The notes below the pieces were generated by a model that was not told the DNA's origin, made no database searches, and saw nothing but the letters and a program-made list of their open reading frames with translations. A program made the translations under genes and the position numbers. Shown piece by piece: positions 1 through 64,000 of a DNA stretch of 64,000 bases. Location of the stretch: the NCBI GenBank assembly GCA_045649925.1, contig JAZRQS010000004.1:9138-73137 (forward strand). Reading direction: 5' to 3'. Origin of the DNA: Eubacteriales bacterium. Its GTDB lineage: Bacteria > Bacillota > Clostridia > Oscillospirales > CAG-272. How positions within the stretch are numbered: the stretch's first letter is position 1; every line of letters starts with the position of its first letter.

Positions 1-558
1 CTTGGTGTCGCGATGTACTGAGGGGATGCCCATTTCCAGCAGTGTCTTCATGGTGTAGCCTGCGGGTATTATAGCAGAAGCAGCAATGGCCTCTGCCGCC
101 TTTTTATACGCTATTGCGATGTCGTTATACATCTGCTCGTGAGTCTGGTATCCCAAATTGAGAAGGCTGTTTGAGTCAGCAAGATAGCCCCATGTCTCGT
201 GGATAATTATTCTTGATTTAGGGGAGTACTTTCTGACACAGGCGATTACCTCATCAAGATACGGCTGATAGGAGTCGTAATCCGTCGACAATGAGCTGAC
301 CTGCTGAATGGTTACACAGTCCCAATGAGTCGCAAGAAGAGCCTTCTTTATAGACATATTCAAGGCAGACCATTCTCCGTTTACCTCAAGCACGTATGCC
401 TCTTCGTCGCTTTTCATATTTCTAAAGTGAGTAGATAGGGGGCATCCACCGATGTAGAGATTCCACAGTAAGAAGTGGTTTTTGTCTGCTCTCGCAATTT
501 TGTGTATGTAGCGATGAGCATCCTGTGAAAAGCTGTTTCCTATAGATAAAATATTCAT
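1..558 (-). CDS. DUF4886-like SGNH/GDSL-type hydrolase, tandem paralog of the next gene (3' end cut by window edge)
   Basis: My own translation of the minus strand from the ATG at 558 gives MNILSIGNSFSQDAHRYIHKIARADKNHFLLWNLYIGGCPLSTHF... This is collinear with the 571-1323 protein (same MNILSIGNSFS start, NLYIGGC and IIPAGYTM motifs). It is absent from the ORF track because it runs off the window. Confidence 0.6.
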   Translation of the reverse strand, partial: MNILSIGNSFSQDAHRYIHKIARADKNHFLLWNLYIGGCPLSTHFRNMKSDEEAYVLEVNGEWSALNMSIKKALLATHWDCVTIQQVSSLSTDYDSYQPYLDEVIACVRKYSPKSRIIIHETWGYLADSNSLLNLGYQTHEQMYNDIAIAYKKAAEAIAASAIIPAGYTMKTLLEMGIPSVHRDTK

Positions 559-570
559 CGTCTTTTCTCC

Positions 571-1323
571 TTAAAGTGCGGCGTTTACTTTGTGGCCGTA
601 TTTTGTTACTGCCTCATAGGAAAGGCGTTTTGCGAGCTCGATTTCTTCAGGGCTTGCCTCAGCATCGAAATCAAAGTGCGAGAAATCAATGTTCTTTACA
701 CTTCTTGCCGTCAAGACCTGATACCATGTCAACGCTATGGCAAATTCGCCAAGACTGTTTGCGTGGAAGGTGTCCTTGTGTACTGTCAGCCCCTTCTTTA
801 TCATCGCGTGCATGGTATATCCTGCAGGGATAATACCGTGTGCACCTATTTCCTGTGATGCCTTGTCATAGCAGCCGGCTATCTCACGGAACATATCGTC
901 TCCGTGCTCAAAGCCTACCTTCCCGAGCTTTTCAGAGCCATCCTCGTATTCCCACGTCTGATGTATAAGTATTTTTGCCTTGGGGCAAAGCTCTCTTATA
1001 GCATCTGCGAGTACGGATATGTAGGGCTGATATGTGGCGTAGGAGAAGGATCTCGGACTTGCCTGCTGGAGAGTTACATAATCCCAGTCCATAGCAAGAA
1101 GCGCCTCTTTAATGGATATTTTATGACCTGACTGTATTCCGTTCACGCCAAGCACGTAGGCTTCATCGTCGGTATGGTAGTTGCGAAAATGCCTTGCAAG
1201 GTCGCATCCACCGATATAGAGATTCCATGCCAGAATAGGCTGCTTGTCGTCTCTGCGAGCAATTCTGTGAATGTAGTTGTGGGCATTGACGGAAAAACTA
1301 TTTCCAATAGAAAGAATATTCAT
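571..1323 (-). CDS. DUF4886-like SGNH/GDSL-type hydrolase (uncharacterised)
   Basis: 250-aa ORF. It has an N-terminal GNSFS block (SGNH block I-like) and overall resembles DUF4886 proteins. It is 12 nt downstream of its paralog. Confidence 0.6.
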   Translation of the reverse strand: MNILSIGNSFSVNAHNYIHRIARRDDKQPILAWNLYIGGCDLARHFRNYHTDDEAYVLGVNGIQSGHKISIKEALLAMDWDYVTLQQASPRSFSYATYQPYISVLADAIRELCPKAKILIHQTWEYEDGSEKLGKVGFEHGDDMFREIAGCYDKASQEIGAHGIIPAGYTMHAMIKKGLTVHKDTFHANSLGEFAIALTWYQVLTARSVKNIDFSHFDFDAEASPEEIELAKRLSYEAVTKYGHKVNAAL

Positions 1324-1350
1324 CTTTTGCGTCCCTCTTTATTGTTGTTT

Positions 1351-2118
1351 TTATTGTTTTCCAAAAAGTGATTTCAGGTTGTTGTAGCTGATCTGCATCT
1401 GTTCAAATGCGTCGCCGTATTCCTCCTGCGCATTGTCCTGCTCGACATATATATTTTTCACGCCCGCGGTCTTTGCGACGTCGTAAATGCTTGCAAAATC
1501 AAGAATGCCGTTTCCACAAGCACATATCTTGCCCTTACCCTCGGTGGCCATATCCTTGAAGTGCAGGTTTTCCATTCGAGCGCCACTTATGCGCTTTATG
1601 TATTCTATCGGGTCCTTGCCTGCATATACTACCCAATAAGTGTCAAGGATGAAATGTAGCTCCTTGAATTCCTCGATCGCAAGGTCGAGATAGCAAGCAC
1701 CGCCGATGTCGGTAAACTCGTCTGCATGGTTGTGGTAAGCAAGTGAAAGTCCGGCGTCTGCAATTTTCTTTGCAGGCTCTCTCAGCATATCAAATACTGC
1801 TCTCGCTTTGTCAAGAGTGTCAAACTCCTTGAGTGCTATCTTGCCTATACCGATTTCAGTGCATCCGTAAAGCTTGTGCTCCGTAATAAGCGCATCCGTA
1901 TCCTCTACAATACGCTTGACAGGGGAGTGGGTGGAATGTATGGGCAGACAGTATTTTTTTGACAGCTCTGCAATCTGCGTAGGTGTGACCTCTGCGCCAA
2001 TTCCGGAGAGCTGCACGCACTCGTAACCTATTTTTTTGAGCTTGTCAAAAGTGAGTGAAAGATCCTCGTAATTTTGTGTAAATTGCCTTACCGAATAAAG
2101 CTGCGCTCCGAGTTTCAT
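1351..2118 (-). CDS. sugar phosphate isomerase/epimerase (xylose-isomerase-like TIM barrel)
   Basis: 255-aa ORF with a family-typical MKLGAQLYSVR start and HNH / HFKD metal-site-like motifs. An AGGAG SD lies upstream. Confidence 0.75.
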   Translation of the reverse strand: MKLGAQLYSVRQFTQNYEDLSLTFDKLKKIGYECVQLSGIGAEVTPTQIAELSKKYCLPIHSTHSPVKRIVEDTDALITEHKLYGCTEIGIGKIALKEFDTLDKARAVFDMLREPAKKIADAGLSLAYHNHADEFTDIGGACYLDLAIEEFKELHFILDTYWVVYAGKDPIEYIKRISGARMENLHFKDMATEGKGKICACGNGILDFASIYDVAKTAGVKNIYVEQDNAQEEYGDAFEQMQISYNNLKSLFGKQ

Positions 2119-2226
2119 TAGAGTTCTCCTTTTTTATTTGTGTGAATGAAATCGCCGAAAATGGCGATTATTTTACAAGTACACAAATACATTATAGAAT
2201 ATTCAAGCAAAAATTTCTATTGTTAT

Positions 2227-2248
2227 TATTGCAAATGCTATTGCAAAT
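2227..2248. repeat. tandem direct repeat TATTGCAAAT-gc-TATTGCAAAT in a divergent promoter region (candidate AraC operator)
   Basis: Exact 10-bp repeat at 2227-2236 and 2239-2248, between the divergently oriented isomerase and AraC genes. Confidence 0.3.
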
Positions 2249-2316
2249 CTTGCTCACTTATGATAGAATAAGTATAAAATGTTCTTTATGTGAATCAATC
2301 TTGATTTGGAGACAAT

Positions 2317-3126
2317 ATGGTAAACGGTTTTGATTTTGGAGATGTGAGATTTTGTCACGTATTCGACGAGAAGGCGCAGCAGGAGAATTTCTTCCGACAT
2401 AGCCACGAAACATACGAGATCATCTATGTCATACAGGGAAGTGGTCGCTACGTCGTCGAGGGAAATGAGTGCAAATTATGCAAAAATACTATGATGATAT
2501 TCAGACCAAACGAATACCATTACGTCAGCATTTCGCCCGATCAGGCATACGAGAGATACGTGCTCTATTTTGACAAGAGCTTTTTACAGGGAATATCGGA
2601 AAAGCTCGTGCTCCCCTTTGAAGAAAATCCGCAGAAGCACGGAAACTTTTATTCGGCTGTCGATGTGCCTATGTCAGTATTGCCAATATTTGAAAGGCTT
2701 GGTAGTATTTCTGCGTTGCCTGAAGAGCAGGCGCAGATGCTTGCACGCTTGCTTATAGCGGAGCTTGTGCTCTTGCTCTCGCTCGCTGATCCAAAGACGA
2801 GCACAAAGGAAAACGAGCCGCTCGGCGCGCGAGTTATAAAATATCTTAACGAAAACATTTCCTCTCAGATATCCCTCGATGAGCTGGCAAAAATATTTTA
2901 CGTCAGTAAATATTATCTCTGTCGAGCGTTCAGGGCGTATAATGGTATATCCATCGTTGGCTACCTCAACGGCAAAAGGGCAATGATGGCAAAGGAAATG
3001 ATAGAAAACGGCGAGACTGCGGCAAATGCGGCATTCCGTGTCGGCTTTGGAGATTACTCGTCATTTTACAGAGCCTATAGAAAAGCTCTCGGACATTCCC
3101 CAAAGGAAACTGTGCCCGAAAAGTGA
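2317..3126 (+). CDS. AraC-family transcriptional regulator (cupin-like sensor + C-terminal HTH)
   Basis: 269 aa. The C-terminus has the typical AraC HTH (LDELAKIFYVSKYYLCRAFR ... GFGDYSSFYRAYRK). GGAG SD 7 nt upstream. Confidence 0.85.
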   Translation: MVNGFDFGDVRFCHVFDEKAQQENFFRHSHETYEIIYVIQGSGRYVVEGNECKLCKNTMMIFRPNEYHYVSISPDQAYERYVLYFDKSFLQGISEKLVLPFEENPQKHGNFYSAVDVPMSVLPIFERLGSISALPEEQAQMLARLLIAELVLLLSLADPKTSTKENEPLGARVIKYLNENISSQISLDELAKIFYVSKYYLCRAFRAYNGISIVGYLNGKRAMMAKEMIENGETAANAAFRVGFGDYSSFYRAYRKALGHSPKETVPEK

Positions 3127-3176
3127 TCTTTCAGTCGACTTCTTTATTTACGATAAGCACGCAAGGAATTTAAAAA

Positions 3177-5054
3177 ATGAACTACAGTATTCTTGATAAA
3201 ATAAATAGCCCCGAGGATCTCCGTAGCTTGCCAAAGGAGGAAATTCCTGCTCTTGCAGAAGAGATAAGGAGCTTCCTGATCGAAAAGGTAGAACGCAACG
3301 GAGGACATCTTGCATCAAATCTTGGTGTGGTAGAGCTGTCGCTCGCACTCCATCGTGTGTTTGAAACGCCAAAGGATAGAATTATATGGGACGTAGGTCA
3401 CCAGAGTTATATCCACAAGATAATCACAGGCAGAAAAGATAAGTTTGACCAATTAAGACAAGCAGGTGGACTCTCAGGGTTTACCAGACGTGAGGAGAGC
3501 GAGCACGACTGCTTTGGCGCAGGCCATAGTAGCACCTCGATTTCTGCGGCGCTTGGCTTTGCTGAGGCTGATAAGCTTTCGGGAAATAACGCCTATACTG
3601 TCGCTGTTATAGGTGACGGCGCTTTTACAGGTGGAATGGTGCACGAGGCGCTCAACAACTGCAGTAAGGATTTAAAGCTTATAATAATCCTCAATGAAAA
3701 CGAGATGTCTATATCGAAAAATATAGGCGGGTTTGCAAAATATATTGCCCACGTAAGAGCGAGCCGTCGCTATTTGAAAACCAAAAAGCGCACCGCCTCG
3801 TTTTTGAAAAAAATCCCTCTTCTCGGAAACGCTCTCTACTGCGCTGTGCGAGATACGAAGCAATGGTTTAAGAACATTCTGTATGCGAGCAATTACTTTG
3901 AAGAGCTTGGTTTGTTCTACATCGGTCCCGTTGATGGAAACGATTTTGCCCTTGTGGAAACACTTTTGCAGGAGGCAAAACAGAAGGGCGAGAGTGTAAT
4001 AATACATCTCAAAACGCAAAAAGGAAAGGGTTATTTGCAGGCAGAAGAAAATCCCAACCTTTATCATAGTGTCTATGTCAATACAGGGGAGGAAAAAAGA
4101 TTTCCTGAGGTGTTCGGTGAAGAGCTGATAAAAATAGCCGAGCGAGACGAAAAGGTCTGCGCTATAACGGCGGCTATGGCAGATGGCACAGGGCTCTTTG
4201 AGTTTTCACAAAAATTCCCCCAGCGCTTTTTCGATGTAGGAATTGCAGAGGAGCATGCGCTCACATTCGGGGCAGGTCTCGCCGCCGCAGGAATGAAGCC
4301 GTACTTTGCAGTGTATTCTACGTTCTTGCAGAGAGGATACGACAACCTGCTTCACGACGTTGCGTTACAGCGACTTCCTGTCAGGATTTGTGTTGACAGA
4401 GCAGGTCTTGCTACCTCTGACGGCGCAACACATCACGGAATATTTGATGTGGCATTTGCCTCTCACATTCCCGAAGTGGAGATATATTCCCCCTCATGCT
4501 TTGGCTCGTTGCGCACTGTTATGGAAGCCACAAAGGACAGTCAATGTCCTGTGTTGATAAGATATTCCAACATTCCCGACAACGAAGAGATAAATAATGA
4601 GTTCTATAGCGATGGCAATTTTGACAAGGTATGCGCACTTGCTGACACTTCTGCAAGCGATGCAGATATAGTTATTGTTACCTACGGTCGTGTCGTCAAA
4701 GAGGCGTTGAAAGCGAAACAAGCACTTGCGCGTCAAGGGAAAAGGGTAGCTGTTATTCTTGCAGAAAAGCTGAAGCCGTATAGCGATTTTGCAAGGTGTG
4801 TGGCAAGCATGCTCCCGAAAAAATGCACACTTGTGTTTCTTGAGGAGGGAATATATTACGGAGGAGCAGGTATGCTGCTTCGTGAGGAGCTTTCCCGACT
4901 TGACGGATTTGATTTCAACGAAAGAATTTCACACTACAAAATATTCGCCATTGATGATGATTTTGCCGTCCCCGAGAAAAACGTCAATTATTATGAGTGG
5001 TGTGGCATAAGCGCAGGGGATATAGAAAAATATATCCTTGAAAATAATATTTAA
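3177..5054 (+). CDS. dxs: 1-deoxy-D-xylulose-5-phosphate synthase
   Basis: 625 aa. N-terminus LLDKINSPEDLR, GGHLASNLGVVELSLALH, the DVGHQSY motif and the TPP-binding GDGAFTGGM motif. Confidence 0.95.
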   Translation: MNYSILDKINSPEDLRSLPKEEIPALAEEIRSFLIEKVERNGGHLASNLGVVELSLALHRVFETPKDRIIWDVGHQSYIHKIITGRKDKFDQLRQAGGLSGFTRREESEHDCFGAGHSSTSISAALGFAEADKLSGNNAYTVAVIGDGAFTGGMVHEALNNCSKDLKLIIILNENEMSISKNIGGFAKYIAHVRASRRYLKTKKRTASFLKKIPLLGNALYCAVRDTKQWFKNILYASNYFEELGLFYIGPVDGNDFALVETLLQEAKQKGESVIIHLKTQKGKGYLQAEENPNLYHSVYVNTGEEKRFPEVFGEELIKIAERDEKVCAITAAMADGTGLFEFSQKFPQRFFDVGIAEEHALTFGAGLAAAGMKPYFAVYSTFLQRGYDNLLHDVALQRLPVRICVDRAGLATSDGATHHGIFDVAFASHIPEVEIYSPSCFGSLRTVMEATKDSQCPVLIRYSNIPDNEEINNEFYSDGNFDKVCALADTSASDADIVIVTYGRVVKEALKAKQALARQGKRVAVILAEKLKPYSDFARCVASMLPKKCTLVFLEEGIYYGGAGMLLREELSRLDGFDFNERISHYKIFAIDDDFAVPEKNVNYYEWCGISAGDIEKYILENNI

Positions 5055-5068
5055 TTTTTGTAAAAAAA

Positions 5069-5109
5069 GAGACTAACAGGTTATTTACGCCCGATTAGTC
5101 TCCTTTTTT
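5069..5109 (+). terminator. putative rho-independent terminator after dxs
   Basis: GAGACTAA (5069-5076) pairs with TTAGTCTC (5095-5102) and is followed by a T6 run. The 18-nt loop lowers confidence. Confidence 0.5.
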
Positions 5110-5214
5110 GCTTTTTATACCTTTCTTTCAAAATATTTTGCAGTTACTTTTTCGAATGTAAGGAGTATAATATTAATATGATAATATGTATGCATTTTTG
5201 AAAGGTAGGTAACA

Positions 5215-5820
5215 ATGGAACTCATATTGATAAGTGACACCAAGCTCAAGGTTATGCTAAGTGCGACAGATATGCAGAAATATGAGCTTGATAATAATAC
5301 AATAGACTACGACAATACGGAGACACGCAGGGCATTCTGGCAGATACTCGATGAGGCAAAGCACAAGACGGGCTTCGATGCCGCAAGCGACAAGGTGTTT
5401 ATACAGGTGTATCCCTCTCGTGGAGGTGGATGCGAGATGTACGTAACCAAGCTCGGTGCGCAGAAGATAGGTGAGGAGCACCACGAGAGCAAAAGAAAAA
5501 ATACATATTCAGTTCTTCGGGGAAAAACAAGTATATATCGCTTCGAGAGCATCGACGACGTTATATGTGTATGTAAGCGCCTGCGGGCGCTCGGCTACTC
5601 TTTTGAGAGTGGACTTTATCGCGCCCGTGACGGAGGCTACGACCTCGTGCTTTATGAAAAGCTCTTGAACAGCGCCTTGCCTGGTCACGCTATTACGGAA
5701 TATAGCTTTATAGACGAATTTGCCACGCGCAGACATGGGATAATAGAGCTCGCCTACATAAAAGAACACAGCGAGTGTATAGAGAATACACACGCTGTGG
5801 AAAGAATGTCTGATTTGTAG
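5215..5820 (+). CDS. mecA: MecA-like adaptor protein
   Basis: 201 aa. The N-terminus follows the MecA pattern seen in B. subtilis MecA (ME..I...T.K..LS..D......I.Y.......FW..LDE ... IQV ... VTK). Confidence 0.65.
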   Translation: MELILISDTKLKVMLSATDMQKYELDNNTIDYDNTETRRAFWQILDEAKHKTGFDAASDKVFIQVYPSRGGGCEMYVTKLGAQKIGEEHHESKRKNTYSVLRGKTSIYRFESIDDVICVCKRLRALGYSFESGLYRARDGGYDLVLYEKLLNSALPGHAITEYSFIDEFATRRHGIIELAYIKEHSECIENTHAVERMSDL

Positions 5821-5850
5821 GGGTCACATAAGACTGTCGCTCTCTTGCGA

Positions 5851-7248
5851 TTATCTTCGCAAAAGGAATTTGACTGTCTTGAATAGCGCAGAGAAGTTCA
5901 GCACGCATATCGCCACGACAAGTATCGCTTGAGTGAGAAGCGTGTGGGGCGCATCGGAAAGTATAAAAGCGCATTGCAATACGAGAATGAGCGTGTTCAA
6001 TACAAGGGTGGGTATATTCATATTGAATTTGATATATCTCCTTGTCTGGAACGCTCGTATTATGAATACTACAAAGTAGCTCGCAAAAGTGGCGATAGCC
6101 GCTCCGTTTGCGCCAAGCTCTGTAGGAATAAGCAAAAGATTGAGTATGATGTTGAGTGCGGCACCGACAAATGCTGTATAAAATGACATCATGCTCTTTT
6201 TTTCCATAAGGTATATAACGCCCATAAACGTGACAAGCGAGGAATATACAGTCGCAAGCGCAAGTATGGGGATATATCTCCACGAGGTGTAGTATGACTG
6301 GTCAGCCATTATTCTCGTGGCTATCTTTGAAAAGGCGATGAGAAATGCGCCTGTCACAAACATAAGTGACTGGAAGTTGGTAAACGTGACAGAGAAGAAT
6401 TGCGAGTGCTCCTTGTCTCCTGCCGACCTTTCCTTGACGGCAGAAAACTGCCATGCCTCTATGAATATTCCCGACACGAGAGTAAGCATGGTGGGTATCT
6501 TGTACGATACTGTATAAAGACCTGTCACAGAAGCGTCTATCATTTCCATAAGCATATATCTGTCAGCGACATTCGTTATCCACCACAGGATAGTGGTAGG
6601 TATAAGAGGTATGCTATACGCCAGCATGCGCTTGAGCGTTGCCACCTTTATAGCTGACACGTCGAGCTCGCGCCAGAGTCTTGCCCACACGAAAATGATT
6701 ATAGCGCAGACAAAATCGGAAATTACGATAGACAGCACGTATCCCGTTATTCCCATATCGAACACGAGTAAGAAAAGCAGATTGAGCGATATGATTATGA
6801 GTGTGCCTATTATTCCTTTCAGCGCAAAGAGTTTCATCATTCCCTTGGAGCGTACGTATTGGGCACACACCGAGTTAAGACAGGAGGAGATAACGTACAG
6901 CACGATAAGAAGTCCGTACCCTTGTACCATATCTATCATATTGATAAATGGCGTCAGAAGTGCAAAAATCACACCGTTTGCGATTATCAGGGCAAGACCT
7001 GATGAGAATACGCCCTTGCTGTTTTTCTCGTCGTCCATAGCGAGACGGAAAATAGCCTCAAAAAGTCCGAGCGAGAGCACGGGAATGAGTAGATTTGCCG
7101 TCTGGGTTATAATGTCAGCGACACCATATTCCTCAGTAGAAAGGCATGCGGTGTAAAAGCGCACGAGGAAAAACACGAGTAGCTTCGAGCTGAACGTTCC
7201 TATACCGAGTATAGTGGTGTTTGAAATAAGCCGTTTGTATTTGTCCAT
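5851..7248 (-). CDS. MOP-superfamily oligosaccharide/polysaccharide flippase (Wzx-like)
   Basis: 465 aa, polytopic membrane protein. The N-terminus NTTILGIGTFSSKLLVFFLVRFYT is typical of polysaccharide biosynthesis/flippase proteins. Confidence 0.8.
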   Translation of the reverse strand: MDKYKRLISNTTILGIGTFSSKLLVFFLVRFYTACLSTEEYGVADIITQTANLLIPVLSLGLFEAIFRLAMDDEKNSKGVFSSGLALIIANGVIFALLTPFINMIDMVQGYGLLIVLYVISSCLNSVCAQYVRSKGMMKLFALKGIIGTLIIISLNLLFLLVFDMGITGYVLSIVISDFVCAIIIFVWARLWRELDVSAIKVATLKRMLAYSIPLIPTTILWWITNVADRYMLMEMIDASVTGLYTVSYKIPTMLTLVSGIFIEAWQFSAVKERSAGDKEHSQFFSVTFTNFQSLMFVTGAFLIAFSKIATRIMADQSYYTSWRYIPILALATVYSSLVTFMGVIYLMEKKSMMSFYTAFVGAALNIILNLLLIPTELGANGAAIATFASYFVVFIIRAFQTRRYIKFNMNIPTLVLNTLILVLQCAFILSDAPHTLLTQAILVVAICVLNFSALFKTVKFLLRR

Positions 7249-7386
7249 ATTTTTGTGTTTGGTTTCTCCGATAGGATTTTTAGATAATATAAGACCTTGT
7301 GTAGTGACACGATAAAGCCTTATAAAAGCCTTATGCTTATAGCCTTGTTAATTAAAGGCACACCGGAAAGTGTGCCTTATGTATAA

Positions 7387-7839
7387 TTATTTCTGTGTCT
7401 TTTCTATGTCAGTTATCATATCTACTCTCACCTTGTGGCGTCCGCCCTCAAATTCTGATGAGAGGAAGAGATCTACTATATCCTTTGCAAGTCCGGGACC
7501 TATTACTCTTGCGCCCATGCAGAGCACGTTTGCATCATTGTGCATGCGTGTCATTCTTGCGCTGAATGTGTCTCCGCAAACTGCGGCTCTGATGCCGTCA
7601 TACTTGTTTGCCGCCATGCTCATTCCGATGCCTGTACCACATACGAGAATACCGAGAGAGGTGTCAAGCTCTGCTTGTACGCTCTTTGCTACAGCACTTG
7701 CAAATTCGGGGTAATGGCAGGACTCGGAGCTATTTGTGCCACAGTCAACTACCTCGTATCCCTTTCCGCCTATGTATGCGATGAGCTCCTCTTTAAGCTC
7801 GTAGCCTGCTGAATCTGCGCCTATGTAAATCTTTTTCAT
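7387..7839 (-). CDS. rpiB: ribose-5-phosphate isomerase B
   Basis: The start was moved to the internal ATG at 7839 (MKKIYIGADSAGYELK...), with a GGAG SD upstream. It has the LacAB_rpiB motif CGTGIGMSMAANK. The longer track ORF (to 8052) overlaps tsaB. Confidence 0.92.
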   Translation of the reverse strand: MKKIYIGADSAGYELKEELIAYIGGKGYEVVDCGTNSSESCHYPEFASAVAKSVQAELDTSLGILVCGTGIGMSMAANKYDGIRAAVCGDTFSARMTRMHNDANVLCMGARVIGPGLAKDIVDLFLSSEFEGGRHKVRVDMITDIEKTQK

Positions 7840-7876
7840 TTTATATCTCCTGTTTTTTATATATGATTTGTGTTTT

Positions 7877-8590
7877 TTACTGCTTGCTTTCCATACGCTC
7901 GAGTCGCTCTCTTTCGGCAGAGGGCATGCGCAGGTAGGTGGGCGAGAGGGAAGTGTCTGTTGCGAGTGTGCCATCATTGTAGCTACGGAGAGCGCACTTG
8001 GCGACCGAAACTGCATTTTGCGGTATGAGGGCATCGGGGGTGTCGGGCGCATCGATATCCTTCATTGACTGATGGTTTTTTACGACCGAGTATCCGTCGC
8101 CTGAGAGATAGATCTTCTCGCCTTGGTAGGATTTTTTAAGCTCGTCTGCCAATTCCTCTATAGAAATCGCTCTATCCTCTGTAAGTCTTACAAGGCGATC
8201 ACCCTCACGCTTGAAGAGTGCGTTATAAACTTGATTCCTTCTCGCGTCCATTACAGGACAGTATATGCCGTCGAGAGGGAAGAGATTCTGCGCAAGCGAT
8301 TCAAGCGTTGACACAGATGCGCAGGGAATATTCTTGCCGAATGCCAGTCCCTTTATGACCGATGCACCTATGCGCACGCCTGTAAAAGAGCCGGGCCCTA
8401 CATTGCATGCGAAAAGCTCTACGTCAGAGATGGATAGCGATGCTCTTTTGAGGCAGTCCTCTGCCATGGGCAAAAGGATTTCGCTATGCGTCATTCCGTT
8501 ATCACAGCTAAACGAGGCGAGCGTCTTGCCACCGTCGCATACTGCGGCACACGCTACCTTTGCGGTGCTGTCAAGAGCAAGTATTATCAT
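7877..8590 (-). CDS. tsaB: tRNA t6A37 biosynthesis protein TsaB
   Basis: 237 aa. The start MIILALDSTAKVACAAV is typical of TsaB/YeaZ. It overlaps the tsaE stop by 4 nt. Confidence 0.9.
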   Translation of the reverse strand: MIILALDSTAKVACAAVCDGGKTLASFSCDNGMTHSEILLPMAEDCLKRASLSISDVELFACNVGPGSFTGVRIGASVIKGLAFGKNIPCASVSTLESLAQNLFPLDGIYCPVMDARRNQVYNALFKREGDRLVRLTEDRAISIEELADELKKSYQGEKIYLSGDGYSVVKNHQSMKDIDAPDTPDALIPQNAVSVAKCALRSYNDGTLATDTSLSPTYLRMPSAERERLERMESKQ

Positions 8591-9027
8591 AACGATTCTA
8601 TCTCCTTTAAGGTGATTATCCTTTGCTCCTCTGAATTTTGAGTTCTCGCTATGTTGACTGTCAAGGCATCATCAGGGATAAATTCCGTAATGTTTTCACT
8701 CCACTCGCAAAGGCAAAAGCCCTTTTGCTCAAGGTAGTCGTAAAAGCCTATTGATATCAGGTCGTCCTCGCTTTCCACTCTGTACATATCAAAATGGAAA
8801 ATAGGAAAATCACCACGTCTGTATTCATTTACTATAGTGTACGTAGGGCTCTTTACACCGCTTGTGTTGAGAGCAGAGCAAAAGCCTCGTACAAATGCAG
8901 TCTTGCCCACGCCCATCTCACCAAAAAGAGAGATAAATGAGGGGATTTTGTTTTCATTCACAAGATGGAGTGCCAGCCTTTTGCCGAGTTCCTCGGTTTC
9001 CATCGGGGAGTTTGTAGTAATTTCCAT
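8587..9027 (-). CDS. tsaE: tRNA t6A37 biosynthesis ATPase TsaE
   Basis: 146 aa with Walker A GEMGVGKT and the typical SPTYTIVNEY motif. Confidence 0.9.
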   Translation of the reverse strand: MEITTNSPMETEELGKRLALHLVNENKIPSFISLFGEMGVGKTAFVRGFCSALNTSGVKSPTYTIVNEYRRGDFPIFHFDMYRVESEDDLISIGFYDYLEQKGFCLCEWSENITEFIPDDALTVNIARTQNSEEQRIITLKEIESL

Positions 9028-9036
9028 ACGCCACCA

Positions 9037-9780
9037 TCAGTCCTGACTCGCAGGCTCATTTGATTTGAAGCGGAACTTGTTTTCTTCACCCTTACTAAGT
9101 CTTGCAATATTCGTTCTGTGACAGAAGATTATCACAAGCCCGATGAGGGCGCATATTCCCGTAATTGCAGGATTGTTAGACTCAAGAATGTTCATACTCG
9201 CCTGTACAGTGAAGGGGAGGAAGAACGATATAGCTATAGAGCCTACGGAAATGTATTTCGTCATAGCCACAAGTGCGACAAATACAAAGAGCAGCAAAAG
9301 GAAAACAAACGGAGCGAGCACAAGCACTGCCGCTGAAGCGCTCAACACGCCCTTGCCGCCCTTGAAGCCGTAGAATATTGGCTTGATATGACCTATCATA
9401 CAGAAGAATGCGCTGAGATAGCATATAGGCTGATATGAAAGACCACCCTCATAGAGAAAACCGAAGAAGAATGCAGTAATGAGGACAGATATGATAGCCT
9501 TTAAAATATCTCCCGCAAGAGTGAAGCCTGCCGCCTTTACTCCATATGTGCGATAGATGTTTGTCAGTCCTGCATTTCCACTTCCGTGAGTGCGGACATC
9601 CTCCTTGTATAATGCTCGTGAAACTATTATTCCCGTATTGATGCTGCCAAGCAGATATGCCACTATCATACAAGCGGCGATACAAATCAGATATATAACT
9701 GACTGGGATTGATTTAAGACAAACTCATTCTGGCTCAAATCAATGCCAAACGATTTTACAAGATATCCGTATTGAAACAT
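9037..9780 (-). CDS. plsY: glycerol-3-phosphate acyltransferase PlsY
   Basis: 247 aa with AYLLGSINTG, HGSGNAGLTN and GGKGV motifs. It carries a roughly 25-aa N-terminal extension relative to typical PlsY, so the start is not certain. Confidence 0.85.
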   Translation of the reverse strand: MFQYGYLVKSFGIDLSQNEFVLNQSQSVIYLICIAACMIVAYLLGSINTGIIVSRALYKEDVRTHGSGNAGLTNIYRTYGVKAAGFTLAGDILKAIISVLITAFFFGFLYEGGLSYQPICYLSAFFCMIGHIKPIFYGFKGGKGVLSASAAVLVLAPFVFLLLLFVFVALVAMTKYISVGSIAISFFLPFTVQASMNILESNNPAITGICALIGLVIIFCHRTNIARLSKGEENKFRFKSNEPASQD

Positions 9781-9833
9781 AAATTCTCCATATCTCCGTA
9801 ATCATGTTTAGATAATATTTTATATACTACATT

Positions 9834-9861
9834 ATTATACCATTTTTTGAATTAAAGTCAA
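9834..9861 (-). promoter_or_regulatory. sigma-A-type promoter for plsY-tsaE-tsaB-rpiB
   Basis: Minus strand reads TTGACT (9861-9856), a 16-nt spacer ending in TGg, then TATAAT (9839-9834). Confidence 0.5.
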
Positions 9862-9943
9862 TAGAAAAAAAGTAAATGTGTCCCCACACGACACTTTTTG
9901 TTATATGCGATGAAAAAATCGCGCCAAAGACAGATTTTTCGAC

Positions 9944-9972
9944 TTGAAAAAACAGCTTTTGTGTGTTAGAAT
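9944..9972 (+). promoter_or_regulatory. sigma-A-type promoter for the QueG-like gene
   Basis: TTGAAA (9944-9949), 17-nt spacer, TAGAAT (9967-9972). Confidence 0.45.
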
Positions 9973-10007
9973 TATAATACATAATCAAAGAGAGGGAGGC
10001 TTCAGAG

Positions 10008-10892
10008 GTGAACAAAATCATACAGGATTTTTTCAAAAGAGAAAAAATTGAATATTACGGAGTGCTTCCCGTAGATGAATGTCGCTTTATTCGCAAGCAC
10101 CTGCTTGACAGGGCGGAGGAGGCTCACTCCTTTTGCGCAAAAAGTGCAATCTGCTATGCTGTGCCTTATTACACCGAGGGGGAGGGCAACATCTCGCGAT
10201 ACGCCTTTTCACTAGATTATCACGCCTATATGTCCTCTCTTTCACAGAGACTTTGCGAGTTCTTGTCTTTGAACTTCGTCGGTAGCCACAGCGTCGGCTT
10301 TTGTGACCATTCTCCCGTTGACGAGGTGAGGCTCGGTGCAAAATGTGGTCTTGGAGTAGTGGGGGAAAACCGACTTCTGATTACAGAAAAATATTCTTCC
10401 TTCGTCTTTATAGGTGAGGTTTTTACAGATGTAAGCGCAGAAACGCTTGGTTATAAATCGGCAGAAGATGAAAAAGCATGCCTTTCGTGTGGCAAGTGCA
10501 AGGTCGCCTGCCCGAGCCAATCGCTTGGTGAGAGTGGCAGAGAATGTCTTTCTGCACTCACACAGAAAAAGGGAGAGCTCTCTCAAGATGAAATAAAGGC
10601 AATCGAAAAAAGTGGGTGTGCATGGGGCTGCGATGTCTGTCAGGACATATGCCCTCACACGAAAAAGGCTATATGCGACGGCACTATGGTGACGCCTGTA
10701 GAATACTTCCACGAGAAAAAAATCACACATCTTGACTGTAAAATCTTAGATGAAATGGAAGAAAAAGAATTTTCCGCTCGCGCTTATGCGTGGAGAAAAC
10801 GGGATACAATAAAAAGAAATCTCGAAATACTTGAAAAGGCGGAAAATGAAAAACAAGAAGAACTCGCAGCGGGAGAAAAACTACAAAAATAA
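10008..10892 (+). CDS. queG: QueG-like 4Fe-4S protein (epoxyqueuosine reductase family)
   Basis: 294 aa with a GTG start after a GGGAGG SD. It has two ferredoxin-type cluster motifs (CLSCGKCKVACP and CDVCQDICP) and a QueG-like core (FVFIGEVFTD). Confidence 0.6.
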   Translation: MNKIIQDFFKREKIEYYGVLPVDECRFIRKHLLDRAEEAHSFCAKSAICYAVPYYTEGEGNISRYAFSLDYHAYMSSLSQRLCEFLSLNFVGSHSVGFCDHSPVDEVRLGAKCGLGVVGENRLLITEKYSSFVFIGEVFTDVSAETLGYKSAEDEKACLSCGKCKVACPSQSLGESGRECLSALTQKKGELSQDEIKAIEKSGCAWGCDVCQDICPHTKKAICDGTMVTPVEYFHEKKITHLDCKILDEMEEKEFSARAYAWRKRDTIKRNLEILEKAENEKQEELAAGEKLQK

Positions 10893-10962
10893 GCAAAATA
10901 AAGCAAATAAATCAGAGCAGAACATAAAAGCACATCAAAACCCAAGCACGAGCGAGGTTTTG

Positions 10963-11523
10963 ATGCATAGTCAAAAAAGTTATTTTTCATACCTTTGGAA
11001 GCTGATAAAAGAGAGCAATCGCTATAAGCTATACGAAAAGGCTTGGAGATATTTTCGTCCGTTTCGTATTGCTTTTCGCATTTTGCGTTGGGTATTCATT
11101 TTGCTCACATGGATACAGGCGAGTGCATTGCTTATCGTCGCGGCGGCGCTTGCGCTTCTCGCTGCTCCTGTCGTTGCTCTTTTCGTTTTGGTCTTTTTCC
11201 TTTTCGTGCGAATAGATGCGACCCTTAAGATACGTTGTGATGGAGATGTTCTGCGAGGCAAGAGGGTAGTAGTCCTTTTTCGAAATCAGGAATTCAGCAA
11301 ATATTTCTCGGATAGCGTGTCGCTCTTGTCTCGGGATTATGTGGTGCTTGTGGTGTGCGATATGTTTGCTTGGCGATACAAAAATGCTTCTGCCGAAGAA
11401 AAACGTTTCTTTTTGAACAGGCTTGAGCTCGACGACGGAGCGTTTTTGGTCCGTGCTCACTATTTCTTTTTCTTAAAAAGCAGGGCGCTCGCTTGTGCGC
11501 AAAGGGTGTTTTTCGTGTATTGA
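10963..11523 (+). CDS. hypothetical membrane protein
   Basis: I chose the internal ATG at 10963 (GAGG SD 6 nt upstream) instead of the track start at 10831, which overlaps queG. It has a long hydrophobic stretch (ILRWVFILLTWIQASALLIVAAALALLAAPVVALFVLVFFLF). I recognise no family. Confidence 0.45.
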   Translation: MHSQKSYFSYLWKLIKESNRYKLYEKAWRYFRPFRIAFRILRWVFILLTWIQASALLIVAAALALLAAPVVALFVLVFFLFVRIDATLKIRCDGDVLRGKRVVVLFRNQEFSKYFSDSVSLLSRDYVVLVVCDMFAWRYKNASAEEKRFFLNRLELDDGAFLVRAHYFFFLKSRALACAQRVFFVY

Positions 11524-11569
11524 GTTTTCACATGCGCGATGCTCTTGCTTGATTTTTTTGTTTGTAGTA

Positions 11570-11598
11570 TTTACAAGCAAGGATAAAAATGTTATACT
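11570..11598 (+). promoter_or_regulatory. sigma-A-type promoter of the tRNA-Arg gene
   Basis: TTTACA (11570-11575), 17 nt, TATACT (11593-11598). This predicts a TSS only a few nt before the mature tRNA 5' end. Confidence 0.5.
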
Positions 11599-11607
11599 AA
11601 AGCGTAT

Positions 11608-11684
11608 CCGCCTGTAGCTCAGCTGGATAGAGTACCGGATTCCGATTCCGTTGGTCGTAGGTTCGAATCCTATCAGGCGGGCCA
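11608..11684 (+). tRNA. tRNA-Arg (anticodon CCG), CCA encoded
   Basis: Hand-folded cloverleaf. Acceptor CCGCCTG/CAGGCGG, D arm GCTC-AGCTGGATA-GAGT, anticodon stem CCGGA/TCCGT with loop TTCCGAT (anticodon CCG at 34-36), variable loop TGGTC, T arm GTAGG-TTCGAAT-CCTAT, discriminator G, then CCA. Confidence 0.9.
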
Positions 11685-11717
11685 AAGCCGACAAGACTTC
11701 GCTTGTCGGCTTTTTTG
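11685..11717 (+). terminator. rho-independent terminator after tRNA-Arg
   Basis: Perfect 11-bp stem AAGCCGACAAG / CTTGTCGGCTT, loop ACTTCG, then a T-run. Confidence 0.85.
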
Positions 11718-11779
11718 TTTCATTTCACGCTTGTGCTTTCTGCTCATGTAAACGGTGTGCGGAAAAAGTGCTATACATA

Positions 11780-11808
11780 TTGACTTTTTTCCCTGTTTAT
11801 GTTACAAT
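11780..11808 (+). promoter_or_regulatory. sigma-A-type promoter of glyA
   Basis: TTGACT (11780-11785), 17 nt, TACAAT (11803-11808). It lies inside the over-extended track ORF 11755-13083. Confidence 0.5.
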
Positions 11809-11844
11809 AGATTTGTTATAAATACAACTTTTGAGAGGTATGCT

Positions 11845-13083
11845 ATGAACTTTTTTGATGAATTGGCAAATTATGATTCAGAGGTGTTTGAGGCGTGCGA
11901 TCTTGAGCTGAAAAGACAGCAGCACAACATCGAGCTTATAGCTTCTGAAAATATCGTTTCTCGTGCAGTGCTTTTGGCAGCGGGAACAGTTCTTACAAAC
12001 AAATACGCCGAGGGTTACCCCGGCAAGAGATATTACGGTGGATGCCAGTGCGTTGACATCGTAGAGAATATTGCACGCGAGAGAGCAAAGAAGCTCTTTG
12101 GCGCAGAGCATGCGAATGTTCAGCCTCATAGTGGCGCATCTGCAAATCTTGCAGTATTCTTTGCACTCCTTAACCCCGGTGATACAGTAATGGGCCTTAA
12201 TCTTGCACATGGTGGACACCTTTCCCATGGCTCTCCTGTAAATATATCAGGTAAGTATTTCAATATTGTGCCTTACTGCGTTTCCGACGATACGGAAACT
12301 CTTGACTACGAGTCCATCAGAGCTACAGCGCTTGAGTGCAAGCCCAAGATGATCATTGCAGGCGCAAGTGCTTATTCAAGAACTATTGATTTTGCAAAGA
12401 TAAGAGAGATAGCTGATGAGGTTGGCGCATATTTCATGGTTGATATGGCTCATATAGCAGGTCTTGTAGCTGCAGGACTTCACCCCAATCCCGTACCCCA
12501 TGCGCATGTAGTTACTACCACTACACACAAGACGCTTCGCGGTCCTCGTGGTGGACTTATCCTTTGTCGTGAGGAGTTCGCAAAGCAGATAGACAAGGCA
12601 GTTTTCCCAGGCACACAGGGTGGCCCTCTTATGCACATAATCGCCGCAAAGGCAGTGGCTCTCGGCGAGGCTCTTACCGATGAGTTCAAGGAATATCAGG
12701 CGCAGATAGTTAAGAATGCAAGCGTTCTTTGCGAGGCGCTCAAGAGCGAGGGCTTCAGAGTGGTTTCTGACGGAACTGACAACCACCTTATGCTCATCGA
12801 CCTTCGCCCCTTTGGTATAACGGGTAAGGAGTTTGAGCATCGTCTTGACGAGGTTCATATTACAGTAAACAAGAACGCTATTCCCAACGACCCTGAAAGT
12901 CCCTTCGTTACAAGTGGTATCCGTGTAGGTACACCTGCTGTAACAAGCAGAGGCTTCAAGGAAGAGGAGATGCTCAAGATAGCAAAGTGGATGGGCGCTA
13001 TCGCTTCTGATTTTGAGGCAAACAAGGATAAGGTAACTCGCGAGGTTATGGAGCTTTGCGAGAAGTTCCCCATCTATTCCTAA
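11845..13083 (+). CDS. glyA: serine hydroxymethyltransferase
   Basis: Start moved to the ATG at 11845 ([11 protein letters not shown]...). Motifs: [24 protein letters not shown], and [14 protein letters not shown] containing the PLP lysine. Confidence 0.95.
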
Positions 13084-13101
13084 TAAGTATTGATTTTTAC
13101 G

Positions 13102-13137
13102 AAATACGGCTGTCCTTTTTGGAGGATAGCCGTATTT
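13102..13137 (+). terminator. putative terminator after glyA
   Basis: AAATACGGCT (13102-13111) pairs with AGCCGTATTT (13128-13137). The U-tract is weak. Confidence 0.5.
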
Positions 13138-13182
13138 ATTCATAATATAATTATATTTAAGGAAACTTTTTTCTTTTGGCTA

Positions 13183-13211
13183 TTGACTTTTTTTGTCGTC
13201 TGTGCTATACT
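13183..13211 (+). promoter_or_regulatory. sigma-A-type promoter of the T-box operon
   Basis: TTGACT (13183-13188), a 17-nt spacer ending in TGc (extended -10), then TATACT (13206-13211). Confidence 0.6.
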
Positions 13212-13244
13212 TTGTATAGTTTTTATCAGTTGAAAACATTTAAA

Positions 13245-13499
13245 CACGATGACCAGAAACAAGTAGCGCTATTTTAAGCCTGCAGAGAGCTGTCGGACGG
13301 TGCAAGACAGAGGTGGAGAATAGATGTGAATACATTTTGCGAGTGGCGTGCCGAATTTTGAGTAGGACACGACGGGAGTGCCCGATATAGCACCAGGGTA
13401 TATATGTACCCGATGAGGTCCATACTGCGAGGCATGGATGAACTGAGGTGGTAACACGAGATCTCTCGTCCTCTGAATTAAGTTTCAGGGGCTTTTTTT
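13245..13499 (+). promoter_or_regulatory. T-box riboswitch leader, specifier UAC (Tyr), with intrinsic terminator
   Basis: Hand-folded elements:
- GA/K-turn: CAC-GAUGA (13245-52) opposite CGA-GUG (13340-45).
- AGUA (13262-65).
- AG bay AGAGAG (13284-89).
- Distal helix CUGUC/GACAG.
- Specifier loop GAA-UAC-A (13328-34).
- T-box bulge UGGUAAC (13449-55) between antiterminator helices GAGG/CCUC and ACGAG/CUCGU.
- Terminator CCUCUGAA/UUCAGGGG (13470-91) followed by U7. Confidence 0.85.
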
Positions 13500-13527
13500 A
13501 TTGCCCCAAAAGGAAGGATTTTAAATT

Positions 13528-15165
13528 ATGCCAATTACCGAAATTTTGCAAAAGAATGCGGATTTTTACCCCAACGACATAAGTCTTGTGGAAATAAATC
13601 CTCAGCTTGAAAATCATCAGAGATTGACTTGGAGAGAGTATTCCTTGATAGAGTCAAATCCCAATGAGGCATATCGTAAGGAGCTCACTTGGGGGGATTT
13701 CAACAAGCAGGCAAACAGATTTGCAAATCTGCTTTTGACACGAGGAATTAAAAAGGGTGACAAGGTAGCCATTTTGCTTATGAACTGCATTGACTGGCTT
13801 CCTATATACTTTGGTATCTTGAAGACGGGAGCTATGGCAGTACCCCTCAACTACCGTTATACATCAGATGAGATCAAGTATTGTCTTGATCTTTCCGACT
13901 CGGATTTCATTATCTTTGGCCCTGAATTTACAGGACGTATAGAGCAGATATTCTCACGTGTAAAGCGTATAAAGACGTGGCTCTATCTCGGAGATGACTG
14001 TCCGACCTTTGCAGAAAGCTATGAGAGCTTGATCTCATACTGCTCCTCAAAGAGCCCCAAGATAAAATTGACAGACGACGATGATGCGGCTATATATTTC
14101 TCGTCGGGAACTACAGGCTTCCCCAAGGCGATAATACATAAGCACAGGAGTCTTGTTCACGCCGCTATGACGGAGCAGACCCACCACTCACAGACAAAGG
14201 ACGATAACTTCCTCTGCATTCCTCCTCTCTATCATACAGGAGCAAAAATGCACTGGTTTGGTAGCTTCCTTGTCGGTGGAAAGGCGGTTATCCTCAAGGG
14301 TATAAAGCCCGAGTGGATACTTGAAACTGCCGCAAGAGAGCAGTGTAGCATAGTATGGCTGCTCGTTCCGTGGGCGCAGGATATACTCGACTCTCTCGAC
14401 AGAGGAGATCTCAAACTCTCCGACTATGACCTTTCAAAGTGGAGATTGATGCATATAGGCGCACAGCCTGTACCTCCGAGCCTTATAAAGCGCTGGAAAA
14501 AGTATTTCCCCCATCATCAGTATGACACAAACTACGGACTTTCCGAGTCTATAGGCCCTGGCTGTGTGCATCTTGGCGTCGAGAACATACACAAGGTAGG
14601 CGCTATAGGTAAGGCAGGCTTTGGCTGGCAGACAAAGATAATAGACGAAAACGGAAATATAGTCGAGCGTGGCGAGGTCGGTGAGCTCGCAGTAAAGGGA
14701 CCTGGCGTTATGACCGCTTACTACAAGGACGAGCGCGCTACTGCCGAGGTTTTACATGACGGATGGCTTCACACAGGTGATATGGCGCAGGAAGACGCAG
14801 ACGGATTTATCTTCCTTGTTGACAGAAAGAAGGATGTTATCATTTCTGGTGGTGAAAACCTTTATCCTGTACAGATAGAGGACTTTATCCGCAAAAACGA
14901 TAAGGTCAGCGATGTAGCCGTTATCGGCTTGCCCGATGCAAGACTTGGCGAGATAGCCGCGGCTATCGTTCAGGTAAAGGATGGAATGACCTTGACACAG
15001 GAGGAGCTTGACGACTTCTTCCTTGAATTGCCGAGATATAAGAGACCGAGAAAGGTCATCTTTGCAGACGTGCCGAGAAACCCCACAGGAAAGATAGAAA
15101 AGCCCAAGCTTCGCCAGATTTATTGTGGCGAGAGCGTTGTCGCACAGCAAAACGAAATTAAGTAA
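13528..15165 (+). CDS. ANL-superfamily acyl-CoA synthetase (AMP-forming), substrate unknown
   Basis: 545 aa. AMP-binding motifs YFSSGTTGFPKA, YGLSE, the GWLHTGD hinge, and C-terminal PRNPTGKIEK. AAGGAAGGA SD upstream. Confidence 0.85.
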   Translation: MPITEILQKNADFYPNDISLVEINPQLENHQRLTWREYSLIESNPNEAYRKELTWGDFNKQANRFANLLLTRGIKKGDKVAILLMNCIDWLPIYFGILKTGAMAVPLNYRYTSDEIKYCLDLSDSDFIIFGPEFTGRIEQIFSRVKRIKTWLYLGDDCPTFAESYESLISYCSSKSPKIKLTDDDDAAIYFSSGTTGFPKAIIHKHRSLVHAAMTEQTHHSQTKDDNFLCIPPLYHTGAKMHWFGSFLVGGKAVILKGIKPEWILETAAREQCSIVWLLVPWAQDILDSLDRGDLKLSDYDLSKWRLMHIGAQPVPPSLIKRWKKYFPHHQYDTNYGLSESIGPGCVHLGVENIHKVGAIGKAGFGWQTKIIDENGNIVERGEVGELAVKGPGVMTAYYKDERATAEVLHDGWLHTGDMAQEDADGFIFLVDRKKDVIISGGENLYPVQIEDFIRKNDKVSDVAVIGLPDARLGEIAAAIVQVKDGMTLTQEELDDFFLELPRYKRPRKVIFADVPRNPTGKIEKPKLRQIYCGESVVAQQNEIK

Positions 15166-15185
15166 TCCTTGAAAGGAATTCAAAT

Positions 15186-16928
15186 ATGAAAAAACTCATG
15201 CTTGGAAATGAGGCAGTTGCCAGAGGAGCATACGAGGCAGGCGTTAATGTAGTCGCCTCTTACCCTGGAACACCCTCTACAGAAATTACCGAAAATATTG
15301 TTAAGTACGATGAGATATATGCTGAATGGTCGCCTAATGAGAAGGTGGCGGCAGAGGTCGCTATAGGTGCGTCTATCGGTGGCGCGAGAAGTATGTCCTG
15401 CATGAAGCACGTAGGTCTTAACGTAATGGCAGACCCCATATTTACAGTAAGCTATACAGGCGTAAACGGCGGACTTGTTTTCTGCGTTGCAGATGACCCC
15501 GGAATGCACTCGTCCCAGAACGAGCAGGATTCCCGTCACTATGCAGAGGCATCTAAGATAACGATGCTTGAGCCCTCGGATTCCGAGGAGTGCAAGGAAT
15601 ACACTCGCATGGCGTTTGACATAAGCGAGCGCTTTGACACGCCTGTATTCATTCGCTTGTCTACAAGAGTATCTCACTCACAGAGCTTGGTAGAGCTTGG
15701 CGAAAGAGCAAATATAGAGCTTAAGCCCTACGAGAAAAACGTGCAGAAGTACGTTATGATGCCTGCTATGGCAGTCAAGAGACACGTAGTGGTAGAGGAC
15801 AGAATGAAGGCGCTCGAGGAGTTTGCAAACACATCTGACCTCAACGTTGAGGAGATCAACGACGGATGTGAAATAGGTGTTATCACATCGGGAATTTCCT
15901 ATATGTATGCAAAAGAAGCTCTTGGAAACGAGGTAAGCTACCTCAAGCTCGGAATGGTATATCCGCTCCCCTCGGAGAAGATAAAGGCATTTGCCGCAAA
16001 GATGAAGAGGGTAGTTGTAATCGAGGAGCTTGATCCTTTTATAGAAAATGCATGTCGTGCAATGGGACTTGCAGTAGAGGGCAAGAGCCACTTCACTCTG
16101 CTCGGCGAATACACTCCCGCTATGATAAAAAAAGCAGTTTTGGACGAGGATGCTCCCGAGTTTGACGCTCCCAAGGAAGACATTCCGGTACGTCCTCCTG
16201 TAATGTGCGCGGGCTGTCCTCACAGAGCGACATTCTATGTGCTCAAGAAGCTCGGACTTGTAGTTTCGGGCGATATCGGATGCTACACGCTCGGCGCTGT
16301 CGCTCCTCTTGCGAGTGTTGACACCACCATATGCATGGGCGCTTCTGTAAGTGCGGCACATGGTATGGCAAAGGCGCGTGGCGCAGAGTTCAACAAGAAG
16401 CTCGTTTCCGTTATAGGCGACTCCACGTTTATACATTCAGGTATCACAGGTCTTATCGACATCGTGTATAACAAGGGCGCAAACACAGTAATTATCCTTG
16501 ATAACTCTATCACAGGTATGACAGGCCATCAGGAAAACCCCACAACAGGCTATACTATCAGAGGTGAAGAAACTCGTGCAGTAGACCTTTTGGCTCTTTG
16601 TCGAGCAGTCGGTATAGACAACGTAGTTGTTGCAGATCCCTTCGACCTTGACAACTTCGAGAAGATAGTGAAAGAGGAAACAAACAGAGCAGAGCCCTCC
16701 GTCATTATCGCACAGCGTCCCTGCGCACTTCTCAAGCGAGTTAAGTACACAGGCCATTGCTCGATCGACAGTGAAAAGTGCAAGAAGTGTAAGAAGTGCA
16801 TGAAGCTCGGATGCCCTGCAATTTCAGTAATTGACGGCGCTGTAAAGATAGATTTGACACAGTGCAACGGATGCGGACTTTGTATAAACGTATGCCCGTT
16901 CGATGCTATAGAAAAGAAGGAGGACTGA
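15186..16928 (+). CDS. iorA: indolepyruvate:ferredoxin oxidoreductase alpha subunit
   Basis: 580 aa. The start MLGNEAVARGAYEAGV...ASYPGTPSTEI is typical of IorA. It has a TPP-binding region (GDSTFIHSG) and two C-terminal ferredoxin motifs (CKKCKKCMKLGCPA, CNGCGLCINVCP). Confidence 0.9.
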   Translation: MKKLMLGNEAVARGAYEAGVNVVASYPGTPSTEITENIVKYDEIYAEWSPNEKVAAEVAIGASIGGARSMSCMKHVGLNVMADPIFTVSYTGVNGGLVFCVADDPGMHSSQNEQDSRHYAEASKITMLEPSDSEECKEYTRMAFDISERFDTPVFIRLSTRVSHSQSLVELGERANIELKPYEKNVQKYVMMPAMAVKRHVVVEDRMKALEEFANTSDLNVEEINDGCEIGVITSGISYMYAKEALGNEVSYLKLGMVYPLPSEKIKAFAAKMKRVVVIEELDPFIENACRAMGLAVEGKSHFTLLGEYTPAMIKKAVLDEDAPEFDAPKEDIPVRPPVMCAGCPHRATFYVLKKLGLVVSGDIGCYTLGAVAPLASVDTTICMGASVSAAHGMAKARGAEFNKKLVSVIGDSTFIHSGITGLIDIVYNKGANTVIILDNSITGMTGHQENPTTGYTIRGEETRAVDLLALCRAVGIDNVVVADPFDLDNFEKIVKEETNRAEPSVIIAQRPCALLKRVKYTGHCSIDSEKCKKCKKCMKLGCPAISVIDGAVKIDLTQCNGCGLCINVCPFDAIEKKED

Positions 16929-16931
16929 CAA

Positions 16932-17498
16932 ATGAACAAGAACGTAATGATAGTCGGCGTAGGCGGTCAGGGAACACTCCTTGCATCGAGAATACTCGGA
17001 AATGCTGTAATCAGTCAGGGACACGATGTAAAGGTCTCTGAGGTTCACGGAATGAGCCAGAGAGGTGGAAGCGTTGTTACATACGTAAAATACGGTGACA
17101 AGGTATATTCACCTATTATTGATAAGGGTGAGGCTGACATTATTCTCGCGTTTGAGTTGCTTGAGGCTTACAGAGCGCTCCCTTACTTGAAAAAGGGTGG
17201 AATAATGATCATCAACGACAGAGAAATTTCTCCTATGCCTGTAATTACAGGAGCGATGAAATATCCCGAAAAAATTAAAGAGAAAATAGCAGAAAAGGCA
17301 AACATCGTTACCCTTGACGCTCTTGAGATTGCAATAAAGGCAGGAAATTTCAAGGCAGTAAACGTAGTTTTAATCGGTGTAATGGCAAAGAATACGGACA
17401 TTCCTTACGATGTGTGGGTAGAAACAATAAAGAGCACAGTGCCCTCGAAGTTCTTGGATGTAAACCTTGCCGCATTTGATATGGGTTATAATTATTAA
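16932..17498 (+). CDS. iorB: indolepyruvate:ferredoxin oxidoreductase beta subunit
   Basis: 188 aa. The start VMIVGVGGQGTLLASRILG and SEVHGMSQRGGSV are typical of IorB (gamma-type 2-oxoacid oxidoreductase domain). It starts 3 nt after iorA. Confidence 0.9.
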   Translation: MNKNVMIVGVGGQGTLLASRILGNAVISQGHDVKVSEVHGMSQRGGSVVTYVKYGDKVYSPIIDKGEADIILAFELLEAYRALPYLKKGGIMIINDREISPMPVITGAMKYPEKIKEKIAEKANIVTLDALEIAIKAGNFKAVNVVLIGVMAKNTDIPYDVWVETIKSTVPSKFLDVNLAAFDMGYNY

Positions 17499-17530
17499 GC
17501 TTAACATTTGATTTTTAAGAGGTAACTAAA

Positions 17531-18829
17531 ATGATACACCAGAAGGATATAGAATGCATGCCTCGCGAGGAGCTTAAAAAGCTCCAGAGCGAACGCCTTG
17601 TATGGCAGGTAAAGAGAATGTACGAAAGAGTAGAGCTCTTCCGTACGAGAATGGATGAAATAGGTCTTAAGCCTGAGGATATTCACGGCATAGAGGACCT
17701 CCACCGTCTCCCTTTCTCCTACAAACAGGATCTGCGCGATTATTATCCCTACGGACTCTTTGCAGAGAGCATGGATAAGATAGTGCGAGTTCACGCTTCG
17801 TCCGGAACTACAGGAAAGCAGATAGTAGTAGGTTATACACGAAAGGACCTTGAAAGCTGGGCAAACTGCTTTGCAAGAGCGCTCAAGGCTACAGGCGCTG
17901 ATGAAAACTCTTTCGTTCAGGTTTCCTACGGCTATGGTCTATTTACAGGTGGTCTTGGCGCGCATGAGGGCTCACAGCTCATTGGCGCTACAGTAATTCC
18001 TACTTCCGCAGGAAATACCCCCAGACAGATACAGACAATGATAGATTTCGGCGCTACCGTGCTTTGCTGTACTCCTTCATATGCGCTCTTCCTCGCTGAA
18101 ACCATTGAGGAAATGGGCGTAAAGGATCAGCTCAAACTCAAGGCGGGAATTTTCGGTGCTGAGCCTTGGACAGAGGAGATGCGCCACACCATCGAAGAAA
18201 AGCTTGGTATCAAGGCATATGATATTTACGGCCTTTCCGAGATAATGGGACCTGGAGTATCATACGAGTGCGAATGCCAGTGCGGAATGCACGTGTGCGA
18301 GGACTTGTTTATCCCTGAAATAATAGATCCCGACACCCTTGAGGTTCTCCCTGAGGGAAGCTCGGGCGAGCTTGTATTCACCACACTAACAAAGGAAGGC
18401 TTCCCACTCATCAGATACAGAACAAGAGATATCTGCTCGCTCAATTACGAGACCTGTAAGTGTGGCAGGACCTTCGTCAGAATGAACAAGCCATCTGGCA
18501 GAAGCGACGACATGCTTATTATCCGTGGCGTAAATGTGTTCCCCTCACAGATCGAGGAGGTTATCATAAAGTCGAGTGGCGTTACTCCTAACTATCAGAT
18601 TATCGTAGACAGAGTAAACAATACAGACACATTCGACCTCAATGTAGAAATGAACGAGGAGCTCTTCTCAGACGACGTTAAGTCCGTTATCGCAGTAGAG
18701 AAGAACATTACAGAGCAGCTTCGCTCCACTCTCGGTATAGGCGTCAAGGTGCACCTTGTAAACCCCAAATCTATTGCGAGAAGCGAAGGCAAGGCAAAGC
18801 GCGTAATAGATAACAGAAAGCTTAGATAA
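17531..18829 (+). CDS. paaK: phenylacetate-CoA ligase family protein (PaaK-type)
   Basis: 432 aa with the PaaK-like motifs SSGTTGK, YGLSE and IRYRTRD, and the C-terminal VFPSQIEEV. Confidence 0.85.
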   Translation: MIHQKDIECMPREELKKLQSERLVWQVKRMYERVELFRTRMDEIGLKPEDIHGIEDLHRLPFSYKQDLRDYYPYGLFAESMDKIVRVHASSGTTGKQIVVGYTRKDLESWANCFARALKATGADENSFVQVSYGYGLFTGGLGAHEGSQLIGATVIPTSAGNTPRQIQTMIDFGATVLCCTPSYALFLAETIEEMGVKDQLKLKAGIFGAEPWTEEMRHTIEEKLGIKAYDIYGLSEIMGPGVSYECECQCGMHVCEDLFIPEIIDPDTLEVLPEGSSGELVFTTLTKEGFPLIRYRTRDICSLNYETCKCGRTFVRMNKPSGRSDDMLIIRGVNVFPSQIEEVIIKSSGVTPNYQIIVDRVNNTDTFDLNVEMNEELFSDDVKSVIAVEKNITEQLRSTLGIGVKVHLVNPKSIARSEGKAKRVIDNRKLR

Positions 18830-18841
18830 GGAGAATTGAAT

Positions 18842-19273
18842 ATGGCTATAACACAATTATCCGTTTTTGTAGAGAATAAAGCCGGCAGACTCGCCACAAT
18901 AGTAGACCTTCTCGGAAAAAACAACATAAATATGAGAGCGCTTTCAATAGCAGATACCGCAGACTTCGGTATCCTTCGCATCATTGTTGACGATTCTCAG
19001 CGCGCCATCTCCTTGCTCTCCGATGCAGGGATTATGGTAAAGCGTACAAAGGTTATCGCAGTTGCTATCGACGATGTTCCCGGCGGGCTTTCAAAGATAC
19101 TTACCACACTTAGCAATAACGGAGTAGTGATAGAGTATATGTACGCCTTTGTAGGAAAGACTCACACAAAGGCTATCACAGTTATCAGAACTGATGATAT
19201 AAACAAGACGCTTGACGTGCTTGAAAAGAACGATATTCATGCAATAGGCGATGAGGAAATACAGGACATCTGA
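18842..19273 (+). CDS. ACT-domain protein (small-molecule-binding regulatory domain)
   Basis: I chose the ATG at 18842 (AAGGAGA SD 7 nt upstream) rather than the TTG at 18836. It has two ACT-like repeats (QLSVFVENKAGRLATIVDLL ... AVAIDDVPGGLSKILTTL). Confidence 0.8.
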   Translation: MAITQLSVFVENKAGRLATIVDLLGKNNINMRALSIADTADFGILRIIVDDSQRAISLLSDAGIMVKRTKVIAVAIDDVPGGLSKILTTLSNNGVVIEYMYAFVGKTHTKAITVIRTDDINKTLDVLEKNDIHAIGDEEIQDI

Positions 19274-19292
19274 TTTCCGTTCGCAACAAAAA

Positions 19293-19323
19293 CCGCTATG
19301 GTGATTTCACCATAGCGGTTTTT
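19293..19323 (+). terminator. rho-independent terminator ending the T-box operon
   Basis: 12-bp perfect stem CCGCTATGGTGA / TCACCATAGCGG followed by T5. Confidence 0.85.
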
Positions 19324-19357
19324 ATATGTGTAACTTAATAATATAACTATCTAAAGC

Positions 19358-19393
19358 AAAAACAGCTCTGCCGAAAGGCAAAGCTGTTTTTTT
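19358..19393. terminator. terminator hairpin after the ispH-S1 gene (A-run / T-run on both sides)
   Basis: CAGCTCTGCC-GAAA-GGCAAAGCTG (one C.A mismatch), flanked by A5 and T7. Confidence 0.7.
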
Positions 19394-19403
19394 GTAGCTT
19401 AAA

Positions 19404-21479
19404 TTAGTCGATAACCTTTACAATGTAGGGAGCCATCTCTGCCTCGAGCTGTGCCTTTTCCTCAGCCTCAGCCTTTGCAGCAGCGATTCTCTCTGCCTTT
19501 TCAGCCTCTCTGCGAGCCATCTCTTCGATCTTCTTTGTGTCCTCGATGAGTGCCTTCATGGAAAGGCTGAGCTTACGATGCTCGTCGTCGATCTCGGTGA
19601 TCTTAACATCAACCTCCTGACCGATTGTAAGAACTTCCTTGGGATCCTCTATTCTGTCGTGAGAAATCTTGGAGATGTGGATAAGACCGTCAACACCATC
19701 AGCAACCTCAGCAAATGCTCCGAAGGGCATAAGGTTTACTATCTTAGCCTTTGTAACGTCGCCTTCCTTGAAGTTCTTTGTGAACTGGTACCAGGAATCC
19801 ATCTCCTGTGTCTTGTATCCGAGAGAAATGCGCTTCTTTTCTACGTCAAGCTCCTTGACATATACATCGATCTGCTGACCGATTGTAAGAACCTGTGAAG
19901 GATGCTTGATACGCTTCCAGGAAAGCTCTGTGTTGTGAACCATGCCGTCGATACCGCCGATGTCCACAAATGCGCCGTAGGGTGCAAAATTCTTAACTGT
20001 ACCCATATAGTGCTTACCTTCCTCGATGCCTGCCCAAGCAGCAGCCTCAGCTGCCTTGCGCTGCTCGTTGAGGATAACCTTTATAGAAGCAACTGCATGC
20101 TTGCGGTGCTCGTCGATGTCGATAATTCTTACGCTCTGTGTTGTGCCTACGAGTGTAGAAATATCAGCATCTCTGGAAAGACCTGTCTGGGAAGCGGGAA
20201 TGAATATCTCATTACCCTTGATAGAGATCAAAAGACCTCCCTTGAGTGCCTTTGTGATTGTTCCTTCAAGTGTAGCGCCCTCCTTGTAGAGATTGCGGAT
20301 TTCTACCCAGCTGTTGTCAGCGTCTACTCTCTTCTTAGAGAGAGTAGCAGTACCCTTACCATCCTCTACTCTGATTACGAAAGCGGTGATTTCGCTTCCC
20401 ACTGCAAACATTTTACGCAGGTCGGCAGAGTTATCATCGGTGATCTGCTCACGGGGGATTATTCCCGTAACTTTTGTACCAAGGTCTACGTAGACTTCAT
20501 TGTCAGCAATAGCCGTAATGATACCGTGCACTGTTTCTCCTGTATGTAAAGTTTTGAGTGATTGTTCCAGCATTTGTTCAAAATTTTCGCCAGTCATGTT
20601 TTTATAAACCTCCATTATTATACCGTTCGGAGTTGAAGCTCCGGCGGTTATTGCAACTTTAGAATTTGTGAGGAGCAGGTCGGGAGGCAGCTCGTCTGCC
20701 GTCTCTATCCATACCGTGCTCGGACATAGCTTTTTACACAGCTCATACAGCTTTGCTGTATTTGAGCTCGTCTTTCCACCCACGACGACTATCGCATCGG
20801 AGCTTTCAGCAAGCTCAAGGGCTTCGGTCTGCCTGTCCTCAGTCACACTACATATTGTATCAAAAAATTTTGCATTTGTATATAGTTTTTCGATATTTTT
20901 TTGACTTTTTTTCCACAGTTTTAGATTTTGTGTGGTCTGAGCAGCAAAAACTAACTGTTTTTTGTCAAAAACGCCTTGTTTTTGAAGCTCTTCAAATTCT
21001 TCTTCAGACGAGAAGATGTATTTTTCTCCCTTTACGTAACTCAAAATGCCTTGAACCTCGGGATGATTTTCCGTACCGAGAAGAACGAAGCGCGTGCTTT
21101 CATCTGTATTTTCGTCAGCAATTTTGTGAATGCGCTTTACGAAGGGGCAGGTGAGGTCGCTGACACTAAAGCCCTCGTATTCCTCCTCCAGCTCTCGTAG
21201 CTTGCGCTCTACGTCGGCAGGAATTCCGTGTGTCCTGATTACGAGGTGTACTTTCTTGCCATTCTCGCTTTTTCTTGCAAGAGCCTCTGCCTCTTCAAAG
21301 GTGACACTGTGTACGCCACGCTTTTCAAGGGAAGTGACGTAGACGTCGTTGTGTATCAGCTTTCCTAAGGTGTATATTTCGGTATCACCGTCATTTGTGG
21401 AAATAAGGCTCTCGACAAAATCTGTCGCGCGCTTTACACCAAAGCAAAATCCGGCATGCTTTGCAATTGTGATGCTCAT
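19404..21479 (-). CDS. ispH: bifunctional 4-hydroxy-3-methylbut-2-enyl diphosphate reductase (IspH) / ribosomal protein S1 (four S1 repeats)
   Basis: 691 aa. The N-terminal roughly 285 aa is IspH/LytB (AKHAGFCFGVKRA, CPFV, TICSVT). The C-terminus carries four S1 OB-fold repeats (GxV.....GAFVD.G..G..H.S). Confidence 0.9.
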   Translation of the reverse strand: MSITIAKHAGFCFGVKRATDFVESLISTNDGDTEIYTLGKLIHNDVYVTSLEKRGVHSVTFEEAEALARKSENGKKVHLVIRTHGIPADVERKLRELEEEYEGFSVSDLTCPFVKRIHKIADENTDESTRFVLLGTENHPEVQGILSYVKGEKYIFSSEEEFEELQKQGVFDKKQLVFAAQTTQNLKLWKKSQKNIEKLYTNAKFFDTICSVTEDRQTEALELAESSDAIVVVGGKTSSNTAKLYELCKKLCPSTVWIETADELPPDLLLTNSKVAITAGASTPNGIIMEVYKNMTGENFEQMLEQSLKTLHTGETVHGIITAIADNEVYVDLGTKVTGIIPREQITDDNSADLRKMFAVGSEITAFVIRVEDGKGTATLSKKRVDADNSWVEIRNLYKEGATLEGTITKALKGGLLISIKGNEIFIPASQTGLSRDADISTLVGTTQSVRIIDIDEHRKHAVASIKVILNEQRKAAEAAAWAGIEEGKHYMGTVKNFAPYGAFVDIGGIDGMVHNTELSWKRIKHPSQVLTIGQQIDVYVKELDVEKKRISLGYKTQEMDSWYQFTKNFKEGDVTKAKIVNLMPFGAFAEVADGVDGLIHISKISHDRIEDPKEVLTIGQEVDVKITEIDDEHRKLSLSMKALIEDTKKIEEMARREAEKAERIAAAKAEAEEKAQLEAEMAPYIVKVID

Positions 21480-22849
21480 TGTTCCTCATTTGTGGCTATG
21501 CTTGGGGAAAAATCGCCCAGCCTGCATATCTCGGAAAAAATTCTTTCCGTCGCCGCCTTGTATTCCTTGCTTCCGCCTGATGAAAATCCTAATTCGCTGT
21601 ATTCGATGGGCTTTCCTATGATTACGTCAACTCGGCGAAAAAGAGAGTATTTCTGTTTTTTTGTTTTGATGCATACGGGAATTACCGTAGCTTTTGAGTG
21701 GTACGCTATCATACCTGCTCCATTTTTGACCTCGGTATCAGCAGGGTTTTTGCCCTTGCATCTCGTGCCCTGCGGGAATATAGCTATCGCCTCACCGTTT
21801 TTTACGAGCGAGATAGCCTTTTTCATGGCGCCGACATCTCCACCCTTGCGCTCGAGCTTACATCCACCGAGAGCGATAATAGCAGAGCGCAAAATCGGTA
21901 TTTTGAAAAGCTCTGCCTTTGCGAGATAGCGCAGACGCCTGCTTTTAGGCAGACATGCGGAGATGGAAAAAACGTCCCAAAGCGAAACGTGGTTTGCGCA
22001 TACTATACATCCGCCTTCAAGAGGGAAGTTGTCCTGTCCCTGTGGCTTGAGCTGGAGGATAAAACGGAAGAATTTCGCAAAGAGGGTATGGAAAACACGA
22101 TAAAATCTCGATTGCTCTATCTTGCTTTCGGATGTTTTTTCACCGCTGTCAGCGTTTTTTTTTACTTGGTCGTCAGGAGAGTTTTTTTTTAAGCCGTTTT
22201 CGATAATTCTGATAGCCTCTGCGACAGTTTCCTCTGCAGAAAGCTCGGAGTTGTCGAGGACTGTGGCGTCGGGAGCGGCGATGGCGGGAGCGACTGCTCT
22301 CGTGCTATCGTTTGTGTCTCTCTGTATCATATCTGCGAGCACCTCCTCGTAGGTGGTGGAAATGCCCTTTGCGATAAGCTCAGCATATCTGCGCTTTGCT
22401 CTCGCCTCATTTGATGCAGTGAGGAATATCTTGACGTCTGCATCGGGGAATATAACTGTGCCGATGTCACGTCCGTCCATTATAATATCGTTTGTGTTGG
22501 CGATAGAGCGCTGCATATCCAAAAGGAATGCTCGCACCTCAGGAATAGCAGAAACCTTTGACGCATACATAGAGATCTCCGGAGTACGTATTTTGTCGCC
22601 TACGTCCTCGCCACAGAGAAATACGTGCTGCTCGCCGTCAATAAAGCGCATATCCGCAACGACGGAGGGAAGTGCTGCAACAACGGCGGCACTATCGTCG
22701 GGGGAAATGCCGTTTTTCTGCATATAAAGTCCGACTGTGCGATAAAGCGCGCCTGTGTCGACATATACTATGTTCATTTTGTGAGCTACGGCGCGTGCAA
22801 GACTGCTTTTTCCTGCTCCGCTAGGTCCGTCAACTGCAATTTTTATCAT
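21476..22849 (-). CDS. cmk: fusion of cytidylate kinase (Cmk) and 1-acyl-sn-glycerol-3-phosphate acyltransferase (PlsC-like)
   Basis: A single 457-aa ORF. The N-terminus is Cmk (MIKIAVDGPSGAGKSS, DGRDIGT). The C-terminus is an LPLAT (HX4D as NHVSLWD, FPQGTR). Its stop overlaps the ispH start (ATGA). Confidence 0.85.
   Translation of the reverse strand: MIKIAVDGPSGAGKSSLARAVAHKMNIVYVDTGALYRTVGLYMQKNGISPDDSAAVVAALPSVVADMRFIDGEQHVFLCGEDVGDKIRTPEISMYASKVSAIPEVRAFLLDMQRSIANTNDIIMDGRDIGTVIFPDADVKIFLTASNEARAKRRYAELIAKGISTTYEEVLADMIQRDTNDSTRAVAPAIAAPDATVLDNSELSAEETVAEAIRIIENGLKKNSPDDQVKKNADSGEKTSESKIEQSRFYRVFHTLFAKFFRFILQLKPQGQDNFPLEGGCIVCANHVSLWDVFSISACLPKSRRLRYLAKAELFKIPILRSAIIALGGCKLERKGGDVGAMKKAISLVKNGEAIAIFPQGTRCKGKNPADTEVKNGAGMIAYHSKATVIPVCIKTKKQKYSLFRRVDVIIGKPIEYSELGFSSGGSKEYKAATERIFSEICRLGDFSPSIATNEEQ
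22155..22190 (-). repeat. two A9 homopolymer tracts (coding strand), 18 nt apart, in the Cmk-PlsC linker
   Basis: Plus strand has T9 at 22155-22163 and T9 at 22182-22190. The coding strand reads tta-aaa-aaa-aac and gta-aaa-aaa-aac (LKKN / VKKN). Confidence 0.9.
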
Positions 22850-22864
22850 ATCTGTGTCCTTTCG

Positions 22865-24100
22865 TTATTCTGCCGCGCTTACACCGGCAAGATATCCTGT
22901 AGAAAATGCTATCTGCAGATTGTATCCGCCTGTATAGGCATCGACGTCTATTATTTCACCTGCAAAGTACAAGTCGTCCTTTAGCTTGGACATCATTGTC
23001 TTGGGTGATATTTCCTTTGTTTCCACACCACCTGAAGTGATAATAGCCTCCTCAATAGGTCTGAGCGAGGAAAGCTTGATTTCAAGTCCCTTGATTACAG
23101 ACAATAGCTTTTTGCGCTCTGCCTTTGTTACAGAGTTTACCTTTGTATCAGGAGAAATTCCTGACAGCTCTATTACTACGTCTATCATCTTGGATGGCAA
23201 TAAATCGTTCAGCGCATTTGCGAAATCTCTGTTTGCATACTTGCCAAAATCAGAGAGAAGGCGCAAATCAAGCTGTTTTTCGTCTAAGGCAGGCTTGAGG
23301 TCGATTTTCAGGGTCAGCTCGTCGATGGGCGTGTCCTTTATGTGTGACGAAGCCGAAAGTATCATAGGACCGCTTACACCGAAGTGTGTGAACAGCATCT
23401 CGCCAAAATCGGTGTATATCGGCTTTGCCGAGTCTTTGTGCAAAATTGAAATTGCTACGTTTTTCAGCGACAGTCCCTGCATTCTCTTGCAGAGATTACC
23501 CTTTGCCTCGATAGGCACAAGGGAGGGGATAATTTTGGTGATAGAGTGTCCTGCCTGCTCTGCGAGCTTGTAGCCTGAGCCGTCAGAGCCTGTAAGAGGA
23601 TAAGACATTCCTCCTGTTGCGATTATTACAGCGTCAAAGTAGTACGCCTTGTTTGTGCGTACTCCTACCACCGCATTGTCCTCGATAATGAGAGAGGACA
23701 CCTTTTCGTTTATTATCGTCGCATCCTTTGAATATCTGAGGAGTGCATTTACTATGTCGTGGGATTTGTCTGATACGGGAAAAACTCTTCTTCCACGCTC
23801 CGTCTTTAATGGCACTCCAAGTCCTTCAAAAAATGACATAGTGGAGTAGCAGTCAAAGGAATTGAGCGCCGTATAGAGAAAACGGGGGTTTTTCGTTACG
23901 TTTGGGAGAAATTCAGAGACTGTACAATCGTTTGTAAGGTTGCACCTGCCCTTTCCCGTTATGGCTAGCTTTTTTGCCGCTCTGTTATTTCTTTCAAAAA
24001 TCGTGACGCGAGCGCCGCAGGAAATTGCAGTTCCCGCAGCCATAAGACCTGCCGCGCCTGCGCCTACTACAGCGATGCTTTTTATATTATCGTTTTGCAT
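22865..24100 (-). CDS. HI0933/BaiN-like FAD-dependent oxidoreductase (aminoacetone-oxidase family)
   Basis: It has the Rossmann motif IAVVGAGAAGLMAAG and a C-terminal FAGEIIDVDAYTGGYNLQ. I preferred the ATG at 24100 (MQNDNIKSIAVVGAG); the track start is 24139. Confidence 0.8.
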   Translation of the reverse strand: MQNDNIKSIAVVGAGAAGLMAAGTAISCGARVTIFERNNRAAKKLAITGKGRCNLTNDCTVSEFLPNVTKNPRFLYTALNSFDCYSTMSFFEGLGVPLKTERGRRVFPVSDKSHDIVNALLRYSKDATIINEKVSSLIIEDNAVVGVRTNKAYYFDAVIIATGGMSYPLTGSDGSGYKLAEQAGHSITKIIPSLVPIEAKGNLCKRMQGLSLKNVAISILHKDSAKPIYTDFGEMLFTHFGVSGPMILSASSHIKDTPIDELTLKIDLKPALDEKQLDLRLLSDFGKYANRDFANALNDLLPSKMIDVVIELSGISPDTKVNSVTKAERKKLLSVIKGLEIKLSSLRPIEEAIITSGGVETKEISPKTMMSKLKDDLYFAGEIIDVDAYTGGYNLQIAFSTGYLAGVSAAE

Positions 24101-24944
24101 ATACCTCGTACTCGTCCCATACTCTTTCAAGTCTGTCAAAGCGTTCCTTGACCTCGCTCTGACGTTGCTTGGTTATCTGAACTATTATGGCATTGATAAT
24201 GCTCAAGGGGGCGACAAGGGAGTCGACATACGACGCCATATCGCTTTGAGCAGTGAGCAGATGATTTGCATACTGCGCTATGGGTGCGCTCTTGCTGTCG
24301 GTCAGCGCAATTACCGCAGCCTTCTGTGCCTGTGCATATTTGACGGCGTTTACTGCCTTTGAGGAGTAACGGGGAAAGCTTATCGCTATCATTACGTCGT
24401 CCTCGCCGATGTCAAGTATCTGCTCAAAGACCTCGCTTGTGTTCGTAGGCTGAATGAGCTTTACGTTTTCAAAGATAAGGCTGAGATTAAAGTGCAAAAA
24501 TGAAGCAAGGAAGGAAGATGACCTTACACCGAAAATGTAGATATGCTTGGCGTTTATTATAGACTTTATGGCATTGTCGAAGGAGCTGCGGTCGATGTTG
24601 TCAAGGGTGAACTTGATTTTCTCAATATCGTCAGTCATTACACTCGACAAAAGGTCTCCGTCACCTATTCTCGTATTGGTGACCTCTATTCGCTGATTCG
24701 GGGTAAGTCGCGTGCGGACAAGCTCCTGTACGGCACGCTGAAATTCGGGATACCCCTCAAAGCCCAGCTCGTTTGCAAAGCGGACTACTGTGGACTCCGA
24801 CACGCCTGATGCGGCGCCGAGCTTTGCCGCAGTCATATATGCAGTTTTTTCATAGCTTTGAGTCACGATGCTCGCTATTCTTTTCTGCCCCTTTGAGAGT
24901 GTGGGCATTCTTTCTTCTATGAGTGCGGCGATATCCTTCGTCAT
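24087..24944 (-). CDS. MurR/RpiR-family transcriptional regulator (HTH + SIS domain)
   Basis: 285 aa. N-terminal HTH_6 (LSKGQKRIASIV ... SESTVVRFANELGFEGYPEF) and a C-terminal SIS domain. Confidence 0.85.
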   Translation of the reverse strand: MTKDIAALIEERMPTLSKGQKRIASIVTQSYEKTAYMTAAKLGAASGVSESTVVRFANELGFEGYPEFQRAVQELVRTRLTPNQRIEVTNTRIGDGDLLSSVMTDDIEKIKFTLDNIDRSSFDNAIKSIINAKHIYIFGVRSSSFLASFLHFNLSLIFENVKLIQPTNTSEVFEQILDIGEDDVMIAISFPRYSSKAVNAVKYAQAQKAAVIALTDSKSAPIAQYANHLLTAQSDMASYVDSLVAPLSIINAIIVQITKQRQSEVKERFDRLERVWDEYEVYAKR

Positions 24945-24979
24945 TTTGACTTTCCTCTCAAGTTAAGCAATGCAGGGGA

Positions 24980-26425
24980 TCAGAACTTTGCGATAGCGGT
25001 CTTGATTCTCTTTATACTCTCGTCTTTTCCTACTACCTCCATTATTTCGGTAGCGCCACCGGGTGTTACAGCCATACCGGAAACGGCAATGCGCAGGCAC
25101 CACATAAGCGTTCCATTCTTGATGGCGAGCTGCTCGCACAAAGCAAGAAGGGAGGTGTAGAGAGAGTCGTTTGTCCATTCCTCGACGCCCTCAAGCACAG
25201 GGAGTGCTGATTTGAGTATTTCGGGCGCGTTTTCGAGGGTGACCTTGTTTTTCTTGTTTACAAACAGCTCGCTATCGTATTCGGGGAGCTGAATGAAGAA
25301 CTGTATCTTTTCTTCTATGCTGCTGAGCTTGTCAAGTCTGCTTGAGAGCAGAGTAAGCATTTTTGCCTTGTTGATATGGTTAGGCAATTCTGATTTTATA
25401 AAGGGAGCTACCGCTTTTTCAAAATCAGCAAATTCCATCTTGCGAATATACTCGCCGTTAAACCAAAGAAGCTTGTCAAAGTCAAAGACGGAGGGGGACT
25501 TGCTTACTCCATCAATGGAAAACTCACGTTTAAGCTCGTCGAGTGTGAAGAATTCGCTTTCAGAGTTCTTCGGGCACCAACCGAGGAGCGCGATGTAGTT
25601 GACTATAGCCTCGGGCAAATATCCGTCAGCGACGAGGTCCTGGAAGCTGACAGCGCCATGACGCTTTGAAAGCTTCGATATGCTGCCATCCTCGTTTCTT
25701 CCCATAAGCAGAGGCAGATGCACGTATGTGGGGCGTTCCCATCCAAATGCATCGTAGAGAAGCACGTACTTAGGCGTGGAGGTGAGATACTCGCTTCCTC
25801 TTACAACGTGTGTCACACACATAAGATAGTCGTCTACGACGTGAGCAAAGTTGTAGGTGGGGTATCCGTCTGCCTTCATAAGTATCTGGTCCTGAAGCTC
25901 AGAGTTATCTGTAGAGATTTCGCCAAACACCTCGTCAATATATGATGTTCTGCCCTCTGTAGGCATCTTCTGTCTTATTACGAAGGGAATGCCGTCTGCG
26001 AGATTTTTTGCGATTTCCTCTGCAGAGAGGTCACGACAATGACGGTCGTAGCCGCCTGTTGCATCCTCCTCGTGCAGCTGCGCGAGACGCTCCTTTGAGC
26101 AGAAGCAGTAGTATGCATAGCCCTTTTCCACGAGCATATCCGCATACTTCTTGTATATTTCTTTTCTGTCACTTTGGATGTACGGGCCGTGGTCTCCGCC
26201 CTTTATAGGACCCTCGTCATAATCAAGGCCTGTTACTGCGAGAGTGTCGATAATAACGTCAGTTGCGCCCTCGACAAGTCTTTCTCTGTCTGTATCTTCG
26301 ATACGGAGTATAAAATTTCCGTCATCGTGCTTTGCGATAAGATAAGCGTAAAGAGCAGTACGGAGATTTCCTATGTGCATATAACCCGTAGGGCTGGGTG
26401 CGAAACGTGTAACTGTTTTTTTCAT
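24980..26425 (-). CDS. gltX: glutamate--tRNA ligase
   Basis: 481 aa with RFAPSPTGYMHIGNLRTAL (HIGH) and KLSKRHG (KMSKS). Confidence 0.95.
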   Translation of the reverse strand: MKKTVTRFAPSPTGYMHIGNLRTALYAYLIAKHDDGNFILRIEDTDRERLVEGATDVIIDTLAVTGLDYDEGPIKGGDHGPYIQSDRKEIYKKYADMLVEKGYAYYCFCSKERLAQLHEEDATGGYDRHCRDLSAEEIAKNLADGIPFVIRQKMPTEGRTSYIDEVFGEISTDNSELQDQILMKADGYPTYNFAHVVDDYLMCVTHVVRGSEYLTSTPKYVLLYDAFGWERPTYVHLPLLMGRNEDGSISKLSKRHGAVSFQDLVADGYLPEAIVNYIALLGWCPKNSESEFFTLDELKREFSIDGVSKSPSVFDFDKLLWFNGEYIRKMEFADFEKAVAPFIKSELPNHINKAKMLTLLSSRLDKLSSIEEKIQFFIQLPEYDSELFVNKKNKVTLENAPEILKSALPVLEGVEEWTNDSLYTSLLALCEQLAIKNGTLMWCLRIAVSGMAVTPGGATEIMEVVGKDESIKRIKTAIAKF

Positions 26426-26494
26426 CTTTTATTTTCCCTTCGTGCGAAAGATTGTTTTTTCAAAAATAATTATCACAAAGTCAACATTTTTGGT

Positions 26495-26523
26495 TTGACT
26501 TGTTGGATTTTTTATTGTATAAT
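26495..26523 (+). promoter_or_regulatory. sigma-A-type promoter of the histidine kinase gene
   Basis: TTGACT (26495-26500), 17 nt, TATAAT (26518-26523). Confidence 0.55.
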
Positions 26524-26605
26524 AATTATATAGTACGATAGATTACAACAAACTTACAATACAGTATACCACAGTATTTGTATTTTTTCAAGTGGGAGAT
26601 AAAAA

Positions 26606-28057
26606 ATGTTTAAGAGTATTTTCGTCAAGCTACTCACCTCCTTTGGCCTTATAGTGCTGATGAGCTTCCTTTTGCTTGTGTCCATCATTACTTCGGTCGT
26701 GAACAGCTACTCCTTGAGCCAGAATGCCGAAAGCGTCAAATGGACGGCGAGTACAGTAGAGGCTGTCGTCGAGGAGGGAATAGAAATAACAGGCGACGGT
26801 GCACTCGAAAAGTTTATTTTGCGTCACGGGCAGAGTATGGAAAAAGTCAGCTCCGCCATATTTCTTCGCAACACAAAAATAACCGTTTTTATCACAGATA
26901 CAGAGGGAAACGTCCTTAAGCAGATAAATCAGGAAAACGTAGGAGTCGCCCCTGCTAAGATAAGCGGGGAGATAATTTTCACAGCGCTGGGCGATGGTGA
27001 GTATTCAGGCGTCACAACCCTGCACAACACTCAAAAAACCACGTATGTGCTATATGGAAGTGTAATCGAGGGGCCTCACGGAGAGGCACTTGGAGTCTCG
27101 TTCGCTTGTATGGAATCCAGCGCAAACAACGCCCTGATGAACTTGCTTTCACAGACTGTGCTGATGTCGAGCTTGTGGGTAGCACTTGCCGCCCTGATAG
27201 CCGTTTATTTTATCAGCGAGCGTATGACCAGCCCTCTGAAAAATATGTGTAATGTATCGAAAAAGTTTGCAAAGGGTAGATTTGAGGAGCGTGTTGCAGT
27301 CACAGGGCGTGACGAGATAGCAGAGCTTTCAATAGCCTTTAACAATATGGCGGACTCCCTTGAGCATCTCGAAAACACGAGAAACACGTTTATTGCAAAC
27401 GTCTCCCACGACCTGCGCACCCCTATGACTACTATACTCGGCTTCATAGAGGGCATAAACAGTGGCGCTATACCTGAAGAAAAGCACGAGTATTACCTCA
27501 ATGTTATTTCGAGCGAAATAAAGAGACTTTCAAGGCTTGTCACCGAGCTGCTTGATATTTCAAGGCTTGAGGCAGGCACGAGAAAGTTCACTCCTGCAAG
27601 ATTTGATATATGCGAGATGGCTCGCCTTATACTAATTTCCTTTGAGCAGAGGATAGAGGAAAAGCGTCTTGAGGTCGGCTTTGAGTGTACAGACGATAAT
27701 ATGTTCGTATATGCAGACAAGGATGCAGTTCATCAGGCACTTTACAACCTTTGTGACAACGCCATCAAGTTTTCGAGTGAGGGCGGCAGGTTTGTCATTT
27801 CCATAGCTCGCAAGGAGCATAAAAAGATATTTGTTTCCGTCTATAATGAAGGCACGGGAATTCCTGAAAAGGATCTGCCGTATCTTTTCGATCGTTTCTA
27901 CAAGACCGACGAGAGCAGAGGAATGGATAAGAGTGGAGTCGGCTTGGGACTCTATATAACAAAGACAGTAATCGACTCGCTAGACGAGGAGATTTTCGTA
28001 AAGAGCGAGGCGGGTAAATACTGTGAGTTTGTATTTACTCTTACCGAAAAAGCGTAA
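26606..28057 (+). CDS. sensor histidine kinase (2 TM + extracytoplasmic domain, HAMP, HisKA, HATPase_c); no adjacent response regulator
   Basis: 483 aa with H-box SHDLRTPMT, N-box CDNAIKFS and G-box GVGLGLYI. Confidence 0.85.
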   Translation: MFKSIFVKLLTSFGLIVLMSFLLLVSIITSVVNSYSLSQNAESVKWTASTVEAVVEEGIEITGDGALEKFILRHGQSMEKVSSAIFLRNTKITVFITDTEGNVLKQINQENVGVAPAKISGEIIFTALGDGEYSGVTTLHNTQKTTYVLYGSVIEGPHGEALGVSFACMESSANNALMNLLSQTVLMSSLWVALAALIAVYFISERMTSPLKNMCNVSKKFAKGRFEERVAVTGRDEIAELSIAFNNMADSLEHLENTRNTFIANVSHDLRTPMTTILGFIEGINSGAIPEEKHEYYLNVISSEIKRLSRLVTELLDISRLEAGTRKFTPARFDICEMARLILISFEQRIEEKRLEVGFECTDDNMFVYADKDAVHQALYNLCDNAIKFSSEGGRFVISIARKEHKKIFVSVYNEGTGIPEKDLPYLFDRFYKTDESRGMDKSGVGLGLYITKTVIDSLDEEIFVKSEAGKYCEFVFTLTEKA

Positions 28058-28079
28058 CTTTAACACAGGGGGAGAGCGT

Positions 28080-29327
28080 ATGGATAGAACAATATTGCAT
28101 TGCGACTGCAACAGCTTTTTTGCATCTGTCGAGTGTATGCTCAACCCCCAAATAAAAGATTTTCCCGTCGCTGTTTGTGGAAGCGAGGAAAACAGACACG
28201 GCATAGTTTTGGCAAAAAACGAAAAGGCAAAATCCTACGGAATAAAGACGGCAGAGACCGTCTGGAGTGCAAAGAAAAAATGCCCTTCGCTTGTTGTAGT
28301 CGAGCCTCACTATGATGAATATGTGAGGATATCCCGACAAATAAACGAAATATATCGTCGCTACACCGACCTTGTCGAGCAGTTCGGCATTGACGAGGCG
28401 TGGCTCGACGTCACAGGTAGCAGAAAGCTCTTTGGAGACGGCGAGGAGATAGCGCAAAGGTTGAGAAACGAGATAAAAAATGAGATAGGAATAACTGTTT
28501 CTATAGGAGTTTCATTCAACAAGGTGTTTGCGAAGATAGGAAGTGACTATAAAAAGCCCGACGCCGTCACTGTTATTTCAAAGGAAAACTTTCAGAGCAT
28601 AGTGTATCCGTTGCCTGTAGACAGCCTGCTGTACGTTGGCGGAAAAACCTACGAGGCCTTGCAGACGTATGATATAAGGACAGTAGGCCAGCTTGCAGAA
28701 ACCGACCCGAAATTTCTTGAATACAAGTTTGGCAAGCACGGCGAGATGCTCGCACGATATGCTCGCGGCGAGGACGACTCTCCTGTTGCGTCGGTTTACG
28801 ACAAGCACGATCCAAAGAGCATCAGCAATGGAATGACCTTCAAAAAGGATATTTCCTCTGATGATGAAATACATCTCGGACTGCGCTTTTTATGTGATGA
28901 AATCGGACAAAGGCTGCGCAAAAATGGCAAAAGATGTAATGGCGTGTGTGTCACCATCAAGGACACGTATCTGGCAAATATCTCTCGCCAGAAGCAAATT
29001 TATCCTCCCACCGATGTTTCCTCAGAGCTTGCAGAGGTGGCGTTCAGGATAGTAAAGGGGCAATGGCTCACAGGCAAGCCTATCCGTATGCTGACCGTCG
29101 CCGCTATCAATCTGATGGACTCCGATGAGGCGAGCGCCCAGATGGATTTCTTTGAAGAGGAGGAGCTGAAAAAGCACCAAAAGGCGTCCTCGCTCGAAAC
29201 CACGCTTGACAAGATAAAGGACAAGTTTGGAAATTCCTCGATTTCTCGGGCAAGCGTTATAAAAAACGATATAGGAATTACACCTCCTGCGAAAGAAAAA
29301 CAGGAGGGCGAAAACGGCGAGTCGTGA
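28080..29327 (+). CDS. dinB: DNA polymerase IV
   Basis: Start moved to the ATG at 28080 (GGGGGAG SD). MDRTILHCDCNSFFASVE, SIDEAWLDV and the Y-family little-finger region. Confidence 0.9.
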   Translation: MDRTILHCDCNSFFASVECMLNPQIKDFPVAVCGSEENRHGIVLAKNEKAKSYGIKTAETVWSAKKKCPSLVVVEPHYDEYVRISRQINEIYRRYTDLVEQFGIDEAWLDVTGSRKLFGDGEEIAQRLRNEIKNEIGITVSIGVSFNKVFAKIGSDYKKPDAVTVISKENFQSIVYPLPVDSLLYVGGKTYEALQTYDIRTVGQLAETDPKFLEYKFGKHGEMLARYARGEDDSPVASVYDKHDPKSISNGMTFKKDISSDDEIHLGLRFLCDEIGQRLRKNGKRCNGVCVTIKDTYLANISRQKQIYPPTDVSSELAEVAFRIVKGQWLTGKPIRMLTVAAINLMDSDEASAQMDFFEEEELKKHQKASSLETTLDKIKDKFGNSSISRASVIKNDIGITPPAKEKQEGENGES

Positions 29328-29347
29328 CAAGTGCTCTGCCAAATAGA

Positions 29348-29393
29348 AAAGCTTCCGTTTGTGCGTTTCTGCACCTACGGAAGCTTTATTTTT
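29348..29393. terminator. bidirectional terminator between dinB and the ABC ATPase gene
   Basis: AAAGCTTCCGT (29348-58) pairs with ACGGAAGCTTT (29377-87), with an inner GTGC/GCAC pairing. T-rich on both flanks. Confidence 0.7.
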
Positions 29394-29407
29394 GTGTTTT
29401 TTTGAGA

Positions 29408-30010
29408 TTATGAAATTTTCGGGAACTCGATTACGTTGTCGGAAAATTTCTTCAGGTCATCGCTTTGATGAGTTACGATAATCACGAGCTTTTTTTGTGA
29501 GAGCTTGAGGAAAACGTCGTATAGCTTTTCTCTCAATGCGGCGTCAAGCTCCTTTGTAGGCTCGTCGAGCAATATAACAGGCTTGTCTGCAGCGATTGCT
29601 CGCGCAAGAGAAACTCTTTGCTTCATTCCGCCCGAAAGCTCGTGTGGAAGCTTTTCAAAATCTTCAGGCTCAAAGCCTACCGATAAGAGTGCATCCATGG
29701 ACGCCTTTGTGCGCTCTCCGTCTGTGCCTGATGTGACAGTATATACGTTCTTGAATGCCGAGATTGCAGGGAAGAGCCTATGCTCCTGAAATGACACAGA
29801 GCATTTGCCTATTCCTGCGCCCGACACATCGCCCACATAGTCGGTGTCAAGGCCTGCGATAATTCGCAAAAGTGTGGTTTTTCCGCACCCGCTTGGACCT
29901 GTTATTACGTAAAGTCCCTTTTCTCCAAAGGAAATATTGAGGTCGGAAAAAATAGTTTCGTTTCCGAATTTTTTCGTTACGTTTTCAAGAGCTACAGCGT
30001 TAGTTTGCAT
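29408..30010 (-). CDS. ABC transporter ATP-binding protein (short, 200 aa)
   Basis: Walker A GPSGCGKTT, signature LSGGMKQRV, Walker B ILLDEP. Confidence 0.85.
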   Translation of the reverse strand: MQTNAVALENVTKKFGNETIFSDLNISFGEKGLYVITGPSGCGKTTLLRIIAGLDTDYVGDVSGAGIGKCSVSFQEHRLFPAISAFKNVYTVTSGTDGERTKASMDALLSVGFEPEDFEKLPHELSGGMKQRVSLARAIAADKPVILLDEPTKELDAALREKLYDVFLKLSQKKLVIIVTHQSDDLKKFSDNVIEFPKIS

Positions 30011-30803
30011 TTCTGTACCCCCTTGGAAGAAGATTTATCAGTTGCTTGATCACATATTCGAATATCATGCTTATGATTATTACAGTTATTGTCCAAGCGA
30101 AAAGCTCAGGCATTTCAAGCAGGGATTTTGCCCTGTATATCTCGTGACCTATAGAGGTAGAGGTATAGGCAAGCACCTCTGCGGCAATGCCGGCCTTCCA
30201 TGCAAGACCAAGCGCAGATGTAAGCGCCGATGCAAAAAACGGAATGACCGATGGAAAATACAGTATGCGCAGTCTTGTCGAAAACGGCAATTCAAAAACC
30301 TTGGCCGCTTCTCGTAGCTGTATGTCGATGCTCTTGAATCCTGCAAGAAGATTTGAGTGCACTACAGGCGCTACAATGATTGCAGAAACAAATACAGGTA
30401 GCACCTCGCCTCCTGTAAAGCTCCATACAAGGATAATAAAAGAGGCGACGGGTGTAGCCCTCGTTACTGCAATGAGAGGCGTGAATAACATATCCAACTG
30501 CTCTGATATAGCGGCAAGCGAGGAGGTCAGTATTCCTGCGAGCAAGCCAAAGAGAAGCCCTTGAAGTATTCTCCACAGCGAAGTTGCAGTGATGCGATAG
30601 AATTCGGGTGTGCCTGCCAGCACGAAGAGGGTTTTTGCCACTCGCAAGGGGGAGGGAAGCAGTAGAACATTATTAAGGGCAAGAGAGACAAAATGCCACA
30701 ATACTATCCAAAATGTCACTGACAAGAGTAGCATAATTGCTTTCGCTCCTGCGCTACGCTCCTTATTGGATGTAATAGAAGTCTTCATTAGGTATTGCAC
30801 CAC
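30000..30803 (-). CDS. ABC transporter permease (NitT/TauT-like)
   Basis: 267 aa with about 6 TM segments in a binding-protein-dependent permease layout. It overlaps both neighbouring genes. Confidence 0.75.
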   Translation of the reverse strand: MVQYLMKTSITSNKERSAGAKAIMLLLSVTFWIVLWHFVSLALNNVLLLPSPLRVAKTLFVLAGTPEFYRITATSLWRILQGLLFGLLAGILTSSLAAISEQLDMLFTPLIAVTRATPVASFIILVWSFTGGEVLPVFVSAIIVAPVVHSNLLAGFKSIDIQLREAAKVFELPFSTRLRILYFPSVIPFFASALTSALGLAWKAGIAAEVLAYTSTSIGHEIYRAKSLLEMPELFAWTITVIIISMIFEYVIKQLINLLPRGYRNAN

Positions 30804-31773
30804 CTATAGCAGTTTTATCCATTTCGTAAAGGATATTCAAAAATGCGCTGAGTGTGTCCTTCATTTCCTCACCGTCAATATAAACGATGTTGCACTTGGG
30901 AAGCGCCGATTTTGCGATAGGCGCCTTGGGGATTATTCCCGCACTCGCTATCGTGTTTGCCGCTTCGTCGAGGTTTTGCTCGTCTGTTATATAGTTAATA
31001 GATGCCTCGTAGTCGGCAAGGAAAGCGTCCACCGCAGAAGGATATTTTTCGAGGATTTCCTTTTGCACTACTATGCAGCCCTGTGTGACAGAGTTGTCCT
31101 CAAGCTTGTCCCACTCGGCTGTCAGGTCAATTGCTACCTTGAGATCTGTGTTTCCGTTTTGCTTTGCCTGATTGAGTGCTACAGTCACTTTAGGCTCGGG
31201 GAGGAGAGCAATTTTGACAAGGTGCTCGCCGTCCTCGTTTTTTGTCGCAAGCATTGATGCAAGTGTGTCCATGTCGGTATATTCGGTGGAAATAGTGACA
31301 TCTTCTATGCCTGCCTTGTTCAGTATATTCTTGAGAATGTATTCGGGTGTCTGGCCTGGAGTTGCCACGTGTATCGTCTTGCCTGCAAGGTCGGAAAGGG
31401 AGTTTATCTCGCCTGTGTTGTCGAGCAGGTAAAGCACGCCAAGCGTGTTGAGCGCAATTACCTTTACACCGCCTGACGATTTGTTGTAAAGTGTCGCCGC
31501 CGCATTTGTGGGCATAGCCGCGATGTCGATGTTCTTGCTTATCATGTCAGACATGATAGCAGAGGGATCGCTGTATATTTTTATTTCTTCATATGCAGGT
31601 GATGCATTTGTCTTGTTGTCCTCTATCAGCTTTGCCGCGCCCATTCCGGTGGTGCCTGAAAGCACACCTATTTTAAGGGCTTTTTCAGGCGGCTCGTTTG
31701 TTGCCTGAGAGCAAGCGACGAGCGAGAATAGCATAATGAGTGAGAGTAAGAGTGAAATAAGCTTTTTAGTCAT
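30763..31773 (-). CDS. ABC transporter substrate-binding lipoprotein (NMT1/THI5-like fold), ligand unknown
   Basis: 336 aa. Signal peptide with lipobox LFSLVAC-S. Overall it resembles NitT/TauT-type binding proteins. Confidence 0.75.
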   Translation of the reverse strand: MTKKLISLLLSLIMLFSLVACSQATNEPPEKALKIGVLSGTTGMGAAKLIEDNKTNASPAYEEIKIYSDPSAIMSDMISKNIDIAAMPTNAAATLYNKSSGGVKVIALNTLGVLYLLDNTGEINSLSDLAGKTIHVATPGQTPEYILKNILNKAGIEDVTISTEYTDMDTLASMLATKNEDGEHLVKIALLPEPKVTVALNQAKQNGNTDLKVAIDLTAEWDKLEDNSVTQGCIVVQKEILEKYPSAVDAFLADYEASINYITDEQNLDEAANTIASAGIIPKAPIAKSALPKCNIVYIDGEEMKDTLSAFLNILYEMDKTAIGGAIPNEDFYYIQ

Positions 31774-32494
31774 TGTTGTGCTCCTTTTGATTTAATATAT
31801 TTTTTAATATTTTTTCATCCTTGATTATTATTTCCGAGCGATTTCGCTCGATAGCTCCGCTTTCCTCAAGTTTTACAAGTATGCGGTAAAGCGAAGCTCG
31901 TCCTATGCCGAGAGAGGAGGATATTTGCGTCATATTGAGAGATGATGACATCCTGCTTTCCTTGCAGTTCTGCAAGAGGAATTTTGCCGTTTTTTGCTCT
32001 GCGCTTGTAGCGGCAAAGGAGTCGATTTTGTCATTCAAAAACCTGATTTTGTCGGAGAGAAAGTGTATATAATTGATAGCTATCTGCGGGAACTTGGTAA
32101 TAAGCTCACTCATTTTGTCCTGTGTAATAAACATTATAGTGCAGTCTGTCTTTGCATATATTGACGTGGGGAAGCGCGGCGACAAATCGAAAAGAGAAGA
32201 TGCTCCAAACGAGCCTCCCTCGCACAGCTGGGATAAAAGTGTCTTCCTCTCACCGGAGAATTTATATACCGAAATTTTCCCTTCAAGTATAAAAGCAATT
32301 GCACGAAGAAAGAACTCGCCGTCAAATATTTTCTCGCCTGCCTTGTAGTGTGTGAGCGTGTAGTCAGAACAGACAAGGGCTTTTTTTATCTCACCCTCAC
32401 TCATTTTTTTGAAAATAAACGGCGTCGCCTTTGTATTGTCGCCGAATGTGAGTGAAAGGGCTTGCTTTTCATTTTTTGTCTTGCTTCGTTCCAT
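31766..32494 (-). CDS. Crp/Fnr-family transcriptional regulator (cNMP-binding-like domain + C-terminal HTH)
   Basis: Start moved to the ATG at 32494 (GAGG SD), because the track TTG start at 32527 lies inside the -10 box. The C-terminal HTH reads MTQISSSLGIGRASLYRIL. Confidence 0.8.
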   Translation of the reverse strand: MERSKTKNEKQALSLTFGDNTKATPFIFKKMSEGEIKKALVCSDYTLTHYKAGEKIFDGEFFLRAIAFILEGKISVYKFSGERKTLLSQLCEGGSFGASSLFDLSPRFPTSIYAKTDCTIMFITQDKMSELITKFPQIAINYIHFLSDKIRFLNDKIDSFAATSAEQKTAKFLLQNCKESRMSSSLNMTQISSSLGIGRASLYRILVKLEESGAIERNRSEIIIKDEKILKNILNQKEHNND

Positions 32495-32526
32495 TAAAAC
32501 CTCGCAAAAGTGTCTTATTTGAGACA

Positions 32527-32555
32527 ATTATATCACAGAAAAAAGACAAAGTCAA
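32527..32555 (-). promoter_or_regulatory. sigma-A-type promoter of the crp-ABC operon
   Basis: Minus strand reads TTGACT (32555-32550), 17 nt, TATAAT (32532-32527). Confidence 0.6.
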
Positions 32556-32647
32556 GTCGAATTTTTTCAAAAATACGCATTTGGTTTTTCTTGTGCAAAA
32601 ACGATAAAAAATATGATAAAAAATGATAATAAAAGTAGTCAAAACCC

Positions 32648-32676
32648 TTGAAATATATAAATATATATGTTATAAT
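32648..32676 (+). promoter_or_regulatory. sigma-A-type promoter of cdaA-cdaR
   Basis: TTGAAA (32648-53), a 17-nt spacer ending in TGt (extended -10), then TATAAT (32671-76). It leaves a roughly 105-nt 5' UTR. Confidence 0.55.
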
Positions 32677-32789
32677 GTATGTAATTAGTTTTTTTGATGC
32701 GTTTTGTGAGTACATTTCGTGCTTTTACAAGATGCTTTTTCACTCAAAAATAATATGAAACAATCATAATTTTGATACATGAGGTGTGT

Positions 32790-33683
32790 ATGACATCACT
32801 TAACATAATCGCAGGCGGCGCCAACTGGGTGCGCACTCTGTTTTCGTTTATAAGAGTTCAGTTTATGAACATCTCCGTTGCAGATGTTCTCGATATAATT
32901 TTGCTCGCGACCTTGCTTTATATTGCAATTCGCTTTATGAAAAACCGACATGCAGGCAAGCTTTTGCTCGGTGTTGGCGTCTGGGTCGCTATGGCGGCAT
33001 TAAGTAACTTCGTTGGTCTTTACGCCGTCGGATACATACTCAGCTACCTTCTCCGCTCGGGCATTATCGCTTTGGTCGTCATCTTTCAGCCTGAAATACG
33101 CGATGCGCTTGAGAGAATGGGTGGAGAATCGCTCCGTGGGATTAAAAATCTTTCCAGTGGCAAGGGCAAGGATATCGAAGAGGGCATCAGCGTCATTTGT
33201 GAGGCTGTCATGGATATGGCTCGCACAAAGACAGGCGCTTTGATCGTTATTGAGAGGAATTCCAAGATAGGTGACACCATCAGATCAGGCGTACAGCTTG
33301 ATGCTAGAATTTCGCCCTACCTTTTGAGAAATATCTTTTTTGACAAATCTCCCTTGCACGATGGTGCAGTGGTTATACAGGGAATGAGAATTGCATATGC
33401 AGGTTGCCTTCTTCCCTTGACGAGAAGAATAGACCTTGACCTTGACCTCGGCACACGACATCGCGCGGCGATAGGAATGAGCGAGGCGAGTGACGCAGTC
33501 GTCATCGTCATTTCCGAGGAGACGGGAACTGTATCTCTTGCTTGCAACGGCGAGTTCACAAGAGATTATACAAACCAGACGCTCAGCGCAAAGCTTACAC
33601 ACCTGCTTACAAATGTTTCGTCAGAGGACGACGGAAAGCGCCGTATTGATGTGTCGGGCTTGTTTGGCATCGACAAGAAGTAA
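32790..33683 (+). CDS. cdaA: diadenylate cyclase CdaA
   Basis: Start at the ATG at 32790 (GAGGTG SD). It has three N-terminal TM segments and a DAC domain with TGALIVIER, PLHDGAVVI and GTRHRAA motifs. Confidence 0.9.
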   Translation: MTSLNIIAGGANWVRTLFSFIRVQFMNISVADVLDIILLATLLYIAIRFMKNRHAGKLLLGVGVWVAMAALSNFVGLYAVGYILSYLLRSGIIALVVIFQPEIRDALERMGGESLRGIKNLSSGKGKDIEEGISVICEAVMDMARTKTGALIVIERNSKIGDTIRSGVQLDARISPYLLRNIFFDKSPLHDGAVVIQGMRIAYAGCLLPLTRRIDLDLDLGTRHRAAIGMSEASDAVVIVISEETGTVSLACNGEFTRDYTNQTLSAKLTHLLTNVSSEDDGKRRIDVSGLFGIDKK

Positions 33684-33706
33684 GCGATATTAACGAGGAT
33701 AAACTA

Positions 33707-34444
33707 ATGCTTGAAAATATAAAGAAATTGTTTTTGTCTGTAGGTAAAGGACTGAAGAACAAGAAGAGCTTTGAACGTGTATGGCCTTTTCTTCTTTGTC
33801 TTCTTCTTTCACTTGTCGTATGGTTTTACGTTATGTACATTCAGGCTCCCGAGTACGAATATACATACGAAAGCGTTCCGGTTACTGTAAAGAATATCCC
33901 CCCGATATTTTCAGACTACAAGGTGCAGGCGTATGAGACGGAGATTACCGTTAACCTGCGTGGCACGAATATGAATATTGCGAAGTGCTCCGAGGGGGAC
34001 ATCAGGGCGGTCCTTGACCTTTCCTCTATAGCGACTGCAGGACTTACAAATGTTCCCGTAACATATGAATTCCCGTCAGGCGTGACACTCACTCCCGTCG
34101 ATAATATTTCCGTCTGGGTAAACATTTCAGCACCTCAGTCAAGATACTTTAAGGGAATTCCCGTCGTGGTTGAAAAAGACGGACAGAGAGGCATTACCGA
34201 GTTGGGTGACTACGTCTTGAGCGCAGTGCCCGAGACTGTTGAGGCGTATATCACGTCCTCTGACGACCGATTTGCTTCTCTTGATTCAGGTAGCATAATC
34301 GCAGTAGCCGATATTTCCGACATTGTTATTTCTGCTCCAGGAACTTACTCGTCTATTCGACTTGAATTCATCAGCGATACAGGAGTGGTTCTCAACGACC
34401 CTAACATCTATATCGAGATAATAGCAGAGAAGAAGGACAACTGA
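33707..34444 (+). CDS. cdaR: CdaR-like YbbR-domain protein (CdaA regulator)
   Basis: 245 aa with an N-terminal TM followed by YbbR-like repeats (VPVTVKNIP... / IPVVVEKDG...). It sits immediately after cdaA. Confidence 0.75.
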   Translation: MLENIKKLFLSVGKGLKNKKSFERVWPFLLCLLLSLVVWFYVMYIQAPEYEYTYESVPVTVKNIPPIFSDYKVQAYETEITVNLRGTNMNIAKCSEGDIRAVLDLSSIATAGLTNVPVTYEFPSGVTLTPVDNISVWVNISAPQSRYFKGIPVVVEKDGQRGITELGDYVLSAVPETVEAYITSSDDRFASLDSGSIIAVADISDIVISAPGTYSSIRLEFISDTGVVLNDPNIYIEIIAEKKDN

Positions 34445-34544
34445 TTTTGCCGCATAAAACAGGCACATAATATCTGTTAGCAGCCCGGCAAGGCATAGCC
34501 TTGTCCGGACTTGCTATTTTTATACATGTTTTAAAGGAGGCACT

Positions 34545-36149
34545 ATGTCAAGCGCATACGTAGTGAATAACATAGCAGTTTCGCTTGACGATAGCGTTGA
34601 TGCCGCATATCAGATAGCAAAAAAACGCCTGAAAAAAATAAATCAGTTACCCTGCGACGCTACCTTTTCGGTATATCGCAGATCCATTGACGCGCGTAAA
34701 AGGGACGATATAAAGTTCGTTTATTCCGTTCTCGTACGTGGGGGATTTTCCGAAATTCCCGAAAGTCTGCAGAAAAGAGATAACATCTTTTCACTTTGTG
34801 ACACAGAGCCGTGTATTGAATGTGGTGACAGGCCACTTTCCGCGCGCCCCCTTGTTGTTGGCTCAGGGCCTGCCGGAATGTTCTGCGCGCTTTTGCTTGC
34901 AGAGAATGGGTATGCCCCTATTCTTATCGAGCGTGGTGGAGATGTGTCCGAGCGTGTTTGTAAAACCGATGAATTTTCTGCAAAAAGAAAATTAGACACC
35001 GAAACAAATATACAGTTTGGAGCAGGTGGCGCAGGTACTTTTTCAGACGGAAAGCTCGTCACTCGCATAAACGACAAAATGTCCTCATACGTTTTGCGCC
35101 GCTTGGTCGAGTTTGGCGCTCCTGAGGAAATTTTATGCCTTGCAAAGCCTCATATAGGCACAGATTATTTGAGAAACGTAGTTTCTGCCATTATGGATAG
35201 AATAGCTACTCTTGGCGGAGAGGTGCACTTTCATACTCGTCTTGATAGCATCAAGAGAAACAATGACGGCACAGTGGAGGCGATAACCAATAAAGGCGCG
35301 ATACACTGTCAGCTTGTCGTACTCGCTACAGGTCATAGCGCAAGAGATACCTATGCCTCTCTTATGGCATCTGGCTATACTATTGAGCCAAAGCCTTTTT
35401 CCGTCGGTGTCAGAGTAGAGCACCTGCAGGGCGATATTGATAGCGCATTGTATGGAAAATATGCCTCGCACCCCGCATTGCCGAGTGGAGAATACGCACT
35501 TTCAGCAGACACCGATACTCGTGGCGTATATACATTTTGTATGTGCCCTGGTGGTCAGGTGGTTGCCGCGGCGAGCGAGGAAAACACCGTCGTGGTAAAC
35601 GGAATGAGCCACCATGCGAGAGACGGCAGAAATGCAAATTCCGCCGTTGTCGTTTCTGTATTCAGGGAGGACTATGGAAATACACCCGCATCAGCAATAG
35701 AGTTCCAGCGCAGAATTGAGCAGAGCGCCTTTGTTGCAGGCGGAAAGAATTATAGCGCACCCATATGCACAGTGGGAGATTTTTTGAATGACAGGCTCTC
35801 AAGTGAGCCATCTCGTGTTATGCCTACCTATATGGACGGCAAGGGCGTCTCGCTTGCGCGTGTAGGGGATTTTATGCCCGAATTTGTATGTAAGTCGCTG
35901 AAAAGCGGACTTCTCGCATTCGACAGAAGAATAAAGGGCTTTGCATCTGATGATGCAATACTCACAGGCGCAGAAACGAGAACGAGTGCACCTGTGCGAA
36001 TTTTGAGAGATGAAAACAGATGTGCCATAGGCACAGATAATATATATCCCTGTGGCGAGGGAGCAGGATATGCAGGCGGAATAACCAGCGCCGCAATAGA
36101 TGGAATTCGTAGCGCCCTGCAGATAATAAAAACGTACAAGCCACAGTGA
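34545..36149 (+). CDS. uncharacterised FAD-dependent dehydrogenase (COG2509-like)
   Basis: 534 aa with dinucleotide-binding VVGSGPAGMFCAL, ERG, FGAGGAGTFSDGKL and C-terminal GEGAGYAGGI. Confidence 0.75.
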   Translation: MSSAYVVNNIAVSLDDSVDAAYQIAKKRLKKINQLPCDATFSVYRRSIDARKRDDIKFVYSVLVRGGFSEIPESLQKRDNIFSLCDTEPCIECGDRPLSARPLVVGSGPAGMFCALLLAENGYAPILIERGGDVSERVCKTDEFSAKRKLDTETNIQFGAGGAGTFSDGKLVTRINDKMSSYVLRRLVEFGAPEEILCLAKPHIGTDYLRNVVSAIMDRIATLGGEVHFHTRLDSIKRNNDGTVEAITNKGAIHCQLVVLATGHSARDTYASLMASGYTIEPKPFSVGVRVEHLQGDIDSALYGKYASHPALPSGEYALSADTDTRGVYTFCMCPGGQVVAAASEENTVVVNGMSHHARDGRNANSAVVVSVFREDYGNTPASAIEFQRRIEQSAFVAGGKNYSAPICTVGDFLNDRLSSEPSRVMPTYMDGKGVSLARVGDFMPEFVCKSLKSGLLAFDRRIKGFASDDAILTGAETRTSAPVRILRDENRCAIGTDNIYPCGEGAGYAGGITSAAIDGIRSALQIIKTYKPQ

Positions 36150-36223
36150 ATGGCTTTGTGCAAATTCCTTTGATTAATATTATGGGAGGCGATGAAGGAT
36201 ACCTTCATTGCGAAACAATATAA

Positions 36224-38413
36224 ATGCAGAATATAAAAAACGAAAAAGAGAAGAAGTGGCATATTAAGGGCGAAAACTCGCCAAAAGCCAAAGAGGCAGC
36301 TGAAAAAATATCTTCTGCCTTAAATTTAGGCTCTGTTATGGGCTATTTGCTCTACAACAGAGGTTATGAAACCCCTGAGGATGCAAAGGCATTCATCAAT
36401 ACGGAAAACGAGTTTTTCTACGATCCGTTCGAGCTTACCGATGTAGATCGTGCTATCGAGAGAATTCGCATAGCGATTGAAAACGGTGAGAAAATTACTG
36501 TGTACGGCGACTACGATGTAGACGGCGTGACCTCCGTTTGTACGATGTGTCTGTACCTGCGCTCGTGCGGAGCTGATGTGGATTACTACATTCCCAACAG
36601 AAGCGGTGAAGGCTACGGAGTGTCCTGCAATGCGATAGAGGCATTGCAGAAGTCAGGCACAAGGCTCATTGTCACAGTCGACACAGGCATTACCGCAAAC
36701 GAGGAGGTAGAGTTTGCAAGATCTATCGGCGTCGATGTCGTTATTACCGACCACCACGAGTGCCGTTCAGAATTGCCTAATGCCGTCGCGGTTGTAAATC
36801 CTCATAGACCCGACTGCGCCTATCCCTTTAAGGAGCTGGCAGGAGTCGGTGTTGTCTTTAAGGTAATTTCGGCATACGAGAAAATGAGAAGCGGAGACAG
36901 CCTGCTTGATTCCGTCAGAAGAATCTGCAAGCAGTATTCCGACCTTATCGCTATAGGAACTATTGCAGACGTAATGCCCATCCGTTATGAAAACAAGCTT
37001 ATCGTAAAGGGTGGTCTCAGACTTATAGAGGAGTCTCCTCGCATAGGACTTCAGGCGCTTATGAACGTCGTTTCTATGCAGTCGGAGGCGAAGTCTCGCT
37101 ATTCAAAGAAGCCGAGAACACCAAAGGTAACCTCAGGATATATCGGTTACACTATCGCCCCCCGTCTGAATGCGGCAGGGCGTATAAGAAGCGCTTCAAT
37201 TGCAGCAGAGCTGTTTCTGACAAATGACGAGGCATATGCAAACGAGATAGCGGAGGAGCTTTGCAATGCGAACAAGGAGCGCCAGAACGAAGAAAATCGT
37301 ATAATGAAGCAGGCGTACGAGAAGATCGAGCGTGAGCACGATTTTGAGCACGACAAGGTCATCGTTCTTGACGCAGACGAGTGGCATCATGGCGTAATTG
37401 GTATCGTGGCGTCACGAATCACCGAAAAATACGGCTACCCCTGTATTTTGCTCTCCTTTGAGGGTAGCGCTTCTGAGGCTCATTCTGACGAAGATGTTGC
37501 AAAGGGATCCGGACGAAGCATCAAGGGTATGAATCTCGTTGACGCGCTCGTTCATTGTAGCGACTGTCTTGTCAAGTACGGCGGTCACGAGCTGGCGGCA
37601 GGCTTGAGCGTCAAGAGAGGCGAGCTTGAAAACTTCAAGCGCAAGATAAACGAGTATGCAAACTCCACCTTGAACGAGGAGTCTACAATTCCCACGCTTG
37701 AGGCAGACTGTGAAATCAGCTTCAGCGATATAAATTTGAAAACGGCAAAGGAGATACAGTATCTCGAGCCCTTTGGCGTAGGAAACCCCCTGCCCACTTT
37801 TGTGCTTCGCTCCGCATCTATTTTGGAGTGCACGCCTGTCAGTGGCGGAAAGCACACGAGATTTGTCTTTGAAAGCACACAGGCGAGGGAAAAGCCTTGC
37901 TCTGCGATTTATTTCTCCTGCCCTACAGCACAGCTCGATTTGTTTGTAGGAGACAAGGTCGATATTATGTTCAACCTTGATGTAAACGAATGGGCAGATA
38001 AGCAGACTGTGCAGATGATAATCAAGGATATCAAGCTCTCTGCAGATGCGCAGAAGGAGAAGAAGGACGAGCGCGAGCTTTTCGAAAAAATATGGAGTGG
38101 CGCAGACTTTTCTTCGGATATGGATATTATTCCTACGCGCAGAGATTTTGCAGCAGTTTATACTCTTGTGGAATACTCTGTTAGAAACGGATGCGATTGT
38201 CTTAGTCACAACGCGATCCTTTCCAAGCTTTCACCGAGCAATATAGGATACATAAAGCTAAAAATAATAATTCGTGTTTTGCAGGAAATGAATTTGTTGG
38301 GAATTGAGGAAATTGAAGACGAGGTATATCGCTTCAAAATCCAATACACCACCAAAAAGACGGACCTTGAGAAGTCAAACCTTCTCAGACGTCTGCGCAT
38401 ACAGCAAAAATAA
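36224..38413 (+). CDS. recJ: single-stranded-DNA-specific exonuclease RecJ
   Basis: 729 aa with DHH motifs (YGDYDVDG, TVDTG, ITDHH) and DHHA1 (GGHELAAG). Confidence 0.9.
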   Translation: MQNIKNEKEKKWHIKGENSPKAKEAAEKISSALNLGSVMGYLLYNRGYETPEDAKAFINTENEFFYDPFELTDVDRAIERIRIAIENGEKITVYGDYDVDGVTSVCTMCLYLRSCGADVDYYIPNRSGEGYGVSCNAIEALQKSGTRLIVTVDTGITANEEVEFARSIGVDVVITDHHECRSELPNAVAVVNPHRPDCAYPFKELAGVGVVFKVISAYEKMRSGDSLLDSVRRICKQYSDLIAIGTIADVMPIRYENKLIVKGGLRLIEESPRIGLQALMNVVSMQSEAKSRYSKKPRTPKVTSGYIGYTIAPRLNAAGRIRSASIAAELFLTNDEAYANEIAEELCNANKERQNEENRIMKQAYEKIEREHDFEHDKVIVLDADEWHHGVIGIVASRITEKYGYPCILLSFEGSASEAHSDEDVAKGSGRSIKGMNLVDALVHCSDCLVKYGGHELAAGLSVKRGELENFKRKINEYANSTLNEESTIPTLEADCEISFSDINLKTAKEIQYLEPFGVGNPLPTFVLRSASILECTPVSGGKHTRFVFESTQAREKPCSAIYFSCPTAQLDLFVGDKVDIMFNLDVNEWADKQTVQMIIKDIKLSADAQKEKKDERELFEKIWSGADFSSDMDIIPTRRDFAAVYTLVEYSVRNGCDCLSHNAILSKLSPSNIGYIKLKIIIRVLQEMNLLGIEEIEDEVYRFKIQYTTKKTDLEKSNLLRRLRIQQK

Positions 38414-38425
38414 TACGAGGAACAT

Positions 38426-40627
38426 ATGACTGGAATTGAAAATTTGATTCGGACACTCGAGGAGACCGAAAAGAATTACGATATTGAAAAAATACAGAGC
38501 GCATATGAATATGCCGCAAAATTGCACGAGGGTCAGTTCAGACAGAGCGGAGAGGCGTATATTTCTCATCCCATAGCGGTGGCTGAAATAGTAGCTTCCC
38601 TCGGTCTTGACACCGATTCTATATGTGCGGCGCTTTTGCACGACGCGGTAGAGGACTGCTCTGACAAGACAGATCTTGCGGAAATAAGAAAGAGATTTGG
38701 CGAGGATGTTGCGATACTTGTCGACGGACTTACCAAAATCGTCTATATGCACCTTGACGACAAGGAGGAGGCGCATATAGAAAACATTCGTAGAATGCTT
38801 CTTGCGATGTCCAAGGATATACGCGTTATCTTTATCAAGCTTTGCGACAGATTGCACAATATGCGCACTCTTTCTGCAAAAAGCGATAGCCGTCGTCGCT
38901 CCATCGCGCTTGAAACGATGTATATTTACGCTCCGCTTGCGCATCGACTCGGTATCCAGCGCATTAAGCACGAGCTTGAAAATATAAGCCTTGAATACCT
39001 CGACCCTATAGGCTTTGAGGAGGTCACCCGTTGTGTCGAAAACAAGTTTGGACAGACGGCGGACTTTATCGAAACTGCTAAAAAAATGATTTCCGAAAAG
39101 CTTGCCGAAAACAACATAAAATTCAAGCTTGAGGGAAGAGTAAAGAGTGTATATAGCCTCTATCGCAAGATGTATAATCAAAACAAGAATTTTGACGATA
39201 TATACGACTTCTATGCGGTAAGAGTTATAGTCGGTACAGAGCTTGAATGCTATACTGTTCTCGGTATAATTCACGAGCTCTTTAAATCGGTCACAGGAAG
39301 ATTTAAGGACTATATTTCCACTCCAAAATCTAATATGTATCAGTCCCTGCATACTACGGTAATAGGTAGACAGGGCGTTCCCTTTGAGGTGCAGATAAGG
39401 ACCTTTGATATGCACCAGGTAGCCGAATATGGTATCGCGGCGCACTGGAAATACAAGTCGGGTGAGAGGTCCTCATCTGATATGGATGAAAAGCTCAGGT
39501 GGGTGTCTCAGCTTGTCGAAACCGACGAGAATATGCGTGACCCCGACGAGTTTATGCATTCCTTCAAGACGGATATTTTCCGTGACGAGACCTTTGTATT
39601 TACCCCCAAGGGTGACGTTATTTCGTTGCCTCAGGGCTCTACAGTAATAGACTTTGCTTACTCTATACACACTCAGGTGGGTAACAAAATGGTAGGTGCA
39701 AGGATAAACGGAGCGATAGTCCCGATTACCCGTGTTCCTCAAAACGGAGAAATAGTAGAGATAATCACCTCAAACTCGTCTCGTGGGCCGAGCCGAGACT
39801 GGATGAATATCGTAAAGACCTCCGAGGCGAGAAATAAGATAAGACAGTGGTACAAGAAGGAGCGTCGCGCAGAAAACATTGTCGTCGGTCGCGAGGAGAT
39901 AGAACGAGAGGTCAAGCGCATCGGTAAGAGCTACACCGAGGAAGAGTTTGATCGTATCGTCAACAACGTGGCACTCAGACTTGGTATCAGCGGAGCGGAG
40001 GATCTTTACAACACGATAGGCTACGGCGGACTTGCCGTTTCACGTCTTGTAAACAGGCTTAAGGACGAGTTTGCAAGAATTGTCAAGGACGACTCTCCCG
40101 AAGAGCCTGTAATGCCCAAGATAGTCGAGCGCACAAAGAATCTGAAGAATAATAGTGGTATTATTGTTGACGGCGATGTCGACTGTCAGGTCAAGTTTGC
40201 AAGATGCTGCAACCCCCTTCCCGGAGACGAAATTATCGGCTTTATTACAAAGGGACATGGTATTTCCATACACAAGACTGACTGTCCTAACGTAATTTCA
40301 GGCAAGGATAGTTCCGACCAGTCAGAGAGATGGATAAGCGCTCGCTGGGAGAACGAGTTTGTCGCCAAGACAGGAAACGACGTCTACGAGGCACACATTC
40401 AGATTTATGCAGAAAACAGAATAGCCCTGCTCGCAGACATTTCCGTCTGCTTGGCAGATATGAAGGTGTCTATTATAAACGTGTCTACACAGACACGCCC
40501 GTCTGACAATAGCGCAGTATTATCGCTTACCATCGGATGTAAAAACGTAAGCCACTTCAAGTCGATAGTTTCTCGCTTGAAGTCGATACGAGGCATAACC
40601 GACATCACACGAGGCTTTAGCAATTGA
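38426..40627 (+). CDS. relA: bifunctional (p)ppGpp synthetase/hydrolase (RelA/SpoT homolog)
   Basis: 733 aa. It has the HD hydrolase (HPIAVAEI, LLHDAVED), the synthetase (YRSLHTTV-like: YQSLHTTVIG), then TGS and a C-terminal ACT. Confidence 0.93.
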   Translation: MTGIENLIRTLEETEKNYDIEKIQSAYEYAAKLHEGQFRQSGEAYISHPIAVAEIVASLGLDTDSICAALLHDAVEDCSDKTDLAEIRKRFGEDVAILVDGLTKIVYMHLDDKEEAHIENIRRMLLAMSKDIRVIFIKLCDRLHNMRTLSAKSDSRRRSIALETMYIYAPLAHRLGIQRIKHELENISLEYLDPIGFEEVTRCVENKFGQTADFIETAKKMISEKLAENNIKFKLEGRVKSVYSLYRKMYNQNKNFDDIYDFYAVRVIVGTELECYTVLGIIHELFKSVTGRFKDYISTPKSNMYQSLHTTVIGRQGVPFEVQIRTFDMHQVAEYGIAAHWKYKSGERSSSDMDEKLRWVSQLVETDENMRDPDEFMHSFKTDIFRDETFVFTPKGDVISLPQGSTVIDFAYSIHTQVGNKMVGARINGAIVPITRVPQNGEIVEIITSNSSRGPSRDWMNIVKTSEARNKIRQWYKKERRAENIVVGREEIEREVKRIGKSYTEEEFDRIVNNVALRLGISGAEDLYNTIGYGGLAVSRLVNRLKDEFARIVKDDSPEEPVMPKIVERTKNLKNNSGIIVDGDVDCQVKFARCCNPLPGDEIIGFITKGHGISIHKTDCPNVISGKDSSDQSERWISARWENEFVAKTGNDVYEAHIQIYAENRIALLADISVCLADMKVSIINVSTQTRPSDNSAVLSLTIGCKNVSHFKSIVSRLKSIRGITDITRGFSN

Positions 40628-40687
40628 TATAACGGGGTTGTCCTGCAAGGGACACCCCCTCTTATTCACACGAGAAAGGTTTGTTAT

Positions 40688-41149
40688 ATGACAGCAGTAT
40701 TACAGAGAATAAACAGTGCCGAGGTTTATGCTGACGGTGAATTCAGCGGAAGAGCAGAAAAAGGGCTTTTCATACTTCTCGGCGTTGCGCAGGACGATGA
40801 GGAAAACGACGCCTATCTTCTTGCCGAAAAAATCAGCAAGCTTCGTATATTCAGTGACGAAAACGATAAGATGAATTTGTCTGTGAAGGATATCGACGGA
40901 GAGGTGCTTATTGTGTCAAACTTTACATTAAACGCTAATTATTCGCACGGAAATCGTCCCGAATATTTCAATTCGGCAAAGCCTGACAGGGCGAATTATC
41001 TGTATGAGCATTTCGTCTCTCTTATGAGAGAACGTGTAAAGCACGTCGGCACAGGTGTCTTCGGTGCATCAATGAAAATAAATGCTGATTTGTGTGGCCC
41101 TGTCACCATTGTGATGGAGTCGGACAAGCTCAAGAAGGGAAATCACTGA
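40688..41149 (+). CDS. dtd: D-aminoacyl-tRNA deacylase
   Basis: 153 aa with VLQRI, SNFTL and GPVTI motifs. Confidence 0.92.
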   Translation: MTAVLQRINSAEVYADGEFSGRAEKGLFILLGVAQDDEENDAYLLAEKISKLRIFSDENDKMNLSVKDIDGEVLIVSNFTLNANYSHGNRPEYFNSAKPDRANYLYEHFVSLMRERVKHVGTGVFGASMKINADLCGPVTIVMESDKLKKGNH

Positions 41150-42666
41150 TGATTTTAAAAATAAACGGAGATATTGACAGATATTACGTGCAAACGCTCT
41201 GTCTGCTCTTTTTCCCTGGCGCAAAGTTTTCGCAGGACGAAGTGCCTGCTCCTGACGTGCCCGAGCTTGTGCTTGACCTTCGTTGCGAGGAGGAGAGCGC
41301 ATTTGCACAGGCAAAAATCAAGCTTGGCGACAAGGTGGCTACAGGCGAGGGCGAGGCGCATATGTCTACTACATCGGCAAAAACGGCGATAAGACTTAAA
41401 AAGGTCGCAGTCGGTCGTGCAGTTTTCGCCGCAGGAAAGAAGCTTTTTTCCTTTGATATTCCTTGGGGAATACTCACAGGAGTAAGACCTTCAAAGGTCG
41501 CTTCAAGCTTTATATTCAGCGATTTTGGCTTGAGAAATACAAAGCAGATACTCCGAGATGAGTATTTTGTAAATCCCAAGAAGGCGGCTCTCGCAGTATC
41601 CGTCGCATCTACTGAAATAAAGCTTACAAAAAAACTGCCTGACAACTTGTGTAGTGTATACATATCAATTCCTTTCTGTCCTACGAGATGTGCATATTGC
41701 TCGTTTGTTTCATACACGACAGACAAGCTGCTTTCACTTGTAGACGATTATCTTGATATGCTACATCTTGATATAGACAATATTTTTGGCATTATAAGAG
41801 ACATCGGTCTTACTGTGGCGACAGTATATATCGGAGGCGGTACGCCTACTGTTTTGTCACCTCGTCAGCTTTCAGCGCTTTTGGATAAAATAAACCAGAA
41901 TGTCGACACCTCCTCCTTAATGGAGTTTACAGTCGAAGCGGGAAGACCTGACACGATTACCGAGGAAAAGCTGAGGATAATCGCAGAGAACGGTGTCACA
42001 CGAATAAGTGTAAATCCTCAGACCTTGAACGATGAATTACTTTCCTCTGTCGGTCGTCGTCATACAGTAAAGCAATTTTACGACGCCTACGAGATAGCTC
42101 GCAAGGTAGGGATCGATAGTGTCAACATCGACTTGATAGCTGGTCTGCCTGGAGATACCTTTGGAAATTTCTCGAATTCTATAGACAGGGTAATCTCGTT
42201 AGCTCCTGAAAACATAACAGTTCACGCCTTCAGCGTTAAGAAGGCGGCAGAGTTTCGCCGCAAGGAAAGCATATATGAGCAGTCGCTTTTTGACGATACT
42301 GCGGCAAAGAGCGTAGAGTATTCTCAGCTCAAGACAAAGTTTGCAGGATACAAGCCGTATTATATGTACAGGCAGAAAAACACGGTAGGAAACCTTGAAA
42401 ATGTGGGATATTCTCTCGAGGGCAAAGAGGGAATGTATAACATTTTTATGATGGAGGAATTGCACTCCATATTTGCAGTAGGGGCAGGCGCAGTTACAAA
42501 GCTTGTCAATTATAAAAAACCGTCAATAGGCTCAAGTGAAATAAAAAGAATATTTACCCCCAAATATCCATATGAATATTTAAGGGATGCCGAAAGGATA
42601 CGCGAGGGAGATGAAAACACTCCTTCACTTTTCGATAAGGTACGAGAGTTTTATTTGAGAGGATAA
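41149..42666 (+). CDS. hemZ: HemZ-like oxygen-independent coproporphyrinogen dehydrogenase family radical-SAM protein
   Basis: The ATG at 41149 overlaps the dtd stop (TGATG). It has the radical-SAM motif CPTRCAYCSF and a HemN-family core (YIGGGTPT). Confidence 0.7.
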   Translation: MILKINGDIDRYYVQTLCLLFFPGAKFSQDEVPAPDVPELVLDLRCEEESAFAQAKIKLGDKVATGEGEAHMSTTSAKTAIRLKKVAVGRAVFAAGKKLFSFDIPWGILTGVRPSKVASSFIFSDFGLRNTKQILRDEYFVNPKKAALAVSVASTEIKLTKKLPDNLCSVYISIPFCPTRCAYCSFVSYTTDKLLSLVDDYLDMLHLDIDNIFGIIRDIGLTVATVYIGGGTPTVLSPRQLSALLDKINQNVDTSSLMEFTVEAGRPDTITEEKLRIIAENGVTRISVNPQTLNDELLSSVGRRHTVKQFYDAYEIARKVGIDSVNIDLIAGLPGDTFGNFSNSIDRVISLAPENITVHAFSVKKAAEFRRKESIYEQSLFDDTAAKSVEYSQLKTKFAGYKPYYMYRQKNTVGNLENVGYSLEGKEGMYNIFMMEELHSIFAVGAGAVTKLVNYKKPSIGSSEIKRIFTPKYPYEYLRDAERIREGDENTPSLFDKVREFYLRG

Positions 42667-42670
42667 TTTT

Positions 42671-43576
42671 ATGATAAAATCGCGCACGTCATTTTCGGGA
42701 GAAAACGACAAAAGAGAATATGTGTTGAGCTGTGAGGCAGTATTTGAGAAAAGCCTTGACGATGCCACATCATCAATTGTTTCAGACCCTGACAATCGTA
42801 TAATCACGTTGTCAGGCCCTTCGTGCGCAGGCAAAACCACTACGGCGAAGAAGATTGTATCCGATTTCAAAGAAAGAGGATACAACGTGCATACAGTGTC
42901 GATAGATGATTTTTACTACGACAGAGATTTTTTGATAGCAAGGTCAAAGGACGAAAAAAGCATCGACTTTGATTCTGCTGACACTATCGACCTTGAGCTC
43001 TTGCGCAGAACGATAAATCAGATTCTCCGCGGAGAATCCGTGCTGGTGCCGAGCTTTGACTTCAAGGTGGGTAAAAAGACGACTATGCGTGAGATAAGAC
43101 CGCACGACAACGACATATTTATGTTTGAGGGAATACAGGCGGTATATCCTGAGGTGACGGCGCTTTTTGGCGACAATAAATTTTTGAGTGTTTTCATATC
43201 CGTCTTTACCGAGCTTGAGGTAAATGAAAATGTGTATTCGACACAGCATATACGCTTTTTACGAAGACTTGTCAGGGATTACAATTTCAGGAATGCGACA
43301 CCTGAGTTTACCTGCACTCTCTGGGAAAGCGTGAGAAGAAACGAGGACAAAAATATTCTTCCGTATGCAGACAAGTGCAAAATAATACTTGACTCTGTTA
43401 TGCCGTATGAGTTATGTATGCTAAAGCCGTTTTTGCTCCCTATACTCAGGACTATAACGCCAAAGTCGGAGCATTATGAATTTGCCAAAAGCGAAATAAA
43501 GAAGCTTTCCCGCATCGATGAAATATCGAAAAACTATATTCCGCCAAATTCCGTGTACCACGAGTTTTTAGGTTGA
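42671..43576 (+). CDS. P-loop kinase of the uridine kinase / phosphoribulokinase family
   Basis: 301 aa with Walker A GPSCAGKTTTAKK, a DDFYYD motif and FEGIQ. It starts 4 nt after hemZ. Confidence 0.6.
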   Translation: MIKSRTSFSGENDKREYVLSCEAVFEKSLDDATSSIVSDPDNRIITLSGPSCAGKTTTAKKIVSDFKERGYNVHTVSIDDFYYDRDFLIARSKDEKSIDFDSADTIDLELLRRTINQILRGESVLVPSFDFKVGKKTTMREIRPHDNDIFMFEGIQAVYPEVTALFGDNKFLSVFISVFTELEVNENVYSTQHIRFLRRLVRDYNFRNATPEFTCTLWESVRRNEDKNILPYADKCKIILDSVMPYELCMLKPFLLPILRTITPKSEHYEFAKSEIKKLSRIDEISKNYIPPNSVYHEFLG

Positions 43577-43600
43577 TACGGATTTCAAAGAGGTGGCTTA

Positions 43601-45247
43601 ATGATTTCCATAGATAAAGACAAAAATAAAACCGCACAGACTCAAAAGGGGCTCTTGCTTTCTGGTGTCATTATTTTGACTGTGGCGAGTATTTTAGGTA
43701 AGATATTCGGGTTTATTTATAAAGTGCCTCTCAACGCCATTCTTGGTGACGAGATGGCAAATGTAAACTCGGCTTATGCTATTTACACTACACTATATAT
43801 GATTTCTACTGCAGGCATACCTGTCGCAATTTCTGTCTTGATTTCTGAAAGTCGTGCGCAGGGAAGGGCGAAGCAAACTGTGGCTATATATAGAGTAGCC
43901 CTGCTTGCTTTGGCTATCGTAGGATTTGTCAGTACAATTATAATGATATTTGTGTCAGGCCCTATTTCTATCAGGAATTCAGGAGGCGACACATTCTTGT
44001 GTATGCTCGCTATTTCTCCTGCCTTGTTTTTTGTGGCTATTTCAAGCGCTTATAGGGGGTATTTTCAAGGTCATGGCTTGATGAAGCCGACGGCAATATC
44101 TCAGCTTATAGAGTCGTTTGGAAAAATGGTGGTGGGGCTTTTGCTCGCATATTTGTGTGTGGGCAGGCTCGGACTTGAGAAAAGCGTCGCGGCGGCATTG
44201 TCTATTTTTGGAGTAACGGTGGGAATAGGCGCAGGGGCGATATATCTTATGATCACCAAACGCCGTTACGCCAATAAAGGAATGCTTTCTCTTGACGAGA
44301 GTGCTTTGCAGGATAGCTCCTGTGATGGCTCGAAAAAAATATTAAAGAGCCTTGTCGCTATCGCCTTTCCTATTGCGGTGTCGTCTGCCGTCATGAGCCT
44401 TTCCTCGCTTGTGGATTCCCAGATGATGCGGCCCTTGCTTGAAGGATATTATTCAAGCCCTGAAATTGCAAAGGCTATTTATTCGGACTATTCTACGGGC
44501 GCGCTTACTATGTTCAATATGCCACTTGTGCTTATTACGCCTATAGCCTGCGCAATAGTGCCGTTTATAACATCTGCTATAGCATCGGACAGAATGAACG
44601 ACGCAAGCAGAATAATGGATTCCTCATTGAGAATGACTGCTATTGTAGCCTTCCCGTGCGCTTTGGGAATGTCTGCTCTTGCCAGCCCTATCCTCTCTCT
44701 TGTGTTCAGGGGAGATGCCGATATGGCAGAGAATGCAGGTAGATTGCTTTCGGTCCTCGCACTTTCCATAATACTTGTCGGAATGCTCTCTGTTACTAAT
44801 GCAGTGCTTCAGTCGCATCATTTGCAGAGCCTGCCTATATTCTCTATGGCGGCAGGACTTTTGGTAAAAACGATTTGCTCATATTATTTAATAGGAAGAT
44901 ATGGAGAAATAGGTGCGCCTGTAAGCACTCTGCTTTTCTATTTCACAGTAGTGATTTTCAATTTTGTTTTCCTTATTAAATATGTAAAGCTGAAGCCAAA
45001 TCTTGTAAAGATATTTGTCCGCCCGCTCTTTTGCTCGGCGATATGTGCGCTTTCTGCTTATCTGATATATTACTTTACAGTCGGGGCGTCAGGCTTGACA
45101 GTATCCGTTTTGCTCTCAATTTCGGTGGCAGCGCTCGTGTATTTTGTATTCACATTTGCGCTTAAATGTATCACGAAAGAGGATATTGAATTAGTGCCAA
45201 AGGCAGAAAAAATCCTTCCCATTATTGAAAAGCTGCATTTAATTTAA
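43601..45247 (+). CDS. MOP-superfamily flippase (SpoVB / YabM / MurJ-like)
   Basis: 548 aa with about 14 TM segments. The N-terminus KGLLLSGVIILTVASILGKIFGFIYKVPL is typical of SpoVB/polysaccharide biosynthesis proteins. Confidence 0.8.
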   Translation: MISIDKDKNKTAQTQKGLLLSGVIILTVASILGKIFGFIYKVPLNAILGDEMANVNSAYAIYTTLYMISTAGIPVAISVLISESRAQGRAKQTVAIYRVALLALAIVGFVSTIIMIFVSGPISIRNSGGDTFLCMLAISPALFFVAISSAYRGYFQGHGLMKPTAISQLIESFGKMVVGLLLAYLCVGRLGLEKSVAAALSIFGVTVGIGAGAIYLMITKRRYANKGMLSLDESALQDSSCDGSKKILKSLVAIAFPIAVSSAVMSLSSLVDSQMMRPLLEGYYSSPEIAKAIYSDYSTGALTMFNMPLVLITPIACAIVPFITSAIASDRMNDASRIMDSSLRMTAIVAFPCALGMSALASPILSLVFRGDADMAENAGRLLSVLALSIILVGMLSVTNAVLQSHHLQSLPIFSMAAGLLVKTICSYYLIGRYGEIGAPVSTLLFYFTVVIFNFVFLIKYVKLKPNLVKIFVRPLFCSAICALSAYLIYYFTVGASGLTVSVLLSISVAALVYFVFTFALKCITKEDIELVPKAEKILPIIEKLHLI

Positions 45248-45396
45248 TGGCCCTTTGTGGAGGGGGAATTTCTTTAATTTTTCGTTTTTTAATCTTTTGT
45301 GGTGCATGTTGCAACCCTTGAGGTTAATTTTATGTGAAAAAATCGTTAAAATGCCTAAAAAATCCCAAAAAACATGAATATATTTTGAAAAACCTA

Positions 45397-45425
45397 TTGA
45401 AAAACACAAAATGTAGTGCTATAAT
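45397..45425 (+). promoter_or_regulatory. strong sigma-A-type promoter of hup
   Basis: TTGAAA (45397-402), a 17-nt spacer ending in TGc (extended -10), then TATAAT (45420-25). Confidence 0.6.
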
Positions 45426-45468
45426 AAACACATAAGACCAATAAAAAAAGAAAGGCATGGAACCCAAA

Positions 45469-45744
45469 ATGAATAAGACACAGTTGATCGATGTTGTTGC
45501 AAAGAATGCAGACATGAAGAAGAAGGAAGCTGAAGCTGCTGTAAACGCAGTTCTCGAGGCTATCACAGGAGCTCTTGTTGATGGCGATAAGGTTCAGCTT
45601 ATAGGTTTCGGTACATTTGAAGTTAAGGAAAGAGCTGCAAGAGAAGGACATAACCCCTTCACAGGCGAGAAGATCACAATCGCTGCTTCCAAGCACGCTG
45701 CATTTTCTGCAAGCAAGGCTCTTAAGGACGCGCTTAACAAGTAA
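45469..45744 (+). CDS. hup: DNA-binding protein HU
   Basis: The start MNKTQLIDVVA is typical. It has GFGTFEVKERAAREGHNP and an arm motif. The track start at 45457 adds 4 residues. Confidence 0.92.
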   Translation: MNKTQLIDVVAKNADMKKKEAEAAVNAVLEAITGALVDGDKVQLIGFGTFEVKERAAREGHNPFTGEKITIAASKHAAFSASKALKDALNK

Positions 45745-45749
45745 TTTAT

Positions 45750-45992
45750 ATGCGACTTGATAAGTACCTTAAGGTATCACGTATTATCAAGCGCAGGACA
45801 GTCGCAAACGATGCGTGTGACGCATCTCATGTGATAGTAAACGGAAAGAGTGCCAAGGCTTCGTATAATGTCAAGGAAAATGACATTATTGAGGTTAGCT
45901 TTGGCACTCGTTCTATAAAGGTCAGAGTGCTGAACATTAAGGACAGCACGAAAAAGGCCGATGCGGGCGATATGTACGAGGTTATCCAATAA
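45750..45992 (+). CDS. yabO: S4-domain RNA-binding protein (YabO/Hsp15-like)
   Basis: 80 aa with the S4 motif MRLDKYLKVSRIIKRRTVA...V.VNG. Confidence 0.8.
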   Translation: MRLDKYLKVSRIIKRRTVANDACDASHVIVNGKSAKASYNVKENDIIEVSFGTRSIKVRVLNIKDSTKKADAGDMYEVIQ

Positions 45993-46072
45993 AACGAATA
46001 ATTTACTGAAGTAATATATGCAGAGAAATCTGCATATATTTTTTTATATAACAATAAATTTCGGAGTGTGCT

Positions 46073-46351
46073 ATGGATAACGGAGTAAAGGAAAAGGCGC
46101 GACAGGTGTTGCACCTTGTCAGCAGAAGCGAGCTGTCATTAGACGGAGTTATTGACGTGAAGAGCTTTGATGATATGACTGTCACGTTGGAGACAAATAT
46201 GGGGCCCTTGAGTGTAGAGGGCAAGCAGCTACGTATCACAAAATTTCTTATGCAAACGGGGGAAATTTCCATTGACGGAGTGATAGATGCTCTTGTATTT
46301 CTGGAGCAAGAAAAAGAGAAGCGTGGCATTTTCTCCAAGCTTGTGAGGTAA
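46073..46351 (+). CDS. yabP: sporulation protein YabP
   Basis: 92 aa with the YabP pattern (L.L..R..L...GV..V.SFD ... L.V.G..L.I). Confidence 0.85.
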   Translation: MDNGVKEKARQVLHLVSRSELSLDGVIDVKSFDDMTVTLETNMGPLSVEGKQLRITKFLMQTGEISIDGVIDALVFLEQEKEKRGIFSKLVR

Positions 46352-46353
46352 GC

Positions 46354-46959
46354 ATGGAGGTATCGATGTCGTCGCTCGCATTGGAGCTCGTGTATTCGGT
46401 ACTGCTCGGCTTTTTCTTGGGCTTTTTTTACGAATGCATCAGGATATGCCGGATTGCTGTTGGTATCTATCAAGGTGGAGAAAGCTTTGACTACAGAGCC
46501 TTGCCACTCATAAAAAGATATGCACCCGCAAAAAAAGAGAAGAAAAGAAAGGGCAGAAGCCATTCATTCCTGTACAGTATAGGAGACATTCTTTTCTTCG
46601 TTTTCTCTGCCTGTGCGATTTGCGTTTTCATATATTACTTCAATGATGGGCGGGCAAGAGGCTTTGTATTTTTCGGGGCCTTCGCTGGATTTTTTGTGTA
46701 TTACCACACACTTGGTAGAGCAGTGAAATACTTGAGCGCAAGGATAGTAAAAGCGATGAAAATTTGTTTGGCATATGCCATCTTTTTTGTCGTGTTCCCG
46801 ATTTATACGAGTAGTGTAATTTTATGTCGCGTGTTTTTTAATTTATTTTGCAAAATAGCCTTGAATGTTCGAAAACTTTATGATATAATACATATGTATA
46901 TGTATTATCTTGTTGCCCGAAGGCAGATTTCTTCCTTGCCGTTGCGCTTGGATTGGTAG
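46354..46959 (+). CDS. yabQ: YabQ-like spore cortex biosynthesis membrane protein
   Basis: 201 aa membrane protein directly after yabP. The N-terminus LLGFFLGFFYECIRICR resembles the YabQ signature. Confidence 0.6.
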   Translation: MEVSMSSLALELVYSVLLGFFLGFFYECIRICRIAVGIYQGGESFDYRALPLIKRYAPAKKEKKRKGRSHSFLYSIGDILFFVFSACAICVFIYYFNDGRARGFVFFGAFAGFFVYYHTLGRAVKYLSARIVKAMKICLAYAIFFVVFPIYTSSVILCRVFFNLFCKIALNVRKLYDIIHMYMYYLVARRQISSLPLRLDW

Positions 46960-46989
46960 TGCATATATAGTTTTCGCAGGGAGGTATAT

Positions 46990-47274
46990 ATGACGGAACG
47001 ACATAATGTCAGACTGCTGCTCAAGGTTGCGGCTGTTGTGTTTATTATTTTTGCCATTCTTGCTATTGCCTCTATGCAGGTGAAGTACAATCAGGTTAAG
47101 GATGAATATGACGATCTTCAAAGGCAGATTGAGGAATACACCGCCTCGATAGAAAATCTGGAAAACCAGATTGCCTTGCCCTTTGACGATGAGTATATTG
47201 AACAGATTGCACGAGACAAGCTCGGTCTGTGTTATCCAGACGAGGTAGTAGTAGAGAACAACTTAAATGACTGA
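46990..47274 (+). CDS. divIC: septum formation initiator family protein (DivIC/FtsB)
   Basis: 94 aa with one TM followed by a coiled coil (QVKDEYDDLQRQIEEYTASIENLENQI) and C-terminal IEQIARDKLGL. Confidence 0.75.
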   Translation: MTERHNVRLLLKVAAVVFIIFAILAIASMQVKYNQVKDEYDDLQRQIEEYTASIENLENQIALPFDDEYIEQIARDKLGLCYPDEVVVENNLND

Positions 47275-47323
47275 ACCGCTTGTCGATGTGGCTGTTGCCT
47301 GACGGAGCGGTTTTGTCTTTTTT
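47274..47323 (+). terminator. rho-independent terminator after divIC
   Basis: The outer stem AACCGCT/AGCGGTT has nested GTC/GAC and GGC/GCC pairs and is followed by TTTTGTCTTTTTT. Confidence 0.7.
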
Positions 47324-47395
47324 ATACAGTACTTACGTGTATTAGGCGTGTGATGTGATAATACTATGCATAAAAGTCGTTAAAGCGGAGGATTT

Positions 47396-49297
47396 ATGAA
47401 AGGAAAGCAGAATAATTTAGCGCCTTATTATTTTCACGAGGGAACTAACTATGAAGCATATAAATACCTCGGTTGCCACGTAAAACAGAAGAAAAACGGA
47501 GCATACGAGTACACGTTTCGCACTTGGGCGCCCAACACTGTTTATATAGCTCTTGTCGGCGATTTTTGCGACTGGGACGAGGGTATTCCCATGAAGCGCA
47601 TAAGCGATGGAGGCATCTGGGAGTGCTCGTTTGAAAGCAAGGACAATTACTCCGGGTATAAGTATAAATTCAAAATTGCCACTCCCTATGGCTACAATCT
47701 CAAGGGCGACCCCTACGCCTTTCATTCCGAGGGCGGAAGCGGTGGAGCTTCCTACGTTTGCCTTGATTCTGACTTCGAGTGGAATGACGGTAAGTGGCTC
47801 GAGCACAGAAAAAACACAGTCCTGACAAAAGAGGGTAGCTATCTGCCTTACCCTGTCAATATATACGAAGTCCATCTCGGCTCGTTTGCACGTCACGATG
47901 ACGGCTCCTATCTTTCCTACAGAGAGCTTGCCAACGTGCTTGTGCCATATGTGAAATATATGGGATATACCCACGTAGAGCTTATGCCTGTTACGGAGTT
48001 TCCGTATGACGGCTCGTGGGGGTATCAGGTCTGCTCCTTCTTTGCACCTACCTCACGATTTGGCTCGCCCGATGACTTCCGTTACTTTGTGTCAAGGATG
48101 CACGATGCAGGCGTCGGTGTCATTTTGGACTGGGTGCCTGCGCATTTTCCAAAGGATGCATGGGGACTTTACGAGTTTGACGGCAGACCGCTCTATGAAT
48201 ATCAGGGCAAGGACAGAATGGAGTCTCATTCCTGGGGCACGAGATTTTTCGATCTTGGCAGACAGGAGGTACAGTGCTTTCTTATTTCAAGTGCGCTCTA
48301 CTGGTTTTCAGAATTTCACATTGACGGCTTGAGAGTTGACGCCGTAGCGTCGATGCTCTACCTCGACTACGATCGTATGCCGGGCGAGTGGATACCAAAC
48401 ATACACGGAGAAAACAAAAACCTTGAAGCAAGCGCATTTATACAAAAGCTGAATTCAGCGATATACGAAAGATTTTCCGATGTCCTTATGATAGCAGAGG
48501 AATCTACGGCGTGGCCGGGAGTCACCCGACCCGTATCAGACGGAGGACTCGGCTTTAATATGAAGTGGAATATGGGTTGGGCAAACGATTTCTATAAATA
48601 CGTTTCCACCGATCCCATATATCGTAAGCATCACCACTCTGCATTGAATTTTCCCATAATGTACGCTTTCAATGAAAACTACATTTTGCCTATATCTCAC
48701 GATGAGGTCGTGCATGGAAAATGCTCCCTGATAGGTAAAATGAACGGAAGCTATGAGGACAAGTTTCGTCAATTCAGGACGGCTTTGCTCCTTATGATGA
48801 CCTACCCTGGCAAGAAAATGCTCTTTATGGGCACTGAGTTTGCTCAATTCTCCGAGTGGGACTACAAGAGCTCGCTTGAATGGTTTATGCTCGATTACGA
48901 TACGCATTATCAGGCGAGGGAGTTTGTCGCCTCGCTGAATAGATTTTACCTTGAGTCGATGCCGCTCTGGGAGCAGGATTTTGTCGAAGACGGCTTTAAG
49001 TGGATTTACCCCGACTTGAGCGATGACAACCTCGTCGCATACAAAAGATACGCCCTCGACGGAAGCGAGCTTATCTGTATAGCAAGCTTTTCAGGCTGTG
49101 ACAAGTCGGACTTGCTTATTCCTGTGAGTGACGGAGAGTATTACGAGTATGCATTCACTACCTTTGGCACAGGAGAAAAGCAAGAGCCTATTGTCGTCTG
49201 CGAGCGTGATGGAGGCAAATATTTCACCGTAGATGTGCCTCGTATGAGTGGAATGGTTTTGAGAAAGGCCAAACCCAAAAACGAAGCAGTTTTATAA
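47396..49297 (+). CDS. glgB: 1,4-alpha-glucan branching enzyme
   Basis: 633 aa with GH13 branching-enzyme motifs (DWVPAHF, GLRVDAVASM, MIAEEST, SHDEVVHGK). Confidence 0.93.
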   Translation: MKGKQNNLAPYYFHEGTNYEAYKYLGCHVKQKKNGAYEYTFRTWAPNTVYIALVGDFCDWDEGIPMKRISDGGIWECSFESKDNYSGYKYKFKIATPYGYNLKGDPYAFHSEGGSGGASYVCLDSDFEWNDGKWLEHRKNTVLTKEGSYLPYPVNIYEVHLGSFARHDDGSYLSYRELANVLVPYVKYMGYTHVELMPVTEFPYDGSWGYQVCSFFAPTSRFGSPDDFRYFVSRMHDAGVGVILDWVPAHFPKDAWGLYEFDGRPLYEYQGKDRMESHSWGTRFFDLGRQEVQCFLISSALYWFSEFHIDGLRVDAVASMLYLDYDRMPGEWIPNIHGENKNLEASAFIQKLNSAIYERFSDVLMIAEESTAWPGVTRPVSDGGLGFNMKWNMGWANDFYKYVSTDPIYRKHHHSALNFPIMYAFNENYILPISHDEVVHGKCSLIGKMNGSYEDKFRQFRTALLLMMTYPGKKMLFMGTEFAQFSEWDYKSSLEWFMLDYDTHYQAREFVASLNRFYLESMPLWEQDFVEDGFKWIYPDLSDDNLVAYKRYALDGSELICIASFSGCDKSDLLIPVSDGEYYEYAFTTFGTGEKQEPIVVCERDGGKYFTVDVPRMSGMVLRKAKPKNEAVL

Positions 49298-49367
49298 TCG
49301 ACCTTGACGTCGTGGCAAAATTAGCGCATAAATTATTTTGGTAATATAAAATTACGGAGGGATAGAT

Positions 49368-50522
49368 ATGTACAACAAAAAAGAATGTATCGCAATGTTG
49401 CTTGCGGGAGGACAGGGAAGCCGTCTGTATGACCTTACCACACAGACAGCAAAGCCTGCTGTAAGCTTTGGCGGAAAATACAAGATTATTGACTTTCCGC
49501 TCTCAAACTGTATCAATTCAGGTATTGATACGGTAGGTGTTCTTACTCAGTATCAGCCACTTGCGCTCAATGAGTATATCGGAAACGGAGCGCCTTGGGA
49601 CCTCGACCGCTCTAGAGGCGGACTCAGCGTTTTGCCACCTTATCAGGGCAACGGCCATTCCGACTGGTACAAGGGAACGGCTAATGCAATTTACCAGAAC
49701 ATTAACTTCATTAAAAAGTACAATCCTGACTATGTTATCATTCTTTCCGGAGACCATATCTACAAAATGAATTATGATGATATGCTTGCATATCACAAAA
49801 AGAAGTCCGCTGTGTGCACAGTTGCCACCATCACAGTTCCGATAGAGGAGGCAAGCAGATTCGGTATCTGTAACACCAACCCTGACGGAAGCATTTACGA
49901 GTTTGAGGAAAAGCCCAAGGTGCCCAAAAACAATCAGGCGTCGATGGGTATATACATATTCAACACGAGCACCCTTATCGATTATCTCGAAAAGGACGAG
50001 GCAGATCCCGATTCTTCAAACGATTTTGGTAAAAACGTAATCCCCGCGCTCTTGAATAACGGAGAAAAGCTCTTCTCCTACACCTTTGAGGGATACTGGA
50101 AGGATGTAGGAACGATAAGCAGTCTTTGGGAGGCGAATATGGACCTTCTCGGCAAGGACGCTATATTCAATCTCGGTGACAAGAACTTCCGTATTTATTC
50201 GAGAAACACAGCGCTTCCGCCCCAGTTTATAGGCGAGAATGCAGAGATTACAAACTCCATGATTTCTGAAGGTTGTATGGTCTGTGGCGTAGTAGAAAAC
50301 TCCATTCTTTCAGGTGGTGTCGTGGTCGAGGAGGGCGCCGAGGTACATGACTCCGTCATAATGGACGGCGTCGTTATCAAGAGTGGCGCAAAGGTCTATT
50401 ACAGCATTGTAGACAGCGAAACCGAAATTTCAGAGGGCGCAACGGTAGGCGTCAAGGATGCCGGCAAGGACAATATCACAGTCATTGCCAAGGAAAGCAA
50501 AATCGAGAAAGAGGTGAAGTAA
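49368..50522 (+). CDS. glgC: glucose-1-phosphate adenylyltransferase, catalytic subunit
   Basis: 384 aa with [10 protein letters not shown] and [10 protein letters not shown] motifs and a left-handed beta-helix C-terminus. Confidence 0.93.
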
Positions 50523-50523
50523 T

Positions 50524-51648
50524 ATGGCAGCAGGAATCATTTTTTCAAACTTGAACGATAGTACTTTGTCAAGACTTACCGCCGACCGCACCGTTGCGGC
50601 TGTACCCTTTGGTTGCCGTTACCGATTGGTAGACTTTGCGCTTTCCAATATGGTAAATGCAAATATCACCAACATAAACCTTGTTACCAACTACAATTAT
50701 CGCTCCCTTGTTGACCACATAGGAAGCGGTAAGGACTGGGATCTTGCAAGGCGCTCCGGTGGTATACACGTTATATCTCCTTTCCAGAATTCAAAGGATA
50801 ATGCAAAGCTTTATTACACACATCTGTCCGCTTTGCGCAGTATGCAGTCTTATATCAACGATATAAAGGACGACGTAGTAGTATTTTCCGACTGCGATAA
50901 CATTTGCAACATAAAGCTCAAGGATGTTATTGCGTACCACAAAAAGACAGGCGCAGAGATAACTCTTGTTACTCAGAAGGTGTCGAGCTTGGGAAGCATC
51001 AGAAACAACGGCTTGTATATTAAGACCGATGATGATAGCAGAATAACTGACATAAGCTTTGGAAATGAGGCAACATCAGACTATCCTGAGCGCCATATCG
51101 GTATTTTCGTAGTTGATACACAGTATCTTAAGCAGATACTCATTTCCGCAGCCGCTCACAATTATTCGAGTCTTACAAAGGATATTATCGGTGCAGGAAT
51201 AAATTATCACAAGTATATGACATATTGCTACGATGGATATGTCGCTCCTGTTTCTGACTTCAACGATTATTTTGAGCGCAGCATCGAGCTTACTACAAAC
51301 AAGTTTGCTCGCGAGTCCTTGCTTGGAGTGCGCGCACGTCCCATTTATACAAAGGTCCATAACTCAGCTCCCGTTATATACACAAACGACGCTCACGTAA
51401 AGGACAGCCTTATAGCAGATGACTGTATCATCGAGGGTACTGTCGAGAACTCCATCATTTTCCGTGGAGTAAAGATAGGCAAGGGAAGCGTAGTCAAGAA
51501 CTCTATTCTCTTTGGTGGTACTTACGTTGGAGAGGGAAGCACGCTCAGCTGTCTTGTAGTCGACAAGAACAGCGTTATATGTGACAACCGTACTCTTTCG
51601 GGACATATGACGATGCCCTTCTATATCCCGAAGCATTCAAAAATATAA
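50524..51648 (+). CDS. glgD: glucose-1-phosphate adenylyltransferase subunit GlgD
   Basis: 374 aa. It is a GlgC paralog lacking the GGxGxRL motif, in the position typical of the Firmicute glgCD pair. Confidence 0.85.
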   Translation: MAAGIIFSNLNDSTLSRLTADRTVAAVPFGCRYRLVDFALSNMVNANITNINLVTNYNYRSLVDHIGSGKDWDLARRSGGIHVISPFQNSKDNAKLYYTHLSALRSMQSYINDIKDDVVVFSDCDNICNIKLKDVIAYHKKTGAEITLVTQKVSSLGSIRNNGLYIKTDDDSRITDISFGNEATSDYPERHIGIFVVDTQYLKQILISAAAHNYSSLTKDIIGAGINYHKYMTYCYDGYVAPVSDFNDYFERSIELTTNKFARESLLGVRARPIYTKVHNSAPVIYTNDAHVKDSLIADDCIIEGTVENSIIFRGVKIGKGSVVKNSILFGGTYVGEGSTLSCLVVDKNSVICDNRTLSGHMTMPFYIPKHSKI

Positions 51649-51667
51649 CTCATAGCGAGGACACGTA

Positions 51668-53098
51668 ATGAAAATTCTATACGTAGCAAGTGAGGCAAAT
51701 CCCTACGCGGCAAGCGGTGGTCTTGGCGACGTAATGGGCGCTTTGCCCGCATCAGTAAAGAAATATGCAGAAGAAGGCTCGGAGGTAGCAGTAATACTTC
51801 CTTTGTACGGTAACATTGCCGAGCATTACAGGAGCAAGATGAAAAAGGTGAACGAGTTTCACTTCTATCTGTCTTGGCGTCACGCATATTGCGGAATCTA
51901 TCTCTTGCGAGCGGGTGGCGTAAGCTACTACTTCGTTGACAATGAGTATTACTTCAAGAGAGGGGGAATGTATGGCGACTTTGACGACGGAGAGAGATTT
52001 GCTTATTTCTCAGGTGCTGTCGTAGAGTTTATGCTCAACTGCGACTATATTCCCGACCTGCTCCATGCAAACGATTGGCAGAGCGCTTTGTCGGTCATCT
52101 ATCTTAAGACGAAATATTCTTCAAACGAGCGTCTTTCGGGAATTAAAACTGTGTTTACGATACATAATATTGAGTATCAGGGGAAGTACGGAATGCACGT
52201 TTTGGGCGATGTGTTCGGCATAGATTCCTCCTACAGCGACATTCTCGAGTTTGACGGAAACATCAATCTCTTGAAGGGGGCTATTGTCTGTGCTGACAAG
52301 GTAACTACAGTAAGCCCCAACTATGCAAAGGAGCTCGAGGACGATTTCTTTGCATTCGGTTTGCACGAGATAGTTAAAATGTACGGATATAAGTTTACAG
52401 GAATTATAAACGGCATTGACGTCAAGTATTTCTCCCCCACAAATGCAGACGACATCACAAAGACATATACTGTAACAAAGGCAAAAGAGGGAAAAAGCGA
52501 AAACAAGCGCGCCCTTCAGGAAAAACTCGGCTTGCCTGTAGACGATAATATTCCTCTTGTTGCTATGATAACACGCCTGACTGCGGGCAAGGGTATAGAC
52601 TTGGTGCTTTGCGTCTTGGATGAGCTTTTGAGCGAAAACGTTCAGTTTGTCGTTCTCGGCACAGGTGATGCAGAGTATGAGAGGATTTTGTCCGACATCT
52701 GCGCTCGCTATCCCGATAAGGCGAGAGCAATAATCAAGTTTGACAGAAAGATTTCCAAGGAGATATATTCATCTGCCGACATCTTTTTGATGCCGTCAAA
52801 GAGTGAGCCCTGCGGACTTGCGCAGATGGTTTCCTGCAGATATGGTACTATTCCGATAGTACGAGGCGTTGGAGGTCTTTTCGACTCCATCATTCCGTAT
52901 GGAAAAGAGAACTCAAATGGATTTGTGTTCTACAACTTCAATGCGCATGAAATGCTTTTCAAGATAAAGGAGGCGCTTTCTCTTTATGAGGATAAGGCGG
53001 AATGGTATAGCCTTGTCAAGAGAGCTATGAAGACTGACTTTACTTGGGGCACTTCTGCCGCAAAATACATTGAAATTTACAAGGATTTAATTGGTTAA
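51668..53098 (+). CDS. glgA: glycogen synthase (ADP-glucose type)
   Basis: 476 aa with MKILYVASEANPYAASGGLGDV and C-terminal PSKSEPCGL motifs. Confidence 0.93.
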   Translation: MKILYVASEANPYAASGGLGDVMGALPASVKKYAEEGSEVAVILPLYGNIAEHYRSKMKKVNEFHFYLSWRHAYCGIYLLRAGGVSYYFVDNEYYFKRGGMYGDFDDGERFAYFSGAVVEFMLNCDYIPDLLHANDWQSALSVIYLKTKYSSNERLSGIKTVFTIHNIEYQGKYGMHVLGDVFGIDSSYSDILEFDGNINLLKGAIVCADKVTTVSPNYAKELEDDFFAFGLHEIVKMYGYKFTGIINGIDVKYFSPTNADDITKTYTVTKAKEGKSENKRALQEKLGLPVDDNIPLVAMITRLTAGKGIDLVLCVLDELLSENVQFVVLGTGDAEYERILSDICARYPDKARAIIKFDRKISKEIYSSADIFLMPSKSEPCGLAQMVSCRYGTIPIVRGVGGLFDSIIPYGKENSNGFVFYNFNAHEMLFKIKEALSLYEDKAEWYSLVKRAMKTDFTWGTSAAKYIEIYKDLIG

Positions 53099-53119
53099 GA
53101 CCATTAGTTAGGATTAGGT

Positions 53120-55585
53120 ATGAGCAATAAAGTACAGAAGACAAAAGGTGAAAATACTCAAAATCTGGAAGCACAGCTGAAGCAAAAAATAGAGAGCAAG
53201 CTCTTTTCCCGCGGTGTAACATCACCCGCAGAGGCTACCTCGGAGCAGCTTTATCTTGCTACAGTGTACGCCATGAAGGATATTATAAATCAGAACAGAA
53301 ACTCCTTCAAAAAGAGAATAAAAGCGGCAGAGGGCAAGAAGGTATGCTATCTGTGTATGGAGTTCCTCATCGGCAGATCGTTCAAGACGAATGCGATGAA
53401 CTTGGGACTTTACGACACCCTTTGCGAAATTTATAAGGAATACGGCAGCAGCTTTGACGATGTTTACGCGTGTGAGATAGACCCCGGACTTGGAAATGGC
53501 GGACTTGGCAGACTTGCCGCTTGCTTTATGGATTCACTCACCGCACTTGATTATGCGGCGAACGGCTATTCACTTTGCTATGAAAACGGACTTTTCAGAC
53601 AGCGCCTCGTCGATGGTGAGCAGGTAGAAATACCTGACACATGGATGCAGAAGGACGGCGATGCTTGGCTTTTTCCCAAGCCTGAAAAGAGCGTCAACGT
53701 AAGATTTGGTGGTGTTATCAAGGAAGAATGGCAGAACGGCGAGCTCAAAATAATACACACCGAGTATGACGAGGTGCGTGCAGTACCCTATGACGTTATG
53801 ATCGTAGGCACGGAGACTGATGCTACCAACACTATTCGTCTTTGGAGAGCGAGAGAGACTTTCAAGCTCCAGAACAGCTTTGAATCTCAGGGCACTTACC
53901 TCAAGTCGCTCGAGGATTCATCAAAGGCAGAGGAGATAACAAGACAGCTCTATCCTCCGGACAATCACGACGAGGGTAAATTGCTCCGACTTACTCAGCA
54001 GTATTTCCTTGTTTCTGCATCTCTGCAGAGCATAATCAGCGATTACTTCGCTACTTACGGATCGCTTTCTAATTTTGAAAACAAGATAGCGATACACATT
54101 AACGATACGCACCCTGCACTTTGTATTCCTGAGCTTATGAGAATTCTTATGGACACATACTCGTATTCTTGGGACGATGCATGGAATATTGTAATAAAGA
54201 CAGTTTCTTACACCAACCACACAGTATTGCCTGAGGCACTTGAATGCTGGAGAATAGATTTGTTCAGGATGAAGCTGCCGAGAATTTTTGCCATAGTTTC
54301 TGAGATAAACAGAAGATTTTGCGCTGATTTGTGGAATCTTTATCCTGGTGACTGGGATAGAATTTCGCACATGGCAATAGTCAGCTATGGCCAGGTGAAA
54401 ATGGCGAATATGAGCATTGTCGGATCTCATACTGTAAACGGCGTTTCCGCCTTGCACAGTGATATTCTTAAAAAGACAGTTTTCCACGACTTCTATAAAA
54501 TGACGCCTTGGAAGTTTACAAACGTTACAAACGGCGTTGTTCACAGAAGGTGGCTCAATTCAGCAAACCCCGGACTTTGCGGTATATTGAACGACTGCAT
54601 AGGCGACGGATACAAAAACGATCCTTCGCAGCTCGCTGAGTTTGAAAAGTTTGCAAAGAATGAAGAGGTGCTCGACAGGCTTGCCGAGGTTAAATATCAG
54701 AACAAGGCAAGATTTGCAGAATATGCGCAGAAAAAGACGGGCAGGATTATCGACCCCAACTCCGTCTTTGACGTGCAGATAAAGAGAATGCATGAGTACA
54801 AGCGCCAGCTTCTCAACGTGCTTAAGATAATTTCCATTTATAACGAGGTATGCGAAAATCCTAATGCGGATATAACTCCTCAGACGTTTATATTCGGTGC
54901 AAAGGCAGCTCCCGGATATTATATGGCAAAGCAGCTTATCAAGCTCATTTACTTTATCAGCGAGGAGCTTGAAAGAAACCCGCTTACACGTGATAAGATA
55001 AAGGTAATCTTTATGGAGGACTACAACGTGAGTATGGCGGAGGTGCTCATCCCTGCTGCAAACCTCAGTGAGCAGATTTCTCTCGCAGGAAAAGAGGCAA
55101 GCGGTACGGGCAATATGAAGCTGATGATGAATGGGGCTTTGACCATCGGTACTCTCGATGGTGCAAATGTGGAAATTCTCGATGCCGTCGCAGATAGCAA
55201 CATTTATATATTCGGCTTGAACACCTACGAGGTCGAGGAGCTTTGGAGACACGGATACGACGCCCGCGAGTATTATAGAAACTCTGAAAAGCTTCATCGC
55301 GCCGTAGACAGACTGAATTACGACCTCGGCGGAAACAACTTCTCGTATATCGCTGACTATCTCATAAATGCGAGAAACGGCGTTTCCGACCCCTATATGT
55401 GTCTTGCAGATTTCGATTCCTACAGATTTGAATACGATAGAGCAATTGCAGACTATGCAAATACTCGTGAGTGGAATCGTCGCTCTCTCATAAATATAGC
55501 GCGTTCAGGCAGATTTGCTTCTGACAATAGTATCAAGCAGTATGCAGAGCGCATATGGCACATGAAGCCCATAGGAAACAAATAA
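53120..55585 (+). CDS. glgP: glycogen/maltodextrin phosphorylase
   Basis: 821 aa with GNGGLGRLAAC and the PLP site EASGTGNMKLMMNGA. Confidence 0.93.
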   Translation: MSNKVQKTKGENTQNLEAQLKQKIESKLFSRGVTSPAEATSEQLYLATVYAMKDIINQNRNSFKKRIKAAEGKKVCYLCMEFLIGRSFKTNAMNLGLYDTLCEIYKEYGSSFDDVYACEIDPGLGNGGLGRLAACFMDSLTALDYAANGYSLCYENGLFRQRLVDGEQVEIPDTWMQKDGDAWLFPKPEKSVNVRFGGVIKEEWQNGELKIIHTEYDEVRAVPYDVMIVGTETDATNTIRLWRARETFKLQNSFESQGTYLKSLEDSSKAEEITRQLYPPDNHDEGKLLRLTQQYFLVSASLQSIISDYFATYGSLSNFENKIAIHINDTHPALCIPELMRILMDTYSYSWDDAWNIVIKTVSYTNHTVLPEALECWRIDLFRMKLPRIFAIVSEINRRFCADLWNLYPGDWDRISHMAIVSYGQVKMANMSIVGSHTVNGVSALHSDILKKTVFHDFYKMTPWKFTNVTNGVVHRRWLNSANPGLCGILNDCIGDGYKNDPSQLAEFEKFAKNEEVLDRLAEVKYQNKARFAEYAQKKTGRIIDPNSVFDVQIKRMHEYKRQLLNVLKIISIYNEVCENPNADITPQTFIFGAKAAPGYYMAKQLIKLIYFISEELERNPLTRDKIKVIFMEDYNVSMAEVLIPAANLSEQISLAGKEASGTGNMKLMMNGALTIGTLDGANVEILDAVADSNIYIFGLNTYEVEELWRHGYDAREYYRNSEKLHRAVDRLNYDLGGNNFSYIADYLINARNGVSDPYMCLADFDSYRFEYDRAIADYANTREWNRRSLINIARSGRFASDNSIKQYAERIWHMKPIGNK

Positions 55586-55600
55586 TCACGGAGTTAATTG

Positions 55601-57529
55601 ATGAACTTGCACTTAAAGACAGAGAATTGCTTGGCGTGTAAGGGTAATCTATCTATTAGCGACAGTATAGGCAGTCCGTTTTTTCGGACTGCCTATGATG
55701 TAAAGAGCAAGCAGATAGCCACCCTTTGTGTTCCGAGACAGCTTGGCGCATATAACGTCACATTAAAGCTCTTTTGCGAAACAACTAACAAGACAATTGA
55801 ATATCCGCTTTCCTGGGAGCGCTCCCGGGGGGCTTGCGACGTTTACGTAGCTGAGTTTTCTGTTTTGGAGGCAGGTCTGTATTTTTATCGTGCAGAGCTT
55901 GAGAGTGCGGTAGGGCGTCTCTACACCGTGCGAGACGGATATTACGGGGCGTGTGCATTTCGCTTGCTTTTTGAAAATGCTCCATATGAATTTCAGCTTA
56001 CGCTAAGCGATTTCAAATATCCTGTACCAAAATGGCTCTATGGCGGTATAATATATCACGTTTTCGTAGATAGATTTTATCGCGCAGGAGAGGTAGCTAT
56101 ACGCAATGACGTAGTGATAAATGAGGATTGGGACAATGGAATACCCGAATATCCCGAATATCCGGGAGCGTTTCTGAGGAACAATGTGTTCTTTGGAGGC
56201 ACACTCTACGGCATTACCGAAAAGCTCGACTATATCGCATCACTCGGAGTCAACTGTATATATCTCAGTCCTGTTTTTGAAGCCTATTCAAACCACAAGT
56301 ACGATACGGGTAACTATTTTAAGATAGACGATATGTTCGGTGGCGAGGAGGCTTTTAAGGAACTGATTGAGAAAGCAAAGGAAAAGGGAATTGCCATAAT
56401 CCTCGATGGTGTTTTCAACCATACAGGTGCTGACAGCATATACTTCAACAAGTTTGGAAAATACGATTCCTTGGGTGCATATCAGTCGAAGGAATCGCCG
56501 TATTATAGTTGGTTCGATTTTCAAGAGTTTCCCAATAAATATACTTGCTGGTGGGGTATAGATATTCTGCCGAGAATAAACCCCTCAAATCCTTCGTGTG
56601 AGAACTATTTTATAGGTGACGGAGGCGTCATTGAGCAATATGCAAGAAGTGGCATAGGAGGAATGAGGCTTGACGTCGCTGACGAGCTTAGCGACTCATT
56701 TATTGCAGGAATAAAAAAGACGCTCTCAAAGTATTCGAAAGGACCTGTCTTATACGGCGAGGTGTGGGAGGACGCTTCAAACAAGGTAGCATATAGCACG
56801 CGAAAGAAATACTATCTTGGCGACGAGCTTGACGGAGTAATGAACTATCCCTTGAGAAAGGGGATAATACACTATTTCCGATACGGAGATACAGAGGCGC
56901 TGCGCTATGCATTGTGTGAGGTAATGCCGAATTGCCCAAAGCGTATTTTGGACGCCCAAATGAACATCTTAGGCACTCACGATACAAAAAGAATAATAAC
57001 TGCGCTTGCCGCACCTGACGAGGATGGAAAGACAAATTGCGAGCTTTCCACTTGGAGAATGAGTGATGATCAGTATTCTGCCGGAGTACAAATGCTGAAA
57101 AGCGCATATCTTGCTCTTGCGACTCTGCCGGGGATAGCTACTGTTTTCTATGGTGACGAGGCAGGAATGCAGGGATATAGCGATCCGTTCAATCGCCTGC
57201 CGTTCCCGTGGAATAATATAGACGAGGAGCTGTTGTCATTCTACCGTGAGGTAGGAGCTTTGAGAAGGCGAGAAAGCATATATAAAGACGGTGAGCTCAA
57301 GCTGTTGAGGCTCGATGGTCATGTGCTCGCTTTTGCAAGAGTGAAATCAAAGAAGGCGCTCTTTACTGTGATAAACAGAAGCGATAAGGATCTTTATGTT
57401 TTAGTTGACGGCAAGGCTACGGCTTTAATAGGAGCAGAGAAGGACAAGGCCTTTATTCGCATAAAGGCGCATAGCGGTGGTGTCATAAAATGCTCTGCGG
57501 AGTCGGTAAAAATCAAATTTTCCTTTTAA
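55601..57529 (+). CDS. GH13 alpha-amylase-family glycoside hydrolase (neopullulanase/debranching-like)
   Basis: All four GH13 regions are present: DGVFNHTG, GGMRLDVADEL, GEVWED and LGTHDT. I chose the ATG at 55601 (GGAG SD 7 nt upstream). Confidence 0.85.
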   Translation: MNLHLKTENCLACKGNLSISDSIGSPFFRTAYDVKSKQIATLCVPRQLGAYNVTLKLFCETTNKTIEYPLSWERSRGACDVYVAEFSVLEAGLYFYRAELESAVGRLYTVRDGYYGACAFRLLFENAPYEFQLTLSDFKYPVPKWLYGGIIYHVFVDRFYRAGEVAIRNDVVINEDWDNGIPEYPEYPGAFLRNNVFFGGTLYGITEKLDYIASLGVNCIYLSPVFEAYSNHKYDTGNYFKIDDMFGGEEAFKELIEKAKEKGIAIILDGVFNHTGADSIYFNKFGKYDSLGAYQSKESPYYSWFDFQEFPNKYTCWWGIDILPRINPSNPSCENYFIGDGGVIEQYARSGIGGMRLDVADELSDSFIAGIKKTLSKYSKGPVLYGEVWEDASNKVAYSTRKKYYLGDELDGVMNYPLRKGIIHYFRYGDTEALRYALCEVMPNCPKRILDAQMNILGTHDTKRIITALAAPDEDGKTNCELSTWRMSDDQYSAGVQMLKSAYLALATLPGIATVFYGDEAGMQGYSDPFNRLPFPWNNIDEELLSFYREVGALRRRESIYKDGELKLLRLDGHVLAFARVKSKKALFTVINRSDKDLYVLVDGKATALIGAEKDKAFIRIKAHSGGVIKCSAESVKIKFSF

Positions 57530-57548
57530 GTGATAAATAAACACGAAA

Positions 57549-57580
57549 AGCCTGTTGCAAATGCAACAGGCTCTTTTTTT
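57549..57580. terminator. bidirectional terminator between the glycogen operon and the aminotransferase gene
   Basis: AGCCTGTTGCA / TGCAACAGGCT stem with A-rich 5' and T7 3' flanks. Confidence 0.8.
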
Positions 57581-57594
57581 GTTTTACATGGCGT

Positions 57595-58716
57595 TTATTT
57601 TATAATATCCTTCAGTGTCCTTGTAAATACATCGATGTCCTTAACAGTATTGAAATAGCTGAGGCTCGCGCGCACTGTGCCATCAGATGGACTTTTGAGT
57701 GTAGCGTGCGCAAGAGGCGAGCAGTGCAGCCCTGTCCTTGCACATATCCCCTTTTCGTCAAGTGCGCTACCTATTACATCTGCCTTGATTTTTGGCGAAA
57801 AAAATGAAATTGTGCTGGTGCATTTCCTGTCAGCATCCTGCACGATTATTCCCTTGATGGAAGACAGTCTGTCAAACAGAAAATTGCGGAGAGTTTCTTC
57901 TCGCTCGGCAATTTCCTCTTTTCCTATTTGTTCAATAAAGCTTATTCCGGCGCACAGGGAAGCTATTGCAGGTGTCGAAAGTGTGCCACTCTCATACGCC
58001 TCCGGAGTAGCATATGGCATTTCAGGAGACCTTGAGTTAAGCCCGTTCCCACCTTCGACAAAGGTGCGCATATGACGCCTGTCGGAAAAAAGCGCAAATC
58101 CACTTCCTTGAATTCCGAAAAGGCCTTTATGACCTGGCGCACACAGCACGTTACATCCTATCTTCTCGATATTTATGTCGAGATGTCCTGCGCTTTGAGA
58201 CGCATCGAGGATAAAATAGATGCCATGTTTTTTGCACATCTGCCCAATTTTTTCTACTGGAATAACTCTTCCGCTGACATTTGAGACATGGTTGCAAATC
58301 AGCATATCGGTGTTCTTCTTTATCTTTTTCTCGATGTTTGCGACGACATCGTCATCGGTGGAAAAAATATCAAATTCGCACTCGCCTGTTTTTTTGAGAC
58401 TATACACCGGTCTGTATACGGAGTTGTGCTCTATATCACTTATTAAAATGTGAGAGCCCCTTTTATATGCCGATTTTATCGCCATATTAAGAGCATAGGT
58501 CGCATTGTAGGTAAACACTACATTTTCGGGAGCAGATGAACCGAAGTAATCACAAATTCGGCTTCTGCACTCATATATTTTTTCGGAGGCGAGGAGAGCA
58601 AGCCGGTGCGAGCCTCTGCCTGCATTTCCGCCAAATGTTTCTATACAGCTGATAAGCTCCTTTTTTATAGCCTCGGGCTTTGGATATGACGTTGCCGCGT
58701 TGTCAAGATATATCAT
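57595..58716 (-). CDS. class-V aminotransferase / cysteine desulfurase family protein
   Basis: 373 aa starting MIYLDNAATSYPKP. It has the PLP-lysine context APGHKG and the active-site cysteine context RTGLHCSPLAH. Confidence 0.85.
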   Translation of the reverse strand: MIYLDNAATSYPKPEAIKKELISCIETFGGNAGRGSHRLALLASEKIYECRSRICDYFGSSAPENVVFTYNATYALNMAIKSAYKRGSHILISDIEHNSVYRPVYSLKKTGECEFDIFSTDDDVVANIEKKIKKNTDMLICNHVSNVSGRVIPVEKIGQMCKKHGIYFILDASQSAGHLDINIEKIGCNVLCAPGHKGLFGIQGSGFALFSDRRHMRTFVEGGNGLNSRSPEMPYATPEAYESGTLSTPAIASLCAGISFIEQIGKEEIAEREETLRNFLFDRLSSIKGIIVQDADRKCTSTISFFSPKIKADVIGSALDEKGICARTGLHCSPLAHATLKSPSDGTVRASLSYFNTVKDIDVFTRTLKDIIK

Positions 58717-58722
58717 TCCGTT

Positions 58723-58935
58723 TTACCCGTTTGACAGCTCATAGTCAATTCCTTGCCTTTTCAGCTCGGCAATGACTGTATAAAGCTGTTCTTCTGAAAA
58801 TTCTATACTGTATGCGCACCCATTTGAATCCGAGGACGTCTTTATAAGGCGTGTTCTTACACCTATTGATAGAAGCGCCTTTCTTGCCTTCAGCGCATAG
58901 GTTATTGAGCCGATTTTGATGAGCTTCTTTTCCAT
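58723..58935 (-). CDS. DUF3343 (putative Se/S carrier-like) small protein
   Basis: 70 aa. It has the DUF3343-like layout (short beta-alpha fold with a central GC motif, SNGCAYSIEF). It ends 6 nt upstream of the aminotransferase start. Confidence 0.65.
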   Translation of the reverse strand: MEKKLIKIGSITYALKARKALLSIGVRTRLIKTSSDSNGCAYSIEFSEEQLYTVIAELKRQGIDYELSNG

Positions 58936-59058
58936 TTTTTACTCCTTTCAAAAATTCGGTACGCAATATTATAATATGCTTAAATATTTTTCAAGTGATG
59001 GATTTGCAAAAAATATTAAAAACAGAGCAAAAACACGATAAATAATTGCTAAAAAATA

Positions 59059-59087
59059 TAGACAAAATCCCAAAAATATGATATACT
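59059..59087 (+). promoter_or_regulatory. candidate sigma-A-type promoter for the MBL hydrolase-glnS-comFC unit
   Basis: TAGACA (59059-64), 17 nt, TATACT (59082-87). The track ATG at 59078 lies inside the spacer. Confidence 0.45.
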
Positions 59088-59131
59088 GTTATTTAAGGTT
59101 TTATAGTCTTTTTTCAAAGAAAAATCAGGAG

Positions 59132-59764
59132 GTGGTCAAAATTAAGATTTCGTGCTTTTTTGATGGTACTTACGCGTCAAACTGTTATCTTGTCACGAGC
59201 GACGATGAAAAGCACTCAGTAGTAATTGACCCTTCTGTCAGCTATGATTTTGTTTTTCGACAGCGTGGAAGTATTCCAACAGTAGACGGCATAATTCTCA
59301 CCCACACTCATTTTGACCACGTTTTGTGTCTTAGCGAGTGGAAAAACGAGACAGGTGCTCCTGTTTATATCAACGAGCTTGACGCAGAGTCCTTGTCTGA
59401 TGGTGAGAAAAACGGCTATAGCGTTTTCTTTGGCGAGCAGAGGTCTTACGGAAAGGCAGACGTTTTGCTGAAGGACGGCGACACAGTAGAATTTGGCGAT
59501 GAAAGGCTCTCGCTTTTGCATACTCCTGGACATACGGCAGGCTCTTCCTGCTTCGTAGGTGATGAGGTTATGTTTACGGGAGATACGATTTTCGCAGATG
59601 GAGGATATGGCAGGACCGATCTCTATAGCGGAAGTCCTCGACAGCTTTTTTCGTCTTTGAAAAAACTTTTCTCGCTCGACAAAAATTATATAATATTCCC
59701 AGGTCATGGTGCAGAGAGCACCTTGGAGGACGAAAAAACAAATCACGGATTTAATTCGTGGTAA
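59132..59764 (+). CDS. MBL-fold metallo-hydrolase (start codon uncertain: GTG 59132, ATT 59141 or track ATG 59078)
   Basis: It has the HxHxDH motif THTHFDHV, TPGHTAGS and GDTIFADGGYGRTD. AGGAGG SD at 59127-59132. Confidence 0.8.
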   Translation: MVKIKISCFFDGTYASNCYLVTSDDEKHSVVIDPSVSYDFVFRQRGSIPTVDGIILTHTHFDHVLCLSEWKNETGAPVYINELDAESLSDGEKNGYSVFFGEQRSYGKADVLLKDGDTVEFGDERLSLLHTPGHTAGSSCFVGDEVMFTGDTIFADGGYGRTDLYSGSPRQLFSSLKKLFSLDKNYIIFPGHGAESTLEDEKTNHGFNSW

Positions 59765-59808
59765 AACCTATTTAAATAATGGAGGCTGCGATTGATCGCA
59801 GAAAAAAT

Positions 59809-61461
59809 ATGGAAGAAATAAGATCAAATTTTATACATGACATTATAGATGAAAATCTTGCCGCTAATCCCGAGATGAAGATACACACGCGTTTTCCGCC
59901 TGAGCCTAACGGCTATCTCCATATCGGTAGCGCAAAGGCTATATGGATAAATACTAATACAGCAAAGAAATACGGTGGACTTTTCAATCTTCGCTACGAT
60001 GATACAAATCCTGCAAAGGAGGATACGGAGTATGTTGAGTCCATATATAACGACCTCAAATGGCTCGGCGCAGAGCCTACAGGTGGTATTTTCTACGGCT
60101 CTGACTATTTTGACAAGTGCTATGAGTATGCTATAAAGCTCATCAAGGAAGGAAAGGCATACGTGTGCGACCTCTCTCCTGATGAGATGAGAGAATACAG
60201 AGGCACTCTTACCGAGCCTGGCAAGAACAGCCCCTATCGTGATCGTAGTGTAGAGGAAAACCTCGACCTCTTCGAGAGAATGAAGAATGGCGAATTCCCC
60301 GACGGAGCAAAGACACTTCGCGCAAAAATAGATATGGCATCTCCCAACATGAATATGCGAGATCCTGCTATTTATCGTATAGTTCATGTCAGCCATCACA
60401 GACAGGGCGACAAGTGGTGCATGTATCCTCTTTCGGACTATGCGCAGCCTATTCAGGACGCACTAGAAGGAATAACTCACTCACTTTGCTCTATAGAGTT
60501 TGAAAATCACAGACCGCTTTACGACTGGGTAGTAAATAACGTGGGCTTTGAAAAACAGCCTCATCAATACGAGTTTGCACGCCTTAACGTTACTCACACG
60601 GTAATGAGCAAGAGATACCTCCGCGAGCTTGTGGAAACCAAGCTTGTTGACGGATGGGACGATCCTCGTATGCCCACATTGTGTGGCTTGCGCCGTCGTG
60701 GATATACACCCAGCGCTATATTTGATTTCGTAGAGCGTGCAGGTGTTTCAAAGGCGTATAGCGTTGTTGACTACGAATTGCTCGAGCATTGCATCAGAGA
60801 GGAGCTCAACACTACAGCAAATAGGAGAATTGCTATATTAAATCCCGTTAAGGTAGTTATCACCAACTATCCTGAGGATAAGGTTGAATATTTCGATCTT
60901 CCTAACAATCCTCAGAATCCCGAAGCATCTACAAGAAAGCTTCCTTTCACAAGAGAGCTGTATATAGACGCCGATGACTTTGCGGAGGTACCTCCTCCGA
61001 AGTTCTTCCGCCTGAAGCCTGACGGCGAGGTCAGACTTATGGGCGCTTATATAATAAAGTGTAACGAGGTAGTAAAGAACGACGACGGCTCTATAAAAGA
61101 GATAAGATGTACATGCGACCTCGAAACAAAGAACGGAAATCCCGCAGACGGCAGAAAGATAAAGGGAACTATCCATTGGCTTTCCGCCCCCTTTGCAAAG
61201 GATGTCGATGTAATGCTTTACGATCACCTCTTTACCATCGAGAATGTAGCTGATATTCCCGAAGGAAAGGGTTACGGTGACTACTTGAATACGGACTCCG
61301 TGACTCGCATTGTGAATTGTAAGGTTGAAGAAGCTCTTGCGAATGCAAAAGCGGGCGAGAGATTCCAGTTTGTCAGAATAGGCTATTTCGTAAAAGATAC
61401 CAAGTATGAAAACACGTTCAACAGAATTGTCGGCTTGAAGGACAGCTACTCAAAGAAATGA
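59809..61461 (+). CDS. glnS: glutamine--tRNA ligase
   Basis: It has TRFPPEPNGYLHIGSAKA (HIGH) and VMSKR (KMSKS). The start MEEIRSNFIHDIIDENL aligns with the E. coli GlnRS N-terminus. An alternative ATG lies at 59779. Confidence 0.93.
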   Translation: MEEIRSNFIHDIIDENLAANPEMKIHTRFPPEPNGYLHIGSAKAIWINTNTAKKYGGLFNLRYDDTNPAKEDTEYVESIYNDLKWLGAEPTGGIFYGSDYFDKCYEYAIKLIKEGKAYVCDLSPDEMREYRGTLTEPGKNSPYRDRSVEENLDLFERMKNGEFPDGAKTLRAKIDMASPNMNMRDPAIYRIVHVSHHRQGDKWCMYPLSDYAQPIQDALEGITHSLCSIEFENHRPLYDWVVNNVGFEKQPHQYEFARLNVTHTVMSKRYLRELVETKLVDGWDDPRMPTLCGLRRRGYTPSAIFDFVERAGVSKAYSVVDYELLEHCIREELNTTANRRIAILNPVKVVITNYPEDKVEYFDLPNNPQNPEASTRKLPFTRELYIDADDFAEVPPPKFFRLKPDGEVRLMGAYIIKCNEVVKNDDGSIKEIRCTCDLETKNGNPADGRKIKGTIHWLSAPFAKDVDVMLYDHLFTIENVADIPEGKGYGDYLNTDSVTRIVNCKVEEALANAKAGERFQFVRIGYFVKDTKYENTFNRIVGLKDSYSKK

Positions 61462-62222
61462 GTTTTTCTTTCAAAAAGGTAAAGAACTATTTAGCAAATC
61501 TTGTATTTGTTCCGCATTGCGCAGGCTGTGGAAATCTTCTGCCGCCACAAGCGCAGGATTGCTTTTGCGAGGACTGTCGGTATATCTACGATAGCGCCAA
61601 GGAACGTGAATGTCCTCGGTGTGGCAGACCACTGACAAAATGTCTTTGTCCCACCCCTCAGCTCGAAAAGAGCAGAGTGCACAAGCTCGCAAAGCTGGTG
61701 TTTTATCATTCACAGTCAAATTCCCATGCCGTAAATTCAGCGATATTCAAGCTTAAAAAGACGGCAGAAAAGCGTTTGGTAGAGGTTTTAGCCTACGACC
61801 TCGCACAATCGGTAAAGCCGATGATAGAATACAACAAAGAGAAATATATAGTGACGTATGCACCAAGAACGAGAAAGGCGATTCTGAAATATGGCTACGA
61901 CCATATGGAAGTGCTGTCTCGCAGAGTGGCAGAATTACTCGAGCTACCATGGGCGAAGCTCATAGTCAGACATTCGGGAAAAGAGCAGAAAACCTTGACG
62001 TATGCAGAGAGATTGAAAAACATTGACGTGTCTTTTAATCACAAGAACAAGCTAGATGTAAAAGGCAAGTATGCTATTATTGTGGACGATATAGTTACCA
62101 CCTCGGCTACGCTTTCCTCGTGCGCTCGTCTCCTTCGCAAGAATGGAATAAGGAGCGTCGTTTGTGCAGTTGTTTCGGTATCGGCAAATGCATATAACGA
62201 TCAAAAAAAGACGATCTCGTGA
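61458..62222 (+). CDS. comFC: ComF family protein (ComFC-like, Zn-finger + phosphoribosyltransferase fold)
   Basis: 254 aa with N-terminal CxxC pairs (CAGCG, CEDC, CPRCG) and the PRT motif IIVDDIVTTSATL. It overlaps the glnS stop by 4 nt. Confidence 0.8.
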   Translation: MSFSFKKVKNYLANLVFVPHCAGCGNLLPPQAQDCFCEDCRYIYDSAKERECPRCGRPLTKCLCPTPQLEKSRVHKLAKLVFYHSQSNSHAVNSAIFKLKKTAEKRLVEVLAYDLAQSVKPMIEYNKEKYIVTYAPRTRKAILKYGYDHMEVLSRRVAELLELPWAKLIVRHSGKEQKTLTYAERLKNIDVSFNHKNKLDVKGKYAIIVDDIVTTSATLSSCARLLRKNGIRSVVCAVVSVSANAYNDQKKTIS

Positions 62223-62234
62223 TCGTCTTTTTTG
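62208..62234. terminator. bidirectional terminator between comFC and rsmI
   Basis: AAGACGATC-TCGT-GATCGTCTT with an A7 5' flank and a T6 3' flank. The comFC stop codon lies within the hairpin. Confidence 0.85.
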
Positions 62235-62257
62235 TTTATATTAGTTGCTTATAATAG

Positions 62258-63142
62258 TTATGAGTTCAAAATCTTGTACAGCTCGCTTTTGCTCATTTCT
62301 CTGTCCTTGGCAGCCGCCTTGATAGCATCCATACGAGCAAGACCCTCTTGCTCATAGTGCGCTACGTGTTCTTCGGGGGAAAGGTCGAGCAGGGGAGAGG
62401 CTTCTGCGAGTTGCGTATAGGGTGATCCTTCCATTACGAGAACGTACTCGCCGCGAGGGGATTTTTCTTCATACAAAGCGATAGCCTGCGATATTGTCGT
62501 GTGAATTATTTCCTCGTTCAGCTTGGTTAATTCTCGGCAGAGAGTTATTCTTCTATCGCCAAACACTTCAAAAAAGTCAGAGAGTGTGGTTTTTAGTTTG
62601 TGTGGCGCCTCATAGAAAATGAGCGTCCTTTTCTCGTCCTTTATCTCTGCGAGGCGTCGGCTCCTTTCTCCCTTTGAGGTGGAAACAAATCCTTCAAATG
62701 CAAAGCGACCTGTCGGCAATGCAGACAAGGCGAGCGCCGTAACGGCTGCGCAGCATCCTGGCACACAGGTGACAGTGATTTTTTTCTCTGCGCAAAGAGC
62801 GACTATGTCTTCACCCGGGTCACTTATAGCAGGCATTCCTGCATCGGTGACGAGTGCACAGCTTTCTCCGTTTTCAATTCTTGCAGTTATTTCCTCTCCT
62901 CTTTGACGCTTGTTGTGCTCATAATAGCTGACAAGCTCTTTTTTTATGCCAAAGTGGAGCAACAGGCTCCTTGTGTTACGTGTATCCTCTGCGGCGATAA
63001 AATCCACGTCAGAGAGCACCTTTAGAGCTCTTTCGGATATGTCGGAAAGGTTTCCGATGGGGGTGGCTACAAGATACAGAGTATTCTTTTCAGTTTTGTT
63101 TTTTTCTGGCTTTGCGCTCTGTGCGCTATTTATACTACTCAT
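62258..63142 (-). CDS. rsmI: 16S rRNA (cytidine1402-2'-O)-methyltransferase RsmI
   Basis: Start moved to the ATG at 63142 (MSSINSA...). It has LYLVATPIGNLSDIS, AEDTR and DAGMPAISDPG motifs. It overlaps the upstream gene by 8 nt. Confidence 0.9.
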   Translation of the reverse strand: MSSINSAQSAKPEKNKTEKNTLYLVATPIGNLSDISERALKVLSDVDFIAAEDTRNTRSLLLHFGIKKELVSYYEHNKRQRGEEITARIENGESCALVTDAGMPAISDPGEDIVALCAEKKITVTCVPGCCAAVTALALSALPTGRFAFEGFVSTSKGERSRRLAEIKDEKRTLIFYEAPHKLKTTLSDFFEVFGDRRITLCRELTKLNEEIIHTTISQAIALYEEKSPRGEYVLVMEGSPYTQLAEASPLLDLSPEEHVAHYEQEGLARMDAIKAAAKDREMSKSELYKILNS

Positions 63143-63896
63143 TGGCTTGAAAAAATCCTTTTTCGTATATTTCTTTTGTTTGTTCAGTATATTCGGTGTT
63201 TGTCGTGTCCTTGTATATAAACAGGGGCTTGCTGACGATACAGCCACACTTTGCGCCCTTTTTCGCTTCCAAAAGAAGCATAGAAGGCTCGCTTTCTGTA
63301 TTGGCGTGCACGAAAGTCATCTTTTTTGGCTCTATCCCGTTTTTGCGGAGCTCGGAAAACAGCTCCACAATTCTGTCAGGACGATAGACGCAGTAAAACA
63401 GTCCGCCATATTTTAGCTTTTTAGTCGCTGCTTGACAGAAGTCGCCTATGCCTCCAAAAATTTCGTGTCGTGCGATAGTCTTTTCGTCGTGAGTATTCAT
63501 ATATCCACCGCTCGAAATCATATACGGCGGATTTGTAAAAATCACATCGTATTCGCCGTCTCCGTAATTTGCGACGTCACGTATATCGGCGCAGACGGCG
63601 GTTATTTTATTCTGCAATCCGTTGAGAGAAATATTGCGGGATATTATATCGGCAAATTCCTTTTGCACCTCGACACATAAAATCTCATTAAGCTTTTGCC
63701 TTTGTGCGCACAAAAGAGAAATTATTCCACTCCCACCACCAAATTCGATGGCGCGAGCGCGAGGAGCCTTCTTTATATATGAAGCGAGAAGTAGCGCATC
63801 GGTGCCGAGCTTTAGTCCGTTATCTCTCTGTATAAGAGAGAGATTGTCGTTTACCTCGTCAATATGCTCGCCCTCGTGTAATATAACGTTTTCCAT
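63135..63896 (-). CDS. class I SAM-dependent N6-adenine methyltransferase (TrmN6/YabB-like)
   Basis: Start at the ATG at 63896 (MENVILHEG...). It has the SAM motif IEFGGGSGIISL and the catalytic NPPY (FTNPPYM). Confidence 0.8.
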   Translation of the reverse strand: MENVILHEGEHIDEVNDNLSLIQRDNGLKLGTDALLLASYIKKAPRARAIEFGGGSGIISLLCAQRQKLNEILCVEVQKEFADIISRNISLNGLQNKITAVCADIRDVANYGDGEYDVIFTNPPYMISSGGYMNTHDEKTIARHEIFGGIGDFCQAATKKLKYGGLFYCVYRPDRIVELFSELRKNGIEPKKMTFVHANTESEPSMLLLEAKKGAKCGCIVSKPLFIYKDTTNTEYTEQTKEIYEKGFFQANE

Positions 63897-64000
63897 AACT
63901 GTCCTTTGTAAGTATTTATAAAAAGCGGAGAAGCGAGCAAGCCGCATCTCCGCTATCTCATAAAAATATGTAGATTACTCCTTAACGGGAGCTCCTACAG

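Follow-up and report, generated by a model that had tools for sequence, protein, structure and literature searches.

The question raised by this locus is why a leader RNA of the kind expected to sense tRNA-Tyr should precede genes for an indolepyruvate oxidoreductase and CoA ligases in the window, as the whole stretch of DNA analysed here (64,000 nucleotides) is called throughout. As an RNA the leader is an unremarkable representative of a well-known family, and its UAC specifier is that of the founding case; the unusual part is the target operon, with its ior and ligase genes. The analysis established the family of the RNA, its structure and its specifier, as well as the content of the operon and the conserved linkage between leader and operon. 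In the reading that we consider probable, a tRNA-Tyr T-box governs an operon that salvages an arylacetate into tyrosine; how the leader responds to the tRNA, which way the reactions run and which substrates they use are inferred from the evidence presented below.

A complete T-box leader and its operon

When all 64 kb of the window were scanned with Rfam, only two matches reached the gathering score, one tRNA and the T-box family RF00230. The latter match covered model positions 1-219 on the plus strand with 103.5 bits (E 9.5e-22; gathering score for RF00230 = 93), a T-box identity far beyond chance, and its full length bore out the first-pass annotation, which had described a complete T-box riboswitch by hand folding. 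The same search placed the triplet UAC, and no other, at the specifier position. The glyA gene (11755-13083, PF00464) lies 5' of the leader, and the intergenic region ends at the ORF that begins at 13528. A promoter that had been read by eye was recovered by a consensus scan as the top-scoring site within positions 12900-19600, about 30 nt 5' of the T-box start (Table 1).

All the hand-folded elements were found at the positions first assigned to them, although the helix beneath the specifier loop fits better as listed in Table 1. The sequence and structural features expected of a T-box leader were present, namely the GA/K-turn motif, the S-turn formed by AGUA and GAA, a codon followed by a purine ahead of the closing helix, the platform motifs (AG bay and distal loop), and a UGGN bulge that is exclusive with an intrinsic terminator. 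Stem I was also present in the unconstrained MFE fold, where its specifier loop is 7x7 (ACAAGUA / GAAUACA); Stem II together with the IIA/B pseudoknot spans positions 13347..13393 (+). The T-box sequence GAGGUGGUAACACGAG, whose bulge carries UGGN, was located at 13445-60, and the positions of the antiterminator and terminator proposed earlier were confirmed. A terminator scan detected the same 8-pair stem (4 G-C pairs, a loop of 6 and a T-run), which was also formed in the MFE fold; since the CCUC at 13470-73 is common to both structures, antiterminator and terminator are mutually exclusive. The window element is a complete class-I T-box with the canonical transcription-attenuating architecture.

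Table 1. Coordinates of the leader elements and operon genes in the window, and order of the genes behind T-boxes in related genome loci.
Feature	Position or loci	Strand	Evidence
Sigma-70-type promoter TTGACT-17-TATACT, extended -10 TG	13183..13211	+	consensus scan, 10/12 matches
T-box leader RNA, full-length match	13240..13476	+	Rfam RF00230 covariance model
Stem I	13245..13345	+	direct reading, covariance alignment, MFE fold
Stem I base CAC/GUG	13245-47 / 13343-45	+	
K-turn GA motif GAUGA	13248-52, opposite 13340-42	+	
Helix below specifier loop	13254-58 / 13335-39	+	100% paired, 4/5 pairs compensatory
AGUA (S-turn with GAA)	13262-65	+	
AG bay AGAGAG	13284-89	+	
Distal helix CUGUC/GACAG	13290-94 / 13306-10	+	100% paired, 2/5 compensatory
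Distal loop GGACGGUGCAA	13295-13305	+	
Specifier loop 3' side GAA-UAC-A	13328..13334	+	covariance alignment
Specifier codon UAC (Tyr)	13331-13333	+	purine A13334 next
Stem II	13347-13371	+	covariance alignment
Stem IIA/B pseudoknot	hairpin 13374-83, loop GUGC 13378-81 with GCAC 13390-93	+	100% paired, 3/4 compensatory
Stem III	13418..13439	+	covariance alignment, MFE fold; 96.6% paired, 5/6 compensatory
Antiterminator	13445..13473	+	GAGG/CCUC 13445-48 / 13470-73; ACGAG/CUCGU 13456-60 / 13465-69
T-box bulge UGGUAAC	13449-55	+	inside antiterminator
Intrinsic terminator	13470..13499	+	stem 13470-77 / 13484-91, then C + U7
lig545, class-I AMP-forming acyl/aryl-CoA ligase, 545 aa	13528..15165	+	PF00501, PF13193
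IorA, indolepyruvate (arylpyruvate):ferredoxin oxidoreductase alpha	15186..16928	+	TIGR03336, 751 bits; POR_N, TPP_enzyme_C, Fer4
IorB, beta subunit	16932..17498	+	NF005325, 285.5 bits; PF01558
PaaK-like arylacetate-CoA ligase (candidate), AMP-forming	17531..18829	+	TIGR02155, 546.8 bits
ACT-domain-pair protein, last operon gene	18836..19273	+	PF19571 (ACT_8), 112.5 bits
T-box, SSF Na+:solute symporter (PF00474), lig545-iorAB-paaK-ACT	L003, L005, L008, L013, L014, L021, L024, L031, L047		
T-box, then lig545 directly, as in the window	L010, L034, L041, L045, L052		
T-box, then iorA directly, without lig545	L039		
T-box, SSF symporter, PaaK paralog	L062		

The claim that a CoA-ligase / indolepyruvate-oxidoreductase operon follows the leader held when domain and NCBIfam profiles were applied, IorA, IorB and two ligases being identified. 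IorA and IorB both passed their NCBIfam equivalog cutoffs (650.9 for TIGR03336 and 230 for NF005325), and the product of 17531..18829 failed the TIGR02155 equivalog cutoff (546.8 vs 646.3) and matched the phenylacetate-CoA ligase of PDB 2Y27 with 448 bits; it is PaaK-like, a candidate arylacetate ligase. The first gene, referred to here as lig545, is preceded by the ribosome-binding site AAGGAAGGA at 13510-18. Every NCBIfam model scored below its cutoff for lig545, a homolog search for a specific name returned generic names only, and the nearest solved structures were those of FadD13 (250 bits), followed by FadD5 and the feruloyl- and 4-coumarate-CoA ligases.

The intergenic gaps of the operon are 3-32 nt and the gene after the ACT protein lies on the opposite strand, indicating that the five genes are the cargo of the T-box. 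The ACT protein was kept at the same position in most related loci. No aminotransferase gene was found in the operon, and neither aromatic amino acid biosynthesis nor aminotransferase genes were found among the annotated genes of the window. Other annotated genes of the window were the housekeeping genes dxs, tsaB, plsY, glyA, one for a QueG-like protein and an ispH-S1 fusion, as well as a cmk-acyltransferase fusion, gltX, a histidine kinase and a Y-family polymerase.

Related loci and structural constraint on the leader

The window IorA, used to scan species-representative genomes, yielded 80 loci in MAGs of Clostridia from gut and rumen, under the labels Congzhengia, Monoglobales, Christensenellaceae, Acutalibacteraceae, Oscillospiraceae and Ruminococcus. 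When the related loci were mapped with tblastn, the operon lig545-iorA-iorB-paaK-ACT proved to be widely conserved. In iterative nhmmer searches with the window leader as seed, 16 of the 80 genome loci had a T-box upstream of the operon and on its strand, and one remnant was detected as well, so that the scan of related genomes proposed in the first-pass annotation did recover T-boxes ahead of ior/paaK operons. The orders of genes behind these T-boxes are listed in Table 1. Four further distinct loci with a T-box before lig545 came from a metagenome scan (L081, L082-85, L087 and L096), and one more (L161) was found independently, not through IorA but through a lig545 homolog (P0118, 81% identical and present in 61 sample blocks); in this locus an SNF transporter is followed by the T-box (108.8 bits) and then by SSF, lig545, iorA, iorB, paaK and ACT. 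In all, 21 distinct loci besides the window had a related T-box in front of this operon (16 genome loci, four metagenome loci and L161). Seven of the related T-boxes were at the Rfam gathering score (100-128 bits), and that of L062, in which the distal part of Stem I is deleted, scored 87.1 bits (E 6.6e-20). Among the genome representatives an intact T-box was present in 14 of the 33 evaluable lig545 operons, indicating that T-box control is lineage-specific, and no divergent T-box at the Rfam gathering score was detected in seven loci with T-box-less operons.

An RNAalifold consensus of 16 leaders contained a long-range AGAG/CUCU helix that was judged spurious, and pairs were therefore counted on the canonical T-box structure instead (16 aligned leaders, 33 pairs). 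With this structure 97.5% of the cells were paired, compared with 40-49% when the 3' partners were slid by one to three columns. Compensatory changes were observed in 20 of the 33 pairs, and the observed covariation score was reached by none of 500 shuffles (0/500). Covariation extended to the IIA/B pseudoknot, to Stem III and to the inner antiterminator helix, and the two antiterminator helices were 100% and 95% paired in the 16 leaders. At the level of primary sequence, the GAGGUGGUA motif was invariant in 16/16 leaders, as were, in the 16 related leaders, AGAGAG and, within the distal loop, a G-UG core that reads GGUG in 15 of the 16. Judged from these alignments, the leader is a class-I T-box that is under structural constraint, looks functional and carries a tyrosine specifier.

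Anabolic reading of the operon and its alternatives

By analogy with T-boxes described before, transcription would start at the promoter at 13183-13211 and uncharged tRNA-Tyr(GUA) would be recognised through pairing of its anticodon with the UAC at 13331-33, through stacking of its elbow on the platform of AG bay and distal loop, and through pairing of its free NCCA end with the UGGU at 13449-52. In line with the first-pass annotation, the tRNA-Tyr of bacteria has the discriminator A73, and a UGGU bulge is expected to pair with the 3' end ACCA of the tRNA. These contacts would stabilise the antiterminator (13445-73) and let RNA polymerase read through into lig545-iorA-iorB-paaK-ACT, while with charged tRNA-Tyr the terminator (13470-91 plus U7) would form instead. 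On the side of metabolism, an exogenous arylacetate (4-hydroxyphenylacetate is proposed) would be imported, in many relatives by the co-transcribed Na+:solute symporter, and converted by the AMP-forming ligases to its CoA thioester. The IOR, using reduced ferredoxin and CO2, would then carry out a reductive carboxylation to 4-hydroxyphenylpyruvate, from which an aminotransferase encoded elsewhere would form tyrosine, with the ACT protein as a candidate amino-acid sensor.

To our knowledge, the T-box targets known so far all increase the supply of the cognate aminoacyl-tRNA, which implies that an operon under this leader should make or import tyrosine; being on under tyrosine starvation, it most likely supplies this amino acid. 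The operon is best read as anabolic because a T-box is on with uncharged tRNA, because the ligases are AMP-forming and because a symporter accompanies the genes in many relatives. This SSF symporter was found between the T-box and the ligase in nine genome loci and in L161. Its co-transcription fits the uptake of a precursor, and the pair of ACT domains fits amino-acid sensing. Anabolic salvage would account for the placement of the operon under a T-box.

The specifier was UAC wherever lig545 or the symporter lay downstream; L039, the sole T-box operon with neither of them, has UUC. This difference, which involves one contrasting locus, is suggestive of lig545 being the ligase of the tyrosine branch, with 4-hydroxyphenylacetate as its substrate. 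A more far-reaching proposal, which we put forward as quite possible but tentative, is that of a dedicated, genetically unassigned bacterial pathway in which 4-hydroxyphenylacetate, excreted by other microbes of the gut, is turned into tyrosine, with a specifier that tracks the product. Its proposed parts are the SSF protein as importer, lig545 as a 4-hydroxyphenylacetate-specific ligase, IorAB as the reductive carboxylase and the ACT protein as feedback sensor, the specifier being UAC with lig545 and UUC where only PaaK is present. Carriers of such a pathway may be tyrosine auxotrophs, devoid of prephenate dehydrogenase and living by cross-feeding.

A real T-box might instead control a catabolic operon that degrades aromatic amino acids to arylacetates via IOR, its presence being accidental or obeying a non-standard logic, a reading that we regard as unlikely. 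IOR is reversible and was first characterised in peptide-fermenting archaea. In Bacteroides thetaiotaomicron it has been tied to the conversion of phenylalanine to phenylacetate, according to work cited in PMC13285125. However, tyrosine breakdown induced by uncharged tRNA-Tyr would be self-defeating, and an importer-type symporter is co-transcribed in relatives. Both ligases are of the AMP-forming type, which favours thioester synthesis, whereas energy-conserving catabolic routes employ a phosphotransacylase and a kinase, or ADP-forming synthetases. An accident is at odds with a linkage kept in more than 20 loci from several families, with aromatic specifiers only (UAC and UUC). The catabolic reading was rejected on account of the regulatory logic, the AMP-forming ligases and the importer, in favour of anabolic salvage.

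Very improbable, in our view, is that the specifier register was misread and that another tRNA is sensed (for instance through AUA for Ile or ACA for Thr, or tRNA-Phe). The covariance alignment set GAA-UAC-A on the GAA-NNN-purine columns of the model, in agreement with the UAC assigned at first sight, with a posterior at the specifier columns that was only moderate (PP about 5), and for this reason the register was tested against the related leaders. An in-register UAC was present in 15 of the 16 aligned leaders, and over all the loci in the window plus 20 other distinct ones, the single variant being the UUC (Phe) of L039, which differs by one base, is likewise aromatic and occupies the same register as the UAC of its closest relatives. 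The covariance model was off by one in its register in L045, and UGGU is compatible with any tRNA that has A73. Nevertheless, the flanks of the codon vary (GAA-UAC-A, AAA-UAC-A, GAAU-UAC-C/G/U), and UAC is the sole overlapping triplet conserved across them; the registers AAU, AUA, ACA and CAU were rejected, as only UAC persists when the flanking bases change between lineages. The register is fixed by the helix that begins one base past the codon, which is 100% paired with compensatory changes in four of its five pairs, and the comparative analysis thus agrees with the covariance alignment on UAC. No tRNA-Tyr gene was found in the window, where tRNA-Arg(CCG) was the only tRNA, nor in 60 related loci. 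The T-box is, we infer, specific for tRNA-Tyr, to which it would respond.

The faintest chance of all is that the leader is a decaying, non-functional remnant and the operon effectively constitutive or otherwise controlled, as might be argued from L006, which retains only the 3' half of a T-box with a mutated bulge, from the more than half of related operons without a T-box, and from the window bulge, UGGUAAC instead of the consensus UGGUACC, but the whole model was matched above the curated threshold, the antiterminator and the terminator are intact and mutually exclusive, all conserved motifs are present, the AAC variant of the bulge was seen again in L014 and L087, and the compensatory substitutions point to selection on the structure.

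Comparison with known systems

It had been remarked in the first-pass annotation that this gene set was not a familiar T-box target, and this held in the literature covered. A full-text search of about 8 million papers, with subscription-only literature and regulon databases outside its scope, retrieved no paper that brings together a T-box and any of indolepyruvate, ferredoxin oxidoreductase and phenylacetate-CoA ligase; for T-box with iorA/paaK it retrieved only PMC2700814, in which both are present but unrelated. These genes were also absent from the Wels 2008 T-box survey and the supplements covered. If anabolic salvage is correct, lig545, the SSF symporter and the ACT protein, which all lack an annotation, receive specific assignments, and T-box specifiers would become usable for annotating salvage pathways, beyond synthetases and transporters.

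The T-box family was founded on the tyrS leader of Bacillus subtilis, whose specifier is UAC. The window leader resembles it in Stem I with the K-turn, the S-turn specifier loop and the AG bay/distal loop, in Stem II, the IIA/B pseudoknot and Stem III, and in a UGGN antiterminator that competes with an intrinsic terminator. As in tyrS, UAC is followed by A, and read-through would be expected with uncharged tRNA-Tyr. It differs from tyrS in the bulge, which is not UGGUACC, and in its cargo, which consists of acyl-CoA ligases, IOR and an ACT protein and includes no aminoacyl-tRNA synthetase, shikimate gene or classical amino-acid transporter.

Phenylacetate has been linked to host cardiovascular disease. 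The direction of clusters that combine IorAB with an AMP-forming arylacetate-CoA ligase in gut bacteria matters, and other work ties IOR to phenylacetate production. In a 2026 paper the direction of bacterial clusters of IOR and ligase was left open, and judged possibly biosynthetic on enzymology (PMC13285125). The Bacteroides cluster described there has iorAB beside an AMP-forming ligase of the PaaK type, and the question of anabolism or catabolism is common to it and the operon described here. Unlike that cluster, the Clostridia operon has a T-box as regulatory evidence on direction; its logic, on with uncharged tRNA-Tyr, would provide independent regulatory evidence for the anabolic direction in a wide range of Clostridia from gut and rumen. 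We know of no use of T-boxes in Bacteroidota.

In Geobacter, iorAB-paaK was listed among the biosynthetic operons with a conserved 5' sequence, as 'tryptophan (iorAB-paaK)' (PMC2700814, Table 2). It was treated there as serving amino-acid biosynthesis under a regulatory sequence conserved at its 5' side, as is proposed for the operon described here; in contrast, the element of the Geobacter iorAB-paaK operon is no T-box (a T-box is found there on leuA), and the operon was assigned to tryptophan, not to tyrosine.

The closest metabolic parallels come from an archaeon and from the rumen. Methanococcus maripaludis takes aryl acids as substrates for a second, IOR-dependent pathway to aromatic amino acids (Porat et al., as cited in PMC4162585), and in rumen cultures phenylalanine was made from phenylacetate, with reductive carboxylation in rumen bacteria (work cited in PMC7356843). 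The route proposed here would be of the same kind, as an arylacetate ligase and a reductive IorAB would lead to arylpyruvates and, by transamination, to aromatic amino acids. Unlike those routes, it is placed in gut and rumen Clostridia and would come with a tRNA-Tyr riboswitch and with lig545 as an extra class-I ligase, to which relatives add an SSF symporter. Anabolic salvage by this operon would supply a genetic basis for the old observation that rumen bacteria make aromatic amino acids from arylacetates.

Leader of the symporter-first operons

The Na+:solute symporter (SSF) gene was the first gene of the ior operon, with no T-box, in nine loci, and all of these shared a conserved leader of another kind. 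Its 5' box, GTAGTAT-N5-8-A(T/C)GG(T/C)AG, lies directly 3' of the -10 box, and its 3' box, (G)TA(G/A)TATGGAAGGA(T/C)GG(T/C)A(G/A), coincides in part with the ribosome-binding site and stops 3-6 nt short of the ATG. The regular expression GGAAGGA[CT]GG[CT]A[AG], searched against 160 loci and the window, matched only these nine leaders, and some of the spacers between the two boxes contained a hairpin followed by a U-run. No match to the leaders was obtained in Rfam, even at E<=1. This conserved element may be an alternative regulator of the same ior operon, perhaps one that is bound by a protein.

Coordinates of the leaders, T-boxes and genes described in this section
Feature	Locus	Position	Strand	Details
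SSF-first leader	L007	~6310-6412
SSF-first leader	L012	~2290-2410
SSF-first leader	L023	~6560-6770
SSF-first leader	L026	~6540-6656
SSF-first leader	L028	~6620-6811
SSF-first leader	L033	~6960-7048
SSF-first leader	L050	~6580-6675
SSF-first leader	L089	~2390-2494
SSF-first leader	L109	~880-982
Membrane protein, ~225 aa	L041	5774-6448		also in L027, L029, L035, L040, L052, L081-L085
Na+:neurotransmitter-symporter-family transporter gene (PF00209)	L161	2726-4081
LytB/IspH + four S1 domains, fusion, 691 aa	window	19404-21479	-
Cytidylate kinase + acyltransferase domain, fusion, 457 aa	window	21476-22849	-
T-box	L039	2741-2966		Christensenellaceae locus; 105.3 bits
T-box	L076	16579-16856		target leuA; specifier CUC (Leu), by eye
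T-box	L067	621-927		target leuA; specifier CUC (Leu), by eye
T-box	L042	5162-5380	-	target alaS, divergent from lig545
T-box-like leader	L049	20067-20334	-	nhmmer E 1e-27
T-box remnant	L006	7935-8087		upstream of lig545
T-box with shortened Stem I	L062	6716-6884		Halothermotrichaceae MAG; 87.1 bits, E 6.6e-20

Transport-related and neighboring genes

In operons lacking the SSF symporter, a gene for a membrane protein of about 225 aa was found between iorB and paaK. The protein belongs to a conserved, uncharacterized family whose sole similarity in Pfam was a weak, sub-threshold one to Mpv17/PMP22, and it may represent an alternative uptake component. At L161, a locus recovered through its homolog of the 545-aa CoA ligase (lig545) and belonging to a widespread human gut lineage, the PF00209 transporter gene lies directly upstream of a T-box(Tyr)-SSF-lig545-ior operon; ahead of this gene, no further T-box reached the gathering score.

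In the window itself, two gene fusions are located directly downstream of the ior operon, on the opposite strand.

Variation among the T-boxes

The L039 T-box is followed directly by iorA-iorB-paaK-ACT, with neither lig545 nor a symporter, and its specifier is UUC (Phe), whereas its closest relatives (L034, L041, L052 and L081) carry UAC in the same register; the locus without the 545-aa ligase is thus also the one with a one-base switch of the specifier. These five T-boxes and that of L082 have variant specifier loops, in which an extra U or A is inserted between GAA and the codon, and C, G or U follows the specifier where a conserved purine, A, is usual. Four of the six (L034, L039, L041 and L052) are labeled Christensenellaceae, and L081 and L082 are unlabeled metagenome contigs.

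The nhmmer profile seeded with the window's leader also recovered T-boxes on ordinary targets, leuA in two loci and alaS in a third, which shows that it is not specific to the ior operon. The T-box-like leader of L049 precedes an ORF of 766 aa; the C-terminal part of the encoded protein has ~24% identity to lig545, and its N-terminus, judged by eye, resembles an HTH plus cupin region.

Two further loci carried reduced T-boxes. The L006 leader looks like a decayed T-box: Stem I is missing, only the Stem III and antiterminator/terminator part is found 3' of a good promoter, and mutation has changed the bulge to GGCGGUAUC, with the terminator hairpin and U-run still intact ahead of lig545. The T-box of L062 scored below the gathering score of 93 bits and lies ahead of the genes for SSF, a PaaK paralog, IorAB and ACT. 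A deletion in distal Stem I, about 40 positions long on the model, leaves it with neither AG bay nor distal loop; GAA-U-UAC-A and a terminator are retained. A transcriptional T-box without the tRNA-elbow platform is unusual.

Follow-up and report, generated by a model that had tools for sequence, protein, structure and literature searches.

The window analysed here, a stretch of 64,000 nucleotides from an Eubacteriales bacterium, carries a five-gene operon behind a T-box leader with a tyrosine specifier. Comparison with related loci suggests that it is an arylacetate-salvage operon switched by tRNA-Tyr, most likely converting 4-hydroxyphenylacetate into tyrosine, a reading to which we give a probability of roughly 0.7. 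Enzymes that are commonly counted as producers of aromatic acids would look like consumers in this uncultured gut or rumen Clostridia bacterium. The operon and its flanking signals are the following:

13102-13139, + strand: terminator hairpin of the upstream gene glyA (RNAfold, -24.9 kcal/mol)
13183-13211, + strand: sigma-70-type promoter, TTGACT-17-TATACT plus TG (extended -10), best of the scan with 10/12 matches
13240-13500, + strand: T-box leader with Stem I, Stem III, antiterminator and terminator (Rfam RF00230)
13331-13333, + strand: specifier codon UAC (Tyr), read from the sequence
13445-13473, + strand: antiterminator, composed of GAGG, the bulge UGGUAAC, ACGAG-AUCU-CUCGU and CCUC (RNAfold, -8.9 kcal/mol)
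13470-13499, + strand: leader terminator, a CCUCUGAA/UUCAGGGG hairpin (13470-13491) followed by U7 (-11.5 kcal/mol)
13528-15165, + strand: ACS, AMP-forming acyl-CoA synthetase of 545 aa (Pfam AMP-binding and AMP-binding_C)
15186-16928, + strand: IorA, alpha subunit of indolepyruvate/arylpyruvate:ferredoxin oxidoreductase, IOR (TIGR03336, Pfam)
16932-17498, + strand: IorB, beta subunit (NF005325, 285.5 bits against a cut-off of 230; Pfam POR)
17531-18829, + strand: PaaK-like AMP-forming arylacetate-CoA ligase (TIGR02155, PDB matches)
18842-19273, + strand: ACT-domain pair protein, with an alternative TTG start at 18836 (PF19571)
19288-19323, + strand: operon terminator hairpin followed by a U-run (RNAfold, -25.3 kcal/mol)

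The five open reading frames are separated by 20, 3, 32 and 12 nucleotides, in exact agreement with the initial annotation, and the nearest gene downstream of the operon lies on the minus strand. Since no gap exceeds 32 nucleotides and terminators are found at both ends, the five genes form one transcription unit. On the upstream side, glyA (11755-13083) has its own terminator, and this hairpin insulates the operon from read-through. The promoter-like site is the best scorer in the region by consensus match alone; together with the leader and the strong hairpin at the distal end, it agrees with the single promoter, leader and terminator that had been proposed.

The leader is complete: its match to the RF00230 covariance model is full-length (model positions 1-219), occupies 13240-13476 and scores 103.5 bits, above the gathering score of 93 (E = 9.5e-22). 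It is the only T-box within the 64-kb window and lies upstream of the five-gene operon, 5′ of the span covered by the initial annotation (13528-19323). The tyrosine specifier claimed there is borne out by its context, GAA-UAC-A at 13328-13334, in which the codon is followed by a purine and lies 3′ of the GAA (S-turn) element. In the Rfam alignment, the columns that hold this UAC contain UAC in the related locus L041 and UUC in L039. According to Wels (2008), the specifier has agreed with the verified function in every known case. The distal motifs AGAGA and GGUG are present, as are the T-box motif AGGUGGUAACACG and an antiterminator with the UGGN bulge, whose UGGU would pair with the 3′ NCCA end of the tRNA (discriminator A). 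The CCUC strand is common to the 3′ strand of the antiterminator and the 5′ arm of the terminator, and the two folds are mutually exclusive. Given this exclusivity, the known mode of action of T-boxes predicts that transcription continues into the operon when tRNA-Tyr carries no amino acid.

The assignment of the five proteins to an acyl-CoA synthetase, IorA, IorB, a PaaK-type ligase and an ACT protein is upheld by profile searches, at different levels of precision. IorA, with TPP and two [4Fe-4S] domains (Pfam POR_N, TPP_enzyme_C, Fer4), scores 751 bits against TIGR03336 (cut-off 650.9), and both subunits clear the NCBIfam equivalog cut-offs for IOR. The ligase downstream of them is close to solved phenylacetate-CoA ligases (PDB 2Y27, E = 3e-133; 4R1L, E = 2e-109), and it is named PaaK-like instead of PaaK because its 546.8 bits against TIGR02155 are under the equivalog cut-off of 646.3. 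The ACT-pair protein matches PF19571 (ACT_8, 112.6 bits) and PDB 2F06 (E = 3.7e-30); an ACT gene follows PaaK within 150 nucleotides in 77 of 90 loci. The ACS is under every NCBIfam cut-off (best match PRK06187, 414 bits, cut-off 476), and its nearest solved structures are FadD13, FadD5, feruloyl-CoA ligase and 4-coumarate-CoA ligase.

This placement of the ACS, next to fatty-acyl and cinnamate-type ligases, would suit a module acting on other, non-aromatic 2-oxoacids or acids, and the reduction of one related leader (L006) to a 3′ remnant would suit a decayed T-box that no longer regulates. Either is very improbable in our view, considering that IorA and IorB exceed the IOR equivalog cut-offs, that tyrosine and phenylalanine are the sole specifiers found on these operons, and that the window leader is complete. 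Moreover, the leaders of relatives have equivalent terminator hairpins with other stem sequences, and from species to species the changes in these stems are compensatory. The two specifiers also give indirect support for IorAB acting on arylpyruvates and arylacetyl-CoA.

The comparison set comprised 143 non-redundant related loci, with 39 ACS-containing and 79 ACS-less operons. A T-box precedes 18 of the 39 ACS-type operons versus 1 of the 79 that lack the gene (Fisher p = 1.2e-9, kinship between loci being ignored). Another 19 distinct loci have leaders homologous to the one in the window, and ten leaders were re-confirmed above the Rfam gathering score. Counted by species-level clusters, the pairing of a tyrosine T-box with the operon occurs 18 times. 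All ACS-type leaders read have UAC as specifier; the lone exception among the leaders read is the ACS-less L039, with the phenylalanine specifier UUC. This locus is collinear with the Tyr-type locus L052 (78-84% nucleotide identity) and differs from it in gene content only by the lack of the ACS and of a 224-aa membrane protein. It is important to note that the remaining 21 ACS-type operons and nearly all the ACS-less ones have neither a T-box nor any other Rfam element; T-box regulation of the module is confined to certain lineages and cannot be extended to the module as a whole.

The link between specifier and gene content bears on the possibility of a more general aromatic salvage, in which a broad-specificity IOR and two ligases would recycle phenylacetate, 4-hydroxyphenylacetate and indoleacetate, tRNA-Tyr would serve as a proxy for the aromatic supply, and the ACS would not be specific for 4-hydroxyphenylacetate. 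Such a role would agree with the co-transcription of ACS and PaaK, with the acceptance of Phe-, Tyr- and Trp-derived substrates by IORs and PaaK-like ligases (PMC13285125), and with the wide distribution of the ACS-less core, which is mostly unregulated. Nonetheless, we consider it unlikely, since the T-box tracks the ACS and the Tyr-specifier locus and its Phe-specifier orthologue differ exactly by the ACS and the membrane protein. This orthologous pair and the correlation across loci also lead us to propose the ACS as a putative 4-hydroxyphenylacetate-CoA ligase. A strictly tyrosine-directed function may be too narrow, because the PaaK-like ligase shares the transcript and the ACS-less module sits under a phenylalanine T-box. 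In addition, PaaK-type ligases can activate 4-hydroxyphenylacetate themselves (PMC13285125), which leaves the need for a separate ACS unexplained.

The direction of the pathway is the second point to be weighed. The initial annotation had argued for biosynthesis from the logic of a starvation-activated switch, and the comparison favours the same direction through the recurrent tyrosine T-box, the AMP-forming ligases, and the importers and aminotransferases of relatives. For instance, many loci encode an SSF Na+:solute symporter at the head of the operon, where it follows the T-box and precedes the ACS (L003, L005, L008, L013, L014, L021, L024, and L031), and a TRAP DctPQM system precedes the ACS in another (L056); both are putative carboxylate importers within the regulated unit. 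An aminotransferase gene closes the operon in L021, L031, and L097, the last of which consists of T-box, ACS, IorA, IorB, and aminotransferase. Neither an importer nor an aminotransferase gene is found among the five genes of the window operon. The opposite, fermentative direction, from tyrosine through 4-hydroxyphenylpyruvate and 4-hydroxyphenylacetyl-CoA to 4-hydroxyphenylacetate, with a T-box that is incidental or serves another purpose, is the usual annotation of IorAB/PaaK clusters. IOR is reversible, many related operons lack any T-box, and the IOR of Bacteroides thetaiotaomicron has been linked to the conversion of phenylalanine into phenylacetate (PMC13285125). For this operon, however, induction by uncharged tRNA-Tyr would drain an already scarce amino acid, and uptake systems, including a TRAP system that depends on a substrate-binding protein, are built into related operons. 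The energetics point the same way: AMP-forming ligases conserve no ATP and favour acyl-CoA synthesis, while catabolic IOR/VOR loci carry phosphotransacylase, kinase or ADP-forming ligase partners (PMC13285125), none of which was detected among the five operon genes in profile searches against NCBIfam and Pfam. We regard a fermentative role as highly improbable.

In the salvage reading, the architecture of leader and operon, the protein families, the conserved association of T-box and operon and the tie of the specifier to ACS content are shown by the analysis, and the direction of flux, the substrates and the part played by the ACT protein are what we infer. The mechanism would be as follows. 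Once most tRNA-Tyr is uncharged, its GUA anticodon would pair with UAC, the specifier of Stem I, and its free 3′ NCCA end would bind the UGGU bulge and stabilise the antiterminator, allowing RNA polymerase to pass the leader terminator into the five genes. The two ligases, genetically linked to the IOR in this operon, would then spend ATP to convert imported arylacetates into CoA thioesters; both being AMP-forming, thioester synthesis would be favoured, following the argument of PMC13285125. The ACS would most likely take 4-hydroxyphenylacetate, and the PaaK-like ligase phenylacetate and perhaps also indoleacetate. IorAB, with reduced ferredoxin and CO2, would carboxylate the thioester reductively to the arylpyruvate, and an aminotransferase encoded elsewhere in the genome would yield tyrosine (and phenylalanine). 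Binding of a small ligand probably lets the ACT protein adjust PaaK or the pathway, although an allosteric sensing role for it is speculative.

A more tentative extension, which we hold to be somewhat less probable than its negation, is that the ACS together with the SSF symporter or the 224-aa membrane protein constitutes a dedicated add-on for the uptake and activation of 4-hydroxyphenylacetate. The add-on would turn a general phenylacetate-type IOR/PaaK salvage into a tyrosine-making one, and the specifier would have co-evolved with gene content (UAC with the add-on, UUC where it was lost). This notion of the ACS as a Tyr-specific add-on appears to be new. If true, the uncultured Clostridia of gut and rumen would include a large group of cross-feeders, dependent on Tyr or Phe, that consume, and do not produce, 4-hydroxyphenylacetate and phenylacetate, the precursors of p-cresol and phenylacetylglutamine.

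No report of a T-box linked to IOR/PaaK was found in the searchable literature. The leader itself resembles those of Firmicutes amino-acid genes, such as tyrS of Bacillus subtilis, in the GAA-UAC-A specifier loop of Stem I, the AGAGA and GGUG motifs, the T-box sequence with its UGGN bulge, the antiterminator/terminator competition, and the transcriptional read-out. The difference lies in the targets: where other leaders precede genes for aminoacyl-tRNA synthetases, the shikimate pathway or amino-acid transport, this one precedes those for two acyl-CoA ligases and a 2-oxoacid:ferredoxin oxidoreductase. The concept of a biosynthetic IOR with AMP-forming ligases is already known, and in this respect the operon is less novel than the initial annotation implied. 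It agrees with classical rumen physiology, the synthesis of phenylalanine from phenylacetate in the rumen having been reported by Allison (1965, in the references of PMC7356843). Methanococcus maripaludis uses exogenous aryl acids as precursors of phenylalanine, tyrosine, and tryptophan via IOR (Porat et al., 2004, as cited in PMC4162585); the likeness is an IorAB-type enzyme run in the carboxylating direction. The methanogen system is archaeal and without a T-box, whereas the window offers a bacterial host, an extra FadD-like ligase and a Tyr-specific RNA switch. Catabolic loci (HpdDEFG-HpdJ-HpdK of C. scatologenes, IOR with a kinase in C. difficile, and IOR with an ADP-forming ligase in Pyrococcus) perform like chemistry in the opposite direction and gain ATP via phosphotransacylase plus kinase or the ADP-forming ligase (PMC13285125), in contrast to the window operon, whose ligases are all AMP-forming. 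Bacteroides and other gut anaerobes also have iorAB-paaK-ACT clusters, with the same IorA-IorB-PaaK-ACT core; the ACT protein and PaaK have PDB 2F06 and 4R1L, respectively, as homologues. They are usually read as producers of phenylacetate or indoleacetate, with amino-acid-starvation control not described; the ligase from Bacteroides has been shown to act as an arylacetate-CoA ligase, and a biosynthetic role has been suggested (PMC13285125, 2026). To this shared core the window operon adds the ACS and the tyrosine T-box, and its relatives add importers as well.

The operon headed by a 545-aa AMP-forming acyl-CoA synthetase (ACS) is predicted to be assimilatory and induced by Tyr starvation, a reading that we hold with a probability of about 0.7. 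The unit and its borders comprise the following features:

13102-13139, hairpin of the upstream gene glyA (-24.9 kcal/mol)
13183-13211, promoter-like site TTGACT-17-TATACT with TG, the best of the region by consensus match
13528-15165, + strand, ACS, 545-aa AMP-binding acyl-CoA synthetase; best match PRK06187 (414 bits, cut-off 476)
15186-16928, + strand, IorA; TIGR03336 (751 bits, cut-off 650.9)
16932-17498, + strand, IorB; NF005325 (285.5 bits, cut-off 230)
17531-18829, + strand, PaaK-like ligase; TIGR02155 (546.8 bits, under the equivalog cut-off of 646.3)
18842-19273, + strand, pair of ACT domains; PF19571, homologous to PDB 2F06
19288-19323, operon-end hairpin and U-run (-25.3 kcal/mol)
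19361-19397, second hairpin, carrying T-runs (aaaacagctctgcc...ggcaaagctgttttttt), in the interval that separates the operon terminator from ispH-rpsA
19404-21479, - strand, ispH-rpsA fusion, the next gene downstream, convergent to the operon

The gaps between the five genes (20, 3, 32 and 12 nt, from 5′ to 3′), the flanking hairpins and the convergent neighbour point to a single self-contained unit with one promoter and one T-box. Open reading frames and signals agree with the initial annotation, which had placed five tightly packed genes behind one promoter and leader; the single strong terminator that it proposed is the hairpin at 19288-19323. The second hairpin is probably the terminator of the ispH-rpsA gene, or a bidirectional one. 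Since ACS scores under the PRK06187 cut-off, a specific name is not warranted for it. The PaaK-like ligase matches solved phenylacetate-CoA ligases (2Y27, E = 3e-133; 4R1L, E = 2e-109). The rest of the window contains no aromatic-pathway genes, the 20 other ORFs scanned being housekeeping. A tRNA gene (11608-11681) scores 61.1 bits in Rfam and has a queG-like gene on one side and glyA on the other; its anticodon loop, UUCCGAU, was read by eye as carrying the anticodon CCG (Arg). Adjoining the ispH-rpsA fusion, a two-domain ORF of 457 aa (21476-22849, minus strand) consists of an N-terminal (d)CMP kinase (TIGR00017, 219 bits) and a C-terminal 1-acylglycerol-3-phosphate acyltransferase domain (TIGR00530).

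The only T-box of the 64-kb window is found at 13240-13476 (Rfam, 103.5 bits; gathering score, 93), and its specifier loop reads GAA-UAC-A (13328-13334). The Rfam model columns occupied by UAC in the window are occupied by UAC in L041 as well and by UUC in L039 (two of the related loci, which are designated by L-numbers and encode relatives of the window IorA), so that the codon assignment does not depend solely on the reading frame chosen. The T-box sequence AGGUGGUAACACG folds as the antiterminator GAGG[UGGUAAC]ACGAG-AUCU-CUCGUCCUC (-8.9 kcal/mol), whose 3′ strand doubles as the 5′ strand of the leader terminator CCUCUGAA/UUCAGGGG followed by U7 (-11.5 kcal/mol). The bulge UGGU is compatible with a tRNA having discriminator A, and tRNA-Tyr carries A73. 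Judged by its sequence, the leader is a standard transcriptional T-box, predicted by the established mechanism of these elements to be ON in the presence of uncharged tRNA-Tyr.

Two scans yielded 160 loci with IorA relatives (58-92% identity), the closest genome of the collection having an IorA 92% identical to that of the window. The titled records stem from the genome scan; they are Clostridia/Bacillota MAGs, mostly from gut or rumen samples, and include Congzhengia, Christensenellaceae, Acutalibacteraceae, Monoglobus, Ruminococcus, and Oscillospiraceae. According to tblastn, the closer relatives keep the order ACS-IorA-IorB-PaaK-ACT while the more distant ones present IorA-IorB-PaaK-ACT, without ACS; in 77 of 90 cases no more than 150 nt separate PaaK from the ACT gene that follows it. 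In six of the more distant relatives (L129, L135, L138, L141, L154, and L157) ACS lies upstream of IorA on the opposite strand, divergently oriented and in L129 accompanied by an SSF symporter, which indicates that the linkage of ACS and IOR outlasts co-transcription.

Leaders were searched by iterative nhmmer starting from that of the window; a 13-mer T-box motif search was abandoned for this method, as it missed several leaders and gave chance matches. In 20 distinct loci a homologous leader was found immediately 5′ of the operon, and 10 of the 12 that were re-scanned passed the Rfam gathering score. No T-box or other Rfam regulatory element was detected in 22 loci lacking an nhmmer match. 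Redundancy reduction at 97% nucleotide identity left 143 clusters, of which those with 400 nt or more of upstream sequence were counted; among these, 18 of 39 ACS-containing operons have a T-box ahead of them, vs. one of 79 ACS-less operons (Fisher's exact p = 1.2e-9, a statistic that ignores phylogeny). About half of the ACS-type operons are thus without T-box control, and every leader read on operons of this type carries UAC. The terminator stems vary in sequence from one species to another, with a hairpin and U-tract kept in most leaders. A crude finder based on U-runs made no call for L031, L047, L087, and L097; by eye, L031, L047, and L097 can be seen to have a U-rich run after a hairpin, and L087 a clear hairpin with no U-run after it.

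Some related loci hold other T-box-like elements. In L006 (3985-4079, 5′ of ACS) only the 3′ part of such a leader is left, with a degenerate GTGGCGGTATCGC motif, a terminator hairpin and a T-run; neither Stem I nor an Rfam match was found for this remnant, which could be a leader in decay or else an attenuator acting constitutively. Three T-box leaders adjoin IOR operons and face other genes: L042:3754-3940 (minus strand; GAA-UUC-A, Phe), which precedes an ORF of 877 aa on the same strand; L089:12924-13154 (minus strand; specifier AAC, Asn); and L076:12581-12850 (plus strand).

The only ACS-less operon with a T-box, that of L039, has the specifier UUC (Phe). L039 (2741-5322) and L052 (4083-8967), both from Christensenellaceae MAGs, are orthologous; their collinear stretch extends over about 10 kb, is 78-84% identical in nucleotide sequence and includes the leader, IorAB, PaaK, ACT, and flanking genes. 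Two genes of L052 are missing from L039, ACS and the one for a multi-pass membrane protein of 224 aa, and the L052 leader reads UAC, the two leaders being otherwise about 80% identical. The change of specifier seems to go hand in hand with the loss or gain of genes. This comparison is suggestive of an IorAB-PaaK-ACT core that would suffice for the Phe (phenylacetate) branch, and of ACS and the membrane protein as the additions that would turn the module toward Tyr, with 4-hydroxyphenylacetate as candidate substrate. In Christensenellaceae-type operons a conserved membrane protein of this kind (224-231 aa) is located between iorB and paaK (L041:5774-6448 and L082:8328-9005, as well as L034, L052, and L081). 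Neither Pfam nor NCBIfam gave a match for this protein, which may be an arylacetate permease in place of the SSF symporter.

The nearest solved structures of ACS, a mixture of fatty-acyl, feruloyl, 4-coumarate and malonyl ligases, did not single out a substrate. The orthologous pair, together with the correlation between T-box and ACS, is suggestive of ACS as a candidate 4-hydroxyphenylacetate-CoA ligase, an assignment limited by the ability of PaaK-type ligases to use this acid already (PMC13285125).

With regard to the direction of flux, the initial annotation proposed that the T-box implies a biosynthetic route from arylacetate through arylacetyl-CoA and arylpyruvate to Tyr. The opposite direction is that of catabolic arylpyruvate and branched-chain oxidoreductase loci, which adjoin a phosphotransacylase and a kinase or ADP-forming ligases (PMC13285125); family searches detected none of these among the five operon genes. 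Both operon ligases are of the AMP-forming type, which favors thioester synthesis (PMC13285125). A Tyr-degrading pathway induced by uncharged tRNA-Tyr would be self-defeating, and T-box specifiers agree with gene function in all experimentally verified cases (Wels et al., 2008). The five window genes include no importer or aminotransferase. Among the relatives, eight loci (L003, L005, L008, L013, L014, L021, L024, and L031) have a sodium:solute symporter gene (PF00474) in first position after the T-box, and the same symporter heads several T-box-less operons. In L056 (1440-4318), which lacks a T-box, the genes of a TRAP system for carboxylate uptake, DctP-DctQ-DctM, lie directly 5′ of ACS-IorA-IorB-PaaK-ACT on the same strand. 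L021 and L031 have a class I aminotransferase gene appended behind ACT, and in L097 (4058-9491) the whole regulated unit is T-box(Tyr)-ACS-IorA-IorB-class I aminotransferase, without PaaK and ACT; on its gene content, this is a complete acid-to-amino-acid route. Importers, aminotransferases, ligase type and regulatory logic thus favor assimilation, and the pairing of T-box and ACS adds to a substantial body of comparative evidence for the biosynthetic proposal. Tyr as product is backed by the UAC specifier; as the sole product it may be too narrow, since PaaK is co-transcribed and the operon probably serves more than Tyr. Any role of the ACT protein is a matter of speculation.

In microbiome studies, the presence of iorAB and paaK is commonly taken as a sign that phenylacetate, 4-hydroxyphenylacetate or indoleacetate is produced. 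A tRNA-Tyr switch that is ON in starvation, together with built-in importers and with aminotransferases, argues the reverse, namely that in these abundant uncultured Clostridia the module removes those acids. The specifier codon offers a simple genomic guess at the amino acid supplied by each variant operon, and the window operon nominates a 4-hydroxyphenylacetate-CoA ligase as a candidate enzyme.

No T-box on IOR or PaaK genes is described in the full-text literature searched, with a mention in Vitreschak 2008 or RegPrecise possible; the text of Wels et al. (2008) mentions neither CoA nor oxidoreductase. The direction itself is not new in concept. For rumen anaerobes, the formation of Phe by reductive carboxylation of phenylacetate goes back to Allison (1965), as listed in the references of PMC7356843; an IOR-dependent pathway from aryl acids to aromatic amino acids in Methanococcus maripaludis is cited in PMC4162585; and the IOR-linked AMP-forming enzyme of Bacteroides is an arylacetate-CoA ligase for which a biosynthetic role was explicitly suggested (PMC13285125, 2026). 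The rumen process, known since 1965, gains here a concrete regulated bacterial gene set. The system is a standard T-box placed on a known enzyme module predicted to run in a known but under-appreciated direction; what may be new with respect to these precedents is the co-variation of specifier and gene content, together with the candidate 4-hydroxyphenylacetate-CoA ligase.
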